Positions 1-54,970 are shown, numbered from the stretch's first letter. The stretch is DNA of 54,970 nucleotides from Gammaproteobacteria bacterium (GCA_026710875.1 JAPOQE010000163.1:1-54970); one strand, 5' to 3'. Program-made: numbers and translations. Notes: generated by a model from the letters alone, not told the origin.

Positions 1-2
1 AT

Positions 3-1925
3 GATCTTCTGGCGGGTCTCAACGCACGGATAACCAGCTGGAAACACATTGATATAGAAAATAACGTTGTCGCACTCGGCCTGGATACCGGACAGATTCT
101 GGTCTTTCGTCACAGCTATACCCTGAAATACGATGACGATCACAGGACCATCATTCCCCGGATCATCTTTCCCTATGGCGATCAGCCTATCGATCTCGGG
201 ATTGGCCGCCAGGCAGTTACTCACTTTGCCGTTGGCGACAATGAGGACGGGCTGACCATCTTTGCGTATACAAAAGACGGGCCAAGCCTCATCGACTATG
301 CAAAACTGTCTTCGTTCCTGGATGAAGATGAGGTAGAGCTGGAGTTAACCAGTCGAATATCCCTTCCGTATTTCGATCAGCTGATCGGGGCATTGTTATC
401 ACCGGAAAGGCAATGGTTGTATTTGCTGAACGATAAGGGTGTGATCTCATTTTACGATATCCGTTCTGCAGATAAACCGGTACATGTCGAAGATGTTCAG
501 CCTCTGGATCCCGCCAGTCGGCCGACCGCGTTTGAATTTCTGATCGGCAGCATATCGGTCCTGCTCGGTGACGATCAGGGAAATATTCACCAGTTGTTCC
601 TGGTGCGTGACGAAGGCGGTAATCAGCATCTGACTGAAATCAGGAAGTTCAGTAGCGGTTCTGAAAGTATCACTGGCATCTACACCGAAAGATTGCGCAA
701 GGGATTCCTGGTGACGGATGATGCTGGTCAGGTGTCGGTCTTTCATACCACTGCATTCCGTCATTTGCTGACAGAAAAAATTGCTGGCCACCCCCTTTTG
801 AATCTGAGTATTGCCCCACGAAGTGACAAGCTGGTGGTTGAGGACATCACGGGTCGACTGCATATATGGAAACTGGATAGTGAACACCCGGAAGCCTCGT
901 TCAGTTCCATCTGGGGCAAGGTCTGGTATGAGAGTTATCCAGAACCGGATTACGTCTGGCAGTCTTCCTCGGCATCGAGTGATTTTGAACCGAAGTTCAG
1001 TCTGACACCGCTGACCTTTGGAACCTTCAAGGCTGCATTCTATGCCATGTTGCTGGCGATGCCGCTAGCCATTTTCGGAGCCATATTCACGGCCTATTTC
1101 ATGGCGCCGAAAATGCGAGGTGTGGTCAAGCCTACCATTGAAATCATGGAGGCCCTGCCAACGGTAATCTTGGGATTCCTGGCGGGTTTGTGGCTGGCGC
1201 CCTTCGTGGAGTCCCATCTCCCGGGAATCTTTGTTTCCCTGCTGGCCATACCGGCAGGGATGTTTATCGCCAGTTTCGCGTGGTGGAGCCTTCCCGATCG
1301 CATAAAACTGCTGGTACCTGAAGGCTGGCAGGCAGCATTGCTGGTGCCGATCGTGATCCTTTCTGCATGGATGGCTTTGGGACTCAGCCCCTGGATGGAG
1401 AACACATTTTTTGATGGCAGTATACGGATCTGGATTACGGATACCCTGGGCATCGGTTATGACCAGAGAAACTCGATCATCATTGGAATTGCCATGGGAT
1501 TTGCGGTGATCCCAACAATTTTCTCTATTGCAGAAGACGCCGTGTTCAGCGTACCCAAGCACCTGACCTCAGGGTCCCTGGCACTTGGCGCAACCCCCTG
1601 GCAGTCCCTGGTGCGCGTTGTGTTGCCTTCTGCCAGCCCGGGAATCTTTTCTGCAACCATGATCGGACTGGGTCGTGCCGTCGGTGAAACCATGATTGTT
1701 CTGATGGCCACCGGCAATACCCCGGTGATGGATTTCAGCATCTTTGAGGGGATGCGCACACTCTCTGCGAATGTTGCGGTCGAGTTGCCGGAGTCCGAAG
1801 TGGACAGCACACATTTCAGAATCCTGTTCATGGCAGCACTGGTGCTGTTTATATTTACCTTCTTCTTCAACACCATCGCTGAAATTGTCCGCCAGCGGTT
1901 GCGAGAAAAATACAGCTCCCTATAG
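3..1925 (+). CDS. pstC: Phosphate ABC transporter permease PstC, long form, 5'-truncated by window edge
   Basis: Frame 3 is open from nt 3, with no stop before the TTG at 393 used by the ORF track. The C-terminal ~290 aa is a multi-TM ABC permease with the loop 'GSLALGATPWQSLVRVVLPSASPGI'. A long soluble N-terminal extension resembles the long PstC of pseudomonads. Followed by pstA-pstB-phoU. Confidence 0.9.
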   Translation, partial: DLLAGLNARITSWKHIDIENNVVALGLDTGQILVFRHSYTLKYDDDHRTIIPRIIFPYGDQPIDLGIGRQAVTHFAVGDNEDGLTIFAYTKDGPSLIDYAKLSSFLDEDEVELELTSRISLPYFDQLIGALLSPERQWLYLLNDKGVISFYDIRSADKPVHVEDVQPLDPASRPTAFEFLIGSISVLLGDDQGNIHQLFLVRDEGGNQHLTEIRKFSSGSESITGIYTERLRKGFLVTDDAGQVSVFHTTAFRHLLTEKIAGHPLLNLSIAPRSDKLVVEDITGRLHIWKLDSEHPEASFSSIWGKVWYESYPEPDYVWQSSSASSDFEPKFSLTPLTFGTFKAAFYAMLLAMPLAIFGAIFTAYFMAPKMRGVVKPTIEIMEALPTVILGFLAGLWLAPFVESHLPGIFVSLLAIPAGMFIASFAWWSLPDRIKLLVPEGWQAALLVPIVILSAWMALGLSPWMENTFFDGSIRIWITDTLGIGYDQRNSIIIGIAMGFAVIPTIFSIAEDAVFSVPKHLTSGSLALGATPWQSLVRVVLPSASPGIFSATMIGLGRAVGETMIVLMATGNTPVMDFSIFEGMRTLSANVAVELPESEVDSTHFRILFMAALVLFIFTFFFNTIAEIVRQRLREKYSSL

Positions 1926-1947
1926 ACACCTGGTAAGCCGATAGCCC

Positions 1948-3630
1948 ATGTCAAAGCAAACGAACAAAAATTCTTTCGAGTCATTCATATCGTCCGGCCA
2001 GCCCTGGGTATGGATGAACGCAGGAGCTGTGGCGATCAGCATGATCATGGTGGCAGGCTTGCTGCTTCTTATTGCTGCCCGCGGCCTGGGTCATTTCTGG
2101 CCCAAGACGGTCTATGAGATTGAATACGACAACGGCACCAATATTGTTCAAATTGTTGGTGAGCGGGTGGAAACCGAAGAAGTTCCAAAGAAACGGATTG
2201 TGGAATCCGGAATCCGGGTCGACAGCGACCAGGACCTCATTGAGCGTAGCCTGATCAAGGTCGGCATACGCGAAGTGCTGGGTGTGGACTTCATGCTCAC
2301 CGTGGCCCCGAACGAAAAAAGTGTTCGGATTCCTGAAGATGTCATCGTGCTGGAACGTACGCAATGGGGAAATTTTTACGGATACCTGACCGGTGTGAAA
2401 CAAGCCGGTGAACCTGTCAATGCTGCCACTGCAGCCCTGTGGGATGAGCTTGAGCCCCGCTTGCACCGTGTGACGGAATTGCGCAAGCGTATAGAACATG
2501 TAGAGAAACAAGAGATCGGTTCCATCAACTTCCAGCTGGAAAAGCTTCGCCTCAAGCACAGGGGACTGGAATTGGAAGGCGTGACAGCACAAAAATCCTA
2601 TGACCAGATACAGGTTAGGCAGGATGCCTATACGCGCGACTACGATGTACTGAAAGCAGAACTTGACACCCTGTACCGGGACATTGCGCGGGACAGCCTC
2701 ACGGCGCGCGTGATGACCGGGGACGAGGTGGAAATCAAGCTTGCCAACGTGGTCAAGGCCTATCAGCCGAACGCCATGAGCCTGGGCGAGAAAATAATGT
2801 TCTACATCAAGACATTTTGGGGTTTCATCATGGATGATCCACGCGAAGCCAACACCGAGGGCGGAATCTTTCCGGCCATCTTCGGCACGGTGATCATGGT
2901 GCTTCTGATGTCAATTATTGTGACGCCTTTTGGTGTGATTGCCGCAATATACTTGCGTGAGTATGCGCGCCAGGGACTGGTGACGAGACTGGTCAGGATT
3001 TCCGTGAACAACCTGGCCGGTGTGCCTTCCATTGTGTACGGGGTATTTGGGCTTGGATTTTTTGTATATGTGGTGGGTGGCTCGATTGACGAGCTCTTTT
3101 ATCAAGAAGCACTGCCGTCACCGACGTTCGGATCGGGCGGTGTGCTCTGGGCCTCGTTGACGCTGGCCCTGCTGACGGTACCGGTTGTGATTGTGGCCAC
3201 CGAGGAAGGACTGGCGCGTATTCCACGGACCGTACGCGAAGGTTCACTGGCCTTGGGTGCGACCAAGGCGGAGACCCTGTGGCGGACGGTATTGCCCATG
3301 GCAAGTCCTGCAATGATGACCGGATTGATCTTGGCCGTTGCGCGTGCAGCAGGTGAGGTTGCGCCCTTGATGCTGGTGGGTGCGGTGAAACTGGCACCCT
3401 CCCTTCCGGTGGACATGAATGCGCCTTTTATACACCTGGAACGCAAGTTCATGCATCTGGGATTCCACATTTATGACGTAGGTTTTCAAAGCCCCAATGT
3501 TGAGGCCGCCCGCCCGCTCGTATATGCGACGGCATTGATCCTGGTGGTAGTGATCGTGGTTTTGAATCTTTCTGCAATCTACATACGCAATCATCTGCGC
3601 GAGAAATTCAGGAGTTTGGAGCAGCACTAG
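1948..3630 (+). CDS. pstA: Phosphate ABC transporter permease PstA (long form, 560 aa)
   Basis: N-terminal TM segment, large hydrophilic insert, and a C-terminal permease core with 'EGSLALGATKAETLWRTVLPMASPAMMTG'. Lies between pstC and pstB. Confidence 0.92.
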   Translation: MSKQTNKNSFESFISSGQPWVWMNAGAVAISMIMVAGLLLLIAARGLGHFWPKTVYEIEYDNGTNIVQIVGERVETEEVPKKRIVESGIRVDSDQDLIERSLIKVGIREVLGVDFMLTVAPNEKSVRIPEDVIVLERTQWGNFYGYLTGVKQAGEPVNAATAALWDELEPRLHRVTELRKRIEHVEKQEIGSINFQLEKLRLKHRGLELEGVTAQKSYDQIQVRQDAYTRDYDVLKAELDTLYRDIARDSLTARVMTGDEVEIKLANVVKAYQPNAMSLGEKIMFYIKTFWGFIMDDPREANTEGGIFPAIFGTVIMVLLMSIIVTPFGVIAAIYLREYARQGLVTRLVRISVNNLAGVPSIVYGVFGLGFFVYVVGGSIDELFYQEALPSPTFGSGGVLWASLTLALLTVPVVIVATEEGLARIPRTVREGSLALGATKAETLWRTVLPMASPAMMTGLILAVARAAGEVAPLMLVGAVKLAPSLPVDMNAPFIHLERKFMHLGFHIYDVGFQSPNVEAARPLVYATALILVVVIVVLNLSAIYIRNHLREKFRSLEQH

Positions 3631-3686
3631 CTCCCTTGATTGCAGCGCATCATTAAATATGTAAGTCTTCTGGGGTTAAGGTAAAA

Positions 3687-4511
3687 ATGACAATGGCAGC
3701 ACCACAAATATCACAAGACGTGCTTCTCAACCGGGCAAGCCTGGAGTTGGAAAAGGAGCAGACCTGCTTCGAATGCAAGAGGTTTGGCCTGTACTACGGC
3801 AACAGTCAGGCCCTGCGTGAAATCGACATGGTCGTACCTGAGAAAAGGGTGACCGCATTCATCGGGCCCAGCGGCTGCGGCAAGTCAACACTGCTGCGCT
3901 GCATGAATCGGATGAATGACCTGATTGACATTGTACGGCTGGAAGGAGAGATGCTGTTGCACGGAAAGGACATCAACAGCAAGTCAGTGAACGTGGCAGA
4001 GCTTCGCCGCAAGGTGGGCATGGTGTTTCAAAAGCCCAACCCGTTTCCAAAAACCGTGTACGAAAATGTGGCGTATGGATTGCGGCTGCAAGGTGTGAAC
4101 AAGAAACGGATTCTTGATGAGCGCGTTGAATGGGCATTGCATGGCGCGGCGCTTTGGGATGAAGTCAAGGATCGGCTGCAGGATAACGCCATGGGGTTAT
4201 CCGGAGGGCAGCAGCAGCGTCTGGTCATTGCGCGTGCGATTGCCATTCAACCTGAGGTAATTTTGCTGGATGAGCCGGCGTCTGCCTTGGATCCCATTTC
4301 GACGCTGAAGATTGAAGAGCTGATCATTCAGTTGAAGAAGGACTATACCGTAGTCATCGTAACCCACAATATGCAGCAGGCTGCACGCGTATCGGATTAC
4401 ACGGCATTTTTGTATTTGGGAGAACTGATTGAATTCGGTGCAACCGACCAACTGTTCACCAATCCAGCCCAGAAGCAGACAGAAGACTACATCACCGGCC
4501 GTTACGGCTGA
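3687..4511 (+). CDS. pstB: Phosphate ABC transporter ATP-binding protein PstB
   Basis: Walker A 'GPSGCGKST', ABC signature 'LSGGQQQR', Walker B 'ILLDEP', and the PstB-type C-terminus '[10 protein letters not shown]'. Confidence 0.96.
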
Positions 4512-4548
4512 TGCTTTTCCAAGCTCAAACGAGGTAGCGAGGTAGCAC

Positions 4549-5274
4549 ATGGTATATCAGGACATCGGACAACATATCTCTCATCAGTACGATGAGGACT
4601 TGGAGTCTTTGCGCAGCAAAGTGCTGAACATGGGGGGAATGGTAGAAAAGCAGGTTCAGAATGCGTTGCTGGCCCTGACCCGTGCGGACAGCAGCCTGGC
4701 AGAGGATGTGGCTACCAGTGACTACCGTATCAATGCGATGGAAGTTGCGATTGATGAAGAGTGCACACAGGTAATTGCAAGACGCCAGCCGGCAGCCAGC
4801 GACCTGCGCCTGGTGGTTACCGTGATTAAATGCATTACTGATCTGGAAAGAATCGGGGATGAGGCAGAGAAAATCGGGCGCCATGCCGTGGAGCTTGCCG
4901 CCATCGAGCGAACCCCAACCTACTTTTTGGAAATCAAGCACCTTGGGGATCAGGTTTGCAAGATGTTGCATGATAGCCTGGATGCGCTGGCACGCATGGA
5001 CGTCGACAATGCATTTGTCATTGCACAGGGTGATCGGGCGATCAATGATGAATATGATGCGCTGACGCGGCAGTTAATCACCTACATGATGGAGGACCCC
5101 CGTACCATCAAGCGTTCACTCAGGGTCATGTGGTGCGCGCGTTCTCTGGAAAGAATCGGGGATCATGCAAAAAACATATGCGAGTATGTCATCTATACCG
5201 TAGCCGGCAAGGATATCCGTCATACCAGTTTTGATCAGGTCAAGGCCGAACTTGGCAATTCAGACAATAAATAA
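4549..5274 (+). CDS. phoU: Phosphate signalling regulator PhoU
   Basis: Two PhoU repeats carrying 'DLERIGDEAEKI' and 'SLERIGDHAKNI'. Located directly after pstB. Confidence 0.95.
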   Translation: MVYQDIGQHISHQYDEDLESLRSKVLNMGGMVEKQVQNALLALTRADSSLAEDVATSDYRINAMEVAIDEECTQVIARRQPAASDLRLVVTVIKCITDLERIGDEAEKIGRHAVELAAIERTPTYFLEIKHLGDQVCKMLHDSLDALARMDVDNAFVIAQGDRAINDEYDALTRQLITYMMEDPRTIKRSLRVMWCARSLERIGDHAKNICEYVIYTVAGKDIRHTSFDQVKAELGNSDNK

Positions 5275-5504
5275 CACCCTCTGGGCATAGGTCCCAAAAA
5301 TGAGGTCCGCAGGGCTTCACCCTTGTCATTTGCGCCCGATCGTGGCCCTGCGCGCGTGCGTCCCGAGGGCAGGATGACCCCGTCAGCAACAAAAAACTGT
5401 TGCAATCGCATTTTATTGTATTCAGGATTGGACAGCATTGCGGGCGCAGACACGCTGCTCGCCGGGAAAACAATCTTGTTTATTTAGTAAGGAGTACGAT
5501 CGAG

Positions 5505-5696
5505 ATGCGAAAATTTATTCTGGTTTTGTTTTTTTCCGCGCTACTGGCTGCTTGCAGCAGTGAAGAAGCCGATCATTCTGCCGACACTGCCAATGAAGCC
5601 GCAGAAGCGCCTGCAGCTGAGGGTCATGCCAGCGAAGGGGAACATTCAGAAATGGATGAAGCTGCAGCAGCTGAGCACACGGAGGAAGGCTCTTAA
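5505..5696 (+). CDS. Small acidic His/Glu-rich putative lipoprotein (63 aa)
   Basis: ATG at 5505 preceded by AAGGAG at 5489-5494. Signal peptide with lipobox 'LLAAC'. The mature part is Glu/Ala/His-rich ('EGHASEGEHSEMDEAAAAEHTEEGS'). The ORF-track start at 5400 lacks a signal peptide and SD. Confidence 0.55.
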   Translation: MRKFILVLFFSALLAACSSEEADHSADTANEAAEAPAAEGHASEGEHSEMDEAAAAEHTEEGS

Positions 5697-5962
5697 GCCG
5701 ACGAAGCCTGAAGATATCTGCTGGCGGTATCTGGCCGGGTATATCCTCGGAAAGTGCCCGCTGGCAGGCATCCTGGTCTGAGTCATGCCTGGCATGGCTA
5801 CAGGCATCTTAATTCTATCGGTTACCGGACGGGGTGCCGGCCATCGCGACCGGGGGACGGGTCCTTGCCGGTAATCTGGCCAAGCGCGCTCACTGTGTGC
5901 CTGTCGGCTTTGATGGATAGGCCGACGAGCTGATACCCCTCTATACAAGTACCTTGCAGGCG

Positions 5963-6577
5963 ATGGAAAACAGCCAACTTTTTATTGTCTCCGGGCCCTC
6001 CGGGTCTGGCAAGACGAGTTTGGTCAAGGCACTCGTGGAGAATGCTCCGGATGTGGTGGCATCGGTGTCCCACACGACCCGGCCCATGCGTCCCGGTGAA
6101 GTCAATGGCCAGGACTACATATTCATAAATATTTCAGTGTTCAAGGCCATGATCGACCGGGGTGAGTTTCTGGAATATGCCGAAGTCTTCGGCAATTTCT
6201 ACGGCACCTCGCAATCATCTGTACAGGGTCTACTTGAGAAGGGCTGCAGGGTGATTCTGGAGATTGACTGGCAGGGCGCACGACGGACCCGCCAGCGGAT
6301 TCGCGGTACCACATCAATTTTCATACTTCCTCCTTCCAGATCCGCCTTGGAGCACCGCCTTCGCAGCCGCGGTCAGGACAGCGATGAGACGGTTTCAAGA
6401 AGGATGCGCAAGGCGGAAAGTGAAATCAGTCACTATGACGAGTTTGATCACGTGGTTCTGAATGATGAGTTTGACCATGCACTGCATGATCTTGACTGCC
6501 TGATCTCCTGTCCGGAACGTTTTCAGCCGCTGGATACCGAGGTATTGCAGTCCCTGACCCGGGAGCTTCTCGGATAG
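5963..6577 (+). CDS. gmk: Guanylate kinase
   Basis: P-loop 'GPSGSGKTS' and gmk-rpoZ-spoT synteny. The ATG at 5963 is preferred over the upstream TTG at 5954. Confidence 0.95.
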   Translation: MENSQLFIVSGPSGSGKTSLVKALVENAPDVVASVSHTTRPMRPGEVNGQDYIFINISVFKAMIDRGEFLEYAEVFGNFYGTSQSSVQGLLEKGCRVILEIDWQGARRTRQRIRGTTSIFILPPSRSALEHRLRSRGQDSDETVSRRMRKAESEISHYDEFDHVVLNDEFDHALHDLDCLISCPERFQPLDTEVLQSLTRELLG

Positions 6578-6645
6578 TGCTGGATGCCGGAGGATGAATT
6601 CGTTAGTATTGACCGTTCCCTGATATGTTTTTGTAGGAGTATGGA

Positions 6646-7128
6646 ATGGCTCGGGTGACTGTTGAGGATTGTTTGGAGCACGTAGAGAACCGCTTTGAGT
6701 TGGTCTTGCTGGCGAGTAAGCGCACGCGCCAACTGGTAATGGGAGTCGAGGCACTTGTCGAGTGGGAAAATGACAAACCAACCGTGGTTGCGCTGCGTGA
6801 GATTGCAAAGAACCTGGTCAACGAGGAGATGATGGAGGCTGCGATGGCAGCTCCTGCAGAGGGGGAAGGCGCTGAATTTGGTGAAGACGAACTGGCAGCC
6901 CTGTACACAGAGATCAGCCGAGAGCTCAACGAGACCCGCCCAGAAAATGATAACCCGGAAAAGCCGAATGCCCTGCAGGAGTCAGAGGACCAGCTGCTGA
7001 GCAAACGCCTGCAACGCCTGATTGAAGAAGACGAGGCTGCGGCAAGCAAAGAGCCGCAGATACAGGCTTCGCCCCCTGAACCTTCGCCGCAGGCGGATTC
7101 GTCCGATGAAGGGGAACAGGAGTCCTAG
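6646..7128 (+). CDS. rpoZ: RNA polymerase omega subunit with long acidic C-terminal extension
   Basis: N-terminus '[30 protein letters not shown]' is the canonical omega core. The remaining ~90 aa are acidic and low-complexity. Confidence 0.93.
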
Positions 7129-7158
7129 GCGGCTTTCTGATCCGCTTGTTTTGCGGCA

Positions 7159-9330
7159 ATGGCTAGTGTTGTAAAACCCGCTAGCAGGCATCTAGTCGCA
7201 GATCATCCTACACGTTTTTTGATCAGCGACCTTTGTGCGTTGCTGGAAACCTATCTCGATGCACCGCAAGTCAAGACGGTGTACTACGCCTACTTGTTAA
7301 GTGCGACAGCACATGAAGGCCAGACACGCCTCACCGGCGAACCCTATATCTATCACCCACTTGCCGTAGCCCGGGTCTTGGCAGGTATGCACATGGATGC
7401 GCAGACCATTGCTGCCGCCGTATTGCATGATGTGATCGAAGATACGGAAACGGCCAAGGAGCAGATCATTCAGGAGTTCGGCAAGGATGTGGCTGAACTG
7501 GTAGACGGGGTCAGCAAACTTACCAATTTGGAGTTCGGGTCCAAGCAGGAAGCGCAGGCCGAGAACTTCCGCAAAATGATGCTCGCTTTCGCAAAGGACG
7601 TGCGTGTCATCATCATCAAGTTGGCAGACCGGCTACATAATATGCGTACCCTGAGCGGGGTGGCCTTCGAAAAACGCAAGCGGATTGCACGCGAAACCCT
7701 GGACATCTATGCCCCCATTGCAATGCGACTTGGAATGCACGAGTTGTGCATGGAGCTCGAAGAGCTTTCATTCAAAACATTATGGCCAAGGCGCTACGAA
7801 GTGTTACAGGACTCAGTGAATCGCACGAACGTAAATCGCAACAAGCTGCTCCAGGAAGTGGAGAAAAATATCTGCGAGAGACTGGATGATGCCGGTATTG
7901 TCAGCCGGATCCACGGGCGCGAGAAAAATATTTACAGCATCTACAGAAAAATGAAGGAAAAAAATCTTCAGTTTTCCGAGGTCTTTGATGTTTTCGGGTT
8001 CCGTATCGTCGTCGGCGATGTGGATACGTGCTACCGGGTACTCGGTGTGATCCATAACCTGTATAAGCCGGTCCCCGGCAAGTTCAAGGATTATGTTGCC
8101 ATACCCAAAAAAAATGCCTACCAGTCATTGCATACCATTTTGTTCGGCCCGAAAGGGATTCCGGTTGAAGTGCAGATTCGCTCCGAAGAAATGGATCAGG
8201 TTGCCCTGTCCGGAATTGCCGCCCACTGGATGTACAAGGGGGGTGAGGGCGATCATGGAGGGGCACATACGCGGACACAGGAATGGCTCAAGACGGTCTC
8301 GGAGATCCAGCACAGCTCGGGCAGTTCGCTTGAATTCCTGGAAAGCGTAAAGGTCGATCTGTTCTATGATGAGATTTATGTGTTCACCCCGATGGGCGAT
8401 ATCATGGAGTTGCCCCGTGATGCGACGGCTGTGGATTTTGCCTATGCGGTGCACTCGGACGTCGGCAATCATTGTGTCGGAGCACGGATCAACCGTCGGC
8501 TCGAGCCGTTCAGCACGATTCTGGAAAATGGACAAACCATTGAAATCATTACTGCGCCTGAAGGCCATCCAAGCCCGGACTGGCTGAACTTCATCGTTAC
8601 CGCGAAGGCGCGTACAAATATTCGAAGTTATCTGAAAAACCTGCAGGCCGAAGAAGCGGGCATCTTGGGTCAACGGCTTCTCAACCAGGCATTGCTTGCC
8701 TACGACAAGACTTGGGACGATGTCAGCAAGCGCGATTTGGCACGCTTGCTCAATGAACTGCAGTTGGAATCCGAGCAACAACTGTTTGTAGAAGTCGGGC
8801 TAGGGGATCGGATGGCTCCTTTCGTAGTCAAGCACCTGGTTTCCTTGCGCGGATTGTGGATGAAATTGCGGTCCCGTAGTGAAAGAAAAAATCCCTTGGC
8901 AATCCGTGGTACAGAGGGCATGGTGGTCAGTTACGGAAAATGCTGTCACCCCATACCCGGGGATTCCGTGATCGGCCTGATGACAGCCGGCAAGGGACTG
9001 GTAGTGCATTATGCCAAGTGCCGCAATATCGTACGACGCAGGAAACAAAACCGTGACCAATGGATCAACGTCTATTGGGACCGTAATCCAGGCAGTGAGT
9101 TTTCCGCGGAAATCAGTATCAAGACGGCAAATGAGCGCGGTGTGCTGGCGGTGGTAGCAGCCAAGATTTCAGAAGAGAGTTCCAATATCGAGAACATCAT
9201 TCTGGATGAAAAATTTGGCGCAACCACCACGATCACAATTTTGCTCACCGTCAGGGACCGTGATCACCTGGCGAGTATCATACGGGCGGTGCGCAAAACT
9301 CCAAAAGTCTACAAGGTCAAACGCATTTAA
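7159..9330 (+). CDS. spoT: Bifunctional (p)ppGpp synthetase/hydrolase SpoT
   Basis: HD hydrolase motif 'HDVIEDT', a RelA/SpoT synthetase region, TGS and C-terminal ACT-like regions. 723 aa, in rpoZ-spoT-recG synteny. Confidence 0.95.
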   Translation: MASVVKPASRHLVADHPTRFLISDLCALLETYLDAPQVKTVYYAYLLSATAHEGQTRLTGEPYIYHPLAVARVLAGMHMDAQTIAAAVLHDVIEDTETAKEQIIQEFGKDVAELVDGVSKLTNLEFGSKQEAQAENFRKMMLAFAKDVRVIIIKLADRLHNMRTLSGVAFEKRKRIARETLDIYAPIAMRLGMHELCMELEELSFKTLWPRRYEVLQDSVNRTNVNRNKLLQEVEKNICERLDDAGIVSRIHGREKNIYSIYRKMKEKNLQFSEVFDVFGFRIVVGDVDTCYRVLGVIHNLYKPVPGKFKDYVAIPKKNAYQSLHTILFGPKGIPVEVQIRSEEMDQVALSGIAAHWMYKGGEGDHGGAHTRTQEWLKTVSEIQHSSGSSLEFLESVKVDLFYDEIYVFTPMGDIMELPRDATAVDFAYAVHSDVGNHCVGARINRRLEPFSTILENGQTIEIITAPEGHPSPDWLNFIVTAKARTNIRSYLKNLQAEEAGILGQRLLNQALLAYDKTWDDVSKRDLARLLNELQLESEQQLFVEVGLGDRMAPFVVKHLVSLRGLWMKLRSRSERKNPLAIRGTEGMVVSYGKCCHPIPGDSVIGLMTAGKGLVVHYAKCRNIVRRRKQNRDQWINVYWDRNPGSEFSAEISIKTANERGVLAVVAAKISEESSNIENIILDEKFGATTTITILLTVRDRDHLASIIRAVRKTPKVYKVKRI

Positions 9331-9346
9331 ATAAGGGGATCTACAC

Positions 9347-9730
9347 ATGGGACGCGAGATCATTGAAACTACACGTGCACCGCAGGCCATCGGCACCTAT
9401 TCACAAGCGGTCAAGGTGGACAGCACTGTCTATATGTCAGGTCAGATTCCGCTCGACCCGGATTCCATGCAGTTGGTCGGCGACGACATGAGAACACAGA
9501 TTACCCAGGTATTTGAAAATCTTCGTTCGGTGGCAGAAGCTGCCGGTGGCACACTCGATCATGTGGTGAAGCTGAATATTTTTCTAACGGATCTTGTTCA
9601 TTTTCCTTTGGTCAATGAAATCATGTCCAAATACTTTTCAAAACCTTACCCAGCACGTGCAGCGATCGGTGTGGCTGCGCTGCCCAAGGAGGCGGGCGTG
9701 GAAATGGATGCCGTAATGCAGCTTGACTGA
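9347..9730 (+). CDS. ridA: RidA/YjgF family reactive-intermediate deaminase
   Basis: 127 aa with 'APQAIGTYSQAV...GQIPLDP' and C-terminal 'PARAAIGVAALPKEAGVEMDAV', typical of YjgF/RidA. Confidence 0.9.
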   Translation: MGREIIETTRAPQAIGTYSQAVKVDSTVYMSGQIPLDPDSMQLVGDDMRTQITQVFENLRSVAEAAGGTLDHVVKLNIFLTDLVHFPLVNEIMSKYFSKPYPARAAIGVAALPKEAGVEMDAVMQLD

Positions 9731-9780
9731 AACAGCCATCCTGTACCCTCTTCTGTCTGGACGGACCGGACCCCTCACAA

Positions 9781-11886
9781 ATGAACCGGGATGAAGCCGC
9801 CATAGACCGCGACATTTTCCCTCCGGTCACTTCGCTCAAGGGTGTAGGCCCTAAAATCGAAGGGCATCTGCAGCGTTTGCGGATTCATACAGTTCAGGAC
9901 CTGCTTTTTCATTTGCCTATCCGTTATCAGGACCGCACGCGAGTGCGTCCAATTGGAGCCTTGCAGCCCGGTGATGAATGTGTGCTGCTGGGGACGGTGG
10001 ACCACAGTGAAATGGTGTATCGGAAACGGCGCATGTTACTGGTCAGTATCAGTGATGGCACCGGCAGGATCCTGTTGCGGTTTTTTCATTTCAACAAGAC
10101 ACAACAGGAAAACCTGGCACCCGGCGTCAATATCCGTTGTTTCGGTGAAGTCCGGCGCGGGGTCTCGACCCTGGAAATGGTGCATCCCGAATACGAGATC
10201 CAGCGCACGAGCGGCGCGGTCAAGGTTGAAGATCACCTGACTCCCATTTATCCGACCACGGAAGGACTGCACCAGCTTGTCTTGCGCCGCATGACCTCGC
10301 AGGCGTTACGCTGGTTCGAGAGGGAGGAGGCCCCGGACATTGACTTGTTGCCGGATGTTCCCGAAATCGATGGCTGCAAACCCTCCGTCCTCGAGGCATT
10401 GAGGTTTGTCCATCGTCCTCCGCCGGAAGCGGACACGCAGGCACTGGCAGCGGGGACACATGTGATGCAGCGCCGTCTGGCCTTCGAGGAATTGCTGGCT
10501 CAGCGGTTGAGCCTTTTCCGGCTGCGGTTGCGAATGCAAAAGCAGCCGGCGGTGCCCATTTCGCCAGCCGGGCGCCTGTATGCGCGGTTGATCGAAGCAC
10601 TGGAGTTCACGCCGACTTCGGCCCAACAACGGGTGATCGAAACGGTGTTTGCAGATCTGAGGAAAAGTTACCCGATGCTGCGTCTGGTGCAGGGTGATGT
10701 GGGAAGCGGCAAGACCCTCGTTGCCATTGCGGCTTGCCTGCACGTCATTGAAGCGGGTTATCAGGCCGTTGTGATGGCACCCACTGAAATACTTGCGGAG
10801 CAGCACCTGCAGAATTTTTCGAACTGGCTGGCGCCCCTGGGTGTGCAACTGGCCTGGCTATCAGGGCGCATGACCGCGGCCAGGAACAGCGAGATGAAAG
10901 AGCGCATCTCCAGCGGCACGGCGCAGGCGATTATTGGTACCCACGCACTGTTCCAGGAGGGAGTGACCTTTAAGAACCTGGCCCTGGTGGTTGTCGATGA
11001 ACAGCATCGTTTTGGTGTGCATCAGCGCATGGCCTTGCGCGAAAAAGGTGTACACGGCGCAGGCAGCCCCCACCAGTTGATCATGACAGCGACACCGATC
11101 CCGCGGACACTGGCAATGACCGCCTATGCCGACCTCGATTATTCCGTCATCGACGAGATGCCGCCGGGACGCAAGCCGGTCAGTACGATTGCAGTGTCGC
11201 AGGAGCGGCGAGATGAAGTCATCGAGCGCGTCGCCCATGCATGTCAACGCGGCCAGCAGGCGTACTGGGTGTGCACACTGGTTGAAGAATCAGAGGCGAT
11301 GCAGTGCCAGGCAGCGGAGAACGTTTACCAGGAGCTTGACCGGTTGCTGCAGGGGGTTCGTGTCGGCCTGGTGCATGGACGCATGAAAAGCCGGGAAAAA
11401 AATGCAGTAATGCAGGACTTTGCATCCTCCAGGATCGACCTGCTTGTGGCCACTACCGTGATCGAAGTGGGTGTTGATGTCGCGAATGCCAGTCTGATGA
11501 TCATTGAAAATGCTGAACGCCTGGGCCTTGCACAACTGCACCAGCTTCGTGGCAGGGTGGGGAGGGGTGCCCAGGAAAGCAGCTGCGTGATGCTGTACAG
11601 CCCCCCGCTCACCGATAATGCCAATCTGCGCATCGACACCATGCGCGCCACGAACAACGGATTCAAGATTGCCCAGGTCGATCTCGAAATCCGGGGCCCG
11701 GGAGAGGTACTGGGTACCCGTCAGACCGGGATGCTGCAGTTGCGCATTGCCGATATCCTGCGCGACCAGGACCTGATCCCCCAGGTACAGGAAAGTGCAA
11801 AAAAACTGTTCGCCGAGCACCCTCACCTGGTCGATGCCCTGGTGCACCGGTGGCTTGGGAAATCGATTGAATTCGGTCAGGTGTAG
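9781..11886 (+). CDS. recG: ATP-dependent DNA helicase RecG
   Basis: Wedge domain N-terminus, Walker A 'GDVGSGKT', 'VVDEQHRFG', 'TATPIPRT', 'QLRGRVGRG'. 701 aa. Confidence 0.96.
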   Translation: MNRDEAAIDRDIFPPVTSLKGVGPKIEGHLQRLRIHTVQDLLFHLPIRYQDRTRVRPIGALQPGDECVLLGTVDHSEMVYRKRRMLLVSISDGTGRILLRFFHFNKTQQENLAPGVNIRCFGEVRRGVSTLEMVHPEYEIQRTSGAVKVEDHLTPIYPTTEGLHQLVLRRMTSQALRWFEREEAPDIDLLPDVPEIDGCKPSVLEALRFVHRPPPEADTQALAAGTHVMQRRLAFEELLAQRLSLFRLRLRMQKQPAVPISPAGRLYARLIEALEFTPTSAQQRVIETVFADLRKSYPMLRLVQGDVGSGKTLVAIAACLHVIEAGYQAVVMAPTEILAEQHLQNFSNWLAPLGVQLAWLSGRMTAARNSEMKERISSGTAQAIIGTHALFQEGVTFKNLALVVVDEQHRFGVHQRMALREKGVHGAGSPHQLIMTATPIPRTLAMTAYADLDYSVIDEMPPGRKPVSTIAVSQERRDEVIERVAHACQRGQQAYWVCTLVEESEAMQCQAAENVYQELDRLLQGVRVGLVHGRMKSREKNAVMQDFASSRIDLLVATTVIEVGVDVANASLMIIENAERLGLAQLHQLRGRVGRGAQESSCVMLYSPPLTDNANLRIDTMRATNNGFKIAQVDLEIRGPGEVLGTRQTGMLQLRIADILRDQDLIPQVQESAKKLFAEHPHLVDALVHRWLGKSIEFGQV

Positions 11887-11908
11887 CTGAGCGCCAGAGG
11901 GGTATCGC

Positions 11909-12202
11909 TCAAATTCCGAAGGTGCCTATCAGCATCGTCGTCAGGTAGATGCCGAACAGGCCGAGCAAGGCTAGCAAGGACAGGCTGTGCAGCCGGCCAG
12001 CCTGGCCGGAGAACACGGCACCGGCACTGAAAATCAGGCCAAGGCCGGCAATCGTGAAGGAAATCCAGAATACCGTGTTGACACAGGCGGTTTGACAGGA
12101 GCGTCCATCAAATGGGCCAGACAATAACTGCACCACCAGAAAAACAGCCAGCAGCCAACTCGTGACTGCGCTGAAAAAGGAAATCCACGAACTTTCTGTC
12201 AT
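11909..12202 (-). CDS. Small hypothetical membrane protein (3 predicted TM)
   Basis: Hydrophobic ORF convergent with recG. The ATG at 12202 is preferred. The GTG at 12247 has GGAGG only 1 nt upstream, which is too close for an SD. Confidence 0.4.
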   Translation of the reverse strand: MTESSWISFFSAVTSWLLAVFLVVQLLSGPFDGRSCQTACVNTVFWISFTIAGLGLIFSAGAVFSGQAGRLHSLSLLALLGLFGIYLTTMLIGTFGI

Positions 12203-12322
12203 GTCTGCCTCAAGCACTGGCCGGTTTCCATCCCGGTCCTGTATCACTCCTCCCTTCAGGAGATTATGCCATAGTGCAGGTTCATTTTTTATGACCGCGC
12301 AATCTTCGGTTCGTGACGCGTC

Positions 12323-12691
12323 CTAAAGCAGCAAGTGTATGATCTGGTCCTGGACGGTGCAGGCAAGGGCGCGCAGGTGCTGGTTTTTACAGGGGCCGTA
12401 GATGCAAAGGCCATCCTTGATCTGAAAAAGGGCGCCATGATTGGCACACATGATATAATTTGCATCTTCATCAAGAAAGCGGTCGGGTACCCAGTCCAAA
12501 GCCCCGCGCGTATGGGGGCATGAATTTTCATAGGCATACACCTGCCGGTCTTTTTTGACGACCAATACTCGGGTCAGCACATTTTGATGCTCCACAATCA
12601 GGCCTTTGCTGCCAGGGTCAGGAATATCGTCGTAATGACATAATTGTGTTCCTAGCAAGCTCATGGGAGTTAAAATGTTACCCGCATCCAT
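12323..12691 (-). CDS. Rieske [2Fe-2S] domain protein
   Basis: Rieske ligand motifs 'CPHTRG' and 'CANHGALF' (CxH...CxxH) with the expected spacing. 122 aa. Confidence 0.85.
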   Translation of the reverse strand: MDAGNILTPMSLLGTQLCHYDDIPDPGSKGLIVEHQNVLTRVLVVKKDRQVYAYENSCPHTRGALDWVPDRFLDEDANYIMCANHGALFQIKDGLCIYGPCKNQHLRALACTVQDQIIHLLL

Positions 12692-12718
12692 CGATTATTA
12701 AAAACCAGCTGAGAAATC

Positions 12719-13156
12719 ATGCAAAAACCAAATTGTTTCCCGACTTCAGAACAGGCTGAACAGGCATTTTACCGATCATTCAAGGAAGCGGACATCGAAT
12801 TGATGATGTCGGTATGGGATCGGGGTAATGACGTTGTATGTATTCATCCGGGAGGACCGCGCTTGCAGGGCGTGTCGATTGTCCGCAAGAGCTGGGAACA
12901 ACTGTTCTCCTATGAGCAGGGGCTTGAGCTCAGGGTGAACAAGATAAGCGCGGTACTGGAGAAAGAGGTGGCCATACACCATGTGGTGGAGGACATCTAT
13001 GTCGAAGGTGAGCTGCAGTCAGAGATCTATGCCACCAATATCTACAGGAAGGTGAACGACAGCTGGCATATGGTTTTGCATCATGCTTCAGCGGAACTGC
13101 ATTCCGTCGTGGATCTCCTCGATGAGGAAACAGAAGAGGTGCAGACGATTCATTGA
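12719..13156 (+). CDS. NTF2-like / SnoaL-like (DUF4440-type) protein
   Basis: 145 aa. The pattern 'AFYRSFKEADIELMMSVWD...VVCIHPGGPRLQG...W' is typical of the SnoaL/DUF4440 fold. No catalytic assignment is possible. Confidence 0.6.
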   Translation: MQKPNCFPTSEQAEQAFYRSFKEADIELMMSVWDRGNDVVCIHPGGPRLQGVSIVRKSWEQLFSYEQGLELRVNKISAVLEKEVAIHHVVEDIYVEGELQSEIYATNIYRKVNDSWHMVLHHASAELHSVVDLLDEETEEVQTIH

Positions 13157-13174
13157 GTCCGCGATTCAAAGGGC

Positions 13175-14869
13175 TCAATACACATAGTAAAAAATCAGGT
13201 AGATGCCGAGCAGGAAGGCCACCCAAAGTACCATGCTGCCCGTGGGCCAGGTTCTGGCAAGCAGTCCCTGGGGTCCATGATGACGATGCAGGCGAACGCC
13301 CACGTCAAATGAAAGTCTTTTGACCCACACGATGACCTGTTGCTCACTCGCTACGACAGCGCGCACTGCGTACTGCGCCAGCCAGCGCCCCGGTTTGCGG
13401 TAGAGCCAGTCTGCATCCAGGTTCACGGAGCGTAATTCCGGAGGATACAGGCCTTGTCGCACAAGCCAGGTGAAGGCAAGTGCCGAGAAGAACAGCAACT
13501 GGAGCTGGGTAATCACGTGCGTCGTCGTGTAGGGCTGGTAGTCCGTCTGGTAAGGCAGTAGCGCGTACAGGGTTTGTGGAAAGATCCCGATACACATGGA
13601 AAATGTGGCTGCAACCGCCATGGCAACCAGCATGCTGGTTGGCGCTTCCTTGCAGCGAATACCGCTGTCATGGGCAAAAAATGCGAAGTACGGTATTTTT
13701 ATGCCCGCATGGTGGAACACGCCGGCGGATGCGAACAGTAAAACCAGCCACGTAAACGTATAGCCTTCAAGGCCTGCGGCCTCCATGATCATCGATTTTG
13801 TGACAAAGGCGCTAAACAGGGGAAAGGCAGAAATCGAAGCCGCACCAATCACACAAAATACCGTGGTGTAGGGCATCGATTTGTACAGACCGCCCAGGTC
13901 GGAGCCGTTGATCCGCCCCGTGCGCAACAGCACGGCACCCATGCTCATGAATAGCAGTCCCTTGAACAGGATATCCGCAAAGGCGTGGGCCGCAGTGCCA
14001 TTGAGTGCAAGCTCGGTTCCGATACCAATGCCAACCACCATGAAGCCCAGCTGATTGATCATGCTATAGGTAAGCACCCGGCGCAGATCATTTTCGATGA
14101 CGGCGTAGAAAATCGGGAAGGCGGCCATCAGCAGACCGATCCAGATAAGAATCTCGGCACCGTAAAATGTGGTGGCCAATGCATAAACAGCCATTTTCGT
14201 AGTGAATGCCGACAACACTACCGTCCCGGTAACGGTCGCCTGGGGGTAGGCATCCACGAGCCAGTTGTGCAACAGGGGAAATGCACACTTGATTCCAAAT
14301 GCGAGAAAGATCAGCAGTCCACCCGCCGTACCCAGGTCCAATTGTGTGAGCTCAATGGATCCGCTGGCGCGGGCATGCAGGATGATGCCGGATAACAGCA
14401 GGAGCCCCGAGATGACCTGCACGATCAGGTAGCGCATGCCGGCACGGTAGGATGCCTGGGTGCGCCTTGCCCAGATCAGGAACACTGACGAAATGGCGGC
14501 TGCTTCCCAGTAGATGAACAGTGTGACCAGATCACCGGCCAACACCACGCCGAGCGCGCAGCCCGCATAGACCAGGCTGACCATCTGCTGCAGGCGATCC
14601 CGGGAATGCAGTGAATAGAGCATCAATATGAAGGCCGCAATATGAAAGATCACTGCAAACATGAAGCTGAGCTTGTCGAGATGCAGGGTGCTCAGCAGCA
14701 TGCCGAGGACCTCAACCTCTGTACGGCTGCCGGCGGGCAGGGGGTAGAGCTGCAAAAATGAAAGGACTGGGAGCAGGAGGACATAGGTCGTGCGGAGGCT
14801 GGCTTTCAGGGCGGGGATCAGTAACGCGCCGAGTATCAGGATAAGTGCCGGGTTCAGGTCAGTGATCAC
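13175..14869 (-). CDS. Antiporter-like proton-conducting membrane subunit (NuoL/MrpA-N/MrpD family), 564 aa
   Basis: About 16 TM segments with the family core 'WLVDAYPQATVTGTVVLSAFTTKMAVY'. Last gene of the Mrp-like cluster. Confidence 0.85.
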   Translation of the reverse strand: MITDLNPALILILGALLIPALKASLRTTYVLLLPVLSFLQLYPLPAGSRTEVEVLGMLLSTLHLDKLSFMFAVIFHIAAFILMLYSLHSRDRLQQMVSLVYAGCALGVVLAGDLVTLFIYWEAAAISSVFLIWARRTQASYRAGMRYLIVQVISGLLLLSGIILHARASGSIELTQLDLGTAGGLLIFLAFGIKCAFPLLHNWLVDAYPQATVTGTVVLSAFTTKMAVYALATTFYGAEILIWIGLLMAAFPIFYAVIENDLRRVLTYSMINQLGFMVVGIGIGTELALNGTAAHAFADILFKGLLFMSMGAVLLRTGRINGSDLGGLYKSMPYTTVFCVIGAASISAFPLFSAFVTKSMIMEAAGLEGYTFTWLVLLFASAGVFHHAGIKIPYFAFFAHDSGIRCKEAPTSMLVAMAVAATFSMCIGIFPQTLYALLPYQTDYQPYTTTHVITQLQLLFFSALAFTWLVRQGLYPPELRSVNLDADWLYRKPGRWLAQYAVRAVVASEQQVIVWVKRLSFDVGVRLHRHHGPQGLLARTWPTGSMVLWVAFLLGIYLIFYYVY

Positions 14870-15113
14870 CGTAGTAGTCCTCGTTGCGCTTCACGACCTT
14901 GCGCATCTGCTTGGCGAGCAGGACCAGAATCACGCAGGCGATGAAACCAAACCACGCAAAAAAACCAAACCAGTTCTCAAAAGGAAAATAGATGTGCTTG
15001 TGATAAAAGAAATCGAGCAGCATTAAAGCCGCACACAGGGCATACAGACCGTACACAAGCTTGCGGACATTGCTTGAGCTGTCCAGCCAGTATTTATTTT
15101 TCTTGCCATTCAT
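14859..15113 (-). CDS. Small 2-TM membrane protein embedded in the Mrp-like cluster (84 aa)
   Basis: Overlaps both neighbours by a few nt, indicating translational coupling. Two aromatic-rich hydrophobic helices and basic termini. No family recognised. Confidence 0.6.
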   Translation of the reverse strand: MNGKKNKYWLDSSSNVRKLVYGLYALCAALMLLDFFYHKHIYFPFENWFGFFAWFGFIACVILVLLAKQMRKVVKRNEDYYGDH

Positions 15114-16582
15114 GGATTAAAAACCGGGTAGAGAAAATCATAAATGGGCTGCACATAAAAAAACAGCAGCAAGGTTCCTGCAGCCGTTGCGCACAGGGGG
15201 ATCAGACACGCGAGCGGGGCTTCCTGTATCCCCGGGCCCGCGGCTGCCTGAGAAGGATCCGGTGGTTTGAAAAACGCCCGCAGGCCGATCGGCAGCAGGT
15301 AGGCGCAATTCAACAGGGTGCTCAGCGCAAAGGCAAGCAGCACGATGTAGTGCTGCGTGTCCATACTGCCTTCAATCAGCAGCCATTTGCTCCAGGCGCC
15401 GACAAAAGGCGGCAGACCGATCACACTGAATGCCGCAAGCAGGTACGCAGTGAACGTGAATGGCATCCTGTGGCCGAGGCCATTGAGCTGGCTGACTTGC
15501 GTAAGTTTCGTCGCGGTATAGATTGCTCCGGCGCAAAAGAACAGGGTGATCTTCCCGAAAGCATGCGTGACGATGTGCAAGGCGCCTCCCATGGCGGCTG
15601 CAGGCCAGGCCAGTGCAGCGCCAATGACGATGTACGCGAGCTGGCTGATTGTGGAATAGGCCAGCCGTGCCTTTAAATTGTCCTTGCTGAGTGCAATCAC
15701 CGAAGCGATCACCATGGTGGCCACTGCCAGCCACAGGATCCAGGTCGAGGCGTCCTGTGCCGCCAGGTAATCAATCCCGAAGATGTACACGGATATCTTG
15801 AGCACGGAGAATACCCCGGCCTTGACCACCGCCACGGCATGCAGCAAGGCGCTCACAGGCGTGGGCGCAACCATGGCCGCTGGCAGCCAGCGGAAAAAGG
15901 GCAACAGTGCGGCCTTGCCGATACCGACCATGAACAGTGTAAACAGCAACAGTGCAGCCACGCCGTCGGTGTTTCCTGCAAGAACGCCACCGGGTTCGAA
16001 ATTCAGCGTGTCGGCCTGAATCCAGGTAATGACCAGGGCCGTCAGGAAAAACATGATCGAGGTTCCAAGCAAGAGTCCCAGATAAACCCGCCCGCCACTT
16101 TTTGCCTCCGCAGTTTGCTTATGTGTCACCAGCGGATAGGTGGACAATGTCAACGCCTCATAGAAAATGAACAGCGTGAACAGGTTGGCTGCAAAGGCGA
16201 TGCCCATGGTGGCTGCAATCGCCAGCGAAAAGAACAGGTAAAAGCGGGTCAGGTTCTTTTCTGCATTGCCGTTCATGTAACCGATGGAGTACACGGTGGT
16301 GATGAACCACAGAGCGGCTGCCAGCAAGGCAAAAACAAGCCCGAGAGGTTCCAGGTGAAAAGCAATGGAGAGGCTGGCAGAGATGTTCAGCAGGGTGTGT
16401 ATGGAAGTCGGTTCGGTGTAGTGCTCCAGCAGTTGTGTGACATACAGAATCAGGAGGATTCCGGCAAGCAGTGAGCTCGTCTCGCGGAGCTTTGGACGGT
16501 CGTGGAACAGGAGGACCATGATTCCGCCTAGCAGGGGGATCAGAAGCGCAAGCTCGATGTGTTGCAGCAGCAGGCTCATCAT
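15110..16582 (-). CDS. mrpD: Mrp/Mnh antiporter subunit D-like (NuoM/N family), 490 aa
   Basis: Multi-TM protein with 'WLPAAMVAPTPVSALLHAVAVVKAGVF' (conserved Lys/His core of the antiporter-like subunit). Confidence 0.88.
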   Translation of the reverse strand: MMSLLLQHIELALLIPLLGGIMVLLFHDRPKLRETSSLLAGILLILYVTQLLEHYTEPTSIHTLLNISASLSIAFHLEPLGLVFALLAAALWFITTVYSIGYMNGNAEKNLTRFYLFFSLAIAATMGIAFAANLFTLFIFYEALTLSTYPLVTHKQTAEAKSGGRVYLGLLLGTSIMFFLTALVITWIQADTLNFEPGGVLAGNTDGVAALLLFTLFMVGIGKAALLPFFRWLPAAMVAPTPVSALLHAVAVVKAGVFSVLKISVYIFGIDYLAAQDASTWILWLAVATMVIASVIALSKDNLKARLAYSTISQLAYIVIGAALAWPAAAMGGALHIVTHAFGKITLFFCAGAIYTATKLTQVSQLNGLGHRMPFTFTAYLLAAFSVIGLPPFVGAWSKWLLIEGSMDTQHYIVLLAFALSTLLNCAYLLPIGLRAFFKPPDPSQAAAGPGIQEAPLACLIPLCATAAGTLLLFFYVQPIYDFLYPVFNP

Positions 16583-18061
16583 CTAGCGAAACAATGTCTG
16601 GATGGCGGTACTTGCATATCCGAGGCTGAACGATGTATCCAGGCCGAAATAAAAGTTGCCGATAACCAGCAGCCACAAGGGAAGCAGCATTTGCCGGGGC
16701 GCTTCATGGGTGGTCAGGTTCTGGAGTTTGGCACTCACAGGGGTTTTAAAGTACGCATATTCGATGATTTTCCAGATGTAGAGGATCGTCAACAAAGACC
16801 CGCCCACAATTACAACCGCTGCGAGCCAGTGACCCTGCTCAATGGCTGCGGACAAGACATACCATTTACTGACAAATCCACCCGTGAATGGTATCCCGAT
16901 CAGTCCCAGTCCCAACAGAACAATCGCCGCCATCGTCCAGGGCATGCGCTTGCCCAGCCCTGAAAAATCTTCCAGCCGTACCGAGCCGGTTCTCAACACC
17001 ACGCAGGCCATGGCCAGAAACAATCCGCCTTTGATAATCGCGTGATTGAACAGATACACCATTCCGGCGATCGCACCGTTTGCAGAACCCAAGCCGATTC
17101 CCAGGGTCATATAACCGATTTGTGCGACACTGGAATAGGCCAGCATGCGCTTGATGTTTTCTTGAAAAACGGCAACAAAGGAGGCCGTAAGAATGGCAAT
17201 AATGGACAGGGGCAGCAGGATCTTGCCCAGATGAAACTGTTCGAGGGAAATGTCAGGCGGGAACAGGCCGAAAAAAAACCGGAGCATGACATAAACAGAA
17301 ACCTTGGTTGCTGTAGCGGACAGGAATACGGTGATCATCGATGGGGCGTGAGCATAGGCATTGGGAAGCCACAGATGCAGTGGGAACAGGGCAATCTTCA
17401 ATGAGATGCCGGCGGTCAGAAAGGCAAAGGCAGCATGCAACGTCCTGGAATCGACAATGGCCGGTATTTTTTGTTGTAGGTCATGGATATTCAGCGTGCC
17501 TGTCAGCATGTACAGCAGACCAACGCCAATCAATATAAAAGTTGCACCAATTGTGCCCATGATCAGATACTGGTAGGCCGCTGTCAGGGACCGGCGGTCG
17601 CGTCCCATCGCAATCAGCGCATAGGAGGACAGTGAGCTGATTTCCAGGAAAACGAAGATATTGAAGGCGTCGCCGGAGACAACAATTCCCAACAGGCCGG
17701 TCAGGCACAACAGGTATGCGGAAAAAAACAGATTGATCTTTTCACTGGGAATTTCCTGCTCGATGCTTTTTCGTGCAGCCACCATGGTGATGCTGGCCGT
17801 TGCGGCCACGATCGTCAGCACGTAGGCACTTAAATGGTCAATGCGATACTCGATGCCCAGTGGCGGTTCCCAACCGCCTAAATGGTAGGACAACACGCCG
17901 TGTGCGCTGACTTCATGTACCAGCAACACGGCGATGACAAAAGAGGCAATGCTTACGATGGTTGCCAGCAACCAGGCCCAGCTAGCCCGTGTGATCAGCA
18001 CGCATACGGGTGCGCTGATCAATGGAATGATCACTTGCAATGCAGGTAAATGGCCCAGCAC
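16583..18061 (-). CDS. mrpD: Mrp/Mnh antiporter subunit D-like (NuoM/N family), 492 aa
   Basis: Multi-TM protein with 'HLWLPNAYAHAPSMITVFLSATATKVSVY'. Abuts the next D-like gene with no gap. Confidence 0.88.
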   Translation of the reverse strand: MLGHLPALQVIIPLISAPVCVLITRASWAWLLATIVSIASFVIAVLLVHEVSAHGVLSYHLGGWEPPLGIEYRIDHLSAYVLTIVAATASITMVAARKSIEQEIPSEKINLFFSAYLLCLTGLLGIVVSGDAFNIFVFLEISSLSSYALIAMGRDRRSLTAAYQYLIMGTIGATFILIGVGLLYMLTGTLNIHDLQQKIPAIVDSRTLHAAFAFLTAGISLKIALFPLHLWLPNAYAHAPSMITVFLSATATKVSVYVMLRFFFGLFPPDISLEQFHLGKILLPLSIIAILTASFVAVFQENIKRMLAYSSVAQIGYMTLGIGLGSANGAIAGMVYLFNHAIIKGGLFLAMACVVLRTGSVRLEDFSGLGKRMPWTMAAIVLLGLGLIGIPFTGGFVSKWYVLSAAIEQGHWLAAVVIVGGSLLTILYIWKIIEYAYFKTPVSAKLQNLTTHEAPRQMLLPLWLLVIGNFYFGLDTSFSLGYASTAIQTLFR

Positions 18062-18420
18062 TAGTTGTCGTCCTGAAGATCGTCCTGTTCGTGTATGGCG
18101 GTTTCGTCCACGGTGTCGTAGGCCCGGTGGATTCTGGCAATGATCGCAAGTCCGAGTGCCGTCGTCGAAACGCTGACCACGATTGCAGTCAGGATAAGGA
18201 CATGAGGCAACGGGTTTGAATACAGGTCTGTTTCTGCAATCAGTATGGGAGCCGTACCGCCTTTCACCTTGCTCATGGAGATAAACAGTATGAACACTGA
18301 GGTCTGGAAAATATTTAGCCCGATAATCTTTTTGATCAGGTTGGAGTCGGAGATGACAATATAAAAACCCATCATCATCAGTACGATCACAACCCAGTAA
18401 TTGAAATAGTCTGCAATCAT
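18061..18420 (-). CDS. mrpC: Mrp/Mnh antiporter subunit C (NuoK-like)
   Basis: 119 aa, 3 TM, containing 'IGLNIFQTSVFILFI'. Position between the B and D subunits. Confidence 0.85.
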   Translation of the reverse strand: MIADYFNYWVVIVLMMMGFYIVISDSNLIKKIIGLNIFQTSVFILFISMSKVKGGTAPILIAETDLYSNPLPHVLILTAIVVSVSTTALGLAIIARIHRAYDTVDETAIHEQDDLQDDN

Positions 18421-18423
18421 TGC

Positions 18424-18846
18424 TTATTCGCTGAATTCATCGAGGGTGTAAAAAATTGCAATCATGACCGCGCCCACGGTAATGCCGACTCCAAGCTCAA
18501 TAAGAAAGATACCCAGATGCTGGGCCTGCTGGTGGCCATGCAGCAGTACATCATAATCGAGGAAATTCCCGCCCATCACCATGGTGGTCACACCGACCCC
18601 CGCATACAGCAAAATGCCTGCGACGATGAAGCGAACAACGGTATTGGTAGGTAAAATCTGCTGCGCTTTCTGGCGTCCGTGCACGAGGGCATAAAGGATC
18701 ACGGCAGCAGCAAATATAACACCCGCCTGAAAGCCGCCACCGGGTCCATATTCACCATGGAACTGTACATACAGGGCAAACAGCATGACTGCAGGAATGA
18801 TCAGTCGGCATACTTCGCGTACGATCAAGCTGGTGCGCCGATCCAT
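18424..18846 (-). CDS. mrpB: Mrp/Mnh antiporter subunit B
   Basis: 140 aa containing the MnhB hallmark 'HGEYGPGGGFQAGVIFAAAVILY'. Confidence 0.85.
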   Translation of the reverse strand: MDRRTSLIVREVCRLIIPAVMLFALYVQFHGEYGPGGGFQAGVIFAAAVILYALVHGRQKAQQILPTNTVVRFIVAGILLYAGVGVTTMVMGGNFLDYDVLLHGHQQAQHLGIFLIELGVGITVGAVMIAIFYTLDEFSE

Positions 18847-19391
18847 TATTTGTGCTCGCCTTTTTTCGCTGTTCTCCCAAGCAAAAGCAACACCCCCACC
18901 GCAGCTGTGAAAATCACTGCGACCTCGCCCAGCGTGTCGTAACCTCGGTAACTTGCCAGCACGGAAGTCACGACATTGGGAATGCCTATTTCCTCGCTGC
19001 TCTGCGTCAGGTAATGCGGTGCAACATGGGTGTGAATGGGGGCCATCGGATCACCGTACGGTGGCATGTCCAGCGTGCCGTAAATCAGTGCTGCTCCCGT
19101 GATCGTGATGACAGCAAGGGGCAGAAACCTTTTATGCTTGCTGACCGTTTGCCTGCGCCCGGTAATCGAAATGGCTGCGAGAAGCAGTACGGTGGTAATC
19201 CCTGCACCGACGGCCGCTTCGGTAAATGCGACATCGACTGCATCCATGGCCACGAACAGACCCGCTGACAAAAAGCTGTAGACGCCGCTTGATAACACAA
19301 TGGCCAGCAGGCTTTTCATGCGTATCAGCACAACGACCGTAAGTGCCAGCATGGTCAGCAGGGAGAAATTGACAATCGTTTCTATATCCAC
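18846..19391 (-). CDS. DUF4040 / MrpA C-terminal-domain-like membrane subunit
   Basis: 181 aa, multi-TM, containing 'MDAVDVAFTEAAVGAGITTVLLL'. Corresponds to the MrpB-like C-terminal part of MrpA encoded as a separate gene. Confidence 0.75.
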   Translation of the reverse strand: MDIETIVNFSLLTMLALTVVVLIRMKSLLAIVLSSGVYSFLSAGLFVAMDAVDVAFTEAAVGAGITTVLLLAAISITGRRQTVSKHKRFLPLAVITITGAALIYGTLDMPPYGDPMAPIHTHVAPHYLTQSSEEIGIPNVVTSVLASYRGYDTLGEVAVIFTAAVGVLLLLGRTAKKGEHK

Positions 19392-19403
19392 AGGCTTGCA
19401 GGA

Positions 19404-19715
19404 CTACTCGGGTAGTTGATGGTTTTCATCTGTGCTGGAGCTTTTTTCATTGAGCAGGGCGGTATGTGCAAGGGCATGTACCGCAGTCGGTCCTGTGAGC
19501 ATCATGAACAGCAGGATCAAAATCAGTTTTGCAATCACCAGCAGATCCTGTGTTTGTAGAATCAGCCCCAGTAAAATCAGTATCGCACCCAGACTGTCTA
19601 TGATGCTGGCTGCATGTACCCGGGAATAGAAATCCGGCAGGCGCATGAGCCCTAATGTACCAATCAGGCAAAACACGCTGCCAAGCCCCAGTAGCAGCCA
19701 GCTTGCTACTAACAT
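19404..19715 (-). CDS. mrpG: Mrp/Mnh antiporter subunit G
   Basis: 103 aa with 'GLMRLPDFYSRVHAASIIDSLG', the MnhG signature. Confidence 0.88.
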   Translation of the reverse strand: MLVASWLLLGLGSVFCLIGTLGLMRLPDFYSRVHAASIIDSLGAILILLGLILQTQDLLVIAKLILILLFMMLTGPTAVHALAHTALLNEKSSSTDENHQLPE

Positions 19716-19724
19716 GCCAAGCCC

Positions 19725-19994
19725 CTACTCATCGACAGATTTTCCCAGGGTTTCGCATCGAAACAGCTTCAGAACAGCAATTGTCGAGATGAAATTTATC
19801 AGCGCATAGAGCAGTGCAATATCCAGGAAATCAGGCCGTGCAGTTAAAAATCCGAACAATGCAATCAACAGTACGATGGCGGTTCCAAACGTGTTGATGG
19901 CCAGGATGCGGTCAAAAATCGTGGGCCCGAGGGCGACGCGCACCAGCAGGAAAAACATGACGATCAAAATGGCGATAGAGGCAGCTGCAAACAT
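19725..19994 (-). CDS. mrpF: Mrp/Mnh antiporter subunit F
   Basis: 89 aa, 3 TM, containing 'GPTIFDRILAINTFGT', typical of MnhF. Confidence 0.85.
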   Translation of the reverse strand: MFAAASIAILIVMFFLLVRVALGPTIFDRILAINTFGTAIVLLIALFGFLTARPDFLDIALLYALINFISTIAVLKLFRCETLGKSVDE

Positions 19995-20010
19995 GAGATC
20001 AGGTACGGTT

Positions 20011-20499
20011 TCAGGGGGTTTTGAAGCGACCTTGCAGGGCAGAAATGCGTTCTTTCATTTCCCCCTTCTGCAGTTTTTCAGCGGTCCCTTGAGTCAGGGA
20101 GTGTACTTCGATGGAATCAGCATCGACATTCAATGTGTACGTACCGGGTGTCAGAGTGATGCAGTTTGCATAAGTCGTCTTGGCCACGTCGTTGAGTATT
20201 TTTGTAGACACGGTGCTTTTTACGGGTGAGATGACCAGCTTGGGATGCAGTATTCTCCAGCTGACATCCAGATTGGAGCGAATCACTTCCAAAAAAAACC
20301 AGGGTAGGAATCTGGGCAGGTTGAAGCTGAAATAGAGTGTCTTGAAGTCCGGGTCGGGGAGCGCAAGTCTGTGAAAAAGCCAAGCCACCAAAAGGCAGCT
20401 CGCCGCACCCAGAGATAGCGATAAAACAGTCATGTGACCGGACAACAATACCCACAGGATGAGTAACAGGGATGCCGCTATTAATATACGTATCAGCAT
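20011..20499 (-). CDS. mrpE: Mrp/Mnh antiporter subunit E
   Basis: 162 aa with two N-terminal TM segments ('LLLILWVLLSG') and a soluble C-terminal part. First gene of the E-F-G-B-B-C-D-D-x-D cluster. Confidence 0.8.
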   Translation of the reverse strand: MLIRILIAASLLLILWVLLSGHMTVLSLSLGAASCLLVAWLFHRLALPDPDFKTLYFSFNLPRFLPWFFLEVIRSNLDVSWRILHPKLVISPVKSTVSTKILNDVAKTTYANCITLTPGTYTLNVDADSIEVHSLTQGTAEKLQKGEMKERISALQGRFKTP

Positions 20500-20576
20500 G
20501 GCTTGCAGCCGGACGTTCGACTATTCATGGTGCAGAATACTTGCGACAAAGACGAGGTTCAAGCAAGTGATCATTC

Positions 20577-21767
20577 TCATGTGATCCGGGTGGCCAGATC
20601 CATTCCTTTTTTTATGTATTGGTGTGCAGATTCGGTTTCATCGAGCTGCTCACATAAGGCAGCGATCTCTCCATACGTCTCCACCCGGGGTTCTGACTCC
20701 AGACTCAATTCGAGATAGTTTTTTGCCTTGCCCCAAAGTTCCGCTTGCTTGCACAGCCGACCCAGCGTTAGATACAAACCCGCATCCTGCCCGTACTCGG
20801 TCATCCATTGCTCTGCCTGATGCAGCGCAGGGATTGTATCAGGATGCTCCAGCAGGCCGTACTGCCGAACCAGATCCACACTCCAGTGACGGCTCAGTAG
20901 ATCTATGATCAGGGCTGCTGCTGCGCCGTGTCGACCCTGTGTGCGAAGGGCCTCGACGTAGCTCACAGAGAGTGCATCATCAGCCACGATCACATGCCGG
21001 AAACGTTTGCCCAGATGCTCGATATCTTCAGCAGTTTCTCCGCGCATGAATGCTGCAAGCAGTCCGCGGACTGCTTTTTCCCGGGTACTTGCAAGTTTCT
21101 CGGGGGCGAATCCGTTGTTTTTTTCAAGGTCCGGGATAAGACTCGCAAGCTGTTGCCAGTCCTCCAGTTGCTCATAGCTGTCTGCAAACAGGCCGGCAAT
21201 TTTCGGATTGCTGCTGATTTGCCCGCTATACGGCTCAATGCTCTCCAGAGCCTGTTTGGGCAAGCCTTGCTGCAGCAGGAATTCAGCTTGCAGTATGTCC
21301 AGTGCAACCTGCTTCCCGGGTAGGGATTTCTTTGCTTGCCCCAGGTACTGGTCTCGCAATTCATAATTCCCGGATTGCTGGGCCGCATTCGCTGCCCACA
21401 TGTAGTTGATGTATTCACTGCGGGTTTCATCTGCACCGCGTATCAGCAGCTTTTCTGCCTGAGTCCAGTCTCCTGCAGCAAACCTGGTCAGCCCCTGGAG
21501 AGTATCCTTGGCGGCCTTGCGCCGTCGGTGCTTGTAGCGGGCGGCCTGGATTCGAAGCGGTGCGTTGAATACAAAACCCAGCATACGCAATACCAGGAAC
21601 AGGCCTGCAACTGCAATACATGCCCCGATGAAAAACCGGACCAACGGCAATTCGATCATGACATCACCATAGGTGAAAACAGCGAGTCCTGGTGCTTGCA
21701 TGAGGTACAGTGTGATGCCTGCAAGGAGGCTCAGAAAGAATACGAGAAGCAGCAATGTACGCAGCAT
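20577..21767 (-). CDS. hemY: HemY (TPR membrane protein of the hem operon)
   Basis: Two N-terminal TM segments followed by TPR-like repeats. Position after hemX in hemCDXY. Confidence 0.85.
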   Translation of the reverse strand: MLRTLLLLVFFLSLLAGITLYLMQAPGLAVFTYGDVMIELPLVRFFIGACIAVAGLFLVLRMLGFVFNAPLRIQAARYKHRRRKAAKDTLQGLTRFAAGDWTQAEKLLIRGADETRSEYINYMWAANAAQQSGNYELRDQYLGQAKKSLPGKQVALDILQAEFLLQQGLPKQALESIEPYSGQISSNPKIAGLFADSYEQLEDWQQLASLIPDLEKNNGFAPEKLASTREKAVRGLLAAFMRGETAEDIEHLGKRFRHVIVADDALSVSYVEALRTQGRHGAAAALIIDLLSRHWSVDLVRQYGLLEHPDTIPALHQAEQWMTEYGQDAGLYLTLGRLCKQAELWGKAKNYLELSLESEPRVETYGEIAALCEQLDETESAHQYIKKGMDLATRIT

Positions 21768-22853
21768 TCAGCGACTCTCCATTTTTTCCAGTAGTTCTGC
21801 CAGAAGCATGCCTGGCTCACTGATATCGGGCAGCTCAGGCTTGAGGTTGACAGAATTCAGATCTTCGAGTTCATTGGCCAGATGGCCCAAGCCAGTCAGG
21901 TGGGTGGATTTTTCAAGCCAGGCCATGGCGGCTTCAAGCTCTTGGTGATAGCTTTGGTCATCCCGGTTCGCCAGGGCATACTGAGCACTGAGCAATCGGG
22001 CACGCAGAAATTCATGGACCAACTCTTTATCCTGGCCGTTGACGAGCATGCTTGATGGCTGTTCTTTTCGGGTAATCTTGATTGAGTCATCGATAAACAC
22101 CTTTACCTGTCCGGCAAGTTTTTGCCAGGGCGTTTGCTTGTTTTCGTTGGAGTCGGTGCTGCTGGATTCGGGCTGAGGTTCCCGAGCAGTCGCGGCACCG
22201 GCAATGTCCTGGCGAAGCCTGGCAAGTGTATTATTGAGTTTCAGGCTGATACCCACCCAGTCAGGAACGGGGGTATTCTCTAGCTTCCCGATCTGTCTGG
22301 AGATAGATTCACGTACAGGTAGAAGGCGTGGATCGTTGAGCGCACGCAGGCGTTTGCTTGCAAGGTTCAGAGCAGTAGTGGTGCCCGCAATATCACGCTC
22401 GATGAGCAGGCGGTGATTGGCCATGTGCAGAACTTGCAATGTTTCACTCAATCCCCATTCCAGCTGGCCTCGATTGATCCGGGCAAGAGATTTTTGCACG
22501 TGCCTGCGGATATTTTCCTGTCGGCCTGCCAGTTCCTTTAGCCCTTCAGAGAGCGTGTTGATCCGCTGGTCAAATGTAGAAACCTGTCCCTGCCAGTTAT
22601 TTTTGAAATCCAGGAAGACTGCGCTGTCATCAATTGTGGCGATATCGTGAGTCAGTGATTGGCGCTGTTCAGCAGCCTCGTCCAGGCGCTTGTTCAAATC
22701 TATCCAGGCATAGTAGGCACCGCTGGCGCCTGCCAGCAGCAAAATAACAGCAAACATCGGAAAGAAGATCCTGGTGTATGATTTTCGACTGTCAGAATTT
22801 TCCTTGGTAGCCGGTCCGGGCTCGGAAGGTGAAGGTGTTTGCTCGGCGTCCAT
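21768..22853 (-). CDS. hemX: HemX (uroporphyrinogen-III C-methyltransferase-annotated membrane protein)
   Basis: Single TM segment after an acidic N-terminus, then a long helical periplasmic region. Position between hemD and hemY. Confidence 0.8.
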   Translation of the reverse strand: MDAEQTPSPSEPGPATKENSDSRKSYTRIFFPMFAVILLLAGASGAYYAWIDLNKRLDEAAEQRQSLTHDIATIDDSAVFLDFKNNWQGQVSTFDQRINTLSEGLKELAGRQENIRRHVQKSLARINRGQLEWGLSETLQVLHMANHRLLIERDIAGTTTALNLASKRLRALNDPRLLPVRESISRQIGKLENTPVPDWVGISLKLNNTLARLRQDIAGAATAREPQPESSSTDSNENKQTPWQKLAGQVKVFIDDSIKITRKEQPSSMLVNGQDKELVHEFLRARLLSAQYALANRDDQSYHQELEAAMAWLEKSTHLTGLGHLANELEDLNSVNLKPELPDISEPGMLLAELLEKMESR

Positions 22854-22872
22854 GGTTTTGCGTGCTGCGCGT

Positions 22873-23646
22873 TCAGCCCGATGTCTGGGCCCAGGTCAGC
22901 AGGGCATCCAGCATGGCAGCATCGCTGGCATCTTTGGCTATTATAGGGCTTTTAACGAAACCGATGGCAGTCGCCGTATCGGCAATACGCTGACTGCCCG
23001 CTATCAGTGCAACCGTGGCGATCCACCTTTGCTCATCACGCGTACACAGGGCCCACAAGTTGTGTGCTGAATCAGCACTGTGAATCAGCACTACCGAGTT
23101 TTTTACGGAATACGTGCAGAGATCCACAGTAGGCCGTGTGGCAGGGCTAAGGCGAAGGTAGACTTCAGCAATGTCTACCCGGGCGCCACGCTCGCGAAGC
23201 CTTTGGACCAGATATTCACGCCCCCCGACACCCCGCACGATCAGTATGTTTTGCCCTTGCAGCCCCTCATGGTCCAGCAGGTCTTCACTGCGAAAGCCCG
23301 TCTTGGGCACAACGTCTGTCAGCAGGCCATACTGTTCCAAAGCCGCTCGGGTCGCCGGACCCAGGGCTGCAATCCGCTGTTTTCCGAAGGTCGTCGATAA
23401 CGACTGGATCAAGCGCATTGCGTGGTGTACAGCATTTACGCTGTTAAAAATGACGGTATCGTACTCAGCCAGGCTTCGAAACAGGTCTGTTGCCGGCTCC
23501 GCATTTTCTACTGCGCGGATTTCAATGGTTGGAAATTGTATGATTTTGACCGGGTATTGCCCCAAACTTGAAAGCAGGTTTTGGGCCTGTGCGACGGGGC
23601 GCGTGACCACCACCGTCTTGTCTGCCAGGGGGGTGCGTGCGGTCAT
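22873..23646 (-). CDS. hemD: Uroporphyrinogen-III synthase
   Basis: 257 aa, HemD-like, immediately downstream of hemC. Contains 'VVVTRP' and 'IFNSVNAV'-type motifs. Confidence 0.85.
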   Translation of the reverse strand: MTARTPLADKTVVVTRPVAQAQNLLSSLGQYPVKIIQFPTIEIRAVENAEPATDLFRSLAEYDTVIFNSVNAVHHAMRLIQSLSTTFGKQRIAALGPATRAALEQYGLLTDVVPKTGFRSEDLLDHEGLQGQNILIVRGVGGREYLVQRLRERGARVDIAEVYLRLSPATRPTVDLCTYSVKNSVVLIHSADSAHNLWALCTRDEQRWIATVALIAGSQRIADTATAIGFVKSPIIAKDASDAAMLDALLTWAQTSG

Positions 23647-23692
23647 GTCTGCTGCCCTTGGATGATTGCAATTTCAGGCATCTCAAACCGGG

Positions 23693-24607
23693 TCAGGACA
23701 AGCCTGCCAGTATTTTGTCCGCACCTTGCAATCTGAGGTCGGCTGCAACCTGCTGGCCCAGCTGCACCGGTTCCTTGCTGTGACCCGTGCGTTCACTGCG
23801 ACAAATATGCCTGCCTTCAGGATCACCGACGAGTGCGCGCAGTCTCAACCGTTCATGATCGAGCTCGGCAAATCCTGCAATGGGAAGTTGGCAACCTCCC
23901 AGCAACGTCTGGCTTACGGCACGTTCTGCCAGGACACAGGTTTGGGTTTCCATATGATTGAGCGGGTGAATCAGGGATTCGATTTGCGCATCGTCGCGGC
24001 GGCATTCGATGCCGATGGCGCCTTGTCCGATCGCAGGCACCATCTGGTCTGCTGTCATGCATGCCCGTATCCTTTGCATGAGACCCAGACGCTTCAGGCC
24101 GGCTACCGCGAGTAATATTGCGTCATAGTCTCCCCGGTCAAGTTTGGCAAGCCGTGTACTGACATTGCCACGTAAAAGCTTGATTTCAAGCTTCGGGAAA
24201 GTTGCCTTGACCTGGCAGGCCCTGCGCATGCTCGAGGTTCCAATGATTGCGCCCGCTGGCAATGCCTCAAGTGCTGCATACTGCCTTGAGACCAGGGCAT
24301 CGTATGGATTATCCCGTTTGAGAATGACCGGAAGATGCAGTGCGGGCGGCAGCTCGACCGGCACATCTTTCATGGAATGCACGGCAATATCTGCCTGCCT
24401 CTCCAGTAACCCGTTTTCCAGCTCTTTGACAAAAAGGCCTTTTCCACCCTGTGTCGCCAAGGACTTGTGCAGGAGACGATCTCCTGTGGTGGTCATCTTG
24501 ATCAGTTCCGCAGATAGCCCTGGGTGCTGCAGCTGCAGCAGCCGCGAGACCTCCTCCGCCTGCCAAATGGCGAGGGCGCTATTGCGGGTGGCGATTCTTA
24601 TACGCAC
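23693..24607 (-). CDS. hemC: Hydroxymethylbilane synthase (porphobilinogen deaminase)
   Basis: 'RIATRNSALAIWQAE', 'GGKGLFVKELE', 'AVHSMKDVP' and the cofactor Cys region 'GGCQLPIAG'. Confidence 0.95.
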   Translation of the reverse strand: MRIRIATRNSALAIWQAEEVSRLLQLQHPGLSAELIKMTTTGDRLLHKSLATQGGKGLFVKELENGLLERQADIAVHSMKDVPVELPPALHLPVILKRDNPYDALVSRQYAALEALPAGAIIGTSSMRRACQVKATFPKLEIKLLRGNVSTRLAKLDRGDYDAILLAVAGLKRLGLMQRIRACMTADQMVPAIGQGAIGIECRRDDAQIESLIHPLNHMETQTCVLAERAVSQTLLGGCQLPIAGFAELDHERLRLRALVGDPEGRHICRSERTGHSKEPVQLGQQVAADLRLQGADKILAGLS

Positions 24608-24758
24608 AAAAAATCGTTGATGTTCTAACGTTGCGGTTAGTCAGAGTTCGAGTATCGTGATGTATTTTATGCTGGTTTGGAAGCAAAAAGTTCTTCAGCG
24701 GTTGAGCTTAGGCTGATTTGGGGGATAATCCCTATTTTTATGAGTGGGAACAGCTTGG

Positions 24759-26159
24759 ATGAAGGATAAAAGTACAAAGCCTTGGGGTGGGCGATTTACC
24801 GAGGCAACCGACGAATTTGTCGAGCAGTTCAGTGCGTCCGTAGGATTTGACCAACGAATGTACCGTCAAGACATCCTGGCTTCCCGTGCACACGCCCGCA
24901 TGCTTGCCCGGATCGGCGTGCTGGATGAGCAGGACTGTGACAAGCTGCTGCAGGCCCTTGATACGGTTACGGAAGAGATCGAGTCCGGGTCGTTTCCATG
25001 GAATAGCGCGCTGGAGGATGTGCACATGAACATTGAGTCGCGCCTGGTCGAACTGGCGGGTGAAGCCGGCAAGCGTCTGCATACGGGCCGCTCACGCAAT
25101 GACCAGGTGGCTACGGATGTACGCCTGTACCTGCGTGCTGCAATCGATGAAATTGATCCTCAACTGGAGAAACTGCAACGGGCTGTGATCACGCTGGCCG
25201 AGCAGGAAGTCGATACCATCATGCCCGGATTTACACACCTGCAGGTGGCGCAGGCCATCACCTTCGGACACCACATGCTGGCCTGGTTTGAAATGATCCA
25301 TCGTGATCGCGTACGCCTTGCGCAGTGCCGTGAGAACGTGAACATATCGCCACTGGGAGCTGCCGCCCTTGCAGGCAGCAGCTTTGCCCTGGATCGGGAG
25401 TTTGTTGCCCAGCAGTTGCAGTTTACGGGGCTTTGTGAAAACAGCCTGGATGCGGTGAGTGATCGTGACTTTGCGATTGAGTTCTGTGCATTTGCAGCCA
25501 TCCTGTTCGTACATTTGTCGCGCATTGCAGAAGAGCTCGTGCTATGGACCTCGCCGCAATTCAATTTTGTTGAGTTGCCGGACCGTTTTTGTACAGGGTC
25601 ATCCATCATGCCGCAAAAAAAGAATCCGGATGTGCCCGAACTCGTACGTGGCAAGAGCGCACGCGTGTACGCCAATCTTTTTGCCTTGCTGACGCTCATG
25701 AAAAGCCAGCCGTTGGCCTATAACAAGGACAATCAGGAAGACAAGGAACCTCTTTTCGATAGCATCGATACGGTGAATGATTGCATCGTGGCGTTTGCTG
25801 ACATGCTGCCCCACCTGCAGGTGAATCGATCCCGGTTACTGGCAGCGGCACAGCAGGGCTATGCCACTGCGACCGACCTTGCTGATTACCTGGTGCGGAA
25901 AAAAATACCGTTCAGGGATGCGCATGAATCCGTTGGCAAGATTGTCCAGTACGCGATTACCCAGAGCAAACGACTGGATGAACTCAGTGTGCAGGAGCTG
26001 CAGGAATTCAGCCCGCATGTTCAGAAGGATGTATTCGGGATCCTTTCCGTGCAGGGTTCCGTGGGTTCCAAAAATACCCGTGGTGGCACTTCACCTGAAC
26101 AGGTGGCAGAACAGATCAAGCGTGCACACCAGCGTCTGAAGGCGTTCAAGGCTGGCTGA
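24759..26159 (+). CDS. argH: Argininosuccinate lyase
   Basis: 'KPWGGRF' N-terminus and the fumarate-lyase signature '[12 protein letters not shown]'. The ATG at 24759 is preferred over the GTG at 24744. Confidence 0.95.
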
Positions 26160-26168
26160 CGCATCGCG

Positions 26169-26831
26169 CTATTTCCAGCATTTCAGCAACCAGTCACGAA
26201 TGTCTCTGACTTCTTCCGGAGAAACAGTGTGTGCGCAAGGATAGGATTTCAGGGTGACGGTAAATCCCTGTTGCTCGAGGGTTTCGCGGGTGAACTCGGC
26301 GGCAGAAATGGGAATGGTGACATCGTACATGCCATGCAGCAGCAGGATTGCCAGTGACCGGTCTGTCTTTGTGGCGTAGTCCGGCGCTTTCTGGTGAAGC
26401 GGCAACCAGCAGGAAATTGCAAGAATTCCTGCCAGACGGTAATTGCAGGACAGTCCGGTATACAGGCCTTGTGCACCTCCCTGTGAGAAGCCTGCAAGAA
26501 TAATCCGTTGTGCGGGGATTCCCGATTCCACAAGCTGGTCGATCAACTCGCAGATATCACTGCTGCTTTGCAGCAGGCCGTGTTCATCCTGTGGGCTGTG
26601 CATATCGAGGCCAAAGATGTCATACCAGGCCTGAAGAGACAGGCCGTTGTTCAGAGTAATCGGACGCTTGGGAGCATGCGGGAAAATGAAACGCACGCGC
26701 AGGTTTTCGGGAAGATCGAGTTGTTCGACAATGGGTTCGAAATCGTGCCCGCTTGCACCAAGGCCATGCAACCAGATCACGGCATACTCGGGGTGATCTT
26801 GGGTGTCTACCGTGATCGTGCTCAAGGGCAT
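26169..26831 (-). CDS. Alpha/beta hydrolase, phospholipase/carboxylesterase family
   Basis: 220 aa with 'WLHGLGASGHDF', the nucleophile elbow 'GFSQGG' and C-terminal 'LLLHGMYD...H'. Confidence 0.85.
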   Translation of the reverse strand: MPLSTITVDTQDHPEYAVIWLHGLGASGHDFEPIVEQLDLPENLRVRFIFPHAPKRPITLNNGLSLQAWYDIFGLDMHSPQDEHGLLQSSSDICELIDQLVESGIPAQRIILAGFSQGGAQGLYTGLSCNYRLAGILAISCWLPLHQKAPDYATKTDRSLAILLLHGMYDVTIPISAAEFTRETLEQQGFTVTLKSYPCAHTVSPEEVRDIRDWLLKCWK

Positions 26832-26903
26832 GGCAATGATAGTTTCCTGTCAGTGGAATGGTCTATACAATGATGCCTAGTTTTCACGGGTAGGGGTATA
26901 CCC

Positions 26904-27041
26904 ATGTCGCAATCGAGACTGCTTGTTCTTATTTTGATGCTCTCCTTCCTGACAGCGCTTGCAGGCTGTGGGCAGACCGGCGATCTTTACCTGCCAGAGG
27001 ATACTCCTAAGGAAAAGGCTCAACATCAGTCCTCCAGCTAG
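26904..27041 (+). CDS. lptM: Small lipoprotein LptM (YifL family), 45 aa
   Basis: Absent from the ORF track because it is under 60 aa. Translation: MSQSRLLVLILMLSFLTALAGCGQTGDLYLPEDTPKEKAQHQSSS. Lipobox 'LAGC' followed by the YifL-type 'GQxGxLYLP' motif. Lies immediately upstream of lysA/dapF as in other gammaproteobacteria. Confidence 0.8.
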   Translation: MSQSRLLVLILMLSFLTALAGCGQTGDLYLPEDTPKEKAQHQSSS

Positions 27042-27086
27042 CGTGTACAGCCATTTGAATCAAGGGGCACCGGAGCAATCCACTTC

Positions 27087-28334
27087 ATGAGTCAATTCAC
27101 GTATCGGGACAACCTGCTCTATGCCGAAGAGGTGAGCTGCTCGAAGCTTGCGGATGCCTACGGAACACCCTGTTACGTATACTCGAAGGCGGCCATACAG
27201 CATAGTTACCAGGCCTATGCCAGCGCCCTGCAGCACTGGCCTACGCGAATCTGCTATGCGGTGAAGGCAAACTCCAACTTGGCCATCCTCAGTCTGCTGG
27301 CACAGTTGGGGGCCGGTTTTGATGTTGTCTCGGGCGGTGAGCTGGAGCGCGTCATACGCGCTGGCGGAGATGCTGGAAAAGTTGTTTTTTCCGGAGTGGC
27401 AAAGCGAGCCGATGAGATACGCCGCGCCCTGCTAGCTGGAATCTACTGTTTTAACATTGAGTCCCGCGAAGAGCTTGAGCGTGTGGAGTCCATCGCCAAG
27501 GAAATGGGTATCCCTGCCCGTGTGTCCCTGCGTGTCAACCCGGACGTCAATCCAAGCACGCATCCGTATATCTCTACAGGATTGAAAGAAAATAAATTTG
27601 GCGTGGAGATTGACCAGGCGTGGGAGCTTTATCAAAGAATTGCACAAAGCAGGGACCTGCATGCTGCAGGTATAGACTGCCACATTGGTTCACAACTGCT
27701 TGACTTGGCGCCCTTCCAGGCTTGCTTCGAAAAACTGTTCGAGCTGGTAGATCGCCTGCATGGGTGCGGCATAGCGTTACAACATGTGGATGTTGGAGGT
27801 GGCCTGGGTATTGCGTATACGCACCGGGAGTCTGCCCCGGGACCACAGGAATTTGCAAAGGTATTGGCTCCATTCATGCAGGACAGGCAGCTTGAGTTGA
27901 TCGTCGAACCCGGCCGCGCCCTGGTTGGAGCGGCTGGACTGCTGCTTTGCAGGGTTGAGTACCTGAAACACACCGCACAGAAAAACTTTGCATTGGTGGA
28001 TGCTGCCATGAATGATCTTCTGCGCCCCTCTTTGTATTCTGCATGGCATGGCATCAGTGCAGTATATAAAGAAGCCGGCGATGAGATGTTGTATGACGTG
28101 GTCGGACCGGTCTGTGAAAGCTCGGATTGGCTTGGCAGCCAGCGTAGCCTGTGCATCAAGCAAGGCAGTCTTCTTGCCATCCATGACGTGGGAGCTTACG
28201 GGTTTGTGATGGCAAGCAACTACAATTCCCGCATGCGACCTGCTGAAATTTTGGTGGATGGCGACCAGGCGTGGCTGGTACGCAAACGCGAGAGCATCGA
28301 ACAGTTGTTTGCCGACGAGATCATCCCGGGCTGA
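27087..28334 (+). CDS. lysA: Diaminopimelate decarboxylase
   Basis: PLP-Lys motif 'CYAVKANSN', 'GGGLGI' and 'EPGRALV'. 415 aa. Confidence 0.95.
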   Translation: MSQFTYRDNLLYAEEVSCSKLADAYGTPCYVYSKAAIQHSYQAYASALQHWPTRICYAVKANSNLAILSLLAQLGAGFDVVSGGELERVIRAGGDAGKVVFSGVAKRADEIRRALLAGIYCFNIESREELERVESIAKEMGIPARVSLRVNPDVNPSTHPYISTGLKENKFGVEIDQAWELYQRIAQSRDLHAAGIDCHIGSQLLDLAPFQACFEKLFELVDRLHGCGIALQHVDVGGGLGIAYTHRESAPGPQEFAKVLAPFMQDRQLELIVEPGRALVGAAGLLLCRVEYLKHTAQKNFALVDAAMNDLLRPSLYSAWHGISAVYKEAGDEMLYDVVGPVCESSDWLGSQRSLCIKQGSLLAIHDVGAYGFVMASNYNSRMRPAEILVDGDQAWLVRKRESIEQLFADEIIPG

Positions 28335-29005
28335 TGCAGCGTCTGCCTGAACCTGAACTGATGGATGACGTGGCACAGGTCACGGCGTATGCCCACGCGG
28401 ATTTCGAGGACGCCCACCGTACGATAGTGGCACAGTTTGGCCGCGTTTTCGGGGAGGACGAGAGACCGAACACGTTGCTGGACCTGGGTTGTGGCCCGGC
28501 AGATATATCGATCCGTTTTGCACGGCTCTACCCGGAGTGCAAAATCGATGCCGTAGACGGTGCCCCTGCCATGCTCAGGCAGGCTCAAGTGTTATTGGAG
28601 CAGGCGGCATTGCAGCACCAGGTCACACTGCACTTGCAGAGGTTGCCGGACTGTGAGCTACCTGAGAAAAGTTATGAAGCCATCGTTTCAAATAGCCTAT
28701 TGCATCATCTTCATGATCCACAAGGCCTGTGGTTGACGATCCAAAGATTTGCCACACCCCGTACCGCCATATTTATCTGTGATCTTTGCAGGCCGCAGAC
28801 CGTCGAGCAGGCGCAGCATCTTGTCTCCCGTTATGCTGCACAGGAGCCTGAGATCCTGCGCCACGACTTCTATAATTCACTATTGGCCGCGTTCACCCCG
28901 GATGAAGTGGAGTTCCAACTGGACTCGGCGGGTTTGCAGGGTCTGAAGCTTGAACAAATCAGTGACCGGCACCTGCTTGTGCATGGCCGTTTGCAAGGTC
29001 GATAA
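28334..29005 (+). CDS. Class I SAM-dependent methyltransferase (substrate unknown)
   Basis: The ATG at 28334 overlaps the lysA TGA (TGATG). SAM motif I 'LLDLGCGPADIS', and 'LPEPELMDD' N-terminus as in MidA/UbiE-like small-molecule methyltransferases. Confidence 0.75.
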   Translation: MQRLPEPELMDDVAQVTAYAHADFEDAHRTIVAQFGRVFGEDERPNTLLDLGCGPADISIRFARLYPECKIDAVDGAPAMLRQAQVLLEQAALQHQVTLHLQRLPDCELPEKSYEAIVSNSLLHHLHDPQGLWLTIQRFATPRTAIFICDLCRPQTVEQAQHLVSRYAAQEPEILRHDFYNSLLAAFTPDEVEFQLDSAGLQGLKLEQISDRHLLVHGRLQGR

Positions 29006-29161
29006 ATGGCTGTAAGGGCGATGGTCGCGCTACAAACAATAATCGGGTGCACGATTACTGCCGGAGTAGGGCTCTGGTAAAGTAGGGTCGGCGGCACAGA
29101 TAATTCTTGGATAGAGGCCCTGACATGCACGGGATATCCTGATAAAAACCGGGTTGTTGGC

Positions 29162-29992
29162 ATGCAGTTACAATTTGTGAAAATGCACGGGCTGGGCAAT
29201 GATTTCGTGGTATTCGATGCCATCCATCAGGATGTCCAATTGAGTCGCGAGCAGTTACGCCAGCTGGCGGATCGCAGGCTGGGTGTAGGTTGTGATCAGG
29301 TGCTGGTGGTACGACCCGCATCGGGGCCGGACGCCGACTTTGACTACCAGATCTTCAACAAGGACGGGGAAGAGGTAGAGCAGTGTGGCAACGGGGCGCG
29401 TTGTATTGGCAAGTTCCTCCTGTACAAAAGCCTGACGCAAAAGAGTTCCGTCAGTATTAAGACTGTCAGTGGCATATATCATCTTCATATTCATGACGAT
29501 GATCTTGTCACTGTCGATATGGGCAGGCCCATTTTCGAACCCGATAAGATTCCTTTTTCTGCCACACGGGCCTCCACAAGCTATGTGCTCGAGGTGGATG
29601 AACAACAGATTGAGATCGGCGCCGTTTCGATGGGAAATCCACATGCCGTACTACAAGTGGACAGTATTGAGCATGCGCCGGTGAGTACACTCGGACCCAA
29701 AATTGAAAGCCACCCGATGTTCCCAAAGAAGGCCAATGTCAGTTTTATGCAGATTCTGGATACCCGGAACATTGCATTGCGTGTTTTTGAACGAGGGGTG
29801 GGTGAAACCCGTGCCTGTGGCACAGGCGCATGTGCTGCAGTAGCCATCGGGCAGGCACTCGATCGGCTGGATCCAAAAGTGACTGTCCAGTTACCCGGTG
29901 GCAGCCTGCTGATCGAGTGTGATTATCCAAACCAACCCGTTTTTATGACCGGTCCTGCAACGCTGAGTTTCGAGGGGAGCCTGCGACTATGA
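29162..29992 (+). CDS. dapF: Diaminopimelate epimerase
   Basis: 'KMHGLGNDF' and the catalytic Cys motifs 'CGNGARC' and 'ACGTGACA'. Confidence 0.96.
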   Translation: MQLQFVKMHGLGNDFVVFDAIHQDVQLSREQLRQLADRRLGVGCDQVLVVRPASGPDADFDYQIFNKDGEEVEQCGNGARCIGKFLLYKSLTQKSSVSIKTVSGIYHLHIHDDDLVTVDMGRPIFEPDKIPFSATRASTSYVLEVDEQQIEIGAVSMGNPHAVLQVDSIEHAPVSTLGPKIESHPMFPKKANVSFMQILDTRNIALRVFERGVGETRACGTGACAAVAIGQALDRLDPKVTVQLPGGSLLIECDYPNQPVFMTGPATLSFEGSLRL

Positions 29993-30717
29993 GCACACAA
30001 ACCAAACCGAATGTTGTTTCCGAGGATATTGAACTCGCCAAGCCAGAAATTACACAGGAAGATGTGGCGCATTTCTTGCGCACCCATAGTGATTTCTTTG
30101 TGTACTACCCCAAGTTGATTGAAACGCTGGCGATTCCGCACGAGACAGGTGAGGCTGTATCACTCGTTGAACGCCAGGTGGCCGTACTGCGCAAGAAAAA
30201 CAAGGAGCTGGGGAGGAAGCTGCACCAGTTGGTCACGGCCGCCAGGGAGAATGAGAAAGTCATGTGCCGGCTGCATGCATTGGCCTTACGCATTGTCACT
30301 GTCGAAGGGTTTGATGAAACCTTGGCTGAAATCATCGCGTTACTGCATTCAGAATTCCCGGGTACCTGCGTCAGAATTTGCTTGCTGAATGACCTGCCCG
30401 TTACCGGTTTGAAGGGTTGTGAATCGATGCAACCCGGCCTGTTGAAATCCAGGCTGGTACAGGATCTTTTCTCAGGTTCGCGTCGCAGGGTCGCCATTCT
30501 TAACAAACGCCAGATCGAGGGTGTATTCGAACCCGGAAAAGATGATCAACCGGTACACTCGGCTGTGGCATTGGCTCTGAAAAAAAACCGAAACCTTGGC
30601 GTGCTTTTCTTGGGAAGCACTGATGCAAACCGGTTTCAAAGCGACAAAGGCACGTTGTATCTGGGCAACCTTGGCGAGATTGTCAGTGCGAAACTGCACC
30701 AGTTCTCGGGTACGTAG
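29989..30717 (+). CDS. DUF484 (YigA-like) protein
   Basis: Overlaps the dapF stop (ATGA). N-terminus 'VAHFLRTHSDFF' and a coiled-coil 'VSLVERQVAVLRKKNKEL' typical of DUF484. Conserved dapF-yigA-xerC synteny. Confidence 0.8.
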   Translation: MSTQTKPNVVSEDIELAKPEITQEDVAHFLRTHSDFFVYYPKLIETLAIPHETGEAVSLVERQVAVLRKKNKELGRKLHQLVTAARENEKVMCRLHALALRIVTVEGFDETLAEIIALLHSEFPGTCVRICLLNDLPVTGLKGCESMQPGLLKSRLVQDLFSGSRRRVAILNKRQIEGVFEPGKDDQPVHSAVALALKKNRNLGVLFLGSTDANRFQSDKGTLYLGNLGEIVSAKLHQFSGT

Positions 30718-30818
30718 TCTCTTTCGGATTCCCGGGTTTGACACAGGCAGGCTCGCTTGTTTCCTTTTACCGCTACCAGGTGGTACGGTGAGAGTGTTTG
30801 AGCGGGAGTGGACACGAT

Positions 30819-31766
30819 ATGACTATGGCTACGGGTCAGCCTGATACCGGGGATCTCGTTCGCAGATATCTGCGCTACCTGAGTGATGAGCGCAGGTATT
30901 CCCCTGCCACTGTGGAAAGCTATCAGAGGGATATCCTGCAGTTTGTCAAATTTGTCGAGGCAGCCAAGGTAAAGAACTGTTGTCAGGCAGATACGCTGCA
31001 TGTACGCAATTTTGCCGGATCGAGGCGGCGTCGAGGGATTTCAGCACGTAGTCTGCAGCGTTGCCTGAGTGCCCTCAAGGGATTCTACAGTTACTTGCAG
31101 CGTGAACAGTTCATAGCGAATAATCCTGTTGCCGATGTGAGCGCCCCCGGCGCCAAGAAAACACTTCCTGAAGTGCTGGATGTGGACGAAGTCAACCGCC
31201 TGCTTTCGCAGACACCGCAGGGCCCTCTTGAAGTGCGCGACCATGCCATGATGGAGCTCATGTACTCTTCCGGGCTACGTCTGGTTGAACTCGTCAATTT
31301 GAATGCCGCCGATCTGGATTTGTCTCAGCGTCAGGTGCGCGTGCTGGGCAAAGGGAATAAAGTGCGGTATCTGCCGGTCGGGCAGGCTGCCTGCAGCTCA
31401 CTTGAACAATGGCTGCAAGAACGCGCTTCTTGGGTCGCAGAAAGTGAAGCTGCGGTATTCATCAGCAAGCGAGGTAACCGTTTGTCTACACGTGCAGTAC
31501 AGCAACGTGTGGCGCGGCTCGCACGCAAGCATGGTCTGGACAAGCATGTGCATCCACACATGTTGCGTCATTCATTTGCGAGCCATCTGCTGGAATCCAG
31601 CGGGGACCTGCGTGCAGTGCAGGAAATGCTCGGGCATGCCGATATCAGCACGACACAGATCTACACCCATCTGGACTTTCAGCATCTGGCACAGGTATAT
31701 GACCGCACCCACCCGCGTGCCAGGAAAAGTTCAACCCGTAAAGGCTCTGGTCCCGGGGAGAAGTAA
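30819..31766 (+). CDS. xerC: Tyrosine site-specific recombinase XerC
   Basis: 'RHSFASHLL' and 'LGHADISTTQIYTHL' (catalytic R-H-R-Y set). Synteny supports the call. The ATG at 30819 is preferred over the TTG at 30798. Confidence 0.92.
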   Translation: MTMATGQPDTGDLVRRYLRYLSDERRYSPATVESYQRDILQFVKFVEAAKVKNCCQADTLHVRNFAGSRRRRGISARSLQRCLSALKGFYSYLQREQFIANNPVADVSAPGAKKTLPEVLDVDEVNRLLSQTPQGPLEVRDHAMMELMYSSGLRLVELVNLNAADLDLSQRQVRVLGKGNKVRYLPVGQAACSSLEQWLQERASWVAESEAAVFISKRGNRLSTRAVQQRVARLARKHGLDKHVHPHMLRHSFASHLLESSGDLRAVQEMLGHADISTTQIYTHLDFQHLAQVYDRTHPRARKSSTRKGSGPGEK

Positions 31767-31889
31767 CCCACACCGTTCGTCTGGTGTTAACTGTTTGAGG
31801 TTTTTGCTAATCTGGCTTTGATAAGGAGCCGTGTTCGCCCTTGTCGCTGCATTTCATGATAATGGTCAGTCGGGACAGCCACTACGTAT

Positions 31890-32423
31890 ATGGAACAATT
31901 TAAAGGTACTACAATTCTTAGTGTACGTCGCAACGGCAAGGTCGCGTTGGGCGGCGATGGTCAGGTATCACTGGGTGATACCGTTATGAAGGCCAATGCA
32001 AAAAAAATCCGCAGGCTGTACGAAGACAAGGTCATAGCAGGTTTTGCCGGGGGTACTGCAGATGCATTCACCCTGTTTGAGCGCTTTGAATCCAAGCTTG
32101 AAATGCACAATGGGCAGTTGACCCGCGCAGCCGTGGAACTTGCCAAGGACTGGCGTACCGATCGAATGTTGCGCAGACTCGAAGCGCTGCTGGCAGTATC
32201 GGATCAAGCCACTTCCCTGATCATTTCAGGCAATGGCGATGTGATCGAACCGGAAGATTCCTTGGTAGCGATCGGCTCTGGAGGCTCATACGCGCAGGCT
32301 GCTGCCAAGGCCCTGCTGGAGGATACCCAATTGAGCGCAAAGGAAATTGTCCTCAAGGCACTGAATATTGCGGCTGGCATTTGTATTTACACCAACACAA
32401 GCATTTCCATTGAAGAGCTGTAG
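31890..32423 (+). CDS. hslV: ATP-dependent protease subunit HslV
   Basis: N-terminal '[12 protein letters not shown]' (catalytic Thr after Met removal). 177 aa, followed by hslU. Confidence 0.96.
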
Positions 32424-32459
32424 CTTTTCGCACACTGTATTCTGGGATATGGGCCACTT

Positions 32460-33788
32460 ATGTCAAACATGACTCCTCGGGAAATTGTCCAGGAACTCGA
32501 CAAGCACATTGTCGGGCAGGACGAGGCCAAGCGTGCAGTGGCCATCGCCTTGCGTAACCGATGGCGCCGTCAGCAACTGCCGGAGGTGCTGCGCGTGGAA
32601 GTCACTCCCAAAAATATACTGATGATAGGACCGACCGGTGTCGGGAAAACGGAGATAGCGCGGCGTCTGGCACGTCTGGCCAATGCCCCTTTCATCAAGG
32701 TCGAAGCTACCAAATTTACTGAAGTAGGTTACGTGGGCAAGGAAGTGGATTCCATTGTCCGTGATCTTGTAGACACATCAGTCAAAATGATGCGTGAACA
32801 AGAGATGGAAAAAGTGAGCTTTCGTGCCGAGGAAGTGGCGGAAGAAAGGATTCTGGATGCGTTGCTGCCGCCTAGAACGGACCCTGAGAACGATAGTAAA
32901 ACGCGGGCGTCGAGTGAAACACGACAAAAATTCAGGAAAAAATTGCGAGAAGGTGGTCTGGACGACACTGAGATTGAAGTTGATGTGGCAGTCGCACCGG
33001 TAGGCGTGGAAATCATGACCCCGCCGGGCATGGAGGAAATGGCAAGTCAGCTTCAGGGCATGTTTCAAAATTTAGGCAGCAACAAGAAAAAAACCCGCAA
33101 AATACGCATTGAAGAGGCGATGAAGGTATTGACTGACGAGGAAGCTCAAAAACTGATTAATGAAGAGGAACTGAAGACCAAGGCTCTCGAGAGTGTCGAA
33201 CAGAATGGCATCGTGTTTCTGGATGAGATTGATAAAGTTACGAAACACGGTGAGACGAGTGGTGCTGATGTATCGCGTGAGGGTGTACAGCGGGATTTAC
33301 TGCCTTTGGTAGAGGGCTGCACCATCAATACCAAGTACGGCATGATTAAAACCGACCATATACTGTTCATCGCCTCGGGGGCATTTCATGTATCCAAGCC
33401 TTCTGATCTGATACCGGAACTGCAGGGTCGCTTGCCGATTCGAGTTGAGCTGAAGGCACTTACTGCGGATGACTTTGTGCGTATACTCGCTGAGCCTGAT
33501 GCTTCGCTTACAGAACAGTATGCTGCGCTGCTCGCAACGGAAGGCGTGCAACTGGAATTTGCCAAAGACGGAATCCGCAAGGTTGCACAAATTGCTCATG
33601 ACGTGAATGAATCCACAGAAAACATTGGTGCACGCAGACTGCACACGGTAATGGAACGACTACTGGAGAAAATCTCGTTTTCAGCACCGGATGAAAGCGG
33701 TATGTCCATTACCATTGATCAGGCCTATGTGGATGAGAATATTGGCGAGCTGGTCAAGGATGAGGATCTGAGCCGTTATATATTGTAA
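32460..33788 (+). CDS. hslU: ATP-dependent protease ATPase subunit HslU
   Basis: '[21 protein letters not shown]', Walker A '[15 protein letters not shown]', 'IVFLDEIDK'. Confidence 0.96.
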
Positions 33789-33829
33789 TTTCCACCAGGC
33801 ATGCCAACGTTATAAGAAGGACCAGACAC

Positions 33830-34198
33830 TTGACAAAAAAAACACCCACCGAAATTCAACTGCATCAAAAATCGAGAATTCTTGAAATAGCGTTTAATGA
33901 CGGCAAACATTTCAAGCTATCGTGCGAGTACCTTCGTGTACATTCGCCTTCTGCAGAAGTGGCCGGACATGGGCCTGGTCAAGAGGTATTGCAGCTCGGC
34001 AAGGAAGATGTCGGCATCAATGCCATTGAACAGGTGGGGAATTATGCCGTGCAACTGGTGTTCGATGATAACCACGATACAGGGATTTTTTCCTGGGAAT
34101 ATCTCTATGAACTTGGTATTCATCAGGAACAAAAGTGGCAAAGGTATCTGGAGCGCTTGAAAGAGGCAGGTTATCAACGAAAGGTTCTGAGTGAATAA
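33830..34198 (+). CDS. DUF971 (gamma-butyrobetaine hydroxylase-like N-terminal domain) protein
   Basis: TTG start. 'LEIAFNDGKHFKLSCEYLRVHSPSAEV...YAVQLVFDDNHDTGIFSWEYL' matches the DUF971 pattern. Confidence 0.75.
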   Translation: MTKKTPTEIQLHQKSRILEIAFNDGKHFKLSCEYLRVHSPSAEVAGHGPGQEVLQLGKEDVGINAIEQVGNYAVQLVFDDNHDTGIFSWEYLYELGIHQEQKWQRYLERLKEAGYQRKVLSE

Positions 34199-34298
34199 CA
34201 CCTGTCCAACATTAGGGTACGGACAATCAGCTTCCCTTGCACACTTCAATTCTGGTGCAGATGCAGCCATCTGCAGTACCTGACACAGTAGATCCGGC

Positions 34299-35048
34299 AT
34301 GCAAGAAAAAAATACTCACTTTGGCTATCAGGAGGTAAGTCCTGAAGAGAAAACAGAAAAGGTCAACGCAGTATTTGATTCGGTGGCCAGTAAATACGAC
34401 GTGATGAACGATGTGATGTCGTTTGGTATGCATCGGATCTGGAAACATCAATTTGCATTTCTTGCAAACGTTCGCACTGGTTTCAAGGTGCTCGATCTGG
34501 CAGCCGGCACTGCAGATGTCTCGGCATTACTGGCTACGAAACTGGCTGATCAGGGCGAACTCACGCTTTGCGACCTTAACCTTGCAATGCTGGAGCATGG
34601 ACGTGCGAAGCTGGTGGATAGAGGCCTGCTCAAAAACCTGCATTACGTGCAGGCGATGGCAGAAGACCTGCCATTCAGGGAAAATTATTTTGATCGGGTT
34701 GTCATCGCTTTCGGCTTGAGAAACTTCACGGACAAGAGTCAGGCCCTGCAGGCAATTTTCCGGGTACTGAAACCGGGTGGGCAGCTATTGATACTGGAGT
34801 TTTCCAAGCCGCACAAATGGCTGCGCAAAGCCTACGACATCTATTCTTTCGGTTTTTTGCCGAAAATGGGCAAGCTGGTCGCAAGCGATGCCGGCAGCTA
34901 CCGGTATTTGGCTGAATCAATACGCAAGCATCCTGACCAGAGTACCCTGCACGCCATGCTGGAGTCTGCAGGTTTTCAGCAGTGTGATTATCTGGACCTT
35001 CACTTCGGGGTGGTTTGCATCCACCGTGGTTACAAGCTCTCTGCGTGA
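34299..35048 (+). CDS. ubiE: Ubiquinone/menaquinone C-methyltransferase UbiE
   Basis: 'THFGYQEV', 'VFDSVASKYDVMND' and the SAM motif 'VLDLAAGTAD'. Confidence 0.95.
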   Translation: MQEKNTHFGYQEVSPEEKTEKVNAVFDSVASKYDVMNDVMSFGMHRIWKHQFAFLANVRTGFKVLDLAAGTADVSALLATKLADQGELTLCDLNLAMLEHGRAKLVDRGLLKNLHYVQAMAEDLPFRENYFDRVVIAFGLRNFTDKSQALQAIFRVLKPGGQLLILEFSKPHKWLRKAYDIYSFGFLPKMGKLVASDAGSYRYLAESIRKHPDQSTLHAMLESAGFQQCDYLDLHFGVVCIHRGYKLSA

Positions 35049-35056
35049 ACAAGCCC

Positions 35057-35662
35057 ATGCCACTAAAGCTCATCAACAGCTTTTTGAAGAAATATTTCGA
35101 CCAGGATCCTGAGGTTGCAGGACGACTGCAATCGCTTCAGGGCAAGCACATTATTCTTAGCCTGACAGACCTGAATAAGGAGTTACTTGTAACCTCTGAG
35201 CAGGAGCGGATTGTAGTTGCGGAACACCTGGATTACGACTCTTGCGAGGTGGATGCCACAGTCCATTCGGATGTCATGACCTTGCTTTGTATTGCATTGG
35301 GCGCAAAATACCAGCCTCACCTGGAAGATGGCTCGGTACATGTGCAAGGAGATCTTGAGGTGGCGAAACAGATGGGAAGGATACTTGCCTCTGTGGAAAT
35401 AGACTGGGAAGAGATAGCCGCCTTTTATGTCGGAGACACACTGGCGCACCAGTTTGGGATGTTGCTTGGCCGTGCAGGCAAGTACAAGCGCCGCTCTATA
35501 AAAAACTTCTTTCTGGATGTGAGCGAATACCTGCAGGAAGAATCACAGGTCATGCCGGCAAAAGCAGAAATAGTACGGTTTCTGAGTGAAACTGAAACCC
35601 TGGATGCTGATATCGGACATCTTGAAGATCGTATTGACCGGCTTAGCAAAACTAAACGCTGA
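35057..35662 (+). CDS. ubiJ: Ubiquinone biosynthesis accessory factor UbiJ (SCP2 domain)
   Basis: ATG at 35057, just after the ubiE stop. Lies between ubiE and ubiB. SCP2-like N-terminal part and coiled-coil C-terminus. Confidence 0.75.
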   Translation: MPLKLINSFLKKYFDQDPEVAGRLQSLQGKHIILSLTDLNKELLVTSEQERIVVAEHLDYDSCEVDATVHSDVMTLLCIALGAKYQPHLEDGSVHVQGDLEVAKQMGRILASVEIDWEEIAAFYVGDTLAHQFGMLLGRAGKYKRRSIKNFFLDVSEYLQEESQVMPAKAEIVRFLSETETLDADIGHLEDRIDRLSKTKR

Positions 35663-35667
35663 TTCTC

Positions 35668-37230
35668 ATGCGTTACATCCGGTTACTCCTTAGGCTTTTC
35701 CGTATCAATATCGTTTTGATTCGGCATGGCTTGGAAGAAGTCGTGTTTGCCATCCCTTATTTTCGGCCGATACGGTTTTTGCTTTTATTGTTGCCCTGGC
35801 ACTGGTTCAGAAAAGAGGAAATTACACATGGTGTTCGCATTCGCTATGTACTGGAAGACCTGGGCCCGATCTTTGTGAAATTCGGGCAGACATTGTCTAC
35901 GCGCCGTGACTTGTTCCCGGAAGAGGTTGCTGATGAGCTTGCCAAGTTGCAGGATCAGGTGCCGCCTTTTCCCGGCGAGGAAGCCAAGCGCCTGATTGAG
36001 CAGGCACTACAGAAGTCGGTCGATGAGGCCTTTGATGAATTCAGTATTGAACCCATGGCATCCGCTTCGATTGCACAGGTGCATGTGGCCAAGCTGCATG
36101 AAGGCGCGGAGGTGGTGGTCAAGGTGTTGCGCCCGGGTGTTGAAAAGCAGGTTCGCCAAGACCTGGACCTGCTGCATGTACTTGCAGCCATCGTGCAGCG
36201 ATACTGGAAAGACGCGAATCTGTTACAGCCCCGCGAAGTGGTACAGGAATTTGAGCGAGTCATCCTGGATGAGTTGGACCTCATGCGAGAAGCGGCGAAT
36301 GCCAGTCAGTTGCGCAGGAATTTTGAAAATTCGCCTGATCTGTATGTGCCTGAAGTCTACTTTGATCTATGTCGGCGAAATGTCCTGGTGATCGAGCGGA
36401 TCCATGGCATTCCGGTAAGCGACCGGGCTGCTTTGGAACGTCATGGGATAAACCTCAAGAAACTGTCAGAACGCGGATGCCATATCTTTTTCACACAGGT
36501 ATTCAGGCACAATTTTTTTCATGGAGACATGCATCCAGGCAATATTTTTGTTTCCTACGATAACCCGGAAGATCCCAAGTATATCGGGGTTGATTTTGGA
36601 GTGATCGGCACGCTTACAACGTCTGACAAAAGATATCTTGCAGAAAATCTTCTGGCATTTTTCAATCGGGACTACCGCAGGGTTGCAGAACTGCATCTGG
36701 AGTCGGGCTGGGTGCCTCCGGATGTACGGGTGGAGGAATTTGAATCGGCTATTCGAACTGTGTGCGAGCCCGTGTTCCAGCGGCCGCTCAGCGAGATTTC
36801 ATTTGGAAATCTGCTTGTTCGGCTCTTCCAGACAACACGCCGTTTCAATATGAAGGTTCAGCCCCAGCTGGTCTTGTTGGAAAAGACCATGCTGAGCATC
36901 GAGGGTCTGAGTCGTCAACTGGACCCCAGCCTGAATCTCTGGGACAGCGCAAAACCTTTCATGGAGCGCTGGATGAGCGAGCAGGTGGGTATGCGCGCGC
37001 TGGCTTTGGGGGTACGCAAACAGCTTCCCCGGATGGCAGAACGCCTGCCAGAAATTCCGGATCTGGTCTATACGAGCATGAAAAAATTTGAACAAAATCA
37101 TGACATGCTTGAGCAGCAAAGTCAGGAATTCAAGGCCCTGCGTACGGAAGTAAGAAAATCGAATCGGAACGTAGCGGTCATCCTGATACTTGCACTGGCG
37201 GCTACCCTGCTGGGCATGTGGTATCTCTAG
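35668..37230 (+). CDS. ubiB: Ubiquinone biosynthesis protein kinase-like UbiB
   Basis: ABC1/UbiB family: 'LGPIFVKFGQTLSTRRDL', 'ASASIAQVH', 'FFHGDMHPGN'. C-terminal TM segment. Confidence 0.95.
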   Translation: MRYIRLLLRLFRINIVLIRHGLEEVVFAIPYFRPIRFLLLLLPWHWFRKEEITHGVRIRYVLEDLGPIFVKFGQTLSTRRDLFPEEVADELAKLQDQVPPFPGEEAKRLIEQALQKSVDEAFDEFSIEPMASASIAQVHVAKLHEGAEVVVKVLRPGVEKQVRQDLDLLHVLAAIVQRYWKDANLLQPREVVQEFERVILDELDLMREAANASQLRRNFENSPDLYVPEVYFDLCRRNVLVIERIHGIPVSDRAALERHGINLKKLSERGCHIFFTQVFRHNFFHGDMHPGNIFVSYDNPEDPKYIGVDFGVIGTLTTSDKRYLAENLLAFFNRDYRRVAELHLESGWVPPDVRVEEFESAIRTVCEPVFQRPLSEISFGNLLVRLFQTTRRFNMKVQPQLVLLEKTMLSIEGLSRQLDPSLNLWDSAKPFMERWMSEQVGMRALALGVRKQLPRMAERLPEIPDLVYTSMKKFEQNHDMLEQQSQEFKALRTEVRKSNRNVAVILILALAATLLGMWYL

Positions 37231-37264
37231 TTATCTGCCGACTACCATGAGGCCCGGCATGTAA

Positions 37265-39436
37265 ATGGACGTTACACCCATTCTTGGTTGTTTAAATGGT
37301 GCGCAGCGGGAAGCAGTGACTGCAGGGAATGTGCCTGCATTGGTTATTGCAGGTGCGGGTAGCGGTAAAACGCGTGTCTTGGTGCACCGAATTGCATGGC
37401 TGTGCGATGTGCAATCGGTTTCACCGTACAGCCTGCTGGCGGTCACGTTTACGAATAAGGCCGCAGCCGAGATGCGCGCGCGCATAGAACATCTTCTGAA
37501 CCATGCGGTAGGGGGTCTGTGGATCGGAACCTTCCACGGCATATCGCATCGTCTATTACGTGCTCACTGGCAAGAGGCGGGCCTCAAGGAGAACTTTCAA
37601 GTCCTGGACAGTGGAGACCAGTTGCGCCTGGTGAAGCGCATCATTCAGGGTTTGGGCCTTGATGACTCCAAATGGCCTCCCAAGCTGGCACGAGGATTTA
37701 TCAACAGCCAAAAAGAGGAAGGATTGAGAGCTGCCGATCTACAGGGACGTGAAGACCAGAACGAACGGCAGTTGATACGGATATACACCGCTTACGAGCA
37801 AGAGTGCGAACGTACCGGATCAGTAGATTTTGCCGAATTGTTGCTGCGAAGCCTCGAGCTTTTGCTGAAAAAGGCTGAAATTCTCGCTCACTACCGTGAA
37901 AAATTTCGCCACATCCTGGTCGATGAATTCCAGGATACGAACGCCATCCAGTACCAATGGCTCAAGACGTTTGCCGGAGAAGACAATCCCGTTTTTGCTG
38001 TCGGTGATGATGACCAGTCTATCTACGGCTGGCGAGGTGCGCGAATTGAAAATATTCGCAACTTTGAGCGTGATTACAAGAACGCGCAGGTATTCAGGCT
38101 GGAACAAAACTATCGTTCGACCAATACAATTCTGTCGGCTGCGAACTCGTTGATCGGCAATAACGCAGGCCGAATGGGAAAAAAACTGTGGACCGAAGGA
38201 AGCGAAGGAGAGCCTGTTCAATTGTATGCTGCATTCAATGAGCAGGACGAGGCACGCTACGTTGCTGACAGAGTGCAGCAATGGGTTGAGGACGGCACGA
38301 AACGCCGTGATGAGATTGCCATTTTGTATCGCTCCAACGTGCAGTCGCGGGTGTTTGAAGAGGTCTTTATTTCACAAAGCATCCCGTACCGGGTCTACGG
38401 AGGGCTGCGCTTTTTTGAACGTGCAGAAATCAGGGATGCCCTGGCCTACCTGCGCCTGGCAAAAAACCCTGATGATGATCCTTCTTTCGAGCGCATCGTC
38501 AATACTCCGCCGCGCGGAATCGGCCAGCGCACAATGACGCAGCTGCGTGACTTTGCACGTGCTCGCCAGAGTACACTCTGGAATGCCGCTGCAGAGGCCT
38601 CCCGCACGGACCTGCTGGCCTCGCGCTCTGCAAATGCAATGGGAAAATTTCTGCAGTTCATGCAAAACCTGGAAGAGGATATCCGCGGACTGGAGCTTGA
38701 AGAACAGGTTGATCTCATCATCCAGATGTCCGGTTTACTGGAACATCATGGTCGGGAAAATGGTGAAAAAGCAAAATCACGTGTCGAAAACCTGCAGGAG
38801 CTGGTGACAGCTGCCAGAGACTTTGATCTCAAAAATGAACTGTATGCAGGCATGCAGCCCGCAGATGCTTTTCTGGTTCATGCAGCCCTCGAGGCGGGTG
38901 AAGGTCAGGGCGCCCAGTGGGAGGATTGCGTACAGTTGATGACACTGCATGCGGCCAAGGGGCTGGAGTTTGCCTTGGTGTTTGTCGTTGGCCTGGAGGA
39001 AGGCCTTTTCCCCACGGGGATGTCAATGGAAGAACCAGGCAGGCTCGAGGAAGAGCGTCGCTTGTGCTACGTCGGGATCACGCGAGCGTGCCAGCAACTG
39101 GTGCTTACCTATGCCGAGTCCAGGCGTCGCTATGGTGCTGAAAGCTACTACAATTCACCTTCCCGGTTCATTAACGAAATTCCGGCTGAACTGATGACCG
39201 AGGTACGCCCGCGGGCGATGCTTGCCAAGCCGGTCCACTCGGGTACAAAAGCGGGCTTGTTTGCCAAGGATACGGGGGTCAGGATTGGGAGCAACGTCAA
39301 TCACAGTAAATTCGGCAAGGGCGTGGTAATGGATTGTGAAGGGGCCGGCAGCAGCGCCAGGGTGCAGGTGAATTTCGAGACAGAGGGTTGTAAATGGCTG
39401 GTCTTGTCTTATGCAAATCTTGACGTGCTTGCTTGA
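37265..39436 (+). CDS. uvrD: DNA helicase II UvrD
   Basis: Walker A 'AGAGSGKT', 'VDEFQDTN', 'GDDDQSIYGWRGA', 'LEQNYRS', 'TLHAAKGLEF'. 723 aa, in an xerC...uvrD neighbourhood. Confidence 0.93.
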   Translation: MDVTPILGCLNGAQREAVTAGNVPALVIAGAGSGKTRVLVHRIAWLCDVQSVSPYSLLAVTFTNKAAAEMRARIEHLLNHAVGGLWIGTFHGISHRLLRAHWQEAGLKENFQVLDSGDQLRLVKRIIQGLGLDDSKWPPKLARGFINSQKEEGLRAADLQGREDQNERQLIRIYTAYEQECERTGSVDFAELLLRSLELLLKKAEILAHYREKFRHILVDEFQDTNAIQYQWLKTFAGEDNPVFAVGDDDQSIYGWRGARIENIRNFERDYKNAQVFRLEQNYRSTNTILSAANSLIGNNAGRMGKKLWTEGSEGEPVQLYAAFNEQDEARYVADRVQQWVEDGTKRRDEIAILYRSNVQSRVFEEVFISQSIPYRVYGGLRFFERAEIRDALAYLRLAKNPDDDPSFERIVNTPPRGIGQRTMTQLRDFARARQSTLWNAAAEASRTDLLASRSANAMGKFLQFMQNLEEDIRGLELEEQVDLIIQMSGLLEHHGRENGEKAKSRVENLQELVTAARDFDLKNELYAGMQPADAFLVHAALEAGEGQGAQWEDCVQLMTLHAAKGLEFALVFVVGLEEGLFPTGMSMEEPGRLEEERRLCYVGITRACQQLVLTYAESRRRYGAESYYNSPSRFINEIPAELMTEVRPRAMLAKPVHSGTKAGLFAKDTGVRIGSNVNHSKFGKGVVMDCEGAGSSARVQVNFETEGCKWLVLSYANLDVLA

Positions 39437-39554
39437 TATGAACACGGGTTTCGCTTTCCATGCAGGCTGGGTGAAGGCGCGAATTGCACATCCGGATTTA
39501 GGAGTGCGCCCACCAGTAGCATATACTTAGCCAAGGCAACTTCCCAAATTGACC

Positions 39555-40673
39555 ATGCAAAGAAGAAAATTTTTGCGCTATGCAGGAGCAAGCGCAGTCC
39601 TTGCAGGAGGCTTGAGCGCCTGTGAAGGAGAAAAGACATCGGATGTTTCTGCATCCGTTGATTCGCGAACCTGGGACTGGAAGATGGTCACCACTTGGCC
39701 AAAATTTTTCCCGGGCCTTGGTACTGGAGCCGAGTTTCTGGCTGAGCAAATCAACGTGATGACAGGAGGGCGTATCCATGTGACGGTGTACGGTGCCGGC
39801 GAGTTAGTACCCGCCTTTGAAATATTCGATGCCGTGTCAAACGGTTCTGCACAGATGGGCCATGGTTCGGCCTATTACTGGAAAGGCAAGTATCCTGCTC
39901 TGCAGTTTTTCTCCACCACGCCCTTCGGTATGACTGCCATGGAGATGAACAGCTGGCTATACCATGGGGGTGGGATGCAGTTATGGCAGGAAGCGTACGA
40001 AACGTTTGGTCTTGTTCCGGCAGCATCAGGAAACACCGGGGTGCAGATGGCAGGCTGGTTTAACAAGGAGGTCAATTCACTGGAAGATTTGAAAGGACTA
40101 AAGATGCGTATTCCAGGTCTTGCAGGCGAGGTGCTGAAACGGGCTGGTGGCACACCGGTTAATCTTCCTGGTGGTGAGCTTTTTACTTCATTGCAATCCG
40201 GTGCCATCGATGCTGCGGAATGGGTAGGCCCCTACAATGATCTGGCCTTTGGGTTTCATGAGATCGCCCGTTATTATTATTATCCGGGCTGGCACGAGCC
40301 CGGCACAGCACTTGAATGCTTTGTGAACAAGGAAGCCTTTGACGAGTTGCCCGAAGATTTGCAGGGCATTGTGGTCAATGCCTGCCGGGTGGCCAACCAA
40401 GACATGCTGGCAGAGTACATAGCCCGTAACAATGATGCGCTGGAGACATTAGTGAATGAACACGGTGTTGAATTGCGGGCTTTGCCAGAGGATGTTCTGA
40501 ATACGTTGGCGCAAATTTCTGAGGAGGTCATTGAAGAACTGGCATCTTCTGATCCTCTGGCAAGAAAGATTCACGATTCCTACCGCCAATTTCTTACGAA
40601 ATCGCGTGCCTGGCTGGATATATCCGAGCGTGCATACTTGAACTTGGACCCGGTATGGAAATCCCGTTCCTGA
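39555..40673 (+). CDS. TRAP transporter substrate-binding protein (DctP family) with Tat-like signal and lipobox
   Basis: 'MQRRKFLRYAGASAVLAGGLSAC' followed by a DctP-like body ('YYWKGK', 'WFNKEVNSLEDLKGLKMRIPG'). Adjacent to dctQM. Confidence 0.85.
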   Translation: MQRRKFLRYAGASAVLAGGLSACEGEKTSDVSASVDSRTWDWKMVTTWPKFFPGLGTGAEFLAEQINVMTGGRIHVTVYGAGELVPAFEIFDAVSNGSAQMGHGSAYYWKGKYPALQFFSTTPFGMTAMEMNSWLYHGGGMQLWQEAYETFGLVPAASGNTGVQMAGWFNKEVNSLEDLKGLKMRIPGLAGEVLKRAGGTPVNLPGGELFTSLQSGAIDAAEWVGPYNDLAFGFHEIARYYYYPGWHEPGTALECFVNKEAFDELPEDLQGIVVNACRVANQDMLAEYIARNNDALETLVNEHGVELRALPEDVLNTLAQISEEVIEELASSDPLARKIHDSYRQFLTKSRAWLDISERAYLNLDPVWKSRS

Positions 40674-40711
40674 CGGGTGCCCGGTCAGGCATCGTGACTG
40701 GGTAACGCAGT

Positions 40712-42085
40712 CTAGTATATTTTGTCGGGCAGCCAGGTTGCCAGGGCAGGGAATCGCACCAGCAACAACAAGGCCAGTACCTGTATCGCGATGAATGGTG
40801 CCACACCACGATAAATCTGCTTGGTGCGAATTTCTGCCGGTGCCACACCACGCAGATAAAACAGGGCAAATCCGAACGGCGGAGTCAGGAAAGAAGTCTG
40901 CAGATTAATGGCGATCATAATTCCCAGCCAGACCGGATCAATCCCCAGGCTCAACAACACGGGTCCGACAATCGGCACCACGACGAAGGTGATCTCGATA
41001 AAGTCCAGGATAAAACCCAATAAAAACATCAGCACCATGACTACCAGCATTGCGGAGAGTGCACCTCCAGGCAATTGCACCAATAGTTCGTGTACGGCAC
41101 TGTCTCCCCCGTAACCTCTGAACACCAGAGAGAAAATCGAGGCTCCAATAAAAATCATGAACACCATACAGGTGATTCGTACGGACCTTCTTATGACATC
41201 TCGAAGGCAATCGAGATCGAGACGGCGATAAAGAGAGGCCAGTAGAAGTGCGCCGACGGCACCCACCGAGGCCGCCTCGGAAGGAGTGGCAATACCTAGA
41301 ATGATCGAACCGAGCACTGCCACGATCAGTGCGATAGGGGGCACCAATGCGCGTAACACCTGTATGACCCATGCGCCAGCTCTTATGTCTGAGTCGCGTT
41401 TGACGATGGGCATCATCTCGGGTTTGAGCCAAGCGACGATTACCAGATACGCCAGGTACAAACCTACCAGCAGAATGCCCGGGATGATGGCGCCCACGAA
41501 CAAGTCACCTACTGAGACTGTGTCTGGCCTAAAGTTACCCTGGCTGAGTTGTGCTTGTTGGTATGCAGAGGATAGGACATCTCCCAACAACACCAGAATG
41601 ATCGATGGGGGGATAATCTGGCCAAGCGTGCCGGAAGCGCAAATCATGCCTGTTGAAATTTCAGGGTGATAGCCTCTTTTAAGCATGGTAGGCAGTGACA
41701 ATAATCCCATGGTCACTACAGTGGCTCCCACGATGCCGGTGCTTGCCGCTAGCAACATGCCAACCAGCACTACAGATATCCCAAGCCCACCGCGCAGCGA
41801 ACCAAACAGTGAACCCATGGTGTCAAGCAATGTGTCGGCAATATTTGACCGTTGCAGCATGACGCCCATGAATACAAATAGAGGAACTGCAATCAGTGTC
41901 TCATTCGTCATTATTCCGAACAGGCGACTTGGAAAAGCCTGCAACAGTGCAGGTTCGAATGTCCCGGTTGCAATTCCTGCTGCAGCGAATATGAGAGATA
42001 CCCCTGCAAGTGTGAAGGCAACAGGGTACCCCAGCAGCAACACCAGGATCACAGCTAAAAACAGTATGAAGGCAACGATTTCCAT
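40712..42085 (-). CDS. dctM: TRAP transporter large permease (DctM)
   Basis: 457 aa, ~12+ TM, DctM-like. Directly downstream of a DctQ-like gene. Confidence 0.9.
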   Translation of the reverse strand: MEIVAFILFLAVILVLLLGYPVAFTLAGVSLIFAAAGIATGTFEPALLQAFPSRLFGIMTNETLIAVPLFVFMGVMLQRSNIADTLLDTMGSLFGSLRGGLGISVVLVGMLLAASTGIVGATVVTMGLLSLPTMLKRGYHPEISTGMICASGTLGQIIPPSIILVLLGDVLSSAYQQAQLSQGNFRPDTVSVGDLFVGAIIPGILLVGLYLAYLVIVAWLKPEMMPIVKRDSDIRAGAWVIQVLRALVPPIALIVAVLGSIILGIATPSEAASVGAVGALLLASLYRRLDLDCLRDVIRRSVRITCMVFMIFIGASIFSLVFRGYGGDSAVHELLVQLPGGALSAMLVVMVLMFLLGFILDFIEITFVVVPIVGPVLLSLGIDPVWLGIMIAINLQTSFLTPPFGFALFYLRGVAPAEIRTKQIYRGVAPFIAIQVLALLLLVRFPALATWLPDKIY

Positions 42086-42094
42086 CGTGGTGAT

Positions 42095-42601
42095 CTACTT
42101 GCGTAAAGTAATCCAGGCGCGGCCAGCCATTGAAATGGCCTGCAGAATCAAAAGGGTGGCCATGACGGGAATGAAGGTCTTCAGAATGAAAACCAGTGGC
42201 AAGCCCCCCGCCTCACGGGATGTCTCAAGATACTTCCAGGAACTGATTACGTAATCAAAGCTCGTCCAGGCGATGAAGCCGGCAAAAGGCAGCAACAGCA
42301 GCACGCAGCCCAGCAAATCAACCCAGGCTCTTTTGCGCAAAGACATTCCCTGATAAAAAATATCCACCCGCACATGTTCATTGTGTTTGAGCGTATAAGC
42401 ACCCGCTACCATGAAAACAAACGCATGCAGATAGGTGATGGATTCCTGAAGAGCGATGCTTCCAAAATTAAGGCCGTAACGCAGCACTGCTACCAGAAAG
42501 GTAATGACTGTCATAATCAGTATAAGCCAGGCGGAAAATGTTCCGACACGCTCGTTCAGTGCATCAATTTGACTGCACAGCTTTTCCATTTTTTGTCTCA
42601 A
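42095..42601 (-). CDS. dctQ: TRAP transporter small permease (DctQ)
   Basis: 168 aa, 4 TM. Position upstream of dctM. Confidence 0.85.
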   Translation of the reverse strand: MRQKMEKLCSQIDALNERVGTFSAWLILIMTVITFLVAVLRYGLNFGSIALQESITYLHAFVFMVAGAYTLKHNEHVRVDIFYQGMSLRKRAWVDLLGCVLLLLPFAGFIAWTSFDYVISSWKYLETSREAGGLPLVFILKTFIPVMATLLILQAISMAGRAWITLRK

Positions 42602-42616
42602 GTAAGTGAAGCCAGT

Positions 42617-43558
42617 TCAGAAATCCAGATCCGGGGTGTAACGGATTCTAGAGAGCAGGATGTGTTTGAAGGCATCAGGGTCTTTTATGTGTGTTATCTC
42701 TCCGTCTTTGGGGTGGATCTGATCTCTCAGGCGTGAGAGCCAAAATCTCAATGCAGCCGCACGTAGCATGTACCCCCATGCTTTGAACTCGCAATCATGA
42801 AATTGACGTTCCATGCGGTAGGCTTCAACGAGTGGCGTATACAATTCCATATCTAGATTGCCTTCGTCGTCGCTGCACCAGTCATTCACAGTGATGGCAA
42901 GATCAAATAACAGATAATCATTGCAGGAGAGATAGAAGTCGATGATGCCGGTAAGTGCGTAGCGCTTGAACATCACATTGTCACGAAATAAATCAGCGTG
43001 CACGATCCCCTTCGGAAGATTGGGATCCAAAGGCTGCTTACGCAGCTGAATCTCCTGTTTCAGCAGTTGCTGGTCATCCTTTGAAATCTTGTGGAACAAG
43101 CGATCTGTCGTTTGCACTGCCCACTCAATTCCACGCGGGTTATCCAAATCACCTCTGAAAGATTCACCGAGAATATGTATTTGTGCCAGGGCATGTCCAA
43201 CTGCCGCACAGTGTTTTGCAGTGGGGATCAAAACATTATGTCCTTCCAGACGTCTTACGATTGCGGCGGGCTTGTTTTTCAATTCACGCACGTAATCGCC
43301 ATGCAAGTCTGCGATCGGATGAGCCGTAGGCATGCCGTGGTCCGACAGGTGTGCCATCAGTGCCAAGTAATATGGCAAGGTGTCAAAACCTACTTCTTCA
43401 AATATTGTCAGTACAAATTTGCCGTTTTCAGTAGTTACAAAATAATTGGTGTTTTCGATACCTGCATTGATACCTTCATGGTTTAATAACGTACCCAACG
43501 AGTAGTTTTTTAGAAAAACTTCAAGCTCCTGTGGCTTGATGTTTGTATAAACGGACAT
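42617..43558 (-). CDS. thrB: Homoserine kinase, pseudomonad type (APH/choline-kinase fold)
   Basis: 'MSVYTNI...LEVFLKNYSLG...EGINAGIENTNYFV' and the catalytic 'IVHADLFRDNVMF'. 313 aa. Confidence 0.88.
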   Translation of the reverse strand: MSVYTNIKPQELEVFLKNYSLGTLLNHEGINAGIENTNYFVTTENGKFVLTIFEEVGFDTLPYYLALMAHLSDHGMPTAHPIADLHGDYVRELKNKPAAIVRRLEGHNVLIPTAKHCAAVGHALAQIHILGESFRGDLDNPRGIEWAVQTTDRLFHKISKDDQQLLKQEIQLRKQPLDPNLPKGIVHADLFRDNVMFKRYALTGIIDFYLSCNDYLLFDLAITVNDWCSDDEGNLDMELYTPLVEAYRMERQFHDCEFKAWGYMLRAAALRFWLSRLRDQIHPKDGEITHIKDPDAFKHILLSRIRYTPDLDF

Positions 43559-43784
43559 GTACTGTGACTATGGTTAGTTATGTCGTTGCCGCGAACGGTC
43601 TACAATCCCTGAAGCAAAAAATTAGGACATCCTGCCTGCAGATGGCCAGCTGCAGGCATCTACCTGGCTAGACGACGTGATGAGTTTATGCTGTGGAATA
43701 ATTCGTGCAACCCCTGCAGTAAATACGCGCAATCATAGCGTGCAGTATGAACTTCCTCCAGTAATTACCGATCTTAGATGAAGC

Positions 43785-46511
43785 ATGTCTGACTCCGACC
43801 AATCCCCTGTTATTCTGGTTGACGGCTCGTCCTATCTGTATCGCGCCTTTCATGTGCCGGAACTGCAGTCTCTGATCACATCATCCGGGCAACCCACCGG
43901 AGCTGTTTACGGTGTTGTGAACATGATCAAGAGACTACTGGGCAAGGAGCAGCCCAGCCACATCGCGGTGGTGTTCGATGCCAAGGGCAAAACTTTCCGA
44001 CATGAGTTATACACCGAGTACAAGGCCAACCGACCACCGATGCCGGATGAGCTTCGCACGCAGATAGACCCCCTGCATTCTGTAATACGTGCACTGGGGC
44101 TCGTATTGCTCTCTGAGCCCAACGTTGAAGCGGATGATGTAATTGGAACATTAGCCTCACAGGCAGTGGAGCAAGGTCGTGAGGTTCTGATTTCGACCGG
44201 CGACAAGGATATGGCACAACTGGTAAACGAGCATGTCACGTTGGTCAATACCATGACAAATACGAAAATGGATGCTTCGGGTGTGATGAAAAAATTTGGT
44301 GTCACACCACACCAGATTATCGACTATCTTGCATTAACGGGGGACAAGTCTGACAACATACCCGGGGTGCCAGGTGTTGGCCCAAAAACGGCAGCCAAAT
44401 GGCTGAATGAATACGGCTCACTGGAAGAAATTGTATCTCATGCAGATTCCATTACCGGGAAGATTGGTGAGAAGCTGCGTGCTCATATTGCACAACTACC
44501 CCTTTCACATGATCTCGCATCGATACGCTGTGCGTTGGAATTGCCGGTGGATATTGATGATTTGCGAGTTCAGTCACCGGACATTGGACAGTTAAAAACG
44601 TTATATACCGAGCTTGAATTCAAGTCCTGGATGAGTTCGCTAGCTACCCATGAAAGTGACCCGATGCCGGTCGCCCCTGACGAGGCGATCGCAGACACAA
44701 CCAGTTATGAGCTCATCCTGAACGAGGAAGACCTGGACCGCTGGCTGGCAAGCGTGCAAAACGCGGACCTAGTAGCCATGCATGCACAAACAGATTGTCC
44801 GGACTATATGCGAGCCGAGGTTGTCGGCTTGTCTCTTTCAGTGAGTCCCGGTGAAGCGGCCTATATCCCTTTCGCACATCATTATCCGGATGTGCCCGAA
44901 CAACTGGACCGCAATACCACCCTGAAAAGACTTGAACCCATTCTAAATTCAACCCCACCCAAAGTTATTGGTCATAATCTCAAGCACGATCGCAGCGTGT
45001 TGTTAAATTATGGAATTCATCTTGAAGGGGTTCGGCATGACATCATGCTGCAGTCTTATGTAAGTAATTCCGTGGCCAGTCGTCATGACTTGAATTCATT
45101 GTGCAAAAAGTATCTTGATCGCACGAACGTGGATATCACGGATATTATCGGAAAGGGAGCCAAACGAATCGCGTTTGACCAGGTAGCGCTTGATGATGCT
45201 ACGGAATTTGTTTCAGGAAGTGCAGACATGGCACTGCGGTTGCACAAGATGTTCTGGTCTGAGCTGCAACAACCACAGAAATCCAGGCTAAAGAGCCTGT
45301 ATGAGGAAGTGGAACTCCCAATGCTGAAGGTCCTTTCGAACATGGAACGCCAGGGGGTTCTGCTTGATTCCCGGCAGCTGACAAAGCAGAGCCAGCAGCT
45401 TGATGAAAGGATCCAAGAGATTGAAGCACAGGCGTTTGAGCTTGCCGGGGAAGAGTTTAACCTGGGCTCTCCAAAGCAAATCCAGGAAGTCTTGTTCGAA
45501 AGACAGGGCTTGCCTGTGCGACGTAAAACCCCTACCGGTCAGCCCTCGACGGCAGAGGACGTGTTGCAGGAACTTGCACGGGATTTCCCCTTGCCCAAGC
45601 TCTTGTTGGAGCATCGCGCACTCAGCAAGCTGAAATCAACCTATACCGACAAGCTTCCCGGTCTGATCAACCCGGTTACAGGACGCATTCACACTTCCTA
45701 CCACCAAGCCGTTGCAGCTACGGGTCGCCTGTCTTCTTCGGACCCCAATTTACAAAACATCCCGATCCGTACGGAAGAGGGGCGGCGAATTCGACAGGCC
45801 TTCGTGGCACCGGAATCTCATACCATACTGGCAGCCGACTACTCGCAAATTGAACTGCGTATCATGGCACATCTGTCACAAGATGAGCGATTGTGTGACG
45901 CCTTTTCAAAAGGCGAAGACATTCATCGTGCAACGGCTGCTGAGGTATTTGCATGCAGCCTTGAAGCTGTGGGTCCTGAACAAAGGCGTGCAGCCAAAGC
46001 GATCAACTTTGGCTTGATTTATGGCATGTCGGCATTTGGTCTGGCAGCACAACTTGGGATTTCCCGTTCTGAAGCCCAGCAGTACGTGCGCCTCTACTTT
46101 GATCGCTACCCGGGGGTGAAGAAGTACATGGGAGATATACGCGAACAAGCACGCACACAGGGCTATGTGGAGACACTTTTTGGTCGGCGACTCTATCTGC
46201 CCGACATCAACCACAAAAATGTCAAGCTACGCCAGTACGCAGAGCGTACGGCGATTAATGCGCCGATGCAGGGAACGGCTGCTGACATCATCAAGCGCGC
46301 CATGATTCAGATCGATGCCTGGCTTGAGCAGGAGAATCCGGGATGCAAGATGATCATGCAGGTCCATGATGAACTTGTTTTTGAGGTCCACAGGGAATAC
46401 ATGGATGTCGTCTGTGAGTCGGTAAAACGGAAAATGTCAGCTGCGGCCGAACTTTCCGTACCTCTGGTCGTGGATGCAGCGTATGGCAATAACTGGGATG
46501 AAGCTCACTAA
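43785..46511 (+). CDS. polA: DNA polymerase I
   Basis: 5'-nuclease N-terminus, 3'-5' exonuclease region, and polymerase motifs 'DYSQIELRIMAH', 'RRAAKAINFGLIYGMS', 'QVHDELVFE'. 908 aa. Confidence 0.97.
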   Translation: MSDSDQSPVILVDGSSYLYRAFHVPELQSLITSSGQPTGAVYGVVNMIKRLLGKEQPSHIAVVFDAKGKTFRHELYTEYKANRPPMPDELRTQIDPLHSVIRALGLVLLSEPNVEADDVIGTLASQAVEQGREVLISTGDKDMAQLVNEHVTLVNTMTNTKMDASGVMKKFGVTPHQIIDYLALTGDKSDNIPGVPGVGPKTAAKWLNEYGSLEEIVSHADSITGKIGEKLRAHIAQLPLSHDLASIRCALELPVDIDDLRVQSPDIGQLKTLYTELEFKSWMSSLATHESDPMPVAPDEAIADTTSYELILNEEDLDRWLASVQNADLVAMHAQTDCPDYMRAEVVGLSLSVSPGEAAYIPFAHHYPDVPEQLDRNTTLKRLEPILNSTPPKVIGHNLKHDRSVLLNYGIHLEGVRHDIMLQSYVSNSVASRHDLNSLCKKYLDRTNVDITDIIGKGAKRIAFDQVALDDATEFVSGSADMALRLHKMFWSELQQPQKSRLKSLYEEVELPMLKVLSNMERQGVLLDSRQLTKQSQQLDERIQEIEAQAFELAGEEFNLGSPKQIQEVLFERQGLPVRRKTPTGQPSTAEDVLQELARDFPLPKLLLEHRALSKLKSTYTDKLPGLINPVTGRIHTSYHQAVAATGRLSSSDPNLQNIPIRTEEGRRIRQAFVAPESHTILAADYSQIELRIMAHLSQDERLCDAFSKGEDIHRATAAEVFACSLEAVGPEQRRAAKAINFGLIYGMSAFGLAAQLGISRSEAQQYVRLYFDRYPGVKKYMGDIREQARTQGYVETLFGRRLYLPDINHKNVKLRQYAERTAINAPMQGTAADIIKRAMIQIDAWLEQENPGCKMIMQVHDELVFEVHREYMDVVCESVKRKMSAAAELSVPLVVDAAYGNNWDEAH

Positions 46512-46743
46512 CAGAACGTTTTGTTTGGCAAGGAACGACAGGTGTGGTGTGCTGGAGGTTGCCTGGACCGACATCAGCATCCTCCGCGTCACTACCCACA
46601 CCTGACGCATCAACTTTTCCTGTAAAGCAGGTCACCACCGGCCCTGGGTATCGCAGGCCGGATTGCGACAGCCGCAGTATTGTTTATTTGATGCAGCGAG
46701 CCTGCTCTACCGGACTCTGTAACGAACCCCCCCTTTGACTGGC

Positions 46744-48018
46744 TTATTCAAAAACCGCCCCGGGATTATCCAGGCTGTCAGACCCTTCGAACTCGATCGA
46801 GGCCAGCTGCAGGGCAGCCGCCGCCTGTTCGATCGCACGTGTCTGCGTGGTTAAGGCATCAATGGCAGCCTGAACCCTGGCATTACCCGCGTCATTGCCC
46901 GTACCGATCATCTGGTCATAGGCTTCTCCGCTTTTCGCCGAATACACAAGCTTTTCCATTGCAGCCATGGTGGTATCCAGCTGATCACGCAAGTCCCGGT
47001 CGACCGTGGGTGATGTTGCGGCGACAATGGCAGAGAGGCTCGGCCCCTCTACCACTGAACCATCGATACGGTGATACCTGCCTAGATAGATGTTACGGAT
47101 ACCCATTGCATCATAGTAGTGGGAGTGATGGGTGTTGTCGCTGAAGCAGTCATGCTCCTCTTCAGGATCATGCAACAGCAGCCCAAGCTGCATCCTCTCG
47201 CCAGCCAGTTCTCCATAGGAAAGACTGCCCATGCCGGTCACGATTGTTGACAGACCGGTCTCAGCGCTGCCGCCGATCAAGCCTTCACGCGCTTTACCAC
47301 CAGGGGCCCACTGAGCAACCATCCAAGTCAGGTCATCCACCAGCAGATCCGTCGCTGCTTTCAGGTAGGCTGCCCGTCGCTCACAGTTTTTCCAGGAGCA
47401 ATTGTCCGGGTCAAAGTCAGTGGCAGGACGATTGCCACTGCCCGAGCCTATACCGTTGAGATCTTGGCCCCAGAGCAGAAATTCTATGGCATGGTATCCC
47501 GTTGCAACATTGGCTTCGACGCCACCGAGTTCGTGCAGCGTGTTAGCTAGCAGGTCCTTGGTGATGTGCGCTGTGTCAATGGTTTGCCCGGAGAAGGTGA
47601 AACTTGAACTTGCAATGACATTGGCCCTGTAGGCCGGATTTTCCTCTGACTCCGCACCATAGCTTGCAGCGACATAGTCAATCAGACCCTCATCGAGGGG
47701 CCAGGCATTTACCCTGCCTTCCCAGTCATCAACAATCGCATTGCCAAACCGGAAGACTTCGCTCTGCATATAGGGAACTCGGGAGGCTAACCAGGCTGTC
47801 CGCGCATGGCGCAGATTTTCCACGGTCGGCGCCGCGATCAACTCGTCGACGGCATTCTGCAAGACGCGCGCCGTGATCAGCGAATCCTCATACACCGCGT
47901 GTGCCAAATCGGTGTAGTGTTTAACAACCTCGCTTGCTTGCGGCACTGCAAAAGCAGGCGCGGTCATAAATGACAGCGCCGCTATGACCAGGCAGGTCTT
48001 TCTCATCAGTTTTTTCAT
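46744..48018 (-). CDS. Imelysin (Peptidase_M75 / IrpA-like) periplasmic protein
   Basis: Start moved to the ATG at 48018, giving the signal peptide 'MKKLMRKTCLVIAALSFMTAPAFA' and removing the overlap with the upstream gene. Imelysin GxHxxE motif 'TGYHAIEFLLWGQD'. Confidence 0.85.
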   Translation of the reverse strand: MKKLMRKTCLVIAALSFMTAPAFAVPQASEVVKHYTDLAHAVYEDSLITARVLQNAVDELIAAPTVENLRHARTAWLASRVPYMQSEVFRFGNAIVDDWEGRVNAWPLDEGLIDYVAASYGAESEENPAYRANVIASSSFTFSGQTIDTAHITKDLLANTLHELGGVEANVATGYHAIEFLLWGQDLNGIGSGSGNRPATDFDPDNCSWKNCERRAAYLKAATDLLVDDLTWMVAQWAPGGKAREGLIGGSAETGLSTIVTGMGSLSYGELAGERMQLGLLLHDPEEEHDCFSDNTHHSHYYDAMGIRNIYLGRYHRIDGSVVEGPSLSAIVAATSPTVDRDLRDQLDTTMAAMEKLVYSAKSGEAYDQMIGTGNDAGNARVQAAIDALTTQTRAIEQAAAALQLASIEFEGSDSLDNPGAVFE

Positions 48019-48046
48019 GATTGATTTACTCTCAATTTGTGGTTGC

Positions 48047-49210
48047 TTAGAATTCTGTTGCGAGCTGGAAGGTGACGATATCAGCGTCACCACCTGAATA
48101 GTCATTTGTATCAGGGTCTCCGTAATCCTCGTCGAATGCCCCTTCTACCGCCAGCGCAATTCCTTCCATCATTTCAACCGACAGGCCGACGAGGAAGCGC
48201 TCTTCAGGCAATTCAAGTGCAGCTGCTTCATCGGTCTCCTGGTATCCAATGGCAAACGTTGCGGGCATGCCCGCCAGCTCAAAATCAAGTGCGGCTTCAA
48301 CCATGTAGCTGCTCGGTTCGGCACCTTCTCCATCAAACTCCATCTCGCCCATCTCGAAATCTTCGGTTGCTCCGAGGTACTCGGTGAGAAGCGACAGGTT
48401 TCCAAGTCGCAGCTGTGCACTTGCAGACCAGCCGCCGACCTGGCTGTCATATACACCCTCATCACCCAGATTATCTGTAACGAGTTCCTGCAGACTGTCG
48501 GAGTCCCCTATGTCGCTGATGTACGAGAGATTCAGACCAAACTCCGTACCTTCTCCTTCAATCGAATAGCCGACAGCAGCACCAAAGCTGTCAATCTCGG
48601 ATTCCCCATCTTCATCAAGATCGCCATTGAAGGCATAAAGCGCACCGCGCATACCTCCGGATTCAAAACCGAATTGCAGTGCGGATTCTCTTGTTTCACC
48701 AAGTTCAAGGGTCATGGAGTCCGATATGAAGTTGCTTTCAAATACGCCAAATGGAACAAAGAACTGGCCTGCCGTAATTACCCAGGGGCCTGGTGTAAAC
48801 GTCATCGTCGCGACATCTACTTCCAAAGGCGTGTCATCTTCCTCATACAAAAGAACAACTTCCGCACTTGCCATGTCGGTAAGTTCGCCAGCGATCCCAA
48901 GCTCCACCGTTGCCACTGCAACATCCGATTCCTCGTCGGTCCTACTCGGGTCCACATAGGCAGCTTCTACTTCAATGAGGCCACCAATTTCGATTGAATT
49001 TGACGACTCGTCCTCGTGTCTGGATAGCGTTGCAAGCTGGCGGTCCTTTTCGACGATGACCTTATCCTGAGCGGCAACACGTTCTTCCAAATACTGTATG
49101 CGTCGTTCCATGTTTGCGAGCCGCTCCTCAATTGATTCTTTGGCCAGGATTGGTGCGTGCCAGACCAGTACCACTGCTCCGGCGAAAAACATGGCCCACA
49201 ATTTATTCAT
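48047..49210 (-). CDS. Putative outer-membrane porin (acidic beta-barrel with N-terminal coiled coil)
   Basis: Signal peptide, coiled coil 'ERLANMERRIQYLEERVAAQDK', alternating-residue beta-strand pattern, and a C-terminal 'TFQLATEF' ending in Phe, typical of OMPs. Confidence 0.65.
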   Translation of the reverse strand: MNKLWAMFFAGAVVLVWHAPILAKESIEERLANMERRIQYLEERVAAQDKVIVEKDRQLATLSRHEDESSNSIEIGGLIEVEAAYVDPSRTDEESDVAVATVELGIAGELTDMASAEVVLLYEEDDTPLEVDVATMTFTPGPWVITAGQFFVPFGVFESNFISDSMTLELGETRESALQFGFESGGMRGALYAFNGDLDEDGESEIDSFGAAVGYSIEGEGTEFGLNLSYISDIGDSDSLQELVTDNLGDEGVYDSQVGGWSASAQLRLGNLSLLTEYLGATEDFEMGEMEFDGEGAEPSSYMVEAALDFELAGMPATFAIGYQETDEAAALELPEERFLVGLSVEMMEGIALAVEGAFDEDYGDPDTNDYSGGDADIVTFQLATEF

Positions 49211-49233
49211 ATCTGTACCTCCTTAGTACTAAT

Positions 49234-49260
49234 GCGTATTATTATCATTCTTATTAGCAT
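49234..49260. promoter_or_regulatory. Putative Fur box in the divergent porin/imelysin <-> di-haem gene promoter region
   Basis: 'GCGTATTATTATCATTCTTATTAGCAT'. By my hand alignment it matches 12/19 positions of GATAATGATAATCATTATC and reads as 3-4 consecutive NATWAT-like hexamers. It lies 25-50 nt upstream of the porin start. Confidence 0.5.
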
Positions 49261-49359
49261 GATGTAAACAATTTTTTTATTCCAAAGAATTATGATGGAT
49301 GGGAATGTCGGTCCTGACTCGTTCACCATGCAACGCATGGCCACTAGTAACGTATAGAT

Positions 49360-50865
49360 ATGTTATTTCATAAAAATCCAAGGTCCTTGATCCTTGTAGC
49401 GGGGATCTGCTTATGGGCTGTTTCGACGCTGTCTCTAGCTGCGCAAGATGCGGAACGCCAGCGGGTTTTGGCAGTAATACAACCCACCGAAAATTTTTCT
49501 CTGGCAGAAGCCTATGAGCTTCGCCCGGGAGGTGCAGCCACGGTATTCAAAAGAGTGAATCGCGATGCTTTCTCGCACCCATCAGCCAATATGCCCTTTG
49601 AACGCCAACTCGACTTCAGGGTGGGCGATGGAATTTTCAAGAAAATCTGGGTTTCATCGCCAAGCTCAACCACATCTTCGGATGGCTTGGGTCCTCTCTT
49701 TAATGCGCGTTCTTGCCAACGCTGTCACCTGAAAGACGGGCGGGGACGTCCACCGGTTGAAGGTGAGAAATCAGGCTTGATGCTTCTGAAATTATCTATT
49801 CCATCGCAGACCGAAGAGGATCGCTTGGCCCTTTTACAACACCGCATCAGCACTATTCCGGAGCCGACCTACGGAAGCCAGCTACAAAATTTCTCAGTCC
49901 AGGGTGTGCATAGTGAGGGTGAACTCTTGATTCAATACGAGGAGGTGCCAGTTCGGCTTGCAGATGGGGAAATCATCAATCTGCGTAATCCGGTGTATAA
50001 AATTACAGATCTTCACTATGGAAAACTACATCCCGATGCGATGATTTCACCCCGTGTGCCTCCCCCCGTGATCGGGATGGGCCTGCTGGAGGCAATCCTG
50101 GATGCAGATATCCTTCGCCATGCCGATCCGGATGACCTGGATGGGGATGGGATATCCGGGCGGGCAAGGCAGGTGTGGAGTGATGAGCACAAGAAAGTGA
50201 TGCTTGGCCGATTTGGCTGGAAGGCTGGACAGCCCACTCTTGAGCAGCAGGCCGCGGATGCATTTCTGAACGATATTGGAGTATCTACCTCCCTCTATCC
50301 GATACCACATGGAGATTGCACCGCTGCACAAAAGGACTGCGTGGCAGGTCCGCATGGGGACACGCCTGCCAGCAATGGCATCGAAGCCGTTACAAAAATG
50401 TTTGACCGCCTGGTTTTCTATACCCGAAATCTGGGTGTCCCTGCCCGGCGCAAGGTCGATGACCCTACGGTGCTAAAGGGCAAGCGCTTGTTCTATGAAG
50501 CACAATGTGCTGCGTGTCACGTGCCAAAATTCGTGACTCGGCGTGACTCGATAGGGGAGGAGCAGTCCTTCCAGCTGATATGGCCCTACACGGACCTCTT
50601 ATTGCATGATATGGGTGAGGGGCTTACGGACAAGCGACCCGAAGGTAATGCCACTGGGCAGGAATGGCGAACGCCACCACTTTGGGGAATCGGGCTTACA
50701 GAGATGGTCAGTGGACATACCCAATTTTTGCATGATGGGCGTGCGCGCAATCTTCTGGAAGCCATACTCTGGCATGGTGGTGAGGCGGAGGCCTCAAAGC
50801 AGCGAGTGACCAGGATGGCACGAGATGATCGCGATGCACTTCTAGCATTCTTGCGTTCTCTATGA
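49360..50865 (+). CDS. Di-haem oxidoreductase / DUF1111 family (cytochrome c peroxidase-like)
   Basis: Signal peptide and two CxxCH haem motifs ('CQRCH', 'CAACH'). Neighbourhood with imelysin, as in iron-regulated imelysin/DUF1111 clusters. Confidence 0.85.
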   Translation: MLFHKNPRSLILVAGICLWAVSTLSLAAQDAERQRVLAVIQPTENFSLAEAYELRPGGAATVFKRVNRDAFSHPSANMPFERQLDFRVGDGIFKKIWVSSPSSTTSSDGLGPLFNARSCQRCHLKDGRGRPPVEGEKSGLMLLKLSIPSQTEEDRLALLQHRISTIPEPTYGSQLQNFSVQGVHSEGELLIQYEEVPVRLADGEIINLRNPVYKITDLHYGKLHPDAMISPRVPPPVIGMGLLEAILDADILRHADPDDLDGDGISGRARQVWSDEHKKVMLGRFGWKAGQPTLEQQAADAFLNDIGVSTSLYPIPHGDCTAAQKDCVAGPHGDTPASNGIEAVTKMFDRLVFYTRNLGVPARRKVDDPTVLKGKRLFYEAQCAACHVPKFVTRRDSIGEEQSFQLIWPYTDLLLHDMGEGLTDKRPEGNATGQEWRTPPLWGIGLTEMVSGHTQFLHDGRARNLLEAILWHGGEAEASKQRVTRMARDDRDALLAFLRSL

Positions 50866-51059
50866 TCCACGAGTGAAGGCTGATGAGAAATTCATGCAGG
50901 TTGTCTTACTTATGGCCATGGCGGCCCCTGCATGAAGTCATTATGCGAAGGCACAGAGGGAGCGAGATGGGCGTTATACCTCTTTTGGCTAGGGGGAGGT
51001 CGAGACCCTACTCACATTGAGCCGTGAACTTTCATGACTTTATGCTCTCTAAGCCATAG

Positions 51060-51173
51060 TGCTAGTGCTACAGCACAACCCGCTTCCCTCCCTAAGCGGG
51101 CATTTTCGACTTGGAAATTCCAACCAAGTCACGATTAGCCCCGGTTTTTCAATTTGACCGGGGCGCCTTTTTT
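51060..51173 (+). ncRNA. Candidate small RNA or structured 3' UTR (three hairpins plus intrinsic terminator)
   Basis: Hairpin 51079-51100 has a CCCGCTT/AAGCGGG stem and the loop CCCTCCCT. Hairpin 51108-51130 has a GACTTGG/CCAAGTC stem. A terminator hairpin follows at 51138-51164 with a T-run. A possible sigma70-like promoter is TTCATG-18 nt-CATAGT just upstream. The 5' end is not determined. Confidence 0.25.
51138..51173 (+). terminator. Rho-independent terminator (+ strand), overlapping the engB stop codon
   Basis: 8-bp GC-rich stem GCCCCGGT/ACCGGGGC with an 11-nt loop, followed by GCCTTTTTT. On the minus strand no U-run follows the hairpin. Confidence 0.75.
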
Positions 51174-51792
51174 AGTCCTGATCCGCTCTATACAAAGCTT
51201 GATGGACCCATGCCGAAATTTTTTCCTGAACCTGCACAATGCCGATCCGTTTCGTGGCTGAAAATATCTGTGTCCCTGCATCGAATCCACGCTGCTCCAG
51301 TTCGGAAGTGACTCGGGTCAGCGACTTGGTCATCGTATTTCTGTTGACCTTATCAACCTTTGTCAACAGGACATAAAGAGATAGCCCGTAATGCTTGCTC
51401 CAGTGGACCATGGTCCAGTCAATATCAGTCAATGGATGGCGAACATCCATCAGTAAGACCAGACCACACAATGCATGGCGCTGGACCAGATAGGACTCTG
51501 TCAGTCTTTGCCATTGGCGCTGTTTGGGAGCGGGTGCCTTGGCATAACCATAACCGGGCAGATCCACAAGTCGGATGTCACCATCCAGTTTGAAGAAATT
51601 GATCAACTGTGTGCGCCCGGGTGTCTTACTGGTGCGTGCCAGATTGTTTTGTTGACAGATGGCATTGAGCGCACTTGATTTCCCGGCATTGGAGCGGCCG
51701 CAAAATGCAATTTCTGCCCCCTTATCTTGAGGAAAATCTTGTAGGGTGCTGGCACTTTTCAAAAACCGCACTTGTTGCAAAGGCAGACTCAT
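51172..51792 (-). CDS. engB: Ribosome-biogenesis GTPase EngB (YihA)
   Basis: G1 'GRSNAGKSSALNA', G3 'DLPGYG', G4 'TKVDK'. The ATG at 51792 gives ~206 aa, the typical EngB length. polA/engB neighbourhood as in E. coli. Confidence 0.92.
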   Translation of the reverse strand: MSLPLQQVRFLKSASTLQDFPQDKGAEIAFCGRSNAGKSSALNAICQQNNLARTSKTPGRTQLINFFKLDGDIRLVDLPGYGYAKAPAPKQRQWQRLTESYLVQRHALCGLVLLMDVRHPLTDIDWTMVHWSKHYGLSLYVLLTKVDKVNRNTMTKSLTRVTSELEQRGFDAGTQIFSATKRIGIVQVQEKISAWVHQALYRADQD

Positions 51793-52048
51793 AGACACGC
51801 AATCACTGGTTTTTTTGGGAGCATTGTATATAAAAACATTTCGCAACCTTGGCCATTTGCAGTTATCCCTGTTTACAGTATGGCAACAATGGGGACTTTA
51901 AGTGAACCAATTCAGACTGAAACCGCTGCTTTAATTTGCTGCACGCCGCTTTCTTGGATGAACAGCCACCCCCAGTGAATACATCGCAATTGTCGTTGTG
52001 GATACTTTGGCGATATTATACTTCGCGTACCAAGGGGGAAAATTTGAT

Positions 52049-52861
52049 ATGATCCACGACCACGACAATCAAGACAAGAGTGTTTGGGACGTGATCCAAA
52101 TCTACCTGCATCAGCTTCTCCGTGCTCAAAACCTGATAGCGAGAGCCAGGCGCGCCAAGACATTTGATGACCAGGTATTTAATACCGAACGCCTCAAATT
52201 TGTCTCTGAAACACTGGATACGCTGAACATTGATCTTGAAAAGATGAAGCTCAGACTATCTATTAAGCAGTTGAGGTGTGTAAAGAAAAAACTCAAAAGC
52301 CTTATAGAAAACCCGCCCCAGGAAAATATAAAGATTGAGGCCATATTGCTTGGCAAGGCACTGGATGAGCTTCAGGGCCGCGTTGAAGATGAGCTTGAAA
52401 TAAGCCTGCTGTATTACTTTAATTCAAAAGAAAAGGAGAGGATTAAACAGACAGGCAAGGTGTTCGGCACCGAGGTATGGAAGAAGCTTCCTGAAGCACG
52501 CGATGAACTGAATGAGGCCGTGAGTTGCATGGGCTTTTCACGCTGGACAGCCAGCGTATGTCACATGATGCGGGCGATAGAGTGCGTGCTGCATGTGATC
52601 TCGGACAGACTTGGGGTGACGGTAAAGCCGAACTGGAATTGGGGCACCATCATCAGGGAAATAGATAAGAAGATCGAAACTATGCCTAAAGGAGATGAAA
52701 AGGATTACTGGTTTGACGTTAAGCTGCACATTCTGTGCATAAAGAACTGTAGGCTCAAATCCATGCATGTACGCGCAGGCTACATGTTCGGTCAGGAAGA
52801 TGCGGAGAAAATATATCAGGCTGTCAAAGGCTTTCTGCAAAGCCTTGCCAAAGAGATCTAG
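52049..52861 (+). CDS. Hypothetical coiled-coil protein with C-terminal DUF4145/HEPN-like domain (270 aa)
   Basis: ATG at 52049 with AGGGGGA 9 nt upstream. The N-terminal half is helical and coiled-coil. The C-terminal half reads 'ARDELNEAVSCMGFSRWTASVCHMMRAIECVLHVI ... LHILCIKNCRLKSMHV...GQEDAEKIYQAVKGFLQSL'. This is a 4-helix HEPN-like layout with an Rx4H motif (R codon 52751-52753, H codon 52766-52768). Confidence 0.6.
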   Translation: MIHDHDNQDKSVWDVIQIYLHQLLRAQNLIARARRAKTFDDQVFNTERLKFVSETLDTLNIDLEKMKLRLSIKQLRCVKKKLKSLIENPPQENIKIEAILLGKALDELQGRVEDELEISLLYYFNSKEKERIKQTGKVFGTEVWKKLPEARDELNEAVSCMGFSRWTASVCHMMRAIECVLHVISDRLGVTVKPNWNWGTIIREIDKKIETMPKGDEKDYWFDVKLHILCIKNCRLKSMHVRAGYMFGQEDAEKIYQAVKGFLQSLAKEI

Positions 52862-52998
52862 TGCTTCTTGCGCTTGGGATTTACAACCTTCTCAAATGCC
52901 TCATCTAGGGGCTGGGTATCACACCCCAGCTCCTTGGCCTTTTTGACAAAGCGCTTGTATTGCTCGGGATCCTCGGGCTTTATCTTCTTTTTCGGCAT
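52858..52998 (-). CDS. Small Lys-rich hypothetical protein (46 aa), or the C-terminal tail of the upstream membrane protein
   Basis: Translation: MPKKKIKPEDPEQYKRFVKKAKELGCDTQPLDEAFEKVVNPKRKKH. The ATG lies 19 nt inside the end of the 92-aa ORF and has no SD. Its stop overlaps the stop of the convergent 270-aa gene by 4 nt. Confidence 0.4.
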   Translation of the reverse strand: MPKKKIKPEDPEQYKRFVKKAKELGCDTQPLDEAFEKVVNPKRKKH

Positions 52999-53258
52999 GA
53001 TGGAAACGTGAACACGTAATACAGAAACCAGATAGGCGTGCCGAACAGAACCGCCAGCGTGATCAAGGTCGTGAGCGCAGATAACAGCGTCCCTTCCGCG
53101 ATCCCTTCCCAAAGCCCCATGATTATGAAGGGCGCAAACACCCACCCTGCAAACCGCCAGTTATCCCCGCGTGTAGGGGGATCGCTTGAAAGATCAAGCA
53201 TGTACCCGCCTGCGCACATGTAGGCCGCAAACAGCAGGTAAACCCAAATTGGCATCAT
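52980..53258 (-). CDS. Small hypothetical membrane protein (92 aa, 3 TM)
   Basis: Good SD (AGGAGA) 5-6 nt upstream of ATGATG. Three hydrophobic helices. Co-oriented with the MTase-HNH gene. Confidence 0.6.
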   Translation of the reverse strand: MMPIWVYLLFAAYMCAGGYMLDLSSDPPTRGDNWRFAGWVFAPFIIMGLWEGIAEGTLLSALTTLITLAVLFGTPIWFLYYVFTFPSCRKRR

Positions 53259-53294
53259 TTTTATCTCCTGTGATGCTAGAATATTACCATGAAC

Positions 53295-53310
53295 TCAAAT
53301 TTGAAATTTG
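53295..53310. promoter_or_regulatory. Palindrome / tandem heptamer (operator-like) in the 76-nt gap inside the island operon
   Basis: TCAAATTTGA is a perfect 10-nt palindrome (53295-53304) and overlaps the tandem AAATTTG AAATTTG (53297-53310). An adjacent + strand extended -10, TGcTAGAAT, lies at 53274-53282. Confidence 0.25.
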
Positions 53311-53334
53311 AACACGTACCCGCTACCAGCAAAC

Positions 53335-53640
53335 TCATGAGTCGGACGGCTTCTCGCTTGCAAGGTCTACGCGAGTATGAATTGACTCAAAGAGAAGGTT
53401 CAGCGCGTCCTGATGCGCCTTCAACAGGTGAGACAGATACTTCTCGGTATCAGGGTTCTCAACAAGCGACTGCCTGATACTCTCTCTGACATCAATCTCT
53501 AGCGTGTTTGCTGTGGTCTTGGGGTCTTCGGTCTCCAGTATGAACCATGCGCATAGCTGGGCAACCAGCAAGTTCAATACAGCAACATGAGCCACGACTT
53601 CCAGATACGCCCCTTGTGGCTCGTTTAATTCTTCTGTCAT
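53335..53640 (-). CDS. Hypothetical helical protein (101 aa) translationally linked to the MTase-HNH gene
   Basis: GGGAGGA SD 6 nt upstream of the ATG, and 11 nt after the MTase-HNH stop. No recognisable motif. Confidence 0.6.
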   Translation of the reverse strand: MTEELNEPQGAYLEVVAHVAVLNLLVAQLCAWFILETEDPKTTANTLEIDVRESIRQSLVENPDTEKYLSHLLKAHQDALNLLFESIHTRVDLASEKPSDS

Positions 53641-53651
53641 ATTTCCTCCCG

Positions 53652-54881
53652 TTATAGTTGTAGCTTGGTTTTCAGGTACTCCATGCCCCGATCACCCTTG
53701 ATGCGATTACAGTTGCTGCACAGCAGTTGCAGGTTCTCGATGTGATCCCCGCCCCCCTTGCCCTTCGCGATGATGTGATCCACCTCAAAGTGTTGAGGCT
53801 TGAAATGATCCTCGCACCCATTACAGTGTCCGCCCTGCTCTCCATACAGCTTGACCCGATTGGCCTTGCAGTTGTAGGGCGGTAGCTTGCCGAGATCCGT
53901 GCGCCTGGGTATATCCCTGCGATGGATGGCTGTGCCAAACATGGGTGTGTGATCGCCCACCTGTTTCCGTTCTCCGAGATTCACTTCCTTGTTCAACCTC
54001 TGCCCTACCAGTTCATGGGCTTTGGCACTGATGTCAATTCCAACCCATTGCCTGTTTTCAATCTCTGCCGCAACACACGTAGTGGCACACCCGCAAAATG
54101 GATCAAGTACCACGTCTCCCTCGTTACTGGATGCCCTGATAATGCGCTCCAACAAGGCCAAAGGCTTTTGGGTAGGGTAGCCAACCCGCTCTTTGGCATT
54201 CGGATTTATAATTGAAATCTCCCACCAGTCCGGGCATGGGTTTTCTGCTGGTTTTTGGGTTGCCACCTGATGCCTTCTACCCTCAATAAATACCGACTGC
54301 TGTTTTTTTCCTTTCCATCTTTTCAGGGTGCCCGGACCAACAGGCACGGTTTGGATGTTAAATACATTTGCATTTGACTTTGAGTAGAAAAGCAGCACGT
54401 CATGATTTCTCACAAATTGGCTGCTATTAGTTGCCCATTTCCTGTAGCACCAAACCACTTCATTCCTGAATGCCTTGCGCCCCCAGATCGCGTCCATTAC
54501 GAGCTTCAGGTAGTGGCTCATGGTCGGATCGCAGTGCAGGTAGATCGAGCCTGTGGGCTTGAGTATGCGGTGCATCTCCAAAAGGCGCGGGGCCATGTAC
54601 GCAAGGTAGGACTTGTCGCTGTTGGTCATCGCGGCCAGCAGGATGCGATGCAGGGCAGGATGCTTGGCCTCAATGAGATTGATCCACTCGGTGTCCACGT
54701 CGCGCAGTGTCCACGTATCCTTGAACTCGGCCCCCGCAGCTTCACTGCCGATAGGTGCCGCGTAATTGGCCTTGGAGTTAAATGGCGGGTCGAGGTAAAT
54801 CAGATCAACCGAGGCGCTATTCAGCCCCCGCATGATGGGCAGGTTATCCCCTGTCCATATGGTCTTATCAGCCCAATTCTG
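53652..54881 (-). CDS. Beta-class N6A/N4C DNA methyltransferase fused to a C-terminal HNH endonuclease; 5' end lost in homopolymer sequence
   Basis: Motif IV 'LDPPFNS' (about 54780-54791) precedes motif I 'VLDPFCGCATT' (about 54075-54110), which is the beta-class order. The C-terminal ~55 aa read 'HCNGCEDHF...EVDHIIAKGKGGGDHIENLQLLCSNCNRIKGD', giving CxxC...DH...N...CxxC, a zinc-ribbon HNH (about 53680-53830). Residues encoded beyond 54881 are a translation of a poly-G/C tract. Confidence 0.85.
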   Translation of the reverse strand, partial: QNWADKTIWTGDNLPIMRGLNSASVDLIYLDPPFNSKANYAAPIGSEAAGAEFKDTWTLRDVDTEWINLIEAKHPALHRILLAAMTNSDKSYLAYMAPRLLEMHRILKPTGSIYLHCDPTMSHYLKLVMDAIWGRKAFRNEVVWCYRKWATNSSQFVRNHDVLLFYSKSNANVFNIQTVPVGPGTLKRWKGKKQQSVFIEGRRHQVATQKPAENPCPDWWEISIINPNAKERVGYPTQKPLALLERIIRASSNEGDVVLDPFCGCATTCVAAEIENRQWVGIDISAKAHELVGQRLNKEVNLGERKQVGDHTPMFGTAIHRRDIPRRTDLGKLPPYNCKANRVKLYGEQGGHCNGCEDHFKPQHFEVDHIIAKGKGGGDHIENLQLLCSNCNRIKGDRGMEYLKTKLQL

Positions 54882-54882
54882 C

Positions 54883-54970
54883 GGGGGGGGGGGGGGGGGG
54901 GCTCCCTCCCCCCCCCCGTCCCCAAACCCAACCCCCCCCCCTCTCCACACCCTTGGTGCGGTCTCCCCCC
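54883..54970. repeat. Homopolymer / low-complexity G- then C-rich tract at the contig end (probable sequencing or assembly artefact)
   Basis: A run of 19 G (54883-54901) is followed by C-rich low-complexity sequence to the last base. It sits at the extreme end of the window. Confidence 0.8.

Follow-up and report, generated by a model that had tools for sequence, protein, structure and literature searches.

Positions 52009-54970 of the window (the whole 54,970-nucleotide stretch of DNA that was analysed) very probably belong to an IS1595-family transporter IS (tIS) with passenger genes, of which they make up the ~2.9 kb farthest from the transposase. The region adds a further example to a known type of mobile element; it is not a novel immune system of five genes. 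The initial annotation had regarded the genes next to engB as accessory, horizontally acquired DNA, which our analysis supports; however, its proposal that the five genes form one defence or modification system was not borne out, because the set co-occurs only via the same transposon (in the related loci L008 and L051) and its modules are separable. The window reaches only one end of the element, and the contig stops at 54970 inside the N-terminus of a methyltransferase-HNH fusion (MTase-HNH). By analogy with the related elements, we presume that the transposase gene of the present copy follows directly after the contig end, where a missing mobility gene had already been anticipated; the transposases of L008 and L051 indicate that it would be of the IS1595 type. 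The features of the region are as follows.

51793-52008, engB upstream intergenic region, outside the foreign DNA
52001..52008, no strand, flanking 8 bp GATACTTT, presumed engB-side copy of the target site duplication (TSD), by analogy with related elements
52009..52033, plus strand, terminal inverted repeat (IR) GGCGATATTATACTTCGCGTACCAA, reading inwards, the only place in the window that fits the IR consensus
52049..52861, plus strand, p270, helical N-terminal domain and C-terminal HEPN domain (R235-x4-H240), putative RNase
52858..52998, minus strand, p46, small basic protein (MPKKK...DPEQYKRF..AKELG...), defined by an HMM family
52980..53258, minus strand, p92, predicted small membrane protein (hydropathy peaks), variable cargo
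53335..53640, minus strand, p101, small helical protein with a single homologue, P0124
53652..~54893, minus strand, MTase-HNH, beta-class N6_N4 DNA methyltransferase with a C-terminal zinc-finger HNH nuclease
54879..54970, no strand, poly-G/poly-C low-complexity contig end (80% GC), read directly from the sequence

Boundaries and layout of the inserted region

The start of the island had been placed at 51847, but an IS1595-type terminal inverted repeat (GGCGATATTATACTTCGC...) directly upstream of p270 sets the beginning of the foreign DNA at 52009. This repeat is near-identical to the IRs of L008 (4505.../...8804) and to the ends of L004 and L051, and the DNA homology between the window and L004 begins at window position 52008. 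The window shows one flank, GATACTTT, and the place of the second copy is beyond the contig end; we presume GATACTTT to be one copy of a TSD by analogy with the perfect 8-bp duplications that flank L008, L005, L006, L004 and 32 genome loci. The IR of the L005/L006 type (GTCAAGTATATAATTCCC) is not present in the window, and the right IR type was found via L008 only. No tRNA or Rfam element marking the boundary was found, and promoter and terminator scans gave results at chance level only. Base composition is a weak indicator here: the ~40% GC formerly ascribed to the 270-aa gene is in fact 46.1%, and the whole element has 50.1% GC versus 52.7% in the core (~1.4 sd).

At the other side, the last ~90 bases (54879-54970) are an assembly or sequencing artefact, which hides the start of the MTase gene and the expected transposase, and the homology to L008 stops at 54893. 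Because the contig end is an artefact, the first ~20 codons of the MTase-HNH ORF ('MWRGGGVGFGDGGGEG...') are not real; the protein is otherwise essentially full length, as ~400-aa homologues cover 100% of it from NWADK onward. The tIS interpretation explains why the contig breaks at this point. Exact-protein look-ups of p101 and p92 retrieved no other contig, and hence no assembly that extends the contig end.

All five ORFs were found with the strands and spacing described in the initial annotation, and they are intact, with RBSs and close coupling. The ORFs of p270 and p46 converge with a 4-nt 3' overlap around CTAG, their stop triplets sharing 52859-52860, and those of p92 and p46 overlap by 19 nt. 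The stop of MTase-HNH is separated from the start of p101 by 11 nt, with a strong RBS, and the two genes are translationally close-coupled.

The passenger genes

The MTase-HNH fusion is real, with Pfam matches to PF01555 (3e-49) and PF01844 (2e-12) and a PADLOC match to MTase_II (8e-69). The protein contains DPPF and FCGCATT motifs, and its HNH domain carries the zinc-finger cysteines (CxxC...CxxC) and the catalytic His, as in HNH restriction nucleases. Its relatives in the PDB are M.RsrI, M.MboIIA and CcrM (M.RsrI/M.MboIIA-type matches at 1e-16 to 1e-21), with which it shares the DPPF motif and the beta-class motif order, so that the methylation type is probably m6A, as judged from these motifs. 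No characterised enzyme of exactly this architecture was found among solved structures, and MTase-HNH differs from known RM systems in being carried by an IS rather than belonging to a free-standing RM operon. Its architecture is shared by at least 8000 homologues of ~400 aa, and the catalytic motifs are kept at 62-74% identity to full-length homologues. An IS1595 transposase gene stands directly upstream in seven of the nine closest homologues; the loci with such a transposase gene directly upstream of MTase-HNH include L006, L007 and L092. A metagenome scan with MTase-HNH yielded only three marginal loci. MTase-HNH may act as a single-chain RM-like module.

The 270-aa protein had been called HEPN-like, and this was confirmed at the level of the family by sequence comparison. 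The gene has been listed among those with no housekeeping identity, which still holds, but it is no orphan, because its family comprises 3398 cluster representatives; an identical p270 gene stands beside engB in three other metagenome contigs. Among 81 family members, H172, E178, W198, R235 and H240 are invariant (consensus AWRNxTMHPK), and the Rx4H motif of the HEPN superfamily (R235 and H240) is present in p270, although p270 of the window reads RLKSMH where the family consensus is RNxxxH and thus lacks the usual polar residue after R. Pfam detected PF05168 (HEPN) in 21 of these 81 members (best 8e-08), PF09509 (Hypoth_Ymh) in six and PF13643 (DUF4145) in five; p270 of the window itself gave no Pfam match, to HEPN or otherwise. 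An alignment-based AF2 model is all-helical with a pLDDT of 88.5, versus 46 in a single-sequence run. Foldseek matches to HEPN structures were weak (E > 0.06); 1ufb, 3o10, 1o3u and 1wol gave TM(target) values of 0.59-0.65 with E > 0.7, and generic helical bundles score alike. In the PDB, p270 matched only coiled-coil noise, both by sequence and by profile, and PADLOC, NCBIfam and PHROGs gave nothing except a weak PHROG of unknown function; the HEPN family as a whole showed no consistent PADLOC match. We regard p270 as a putative, toxin-like RNase.

The p46 HMM family was found in 25 of 80 HEPN genome loci and in L004 and L008, on the transposase strand. A convergent 3' overlap of 4-59 nt occurs in 22 of the 27 convergent HEPN/p46 pairs, which include three duplicate same-species contigs. 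No Pfam family and no entry in PADLOC, NCBIfam or PHROGs matched p46. The hydrophobic segments of p92 agree with its previous description as a 92-aa membrane gene, and no match to p92 was detected in PADLOC, NCBIfam or PHROGs. It is kept only in the same-species contigs L001-L003, and an unrelated 61-aa hydrophobic ORF occupies its position in L008. The only homologue of p101 is P0124 (62% identity), which is located at the same place after MTase-HNH in L008 with the same 11-nt spacing; p101 has no family match, its PADLOC match to PDC-S26 (16 bits) being at chance level. Both p101 and p92 were dropped as conserved components, as the positional analogues in L051, L004 and L008 show no detectable similarity, P0124 excepted. 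Across genomes, co-occurrence of the gene set was found in L008 and L051; p101 recurs in one locus only (L008), and p92 was not found outside the same species. With PADLOC, only generic Type II/III/orphan MTase models were matched and no system was called; p270, p92 and p46 matched none.

Related IS1595 elements

The tIS class described for the IS1595 family has ~25-bp IRs, 8-bp direct repeats and passenger genes unrelated to transposition. Siguier, Gagnevin and Chandler reportedly described such elements in 2009, with MTnSag1 and tISCpe8 as examples. Members of the ISNwi1/ISNwi1+ subgroup in ISfinder have ends of the form 'ggnnatTAT', an 8-bp DR and a size of 1.75-4.75 kb, and from these end motifs we tentatively take the present element to be ISNwi1-like.

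The closest counterpart, L008, is a 4300-bp element with 27-nt IRs and a perfect 8-bp TSD (AATACTTT), in which the transposase gene (PF12760+PF12762) is followed, in the same order as in the window, by the genes for MTase-HNH, p101, a TM ORF, p46 and the HEPN protein. L051 is organised in the same way (4660 bp, TSD AAAATATC, matching IRs and an IS1595 DDE transposase); between it and the window, the HEPN proteins are 27% and the MTase-HNH proteins ~68% identical. HEPN and p46 genes also stand at the same end of the 10.2-kb element L004 (TSD AAAAATAT). Like described tIS, the syntenic elements encode one DDE transposase, which has a zinc ribbon at its N-terminus, and the related elements have IRs of ~18-27 bp starting with GGnnAT(A)TTAT, perfect 8-bp target duplications, and passengers between the transposase and one IR, with sizes of 2-4.7 kb and up to 10 kb in L004. 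In L008 and L051, the genes for HEPN, p46 and MTase-HNH stand between the IR and the transposase gene; in the window, HEPN, p46, p92, p101 and MTase-HNH are inside the IR, as is the case for tIS passengers. The difference lies in the cargo, which is lincosamide resistance (lnu) and mobilisation in the described examples and HEPN, p46 and MTase-HNH here. No description of HEPN and p46 or MTase-HNH cargo tied to IS1595 was found in the searchable literature.

Each of the two modules also occurs by itself. L005 and L006 are elements made up of the transposase (+P63C) and MTase-HNH, with IRs and perfect TSDs, and elements of 2.4-3.2 kb with transposase and MTase-HNH are devoid of HEPN, p46 and p101. 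Conversely, elements of ~2 kb with HEPN, p46 and transposase occur in many phyla without MTase-HNH, and HEPN and p46 were found in IS1595 elements of Proteobacteria, Acidobacteriota, Chloroflexota, Gemmatimonadota, Nitrospirota and Planctomycetota. Among the 61 HEPN-family loci with enough flanking sequence, 34 have a convergent IS1595 transposase gene (median gap, 253 nt). An IR with a perfect 8-bp TSD was identified at 32 HEPN-family loci, most of the elements being 2.0-2.2 kb in size. The remaining 27 of the 61 loci have no convergent transposase nearby and two inspected plasmid copies are not IS-linked; therefore, the HEPN family is not exclusive to tIS.

Alternative explanations

Two of the alternatives concern the integrity and unity of the gene set. 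It is unlikely, in our estimation, that the region is a dead fragment, that is, a solo end and its cargo that stayed behind when the transposase gene was deleted or rearranged, neither mobile nor a functional unit. The transposase is unseen, the contig closes in low-complexity junk, and decayed copies are seen at other loci (L095 and L005 have transposase fragments, and L093 has none); however, the five ORFs are intact with RBSs and close coupling, three other samples match the HEPN, p46 and p92 region at 99.9-100% identity, the catalytic motifs of MTase-HNH are kept, and assembly usually breaks contigs at a multicopy IS gene. Still less probable is a single dedicated, unnamed anti-phage system of methylase-nuclease, HEPN RNase, membrane effector and small regulators that adjoins, or was captured by, a transposon. 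The recurrence of MTase-HNH, p101, p46 and HEPN in L008 and of MTase-HNH, p46 and HEPN in L051 would fit such a system, as would the coupling of HEPN RNases with RM systems as a fail-safe defence (Anantharaman 2013). Against it, HEPN, p46 and the transposase occur without the MTase in at least 30 loci, the transposase and MTase-HNH occur without HEPN in L005, L006, L007 and L092, and each module is far commoner without the other; the unequal identities of the HEPN and MTase-HNH proteins between the window and L051 indicate independent assortment, L051 has no conserved counterpart of p101 or p92, and no PADLOC system model matches.

The HEPN toxins surveyed by Anantharaman et al. (2013), namely HEPN-MNT and the RM-linked DUF4145/Ymh/Abi-type families, resemble p270 in their C-terminal helical domain with an invariant Arg-x4-His, and p270, like RM-linked HEPN proteins, is located on a mobile element with a methylase-nuclease gene nearby in the window copy. 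In contrast to HEPN-MNT, the element has no MNT nucleotidyltransferase; the neighbour of p270 is p46, and the partner, a basic protein of 46-60 aa, comes from a convergent gene rather than from an operon. In addition, p270 has a helical N-terminal domain of ~135 aa, by which it differs from these toxins. The word transposase is absent from that survey (Anantharaman et al. 2013).

A prophage or plasmid remnant, in which MTase-HNH is a phage-type orphan methylase or homing nuclease and the small genes are phage morons, is highly improbable. PHROG DNA-methyltransferase and HNH families do match, many phages and plasmids encode related N6_N4 MTases (30-47% identity), and L094, a close MTase-HNH homologue, adjoins ParA/RHH plasmid-like genes. 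However, the phage and plasmid matches cover the MTase part only at <50% identity, with two records per collection reaching ≥80% query coverage, and the region opens with a transposon IR, the syntenic elements being bounded by IRs and TSDs. This reading, which the initial annotation had raised as a prophage fragment, was rejected because there is not a single phage gene in the window (no structural, replication or integrase gene, and no tRNA), the organising principle being that of an IS1595-family tIS.

Proposed organisation and implications

According to the tIS interpretation, the full element would be ~4.3-4.7 kb in size (IR - HEPN gene -> <- p46 <- p92 <- p101 <- MTase-HNH <- DDE transposase - IR) and sits between genes, upstream of engB. 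Its zinc-ribbon/DDE transposase would bind the ~25-bp terminal IRs and insert the unit as a whole, duplicating 8 bp of the target. The HEPN protein (Rx4H) and the convergently encoded p46 are the standard passenger pair of a widespread ~2-kb IS1595 clade. They may form a toxin-like RNase module, with its activity or expression tied to p46 and the convergent transposase transcript, and this module could serve in addiction, abortive infection or regulation. MTase-HNH, which sister IS1595 elements frequently carry as their lone passenger, would combine m6A methylation that shields the host DNA with an HNH nuclease that attacks unmodified DNA, and p101 and p92 are variable small ORFs in the cargo. 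As a whole, the cargo may act as selfish or defensive passengers.

A more specific view, which we put forward only tentatively and consider rather doubtful, is that HEPN and p46 are not random cargo but a conserved accessory module serving the IS1595 clade, MTase-HNH being a second, exchangeable selfish module. HEPN and p46 would then always be located at the transposase-distal IR, usually convergently overlapping the transposase-p46 transcript, and might serve as an RNase-based device for addiction or retention, or control transposase expression at the RNA level, a role conceptually like that of other IS-encoded accessory nucleases.

For annotation, the region should be described as the end of a tIS with passengers rather than as a defence island. 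An uncatalogued HEPN family and an uncatalogued family of small basic proteins are habitual passengers of a widespread IS1595 clade, and sister elements commonly disseminate the very abundant MTase-HNH family. Should these modules function in transposon maintenance or host defence, they would represent a cheap and very mobile inter-phylum route for RNase toxins and methylation/restriction, and would also give rise to orphan methylation in metagenome-assembled genomes.

Gene layout and the contig end

The right end of the contig, beside engB, very probably represents the end of an IS1595-family transposon with passenger genes. The ORF scan and the raw sequence reproduced the gene layout of the initial annotation, which had proposed a five-gene defence or modification island at 51847-54970:

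51172-51846, minus strand, engB ORF
52001-52008, 8 bp adjoining the inverted repeat on the engB side, GATACTTT
52009-52033, plus strand, terminal inverted repeat (IR), starting GGCGATATTATAC
52049-52861, plus strand, p270 (270 aa), ribosome-binding sequence GGGGGA
52998-52858, minus strand, p46 (46 aa)
53258-52980, minus strand, p92 (92 aa)
53640-53335, minus strand, p101 (101 aa)
stop at 53652, minus strand, MTase-HNH ORF (methyltransferase-nuclease fusion)
54879-54970, last ~90 bases of the contig, poly-G/poly-C, 80% GC

The likely start of engB is the ATG at 51792, as judged by comparison with EngB of L051, a Gammaproteobacteria MAG with a related element. The tight spacing was also found as described, with 11 nt between the MTase-HNH stop and the p101 start, a 19-nt overlap of p92 and p46, and a 4-nt overlap of the 3' ends of p270 and p46 around CTAG. 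In the same-species contig L002, a 95-aa GTG-started ORF was called at the position of window 52858-53145, overlapping p92 by 166 nt. Members of the p46 family are 46-60 aa long with a conserved MPKKK start, and homology to them speaks for the 46-aa p46 together with p92 as the right gene model.

The poly-G/poly-C end resembles an artefact of two-colour chemistry (poly-G) or of assembly, and the first ~20 codons of the MTase-HNH ORF are therefore artefactual; true homology of this region to its relatives ends at about 54893. The stretch starts at a genuine G-run coding for PPPQNW, the N-terminal motif of MTase-HNH (SAPPPQNW in L051), and gene callers give a false N-terminus at the contig end or a start at M40. 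Because its best homologues (60-74% identical) cover 100% of the query, the window MTase-HNH is essentially complete. The supposed AT-richness of the region proved to be a weak contrast (p270, 46.1% GC; whole region, 50.1%; core windows of the same size, 52.7 +/- 1.9%), and the foreign DNA begins not at 51847 but at the terminal IR at 52009.

Transposon ends and related elements

The gene order of the window recurs in L008, where an IS1595 transposase with Zn_ribbon_IS1595 and DDE_Tnp_IS1595 domains is followed by MTase-HNH, p101 (with the 11-nt spacing conserved), a short hydrophobic ORF, p46 and a divergent HEPN gene in convergent orientation; the MTase-HNH is frameshifted in this 2x long-read contig. 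The whole block is enclosed by a 27-nt inverted repeat pair, TTGGCTATATTATACTTTACACACCCA, and the single match to this type of end in the window, GGCGATATTATACTTCGC, lies at 52009, where it precedes the p270 start codon by 40 nt. The units of L005 and L006 are bracketed by inverted repeats starting GGGAATTATATACTTGAC, and DNA homology between the window and L004 starts at window 52008. Perfect 8-bp direct repeats (target-site duplications, TSDs) flank all four reference elements (L008, L005, L006 and L004).

Table. Lengths and TSDs of the related elements
Element, length, TSD
L008, 4300 bp, AATACTTT
L005, 3201 bp, AAAACTTG
L006, 2413 bp, TTGAAGTT
L004, 10172 bp, AAAAATAT
L051 (Gammaproteobacteria MAG), 4660 bp, AAAATATC

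In ISfinder, an end motif 'ggnnatTAT' and sizes of 1.75-4.75 kb characterize the ISNwi1/ISNwi1+ subgroup, which this type of element presumably fits.

The 10.2-kb element of L004 (5774-15945) has the same ends, HEPN and p46 genes and a closely related transposase, with a quite different middle cargo, among it a lipoprotein-like ORF (305 aa), a protein with two TM segments (175 aa) and several small ORFs. About 1 kb with two ORFs lies between its transposase and the adjacent IR, and a frameshift interrupts its HEPN gene in this long-read contig.

Three related Gammaproteobacteria have related but distinct copies of such insertion sequences with passenger genes (transporter IS, tIS) in the dsbA-cytochrome c4/engB intergenic region, and both orientations occur (L004, 5766-5773 and 15946-15953; L051, 7917-7924; window, 52001-52008). 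On the cytochrome c4 side, the junctions are orthologous between L004 and L051, AGTCGC-AAAA(A)TAT(C)|GGCGAT, and a second IS in L004 abuts the same 8 bp. This pattern suggests an insertion hotspot, or targeting beside IR-like sequence.

HEPN family and the basic element

An exhaustive HMMER search found 3398 cluster representatives related to p270, 967 of them at E <= 1e-10 and mostly 250-280 aa long. H172, E178, W198, R235 and H240 are invariant in an 81-sequence alignment, in which the consensus around R235/H240, AWRNxTMHPK, is the HEPN Rx4H signature; Pfam matched HEPN in 21 of these 81 members, Hypoth_Ymh in 6 and DUF4145 in 5. The alignment-based AlphaFold model of p270 is confident (pLDDT 88.5) and all-helical, and Foldseek aligned it with the HEPN crystal structures 1ufb, 3o10, 1o3u and 1wol at target TM 0.59-0.65, with poor E-values. 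We thus accept the earlier label 'HEPN-like' for the C-terminal ~130 residues, where the window reads RLKSMH rather than RNxxxH. p270, p101, p92 and p46 themselves had no meaningful-score match in Pfam, NCBIfam, PHROG or PADLOC. A sigma-70-like promoter match at 51990-52019, with its -10 TATTAT inside the IR and its -35 TTGTCG in flanking host DNA, would give the HEPN gene a hybrid promoter; it is only a lead, because the region has no more promoter-like sites than chance would give.

The HEPN alignment, run against a single genome of each species, yielded 80 loci from Alpha- and Gammaproteobacteria, Acidobacteriota, Nitrospirales, Chloroflexota, Gemmatimonadales, Planctomycetes and others. 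An IS1595 transposase is present in the flanks of 44 of them, and it is convergent with the HEPN gene in 34 (56%) of the 61 loci whose downstream flank spans at least 2.5 kb (median gap, 253 nt). A search for IRs plus TSDs gave 34 candidate elements, 32 of them convincing (transposase present and consensus GGCGATATTATACTTGAC) and most 2.0-2.2 kb long. By iterative HMM, p46, with the core motif DPEQSKRF.E.AKE.G, was found in 25 of the 80 loci as well as in L004 and L008; where a copy adjoins the HEPN gene, it is on the transposase strand, with the sole exception of L059. The 3' ends of the two genes overlap by 4-59 nt (mode, 29 nt) in 22 of 27 convergent pairs, which include three duplicate same-species contigs. 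Therefore, the basic element of the HEPN/IS1595 clade is [IR-HEPN-> <-p46 <-Tnp-IR], where Tnp is the transposase.

The MTase-HNH module

The proposed MTase-HNH fusion is genuine, with a beta-class N6/N4 DNA methyltransferase domain (PF01555, 3e-49) and a C-terminal HNH nuclease domain (PF01844, 2e-12). Its DPPF catalytic motif is typical of adenine-N6 enzymes, its closest solved structures are M.RsrI, M.MboIIA and CcrM-type MTases, and its PADLOC matches are generic Type II/III MTase models only. At least 8000 proteins of ~400 aa share this architecture, so that the family is very large; it is also highly conserved. Seven of the nine closest homologues inspected directly follow an IS1595 transposase, whole or fragmentary; an IS1595-family DDE transposase is immediately upstream in L006 and L007, and in L005 the homologue follows a transposase and a P63C-domain gene. 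Both main cargo genes are statistically associated with IS1595 transposases. The elements of L005, L006, L007 and L092 carry transposase and MTase-HNH without HEPN, p46 or p101.

The P63C-domain gene of L005 (7039-8004), lying between a short IS1595 transposase ORF and MTase-HNH in a 3.2-kb element, is another exchangeable passenger. L006 also has a second, more distant MTase-HNH paralogue (4493-6262; 479 aa, 38% identical) with a 106-aa ORF after it. This paralogue is situated 2 kb upstream of the copy on the IS, in an area dense in IS1595, IS256-like and group II intron genes. The MTase-HNH of L051 (9868-11394) has, relative to the window protein, a ~100-aa insertion between the halves of the MTase domain, which may form a distinct target-recognition region and so confer a distinct methylation specificity.

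The HEPN and MTase-HNH modules are combined, as in the window, only in L008 and L051. The cargo is an independent assortment of modules rather than a conserved five-gene system, because L051 and the window share only 27% identity in the HEPN protein versus ~68% in MTase-HNH, and neither p101 nor p92 has a relative among the ORFs that separate MTase-HNH from p46 in L051. The sole p101 homologue, P0124 (62% identity), is in L008; since p101 is closely coupled to MTase-HNH in two elements, it may be an accessory of that protein.

Interpretation of the region

The initial annotation correctly saw accessory DNA that includes a methylase-nuclease and a HEPN gene, but its grouping of the five genes into one dedicated defence system is very unlikely, given the modularity of the cargo and the lack of a PADLOC system match for them. 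Still less credible is a prophage or plasmid remnant, against which the IR end at 52009 speaks; phage or plasmid backbone genes and tRNA were not found in the window. That the window copy is a decayed fragment without a transposase is improbable, though less so than either of these: none of its ORFs is disrupted, and three other samples share the HEPN, p46 and p92 region at 99.9-100% identity.

For the IS1595-family transposon, we infer that the window copy would run on into a transposase past the artefactual contig end, and that this DDE enzyme would mobilize the whole unit. p270 may resemble RNase toxins, and its activity or expression would then be tied to p46 and the convergent transposase-p46 transcript. 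Antisense interference could arise from the overlap of the HEPN gene and p46 at their 3' ends. MTase-HNH may act as a single-chain, restriction-modification-like selfish or defensive module, combining m6A protection with HNH attack on unmodified DNA. Each of these specific cargo roles is tentative and somewhat doubtful.

The class of element is already known. Transporter IS of the IS1595 family are described in the literature as having terminal IRs of ~25 bp, 8-bp duplications and passenger genes, and the reference elements resemble them in all three features. HEPN or MTase-HNH passengers linked to IS1595 were not found in the searchable literature, and the term 'transposase' does not occur in the 2013 HEPN survey. 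p270-family members on annotated plasmids are labelled 'hypothetical protein', and neither the HEPN nor the p46 family is in NCBIfam or PADLOC, or in Pfam as a family in its own right. The association of HEPN and p46 with IS1595 is a modestly interesting side result.
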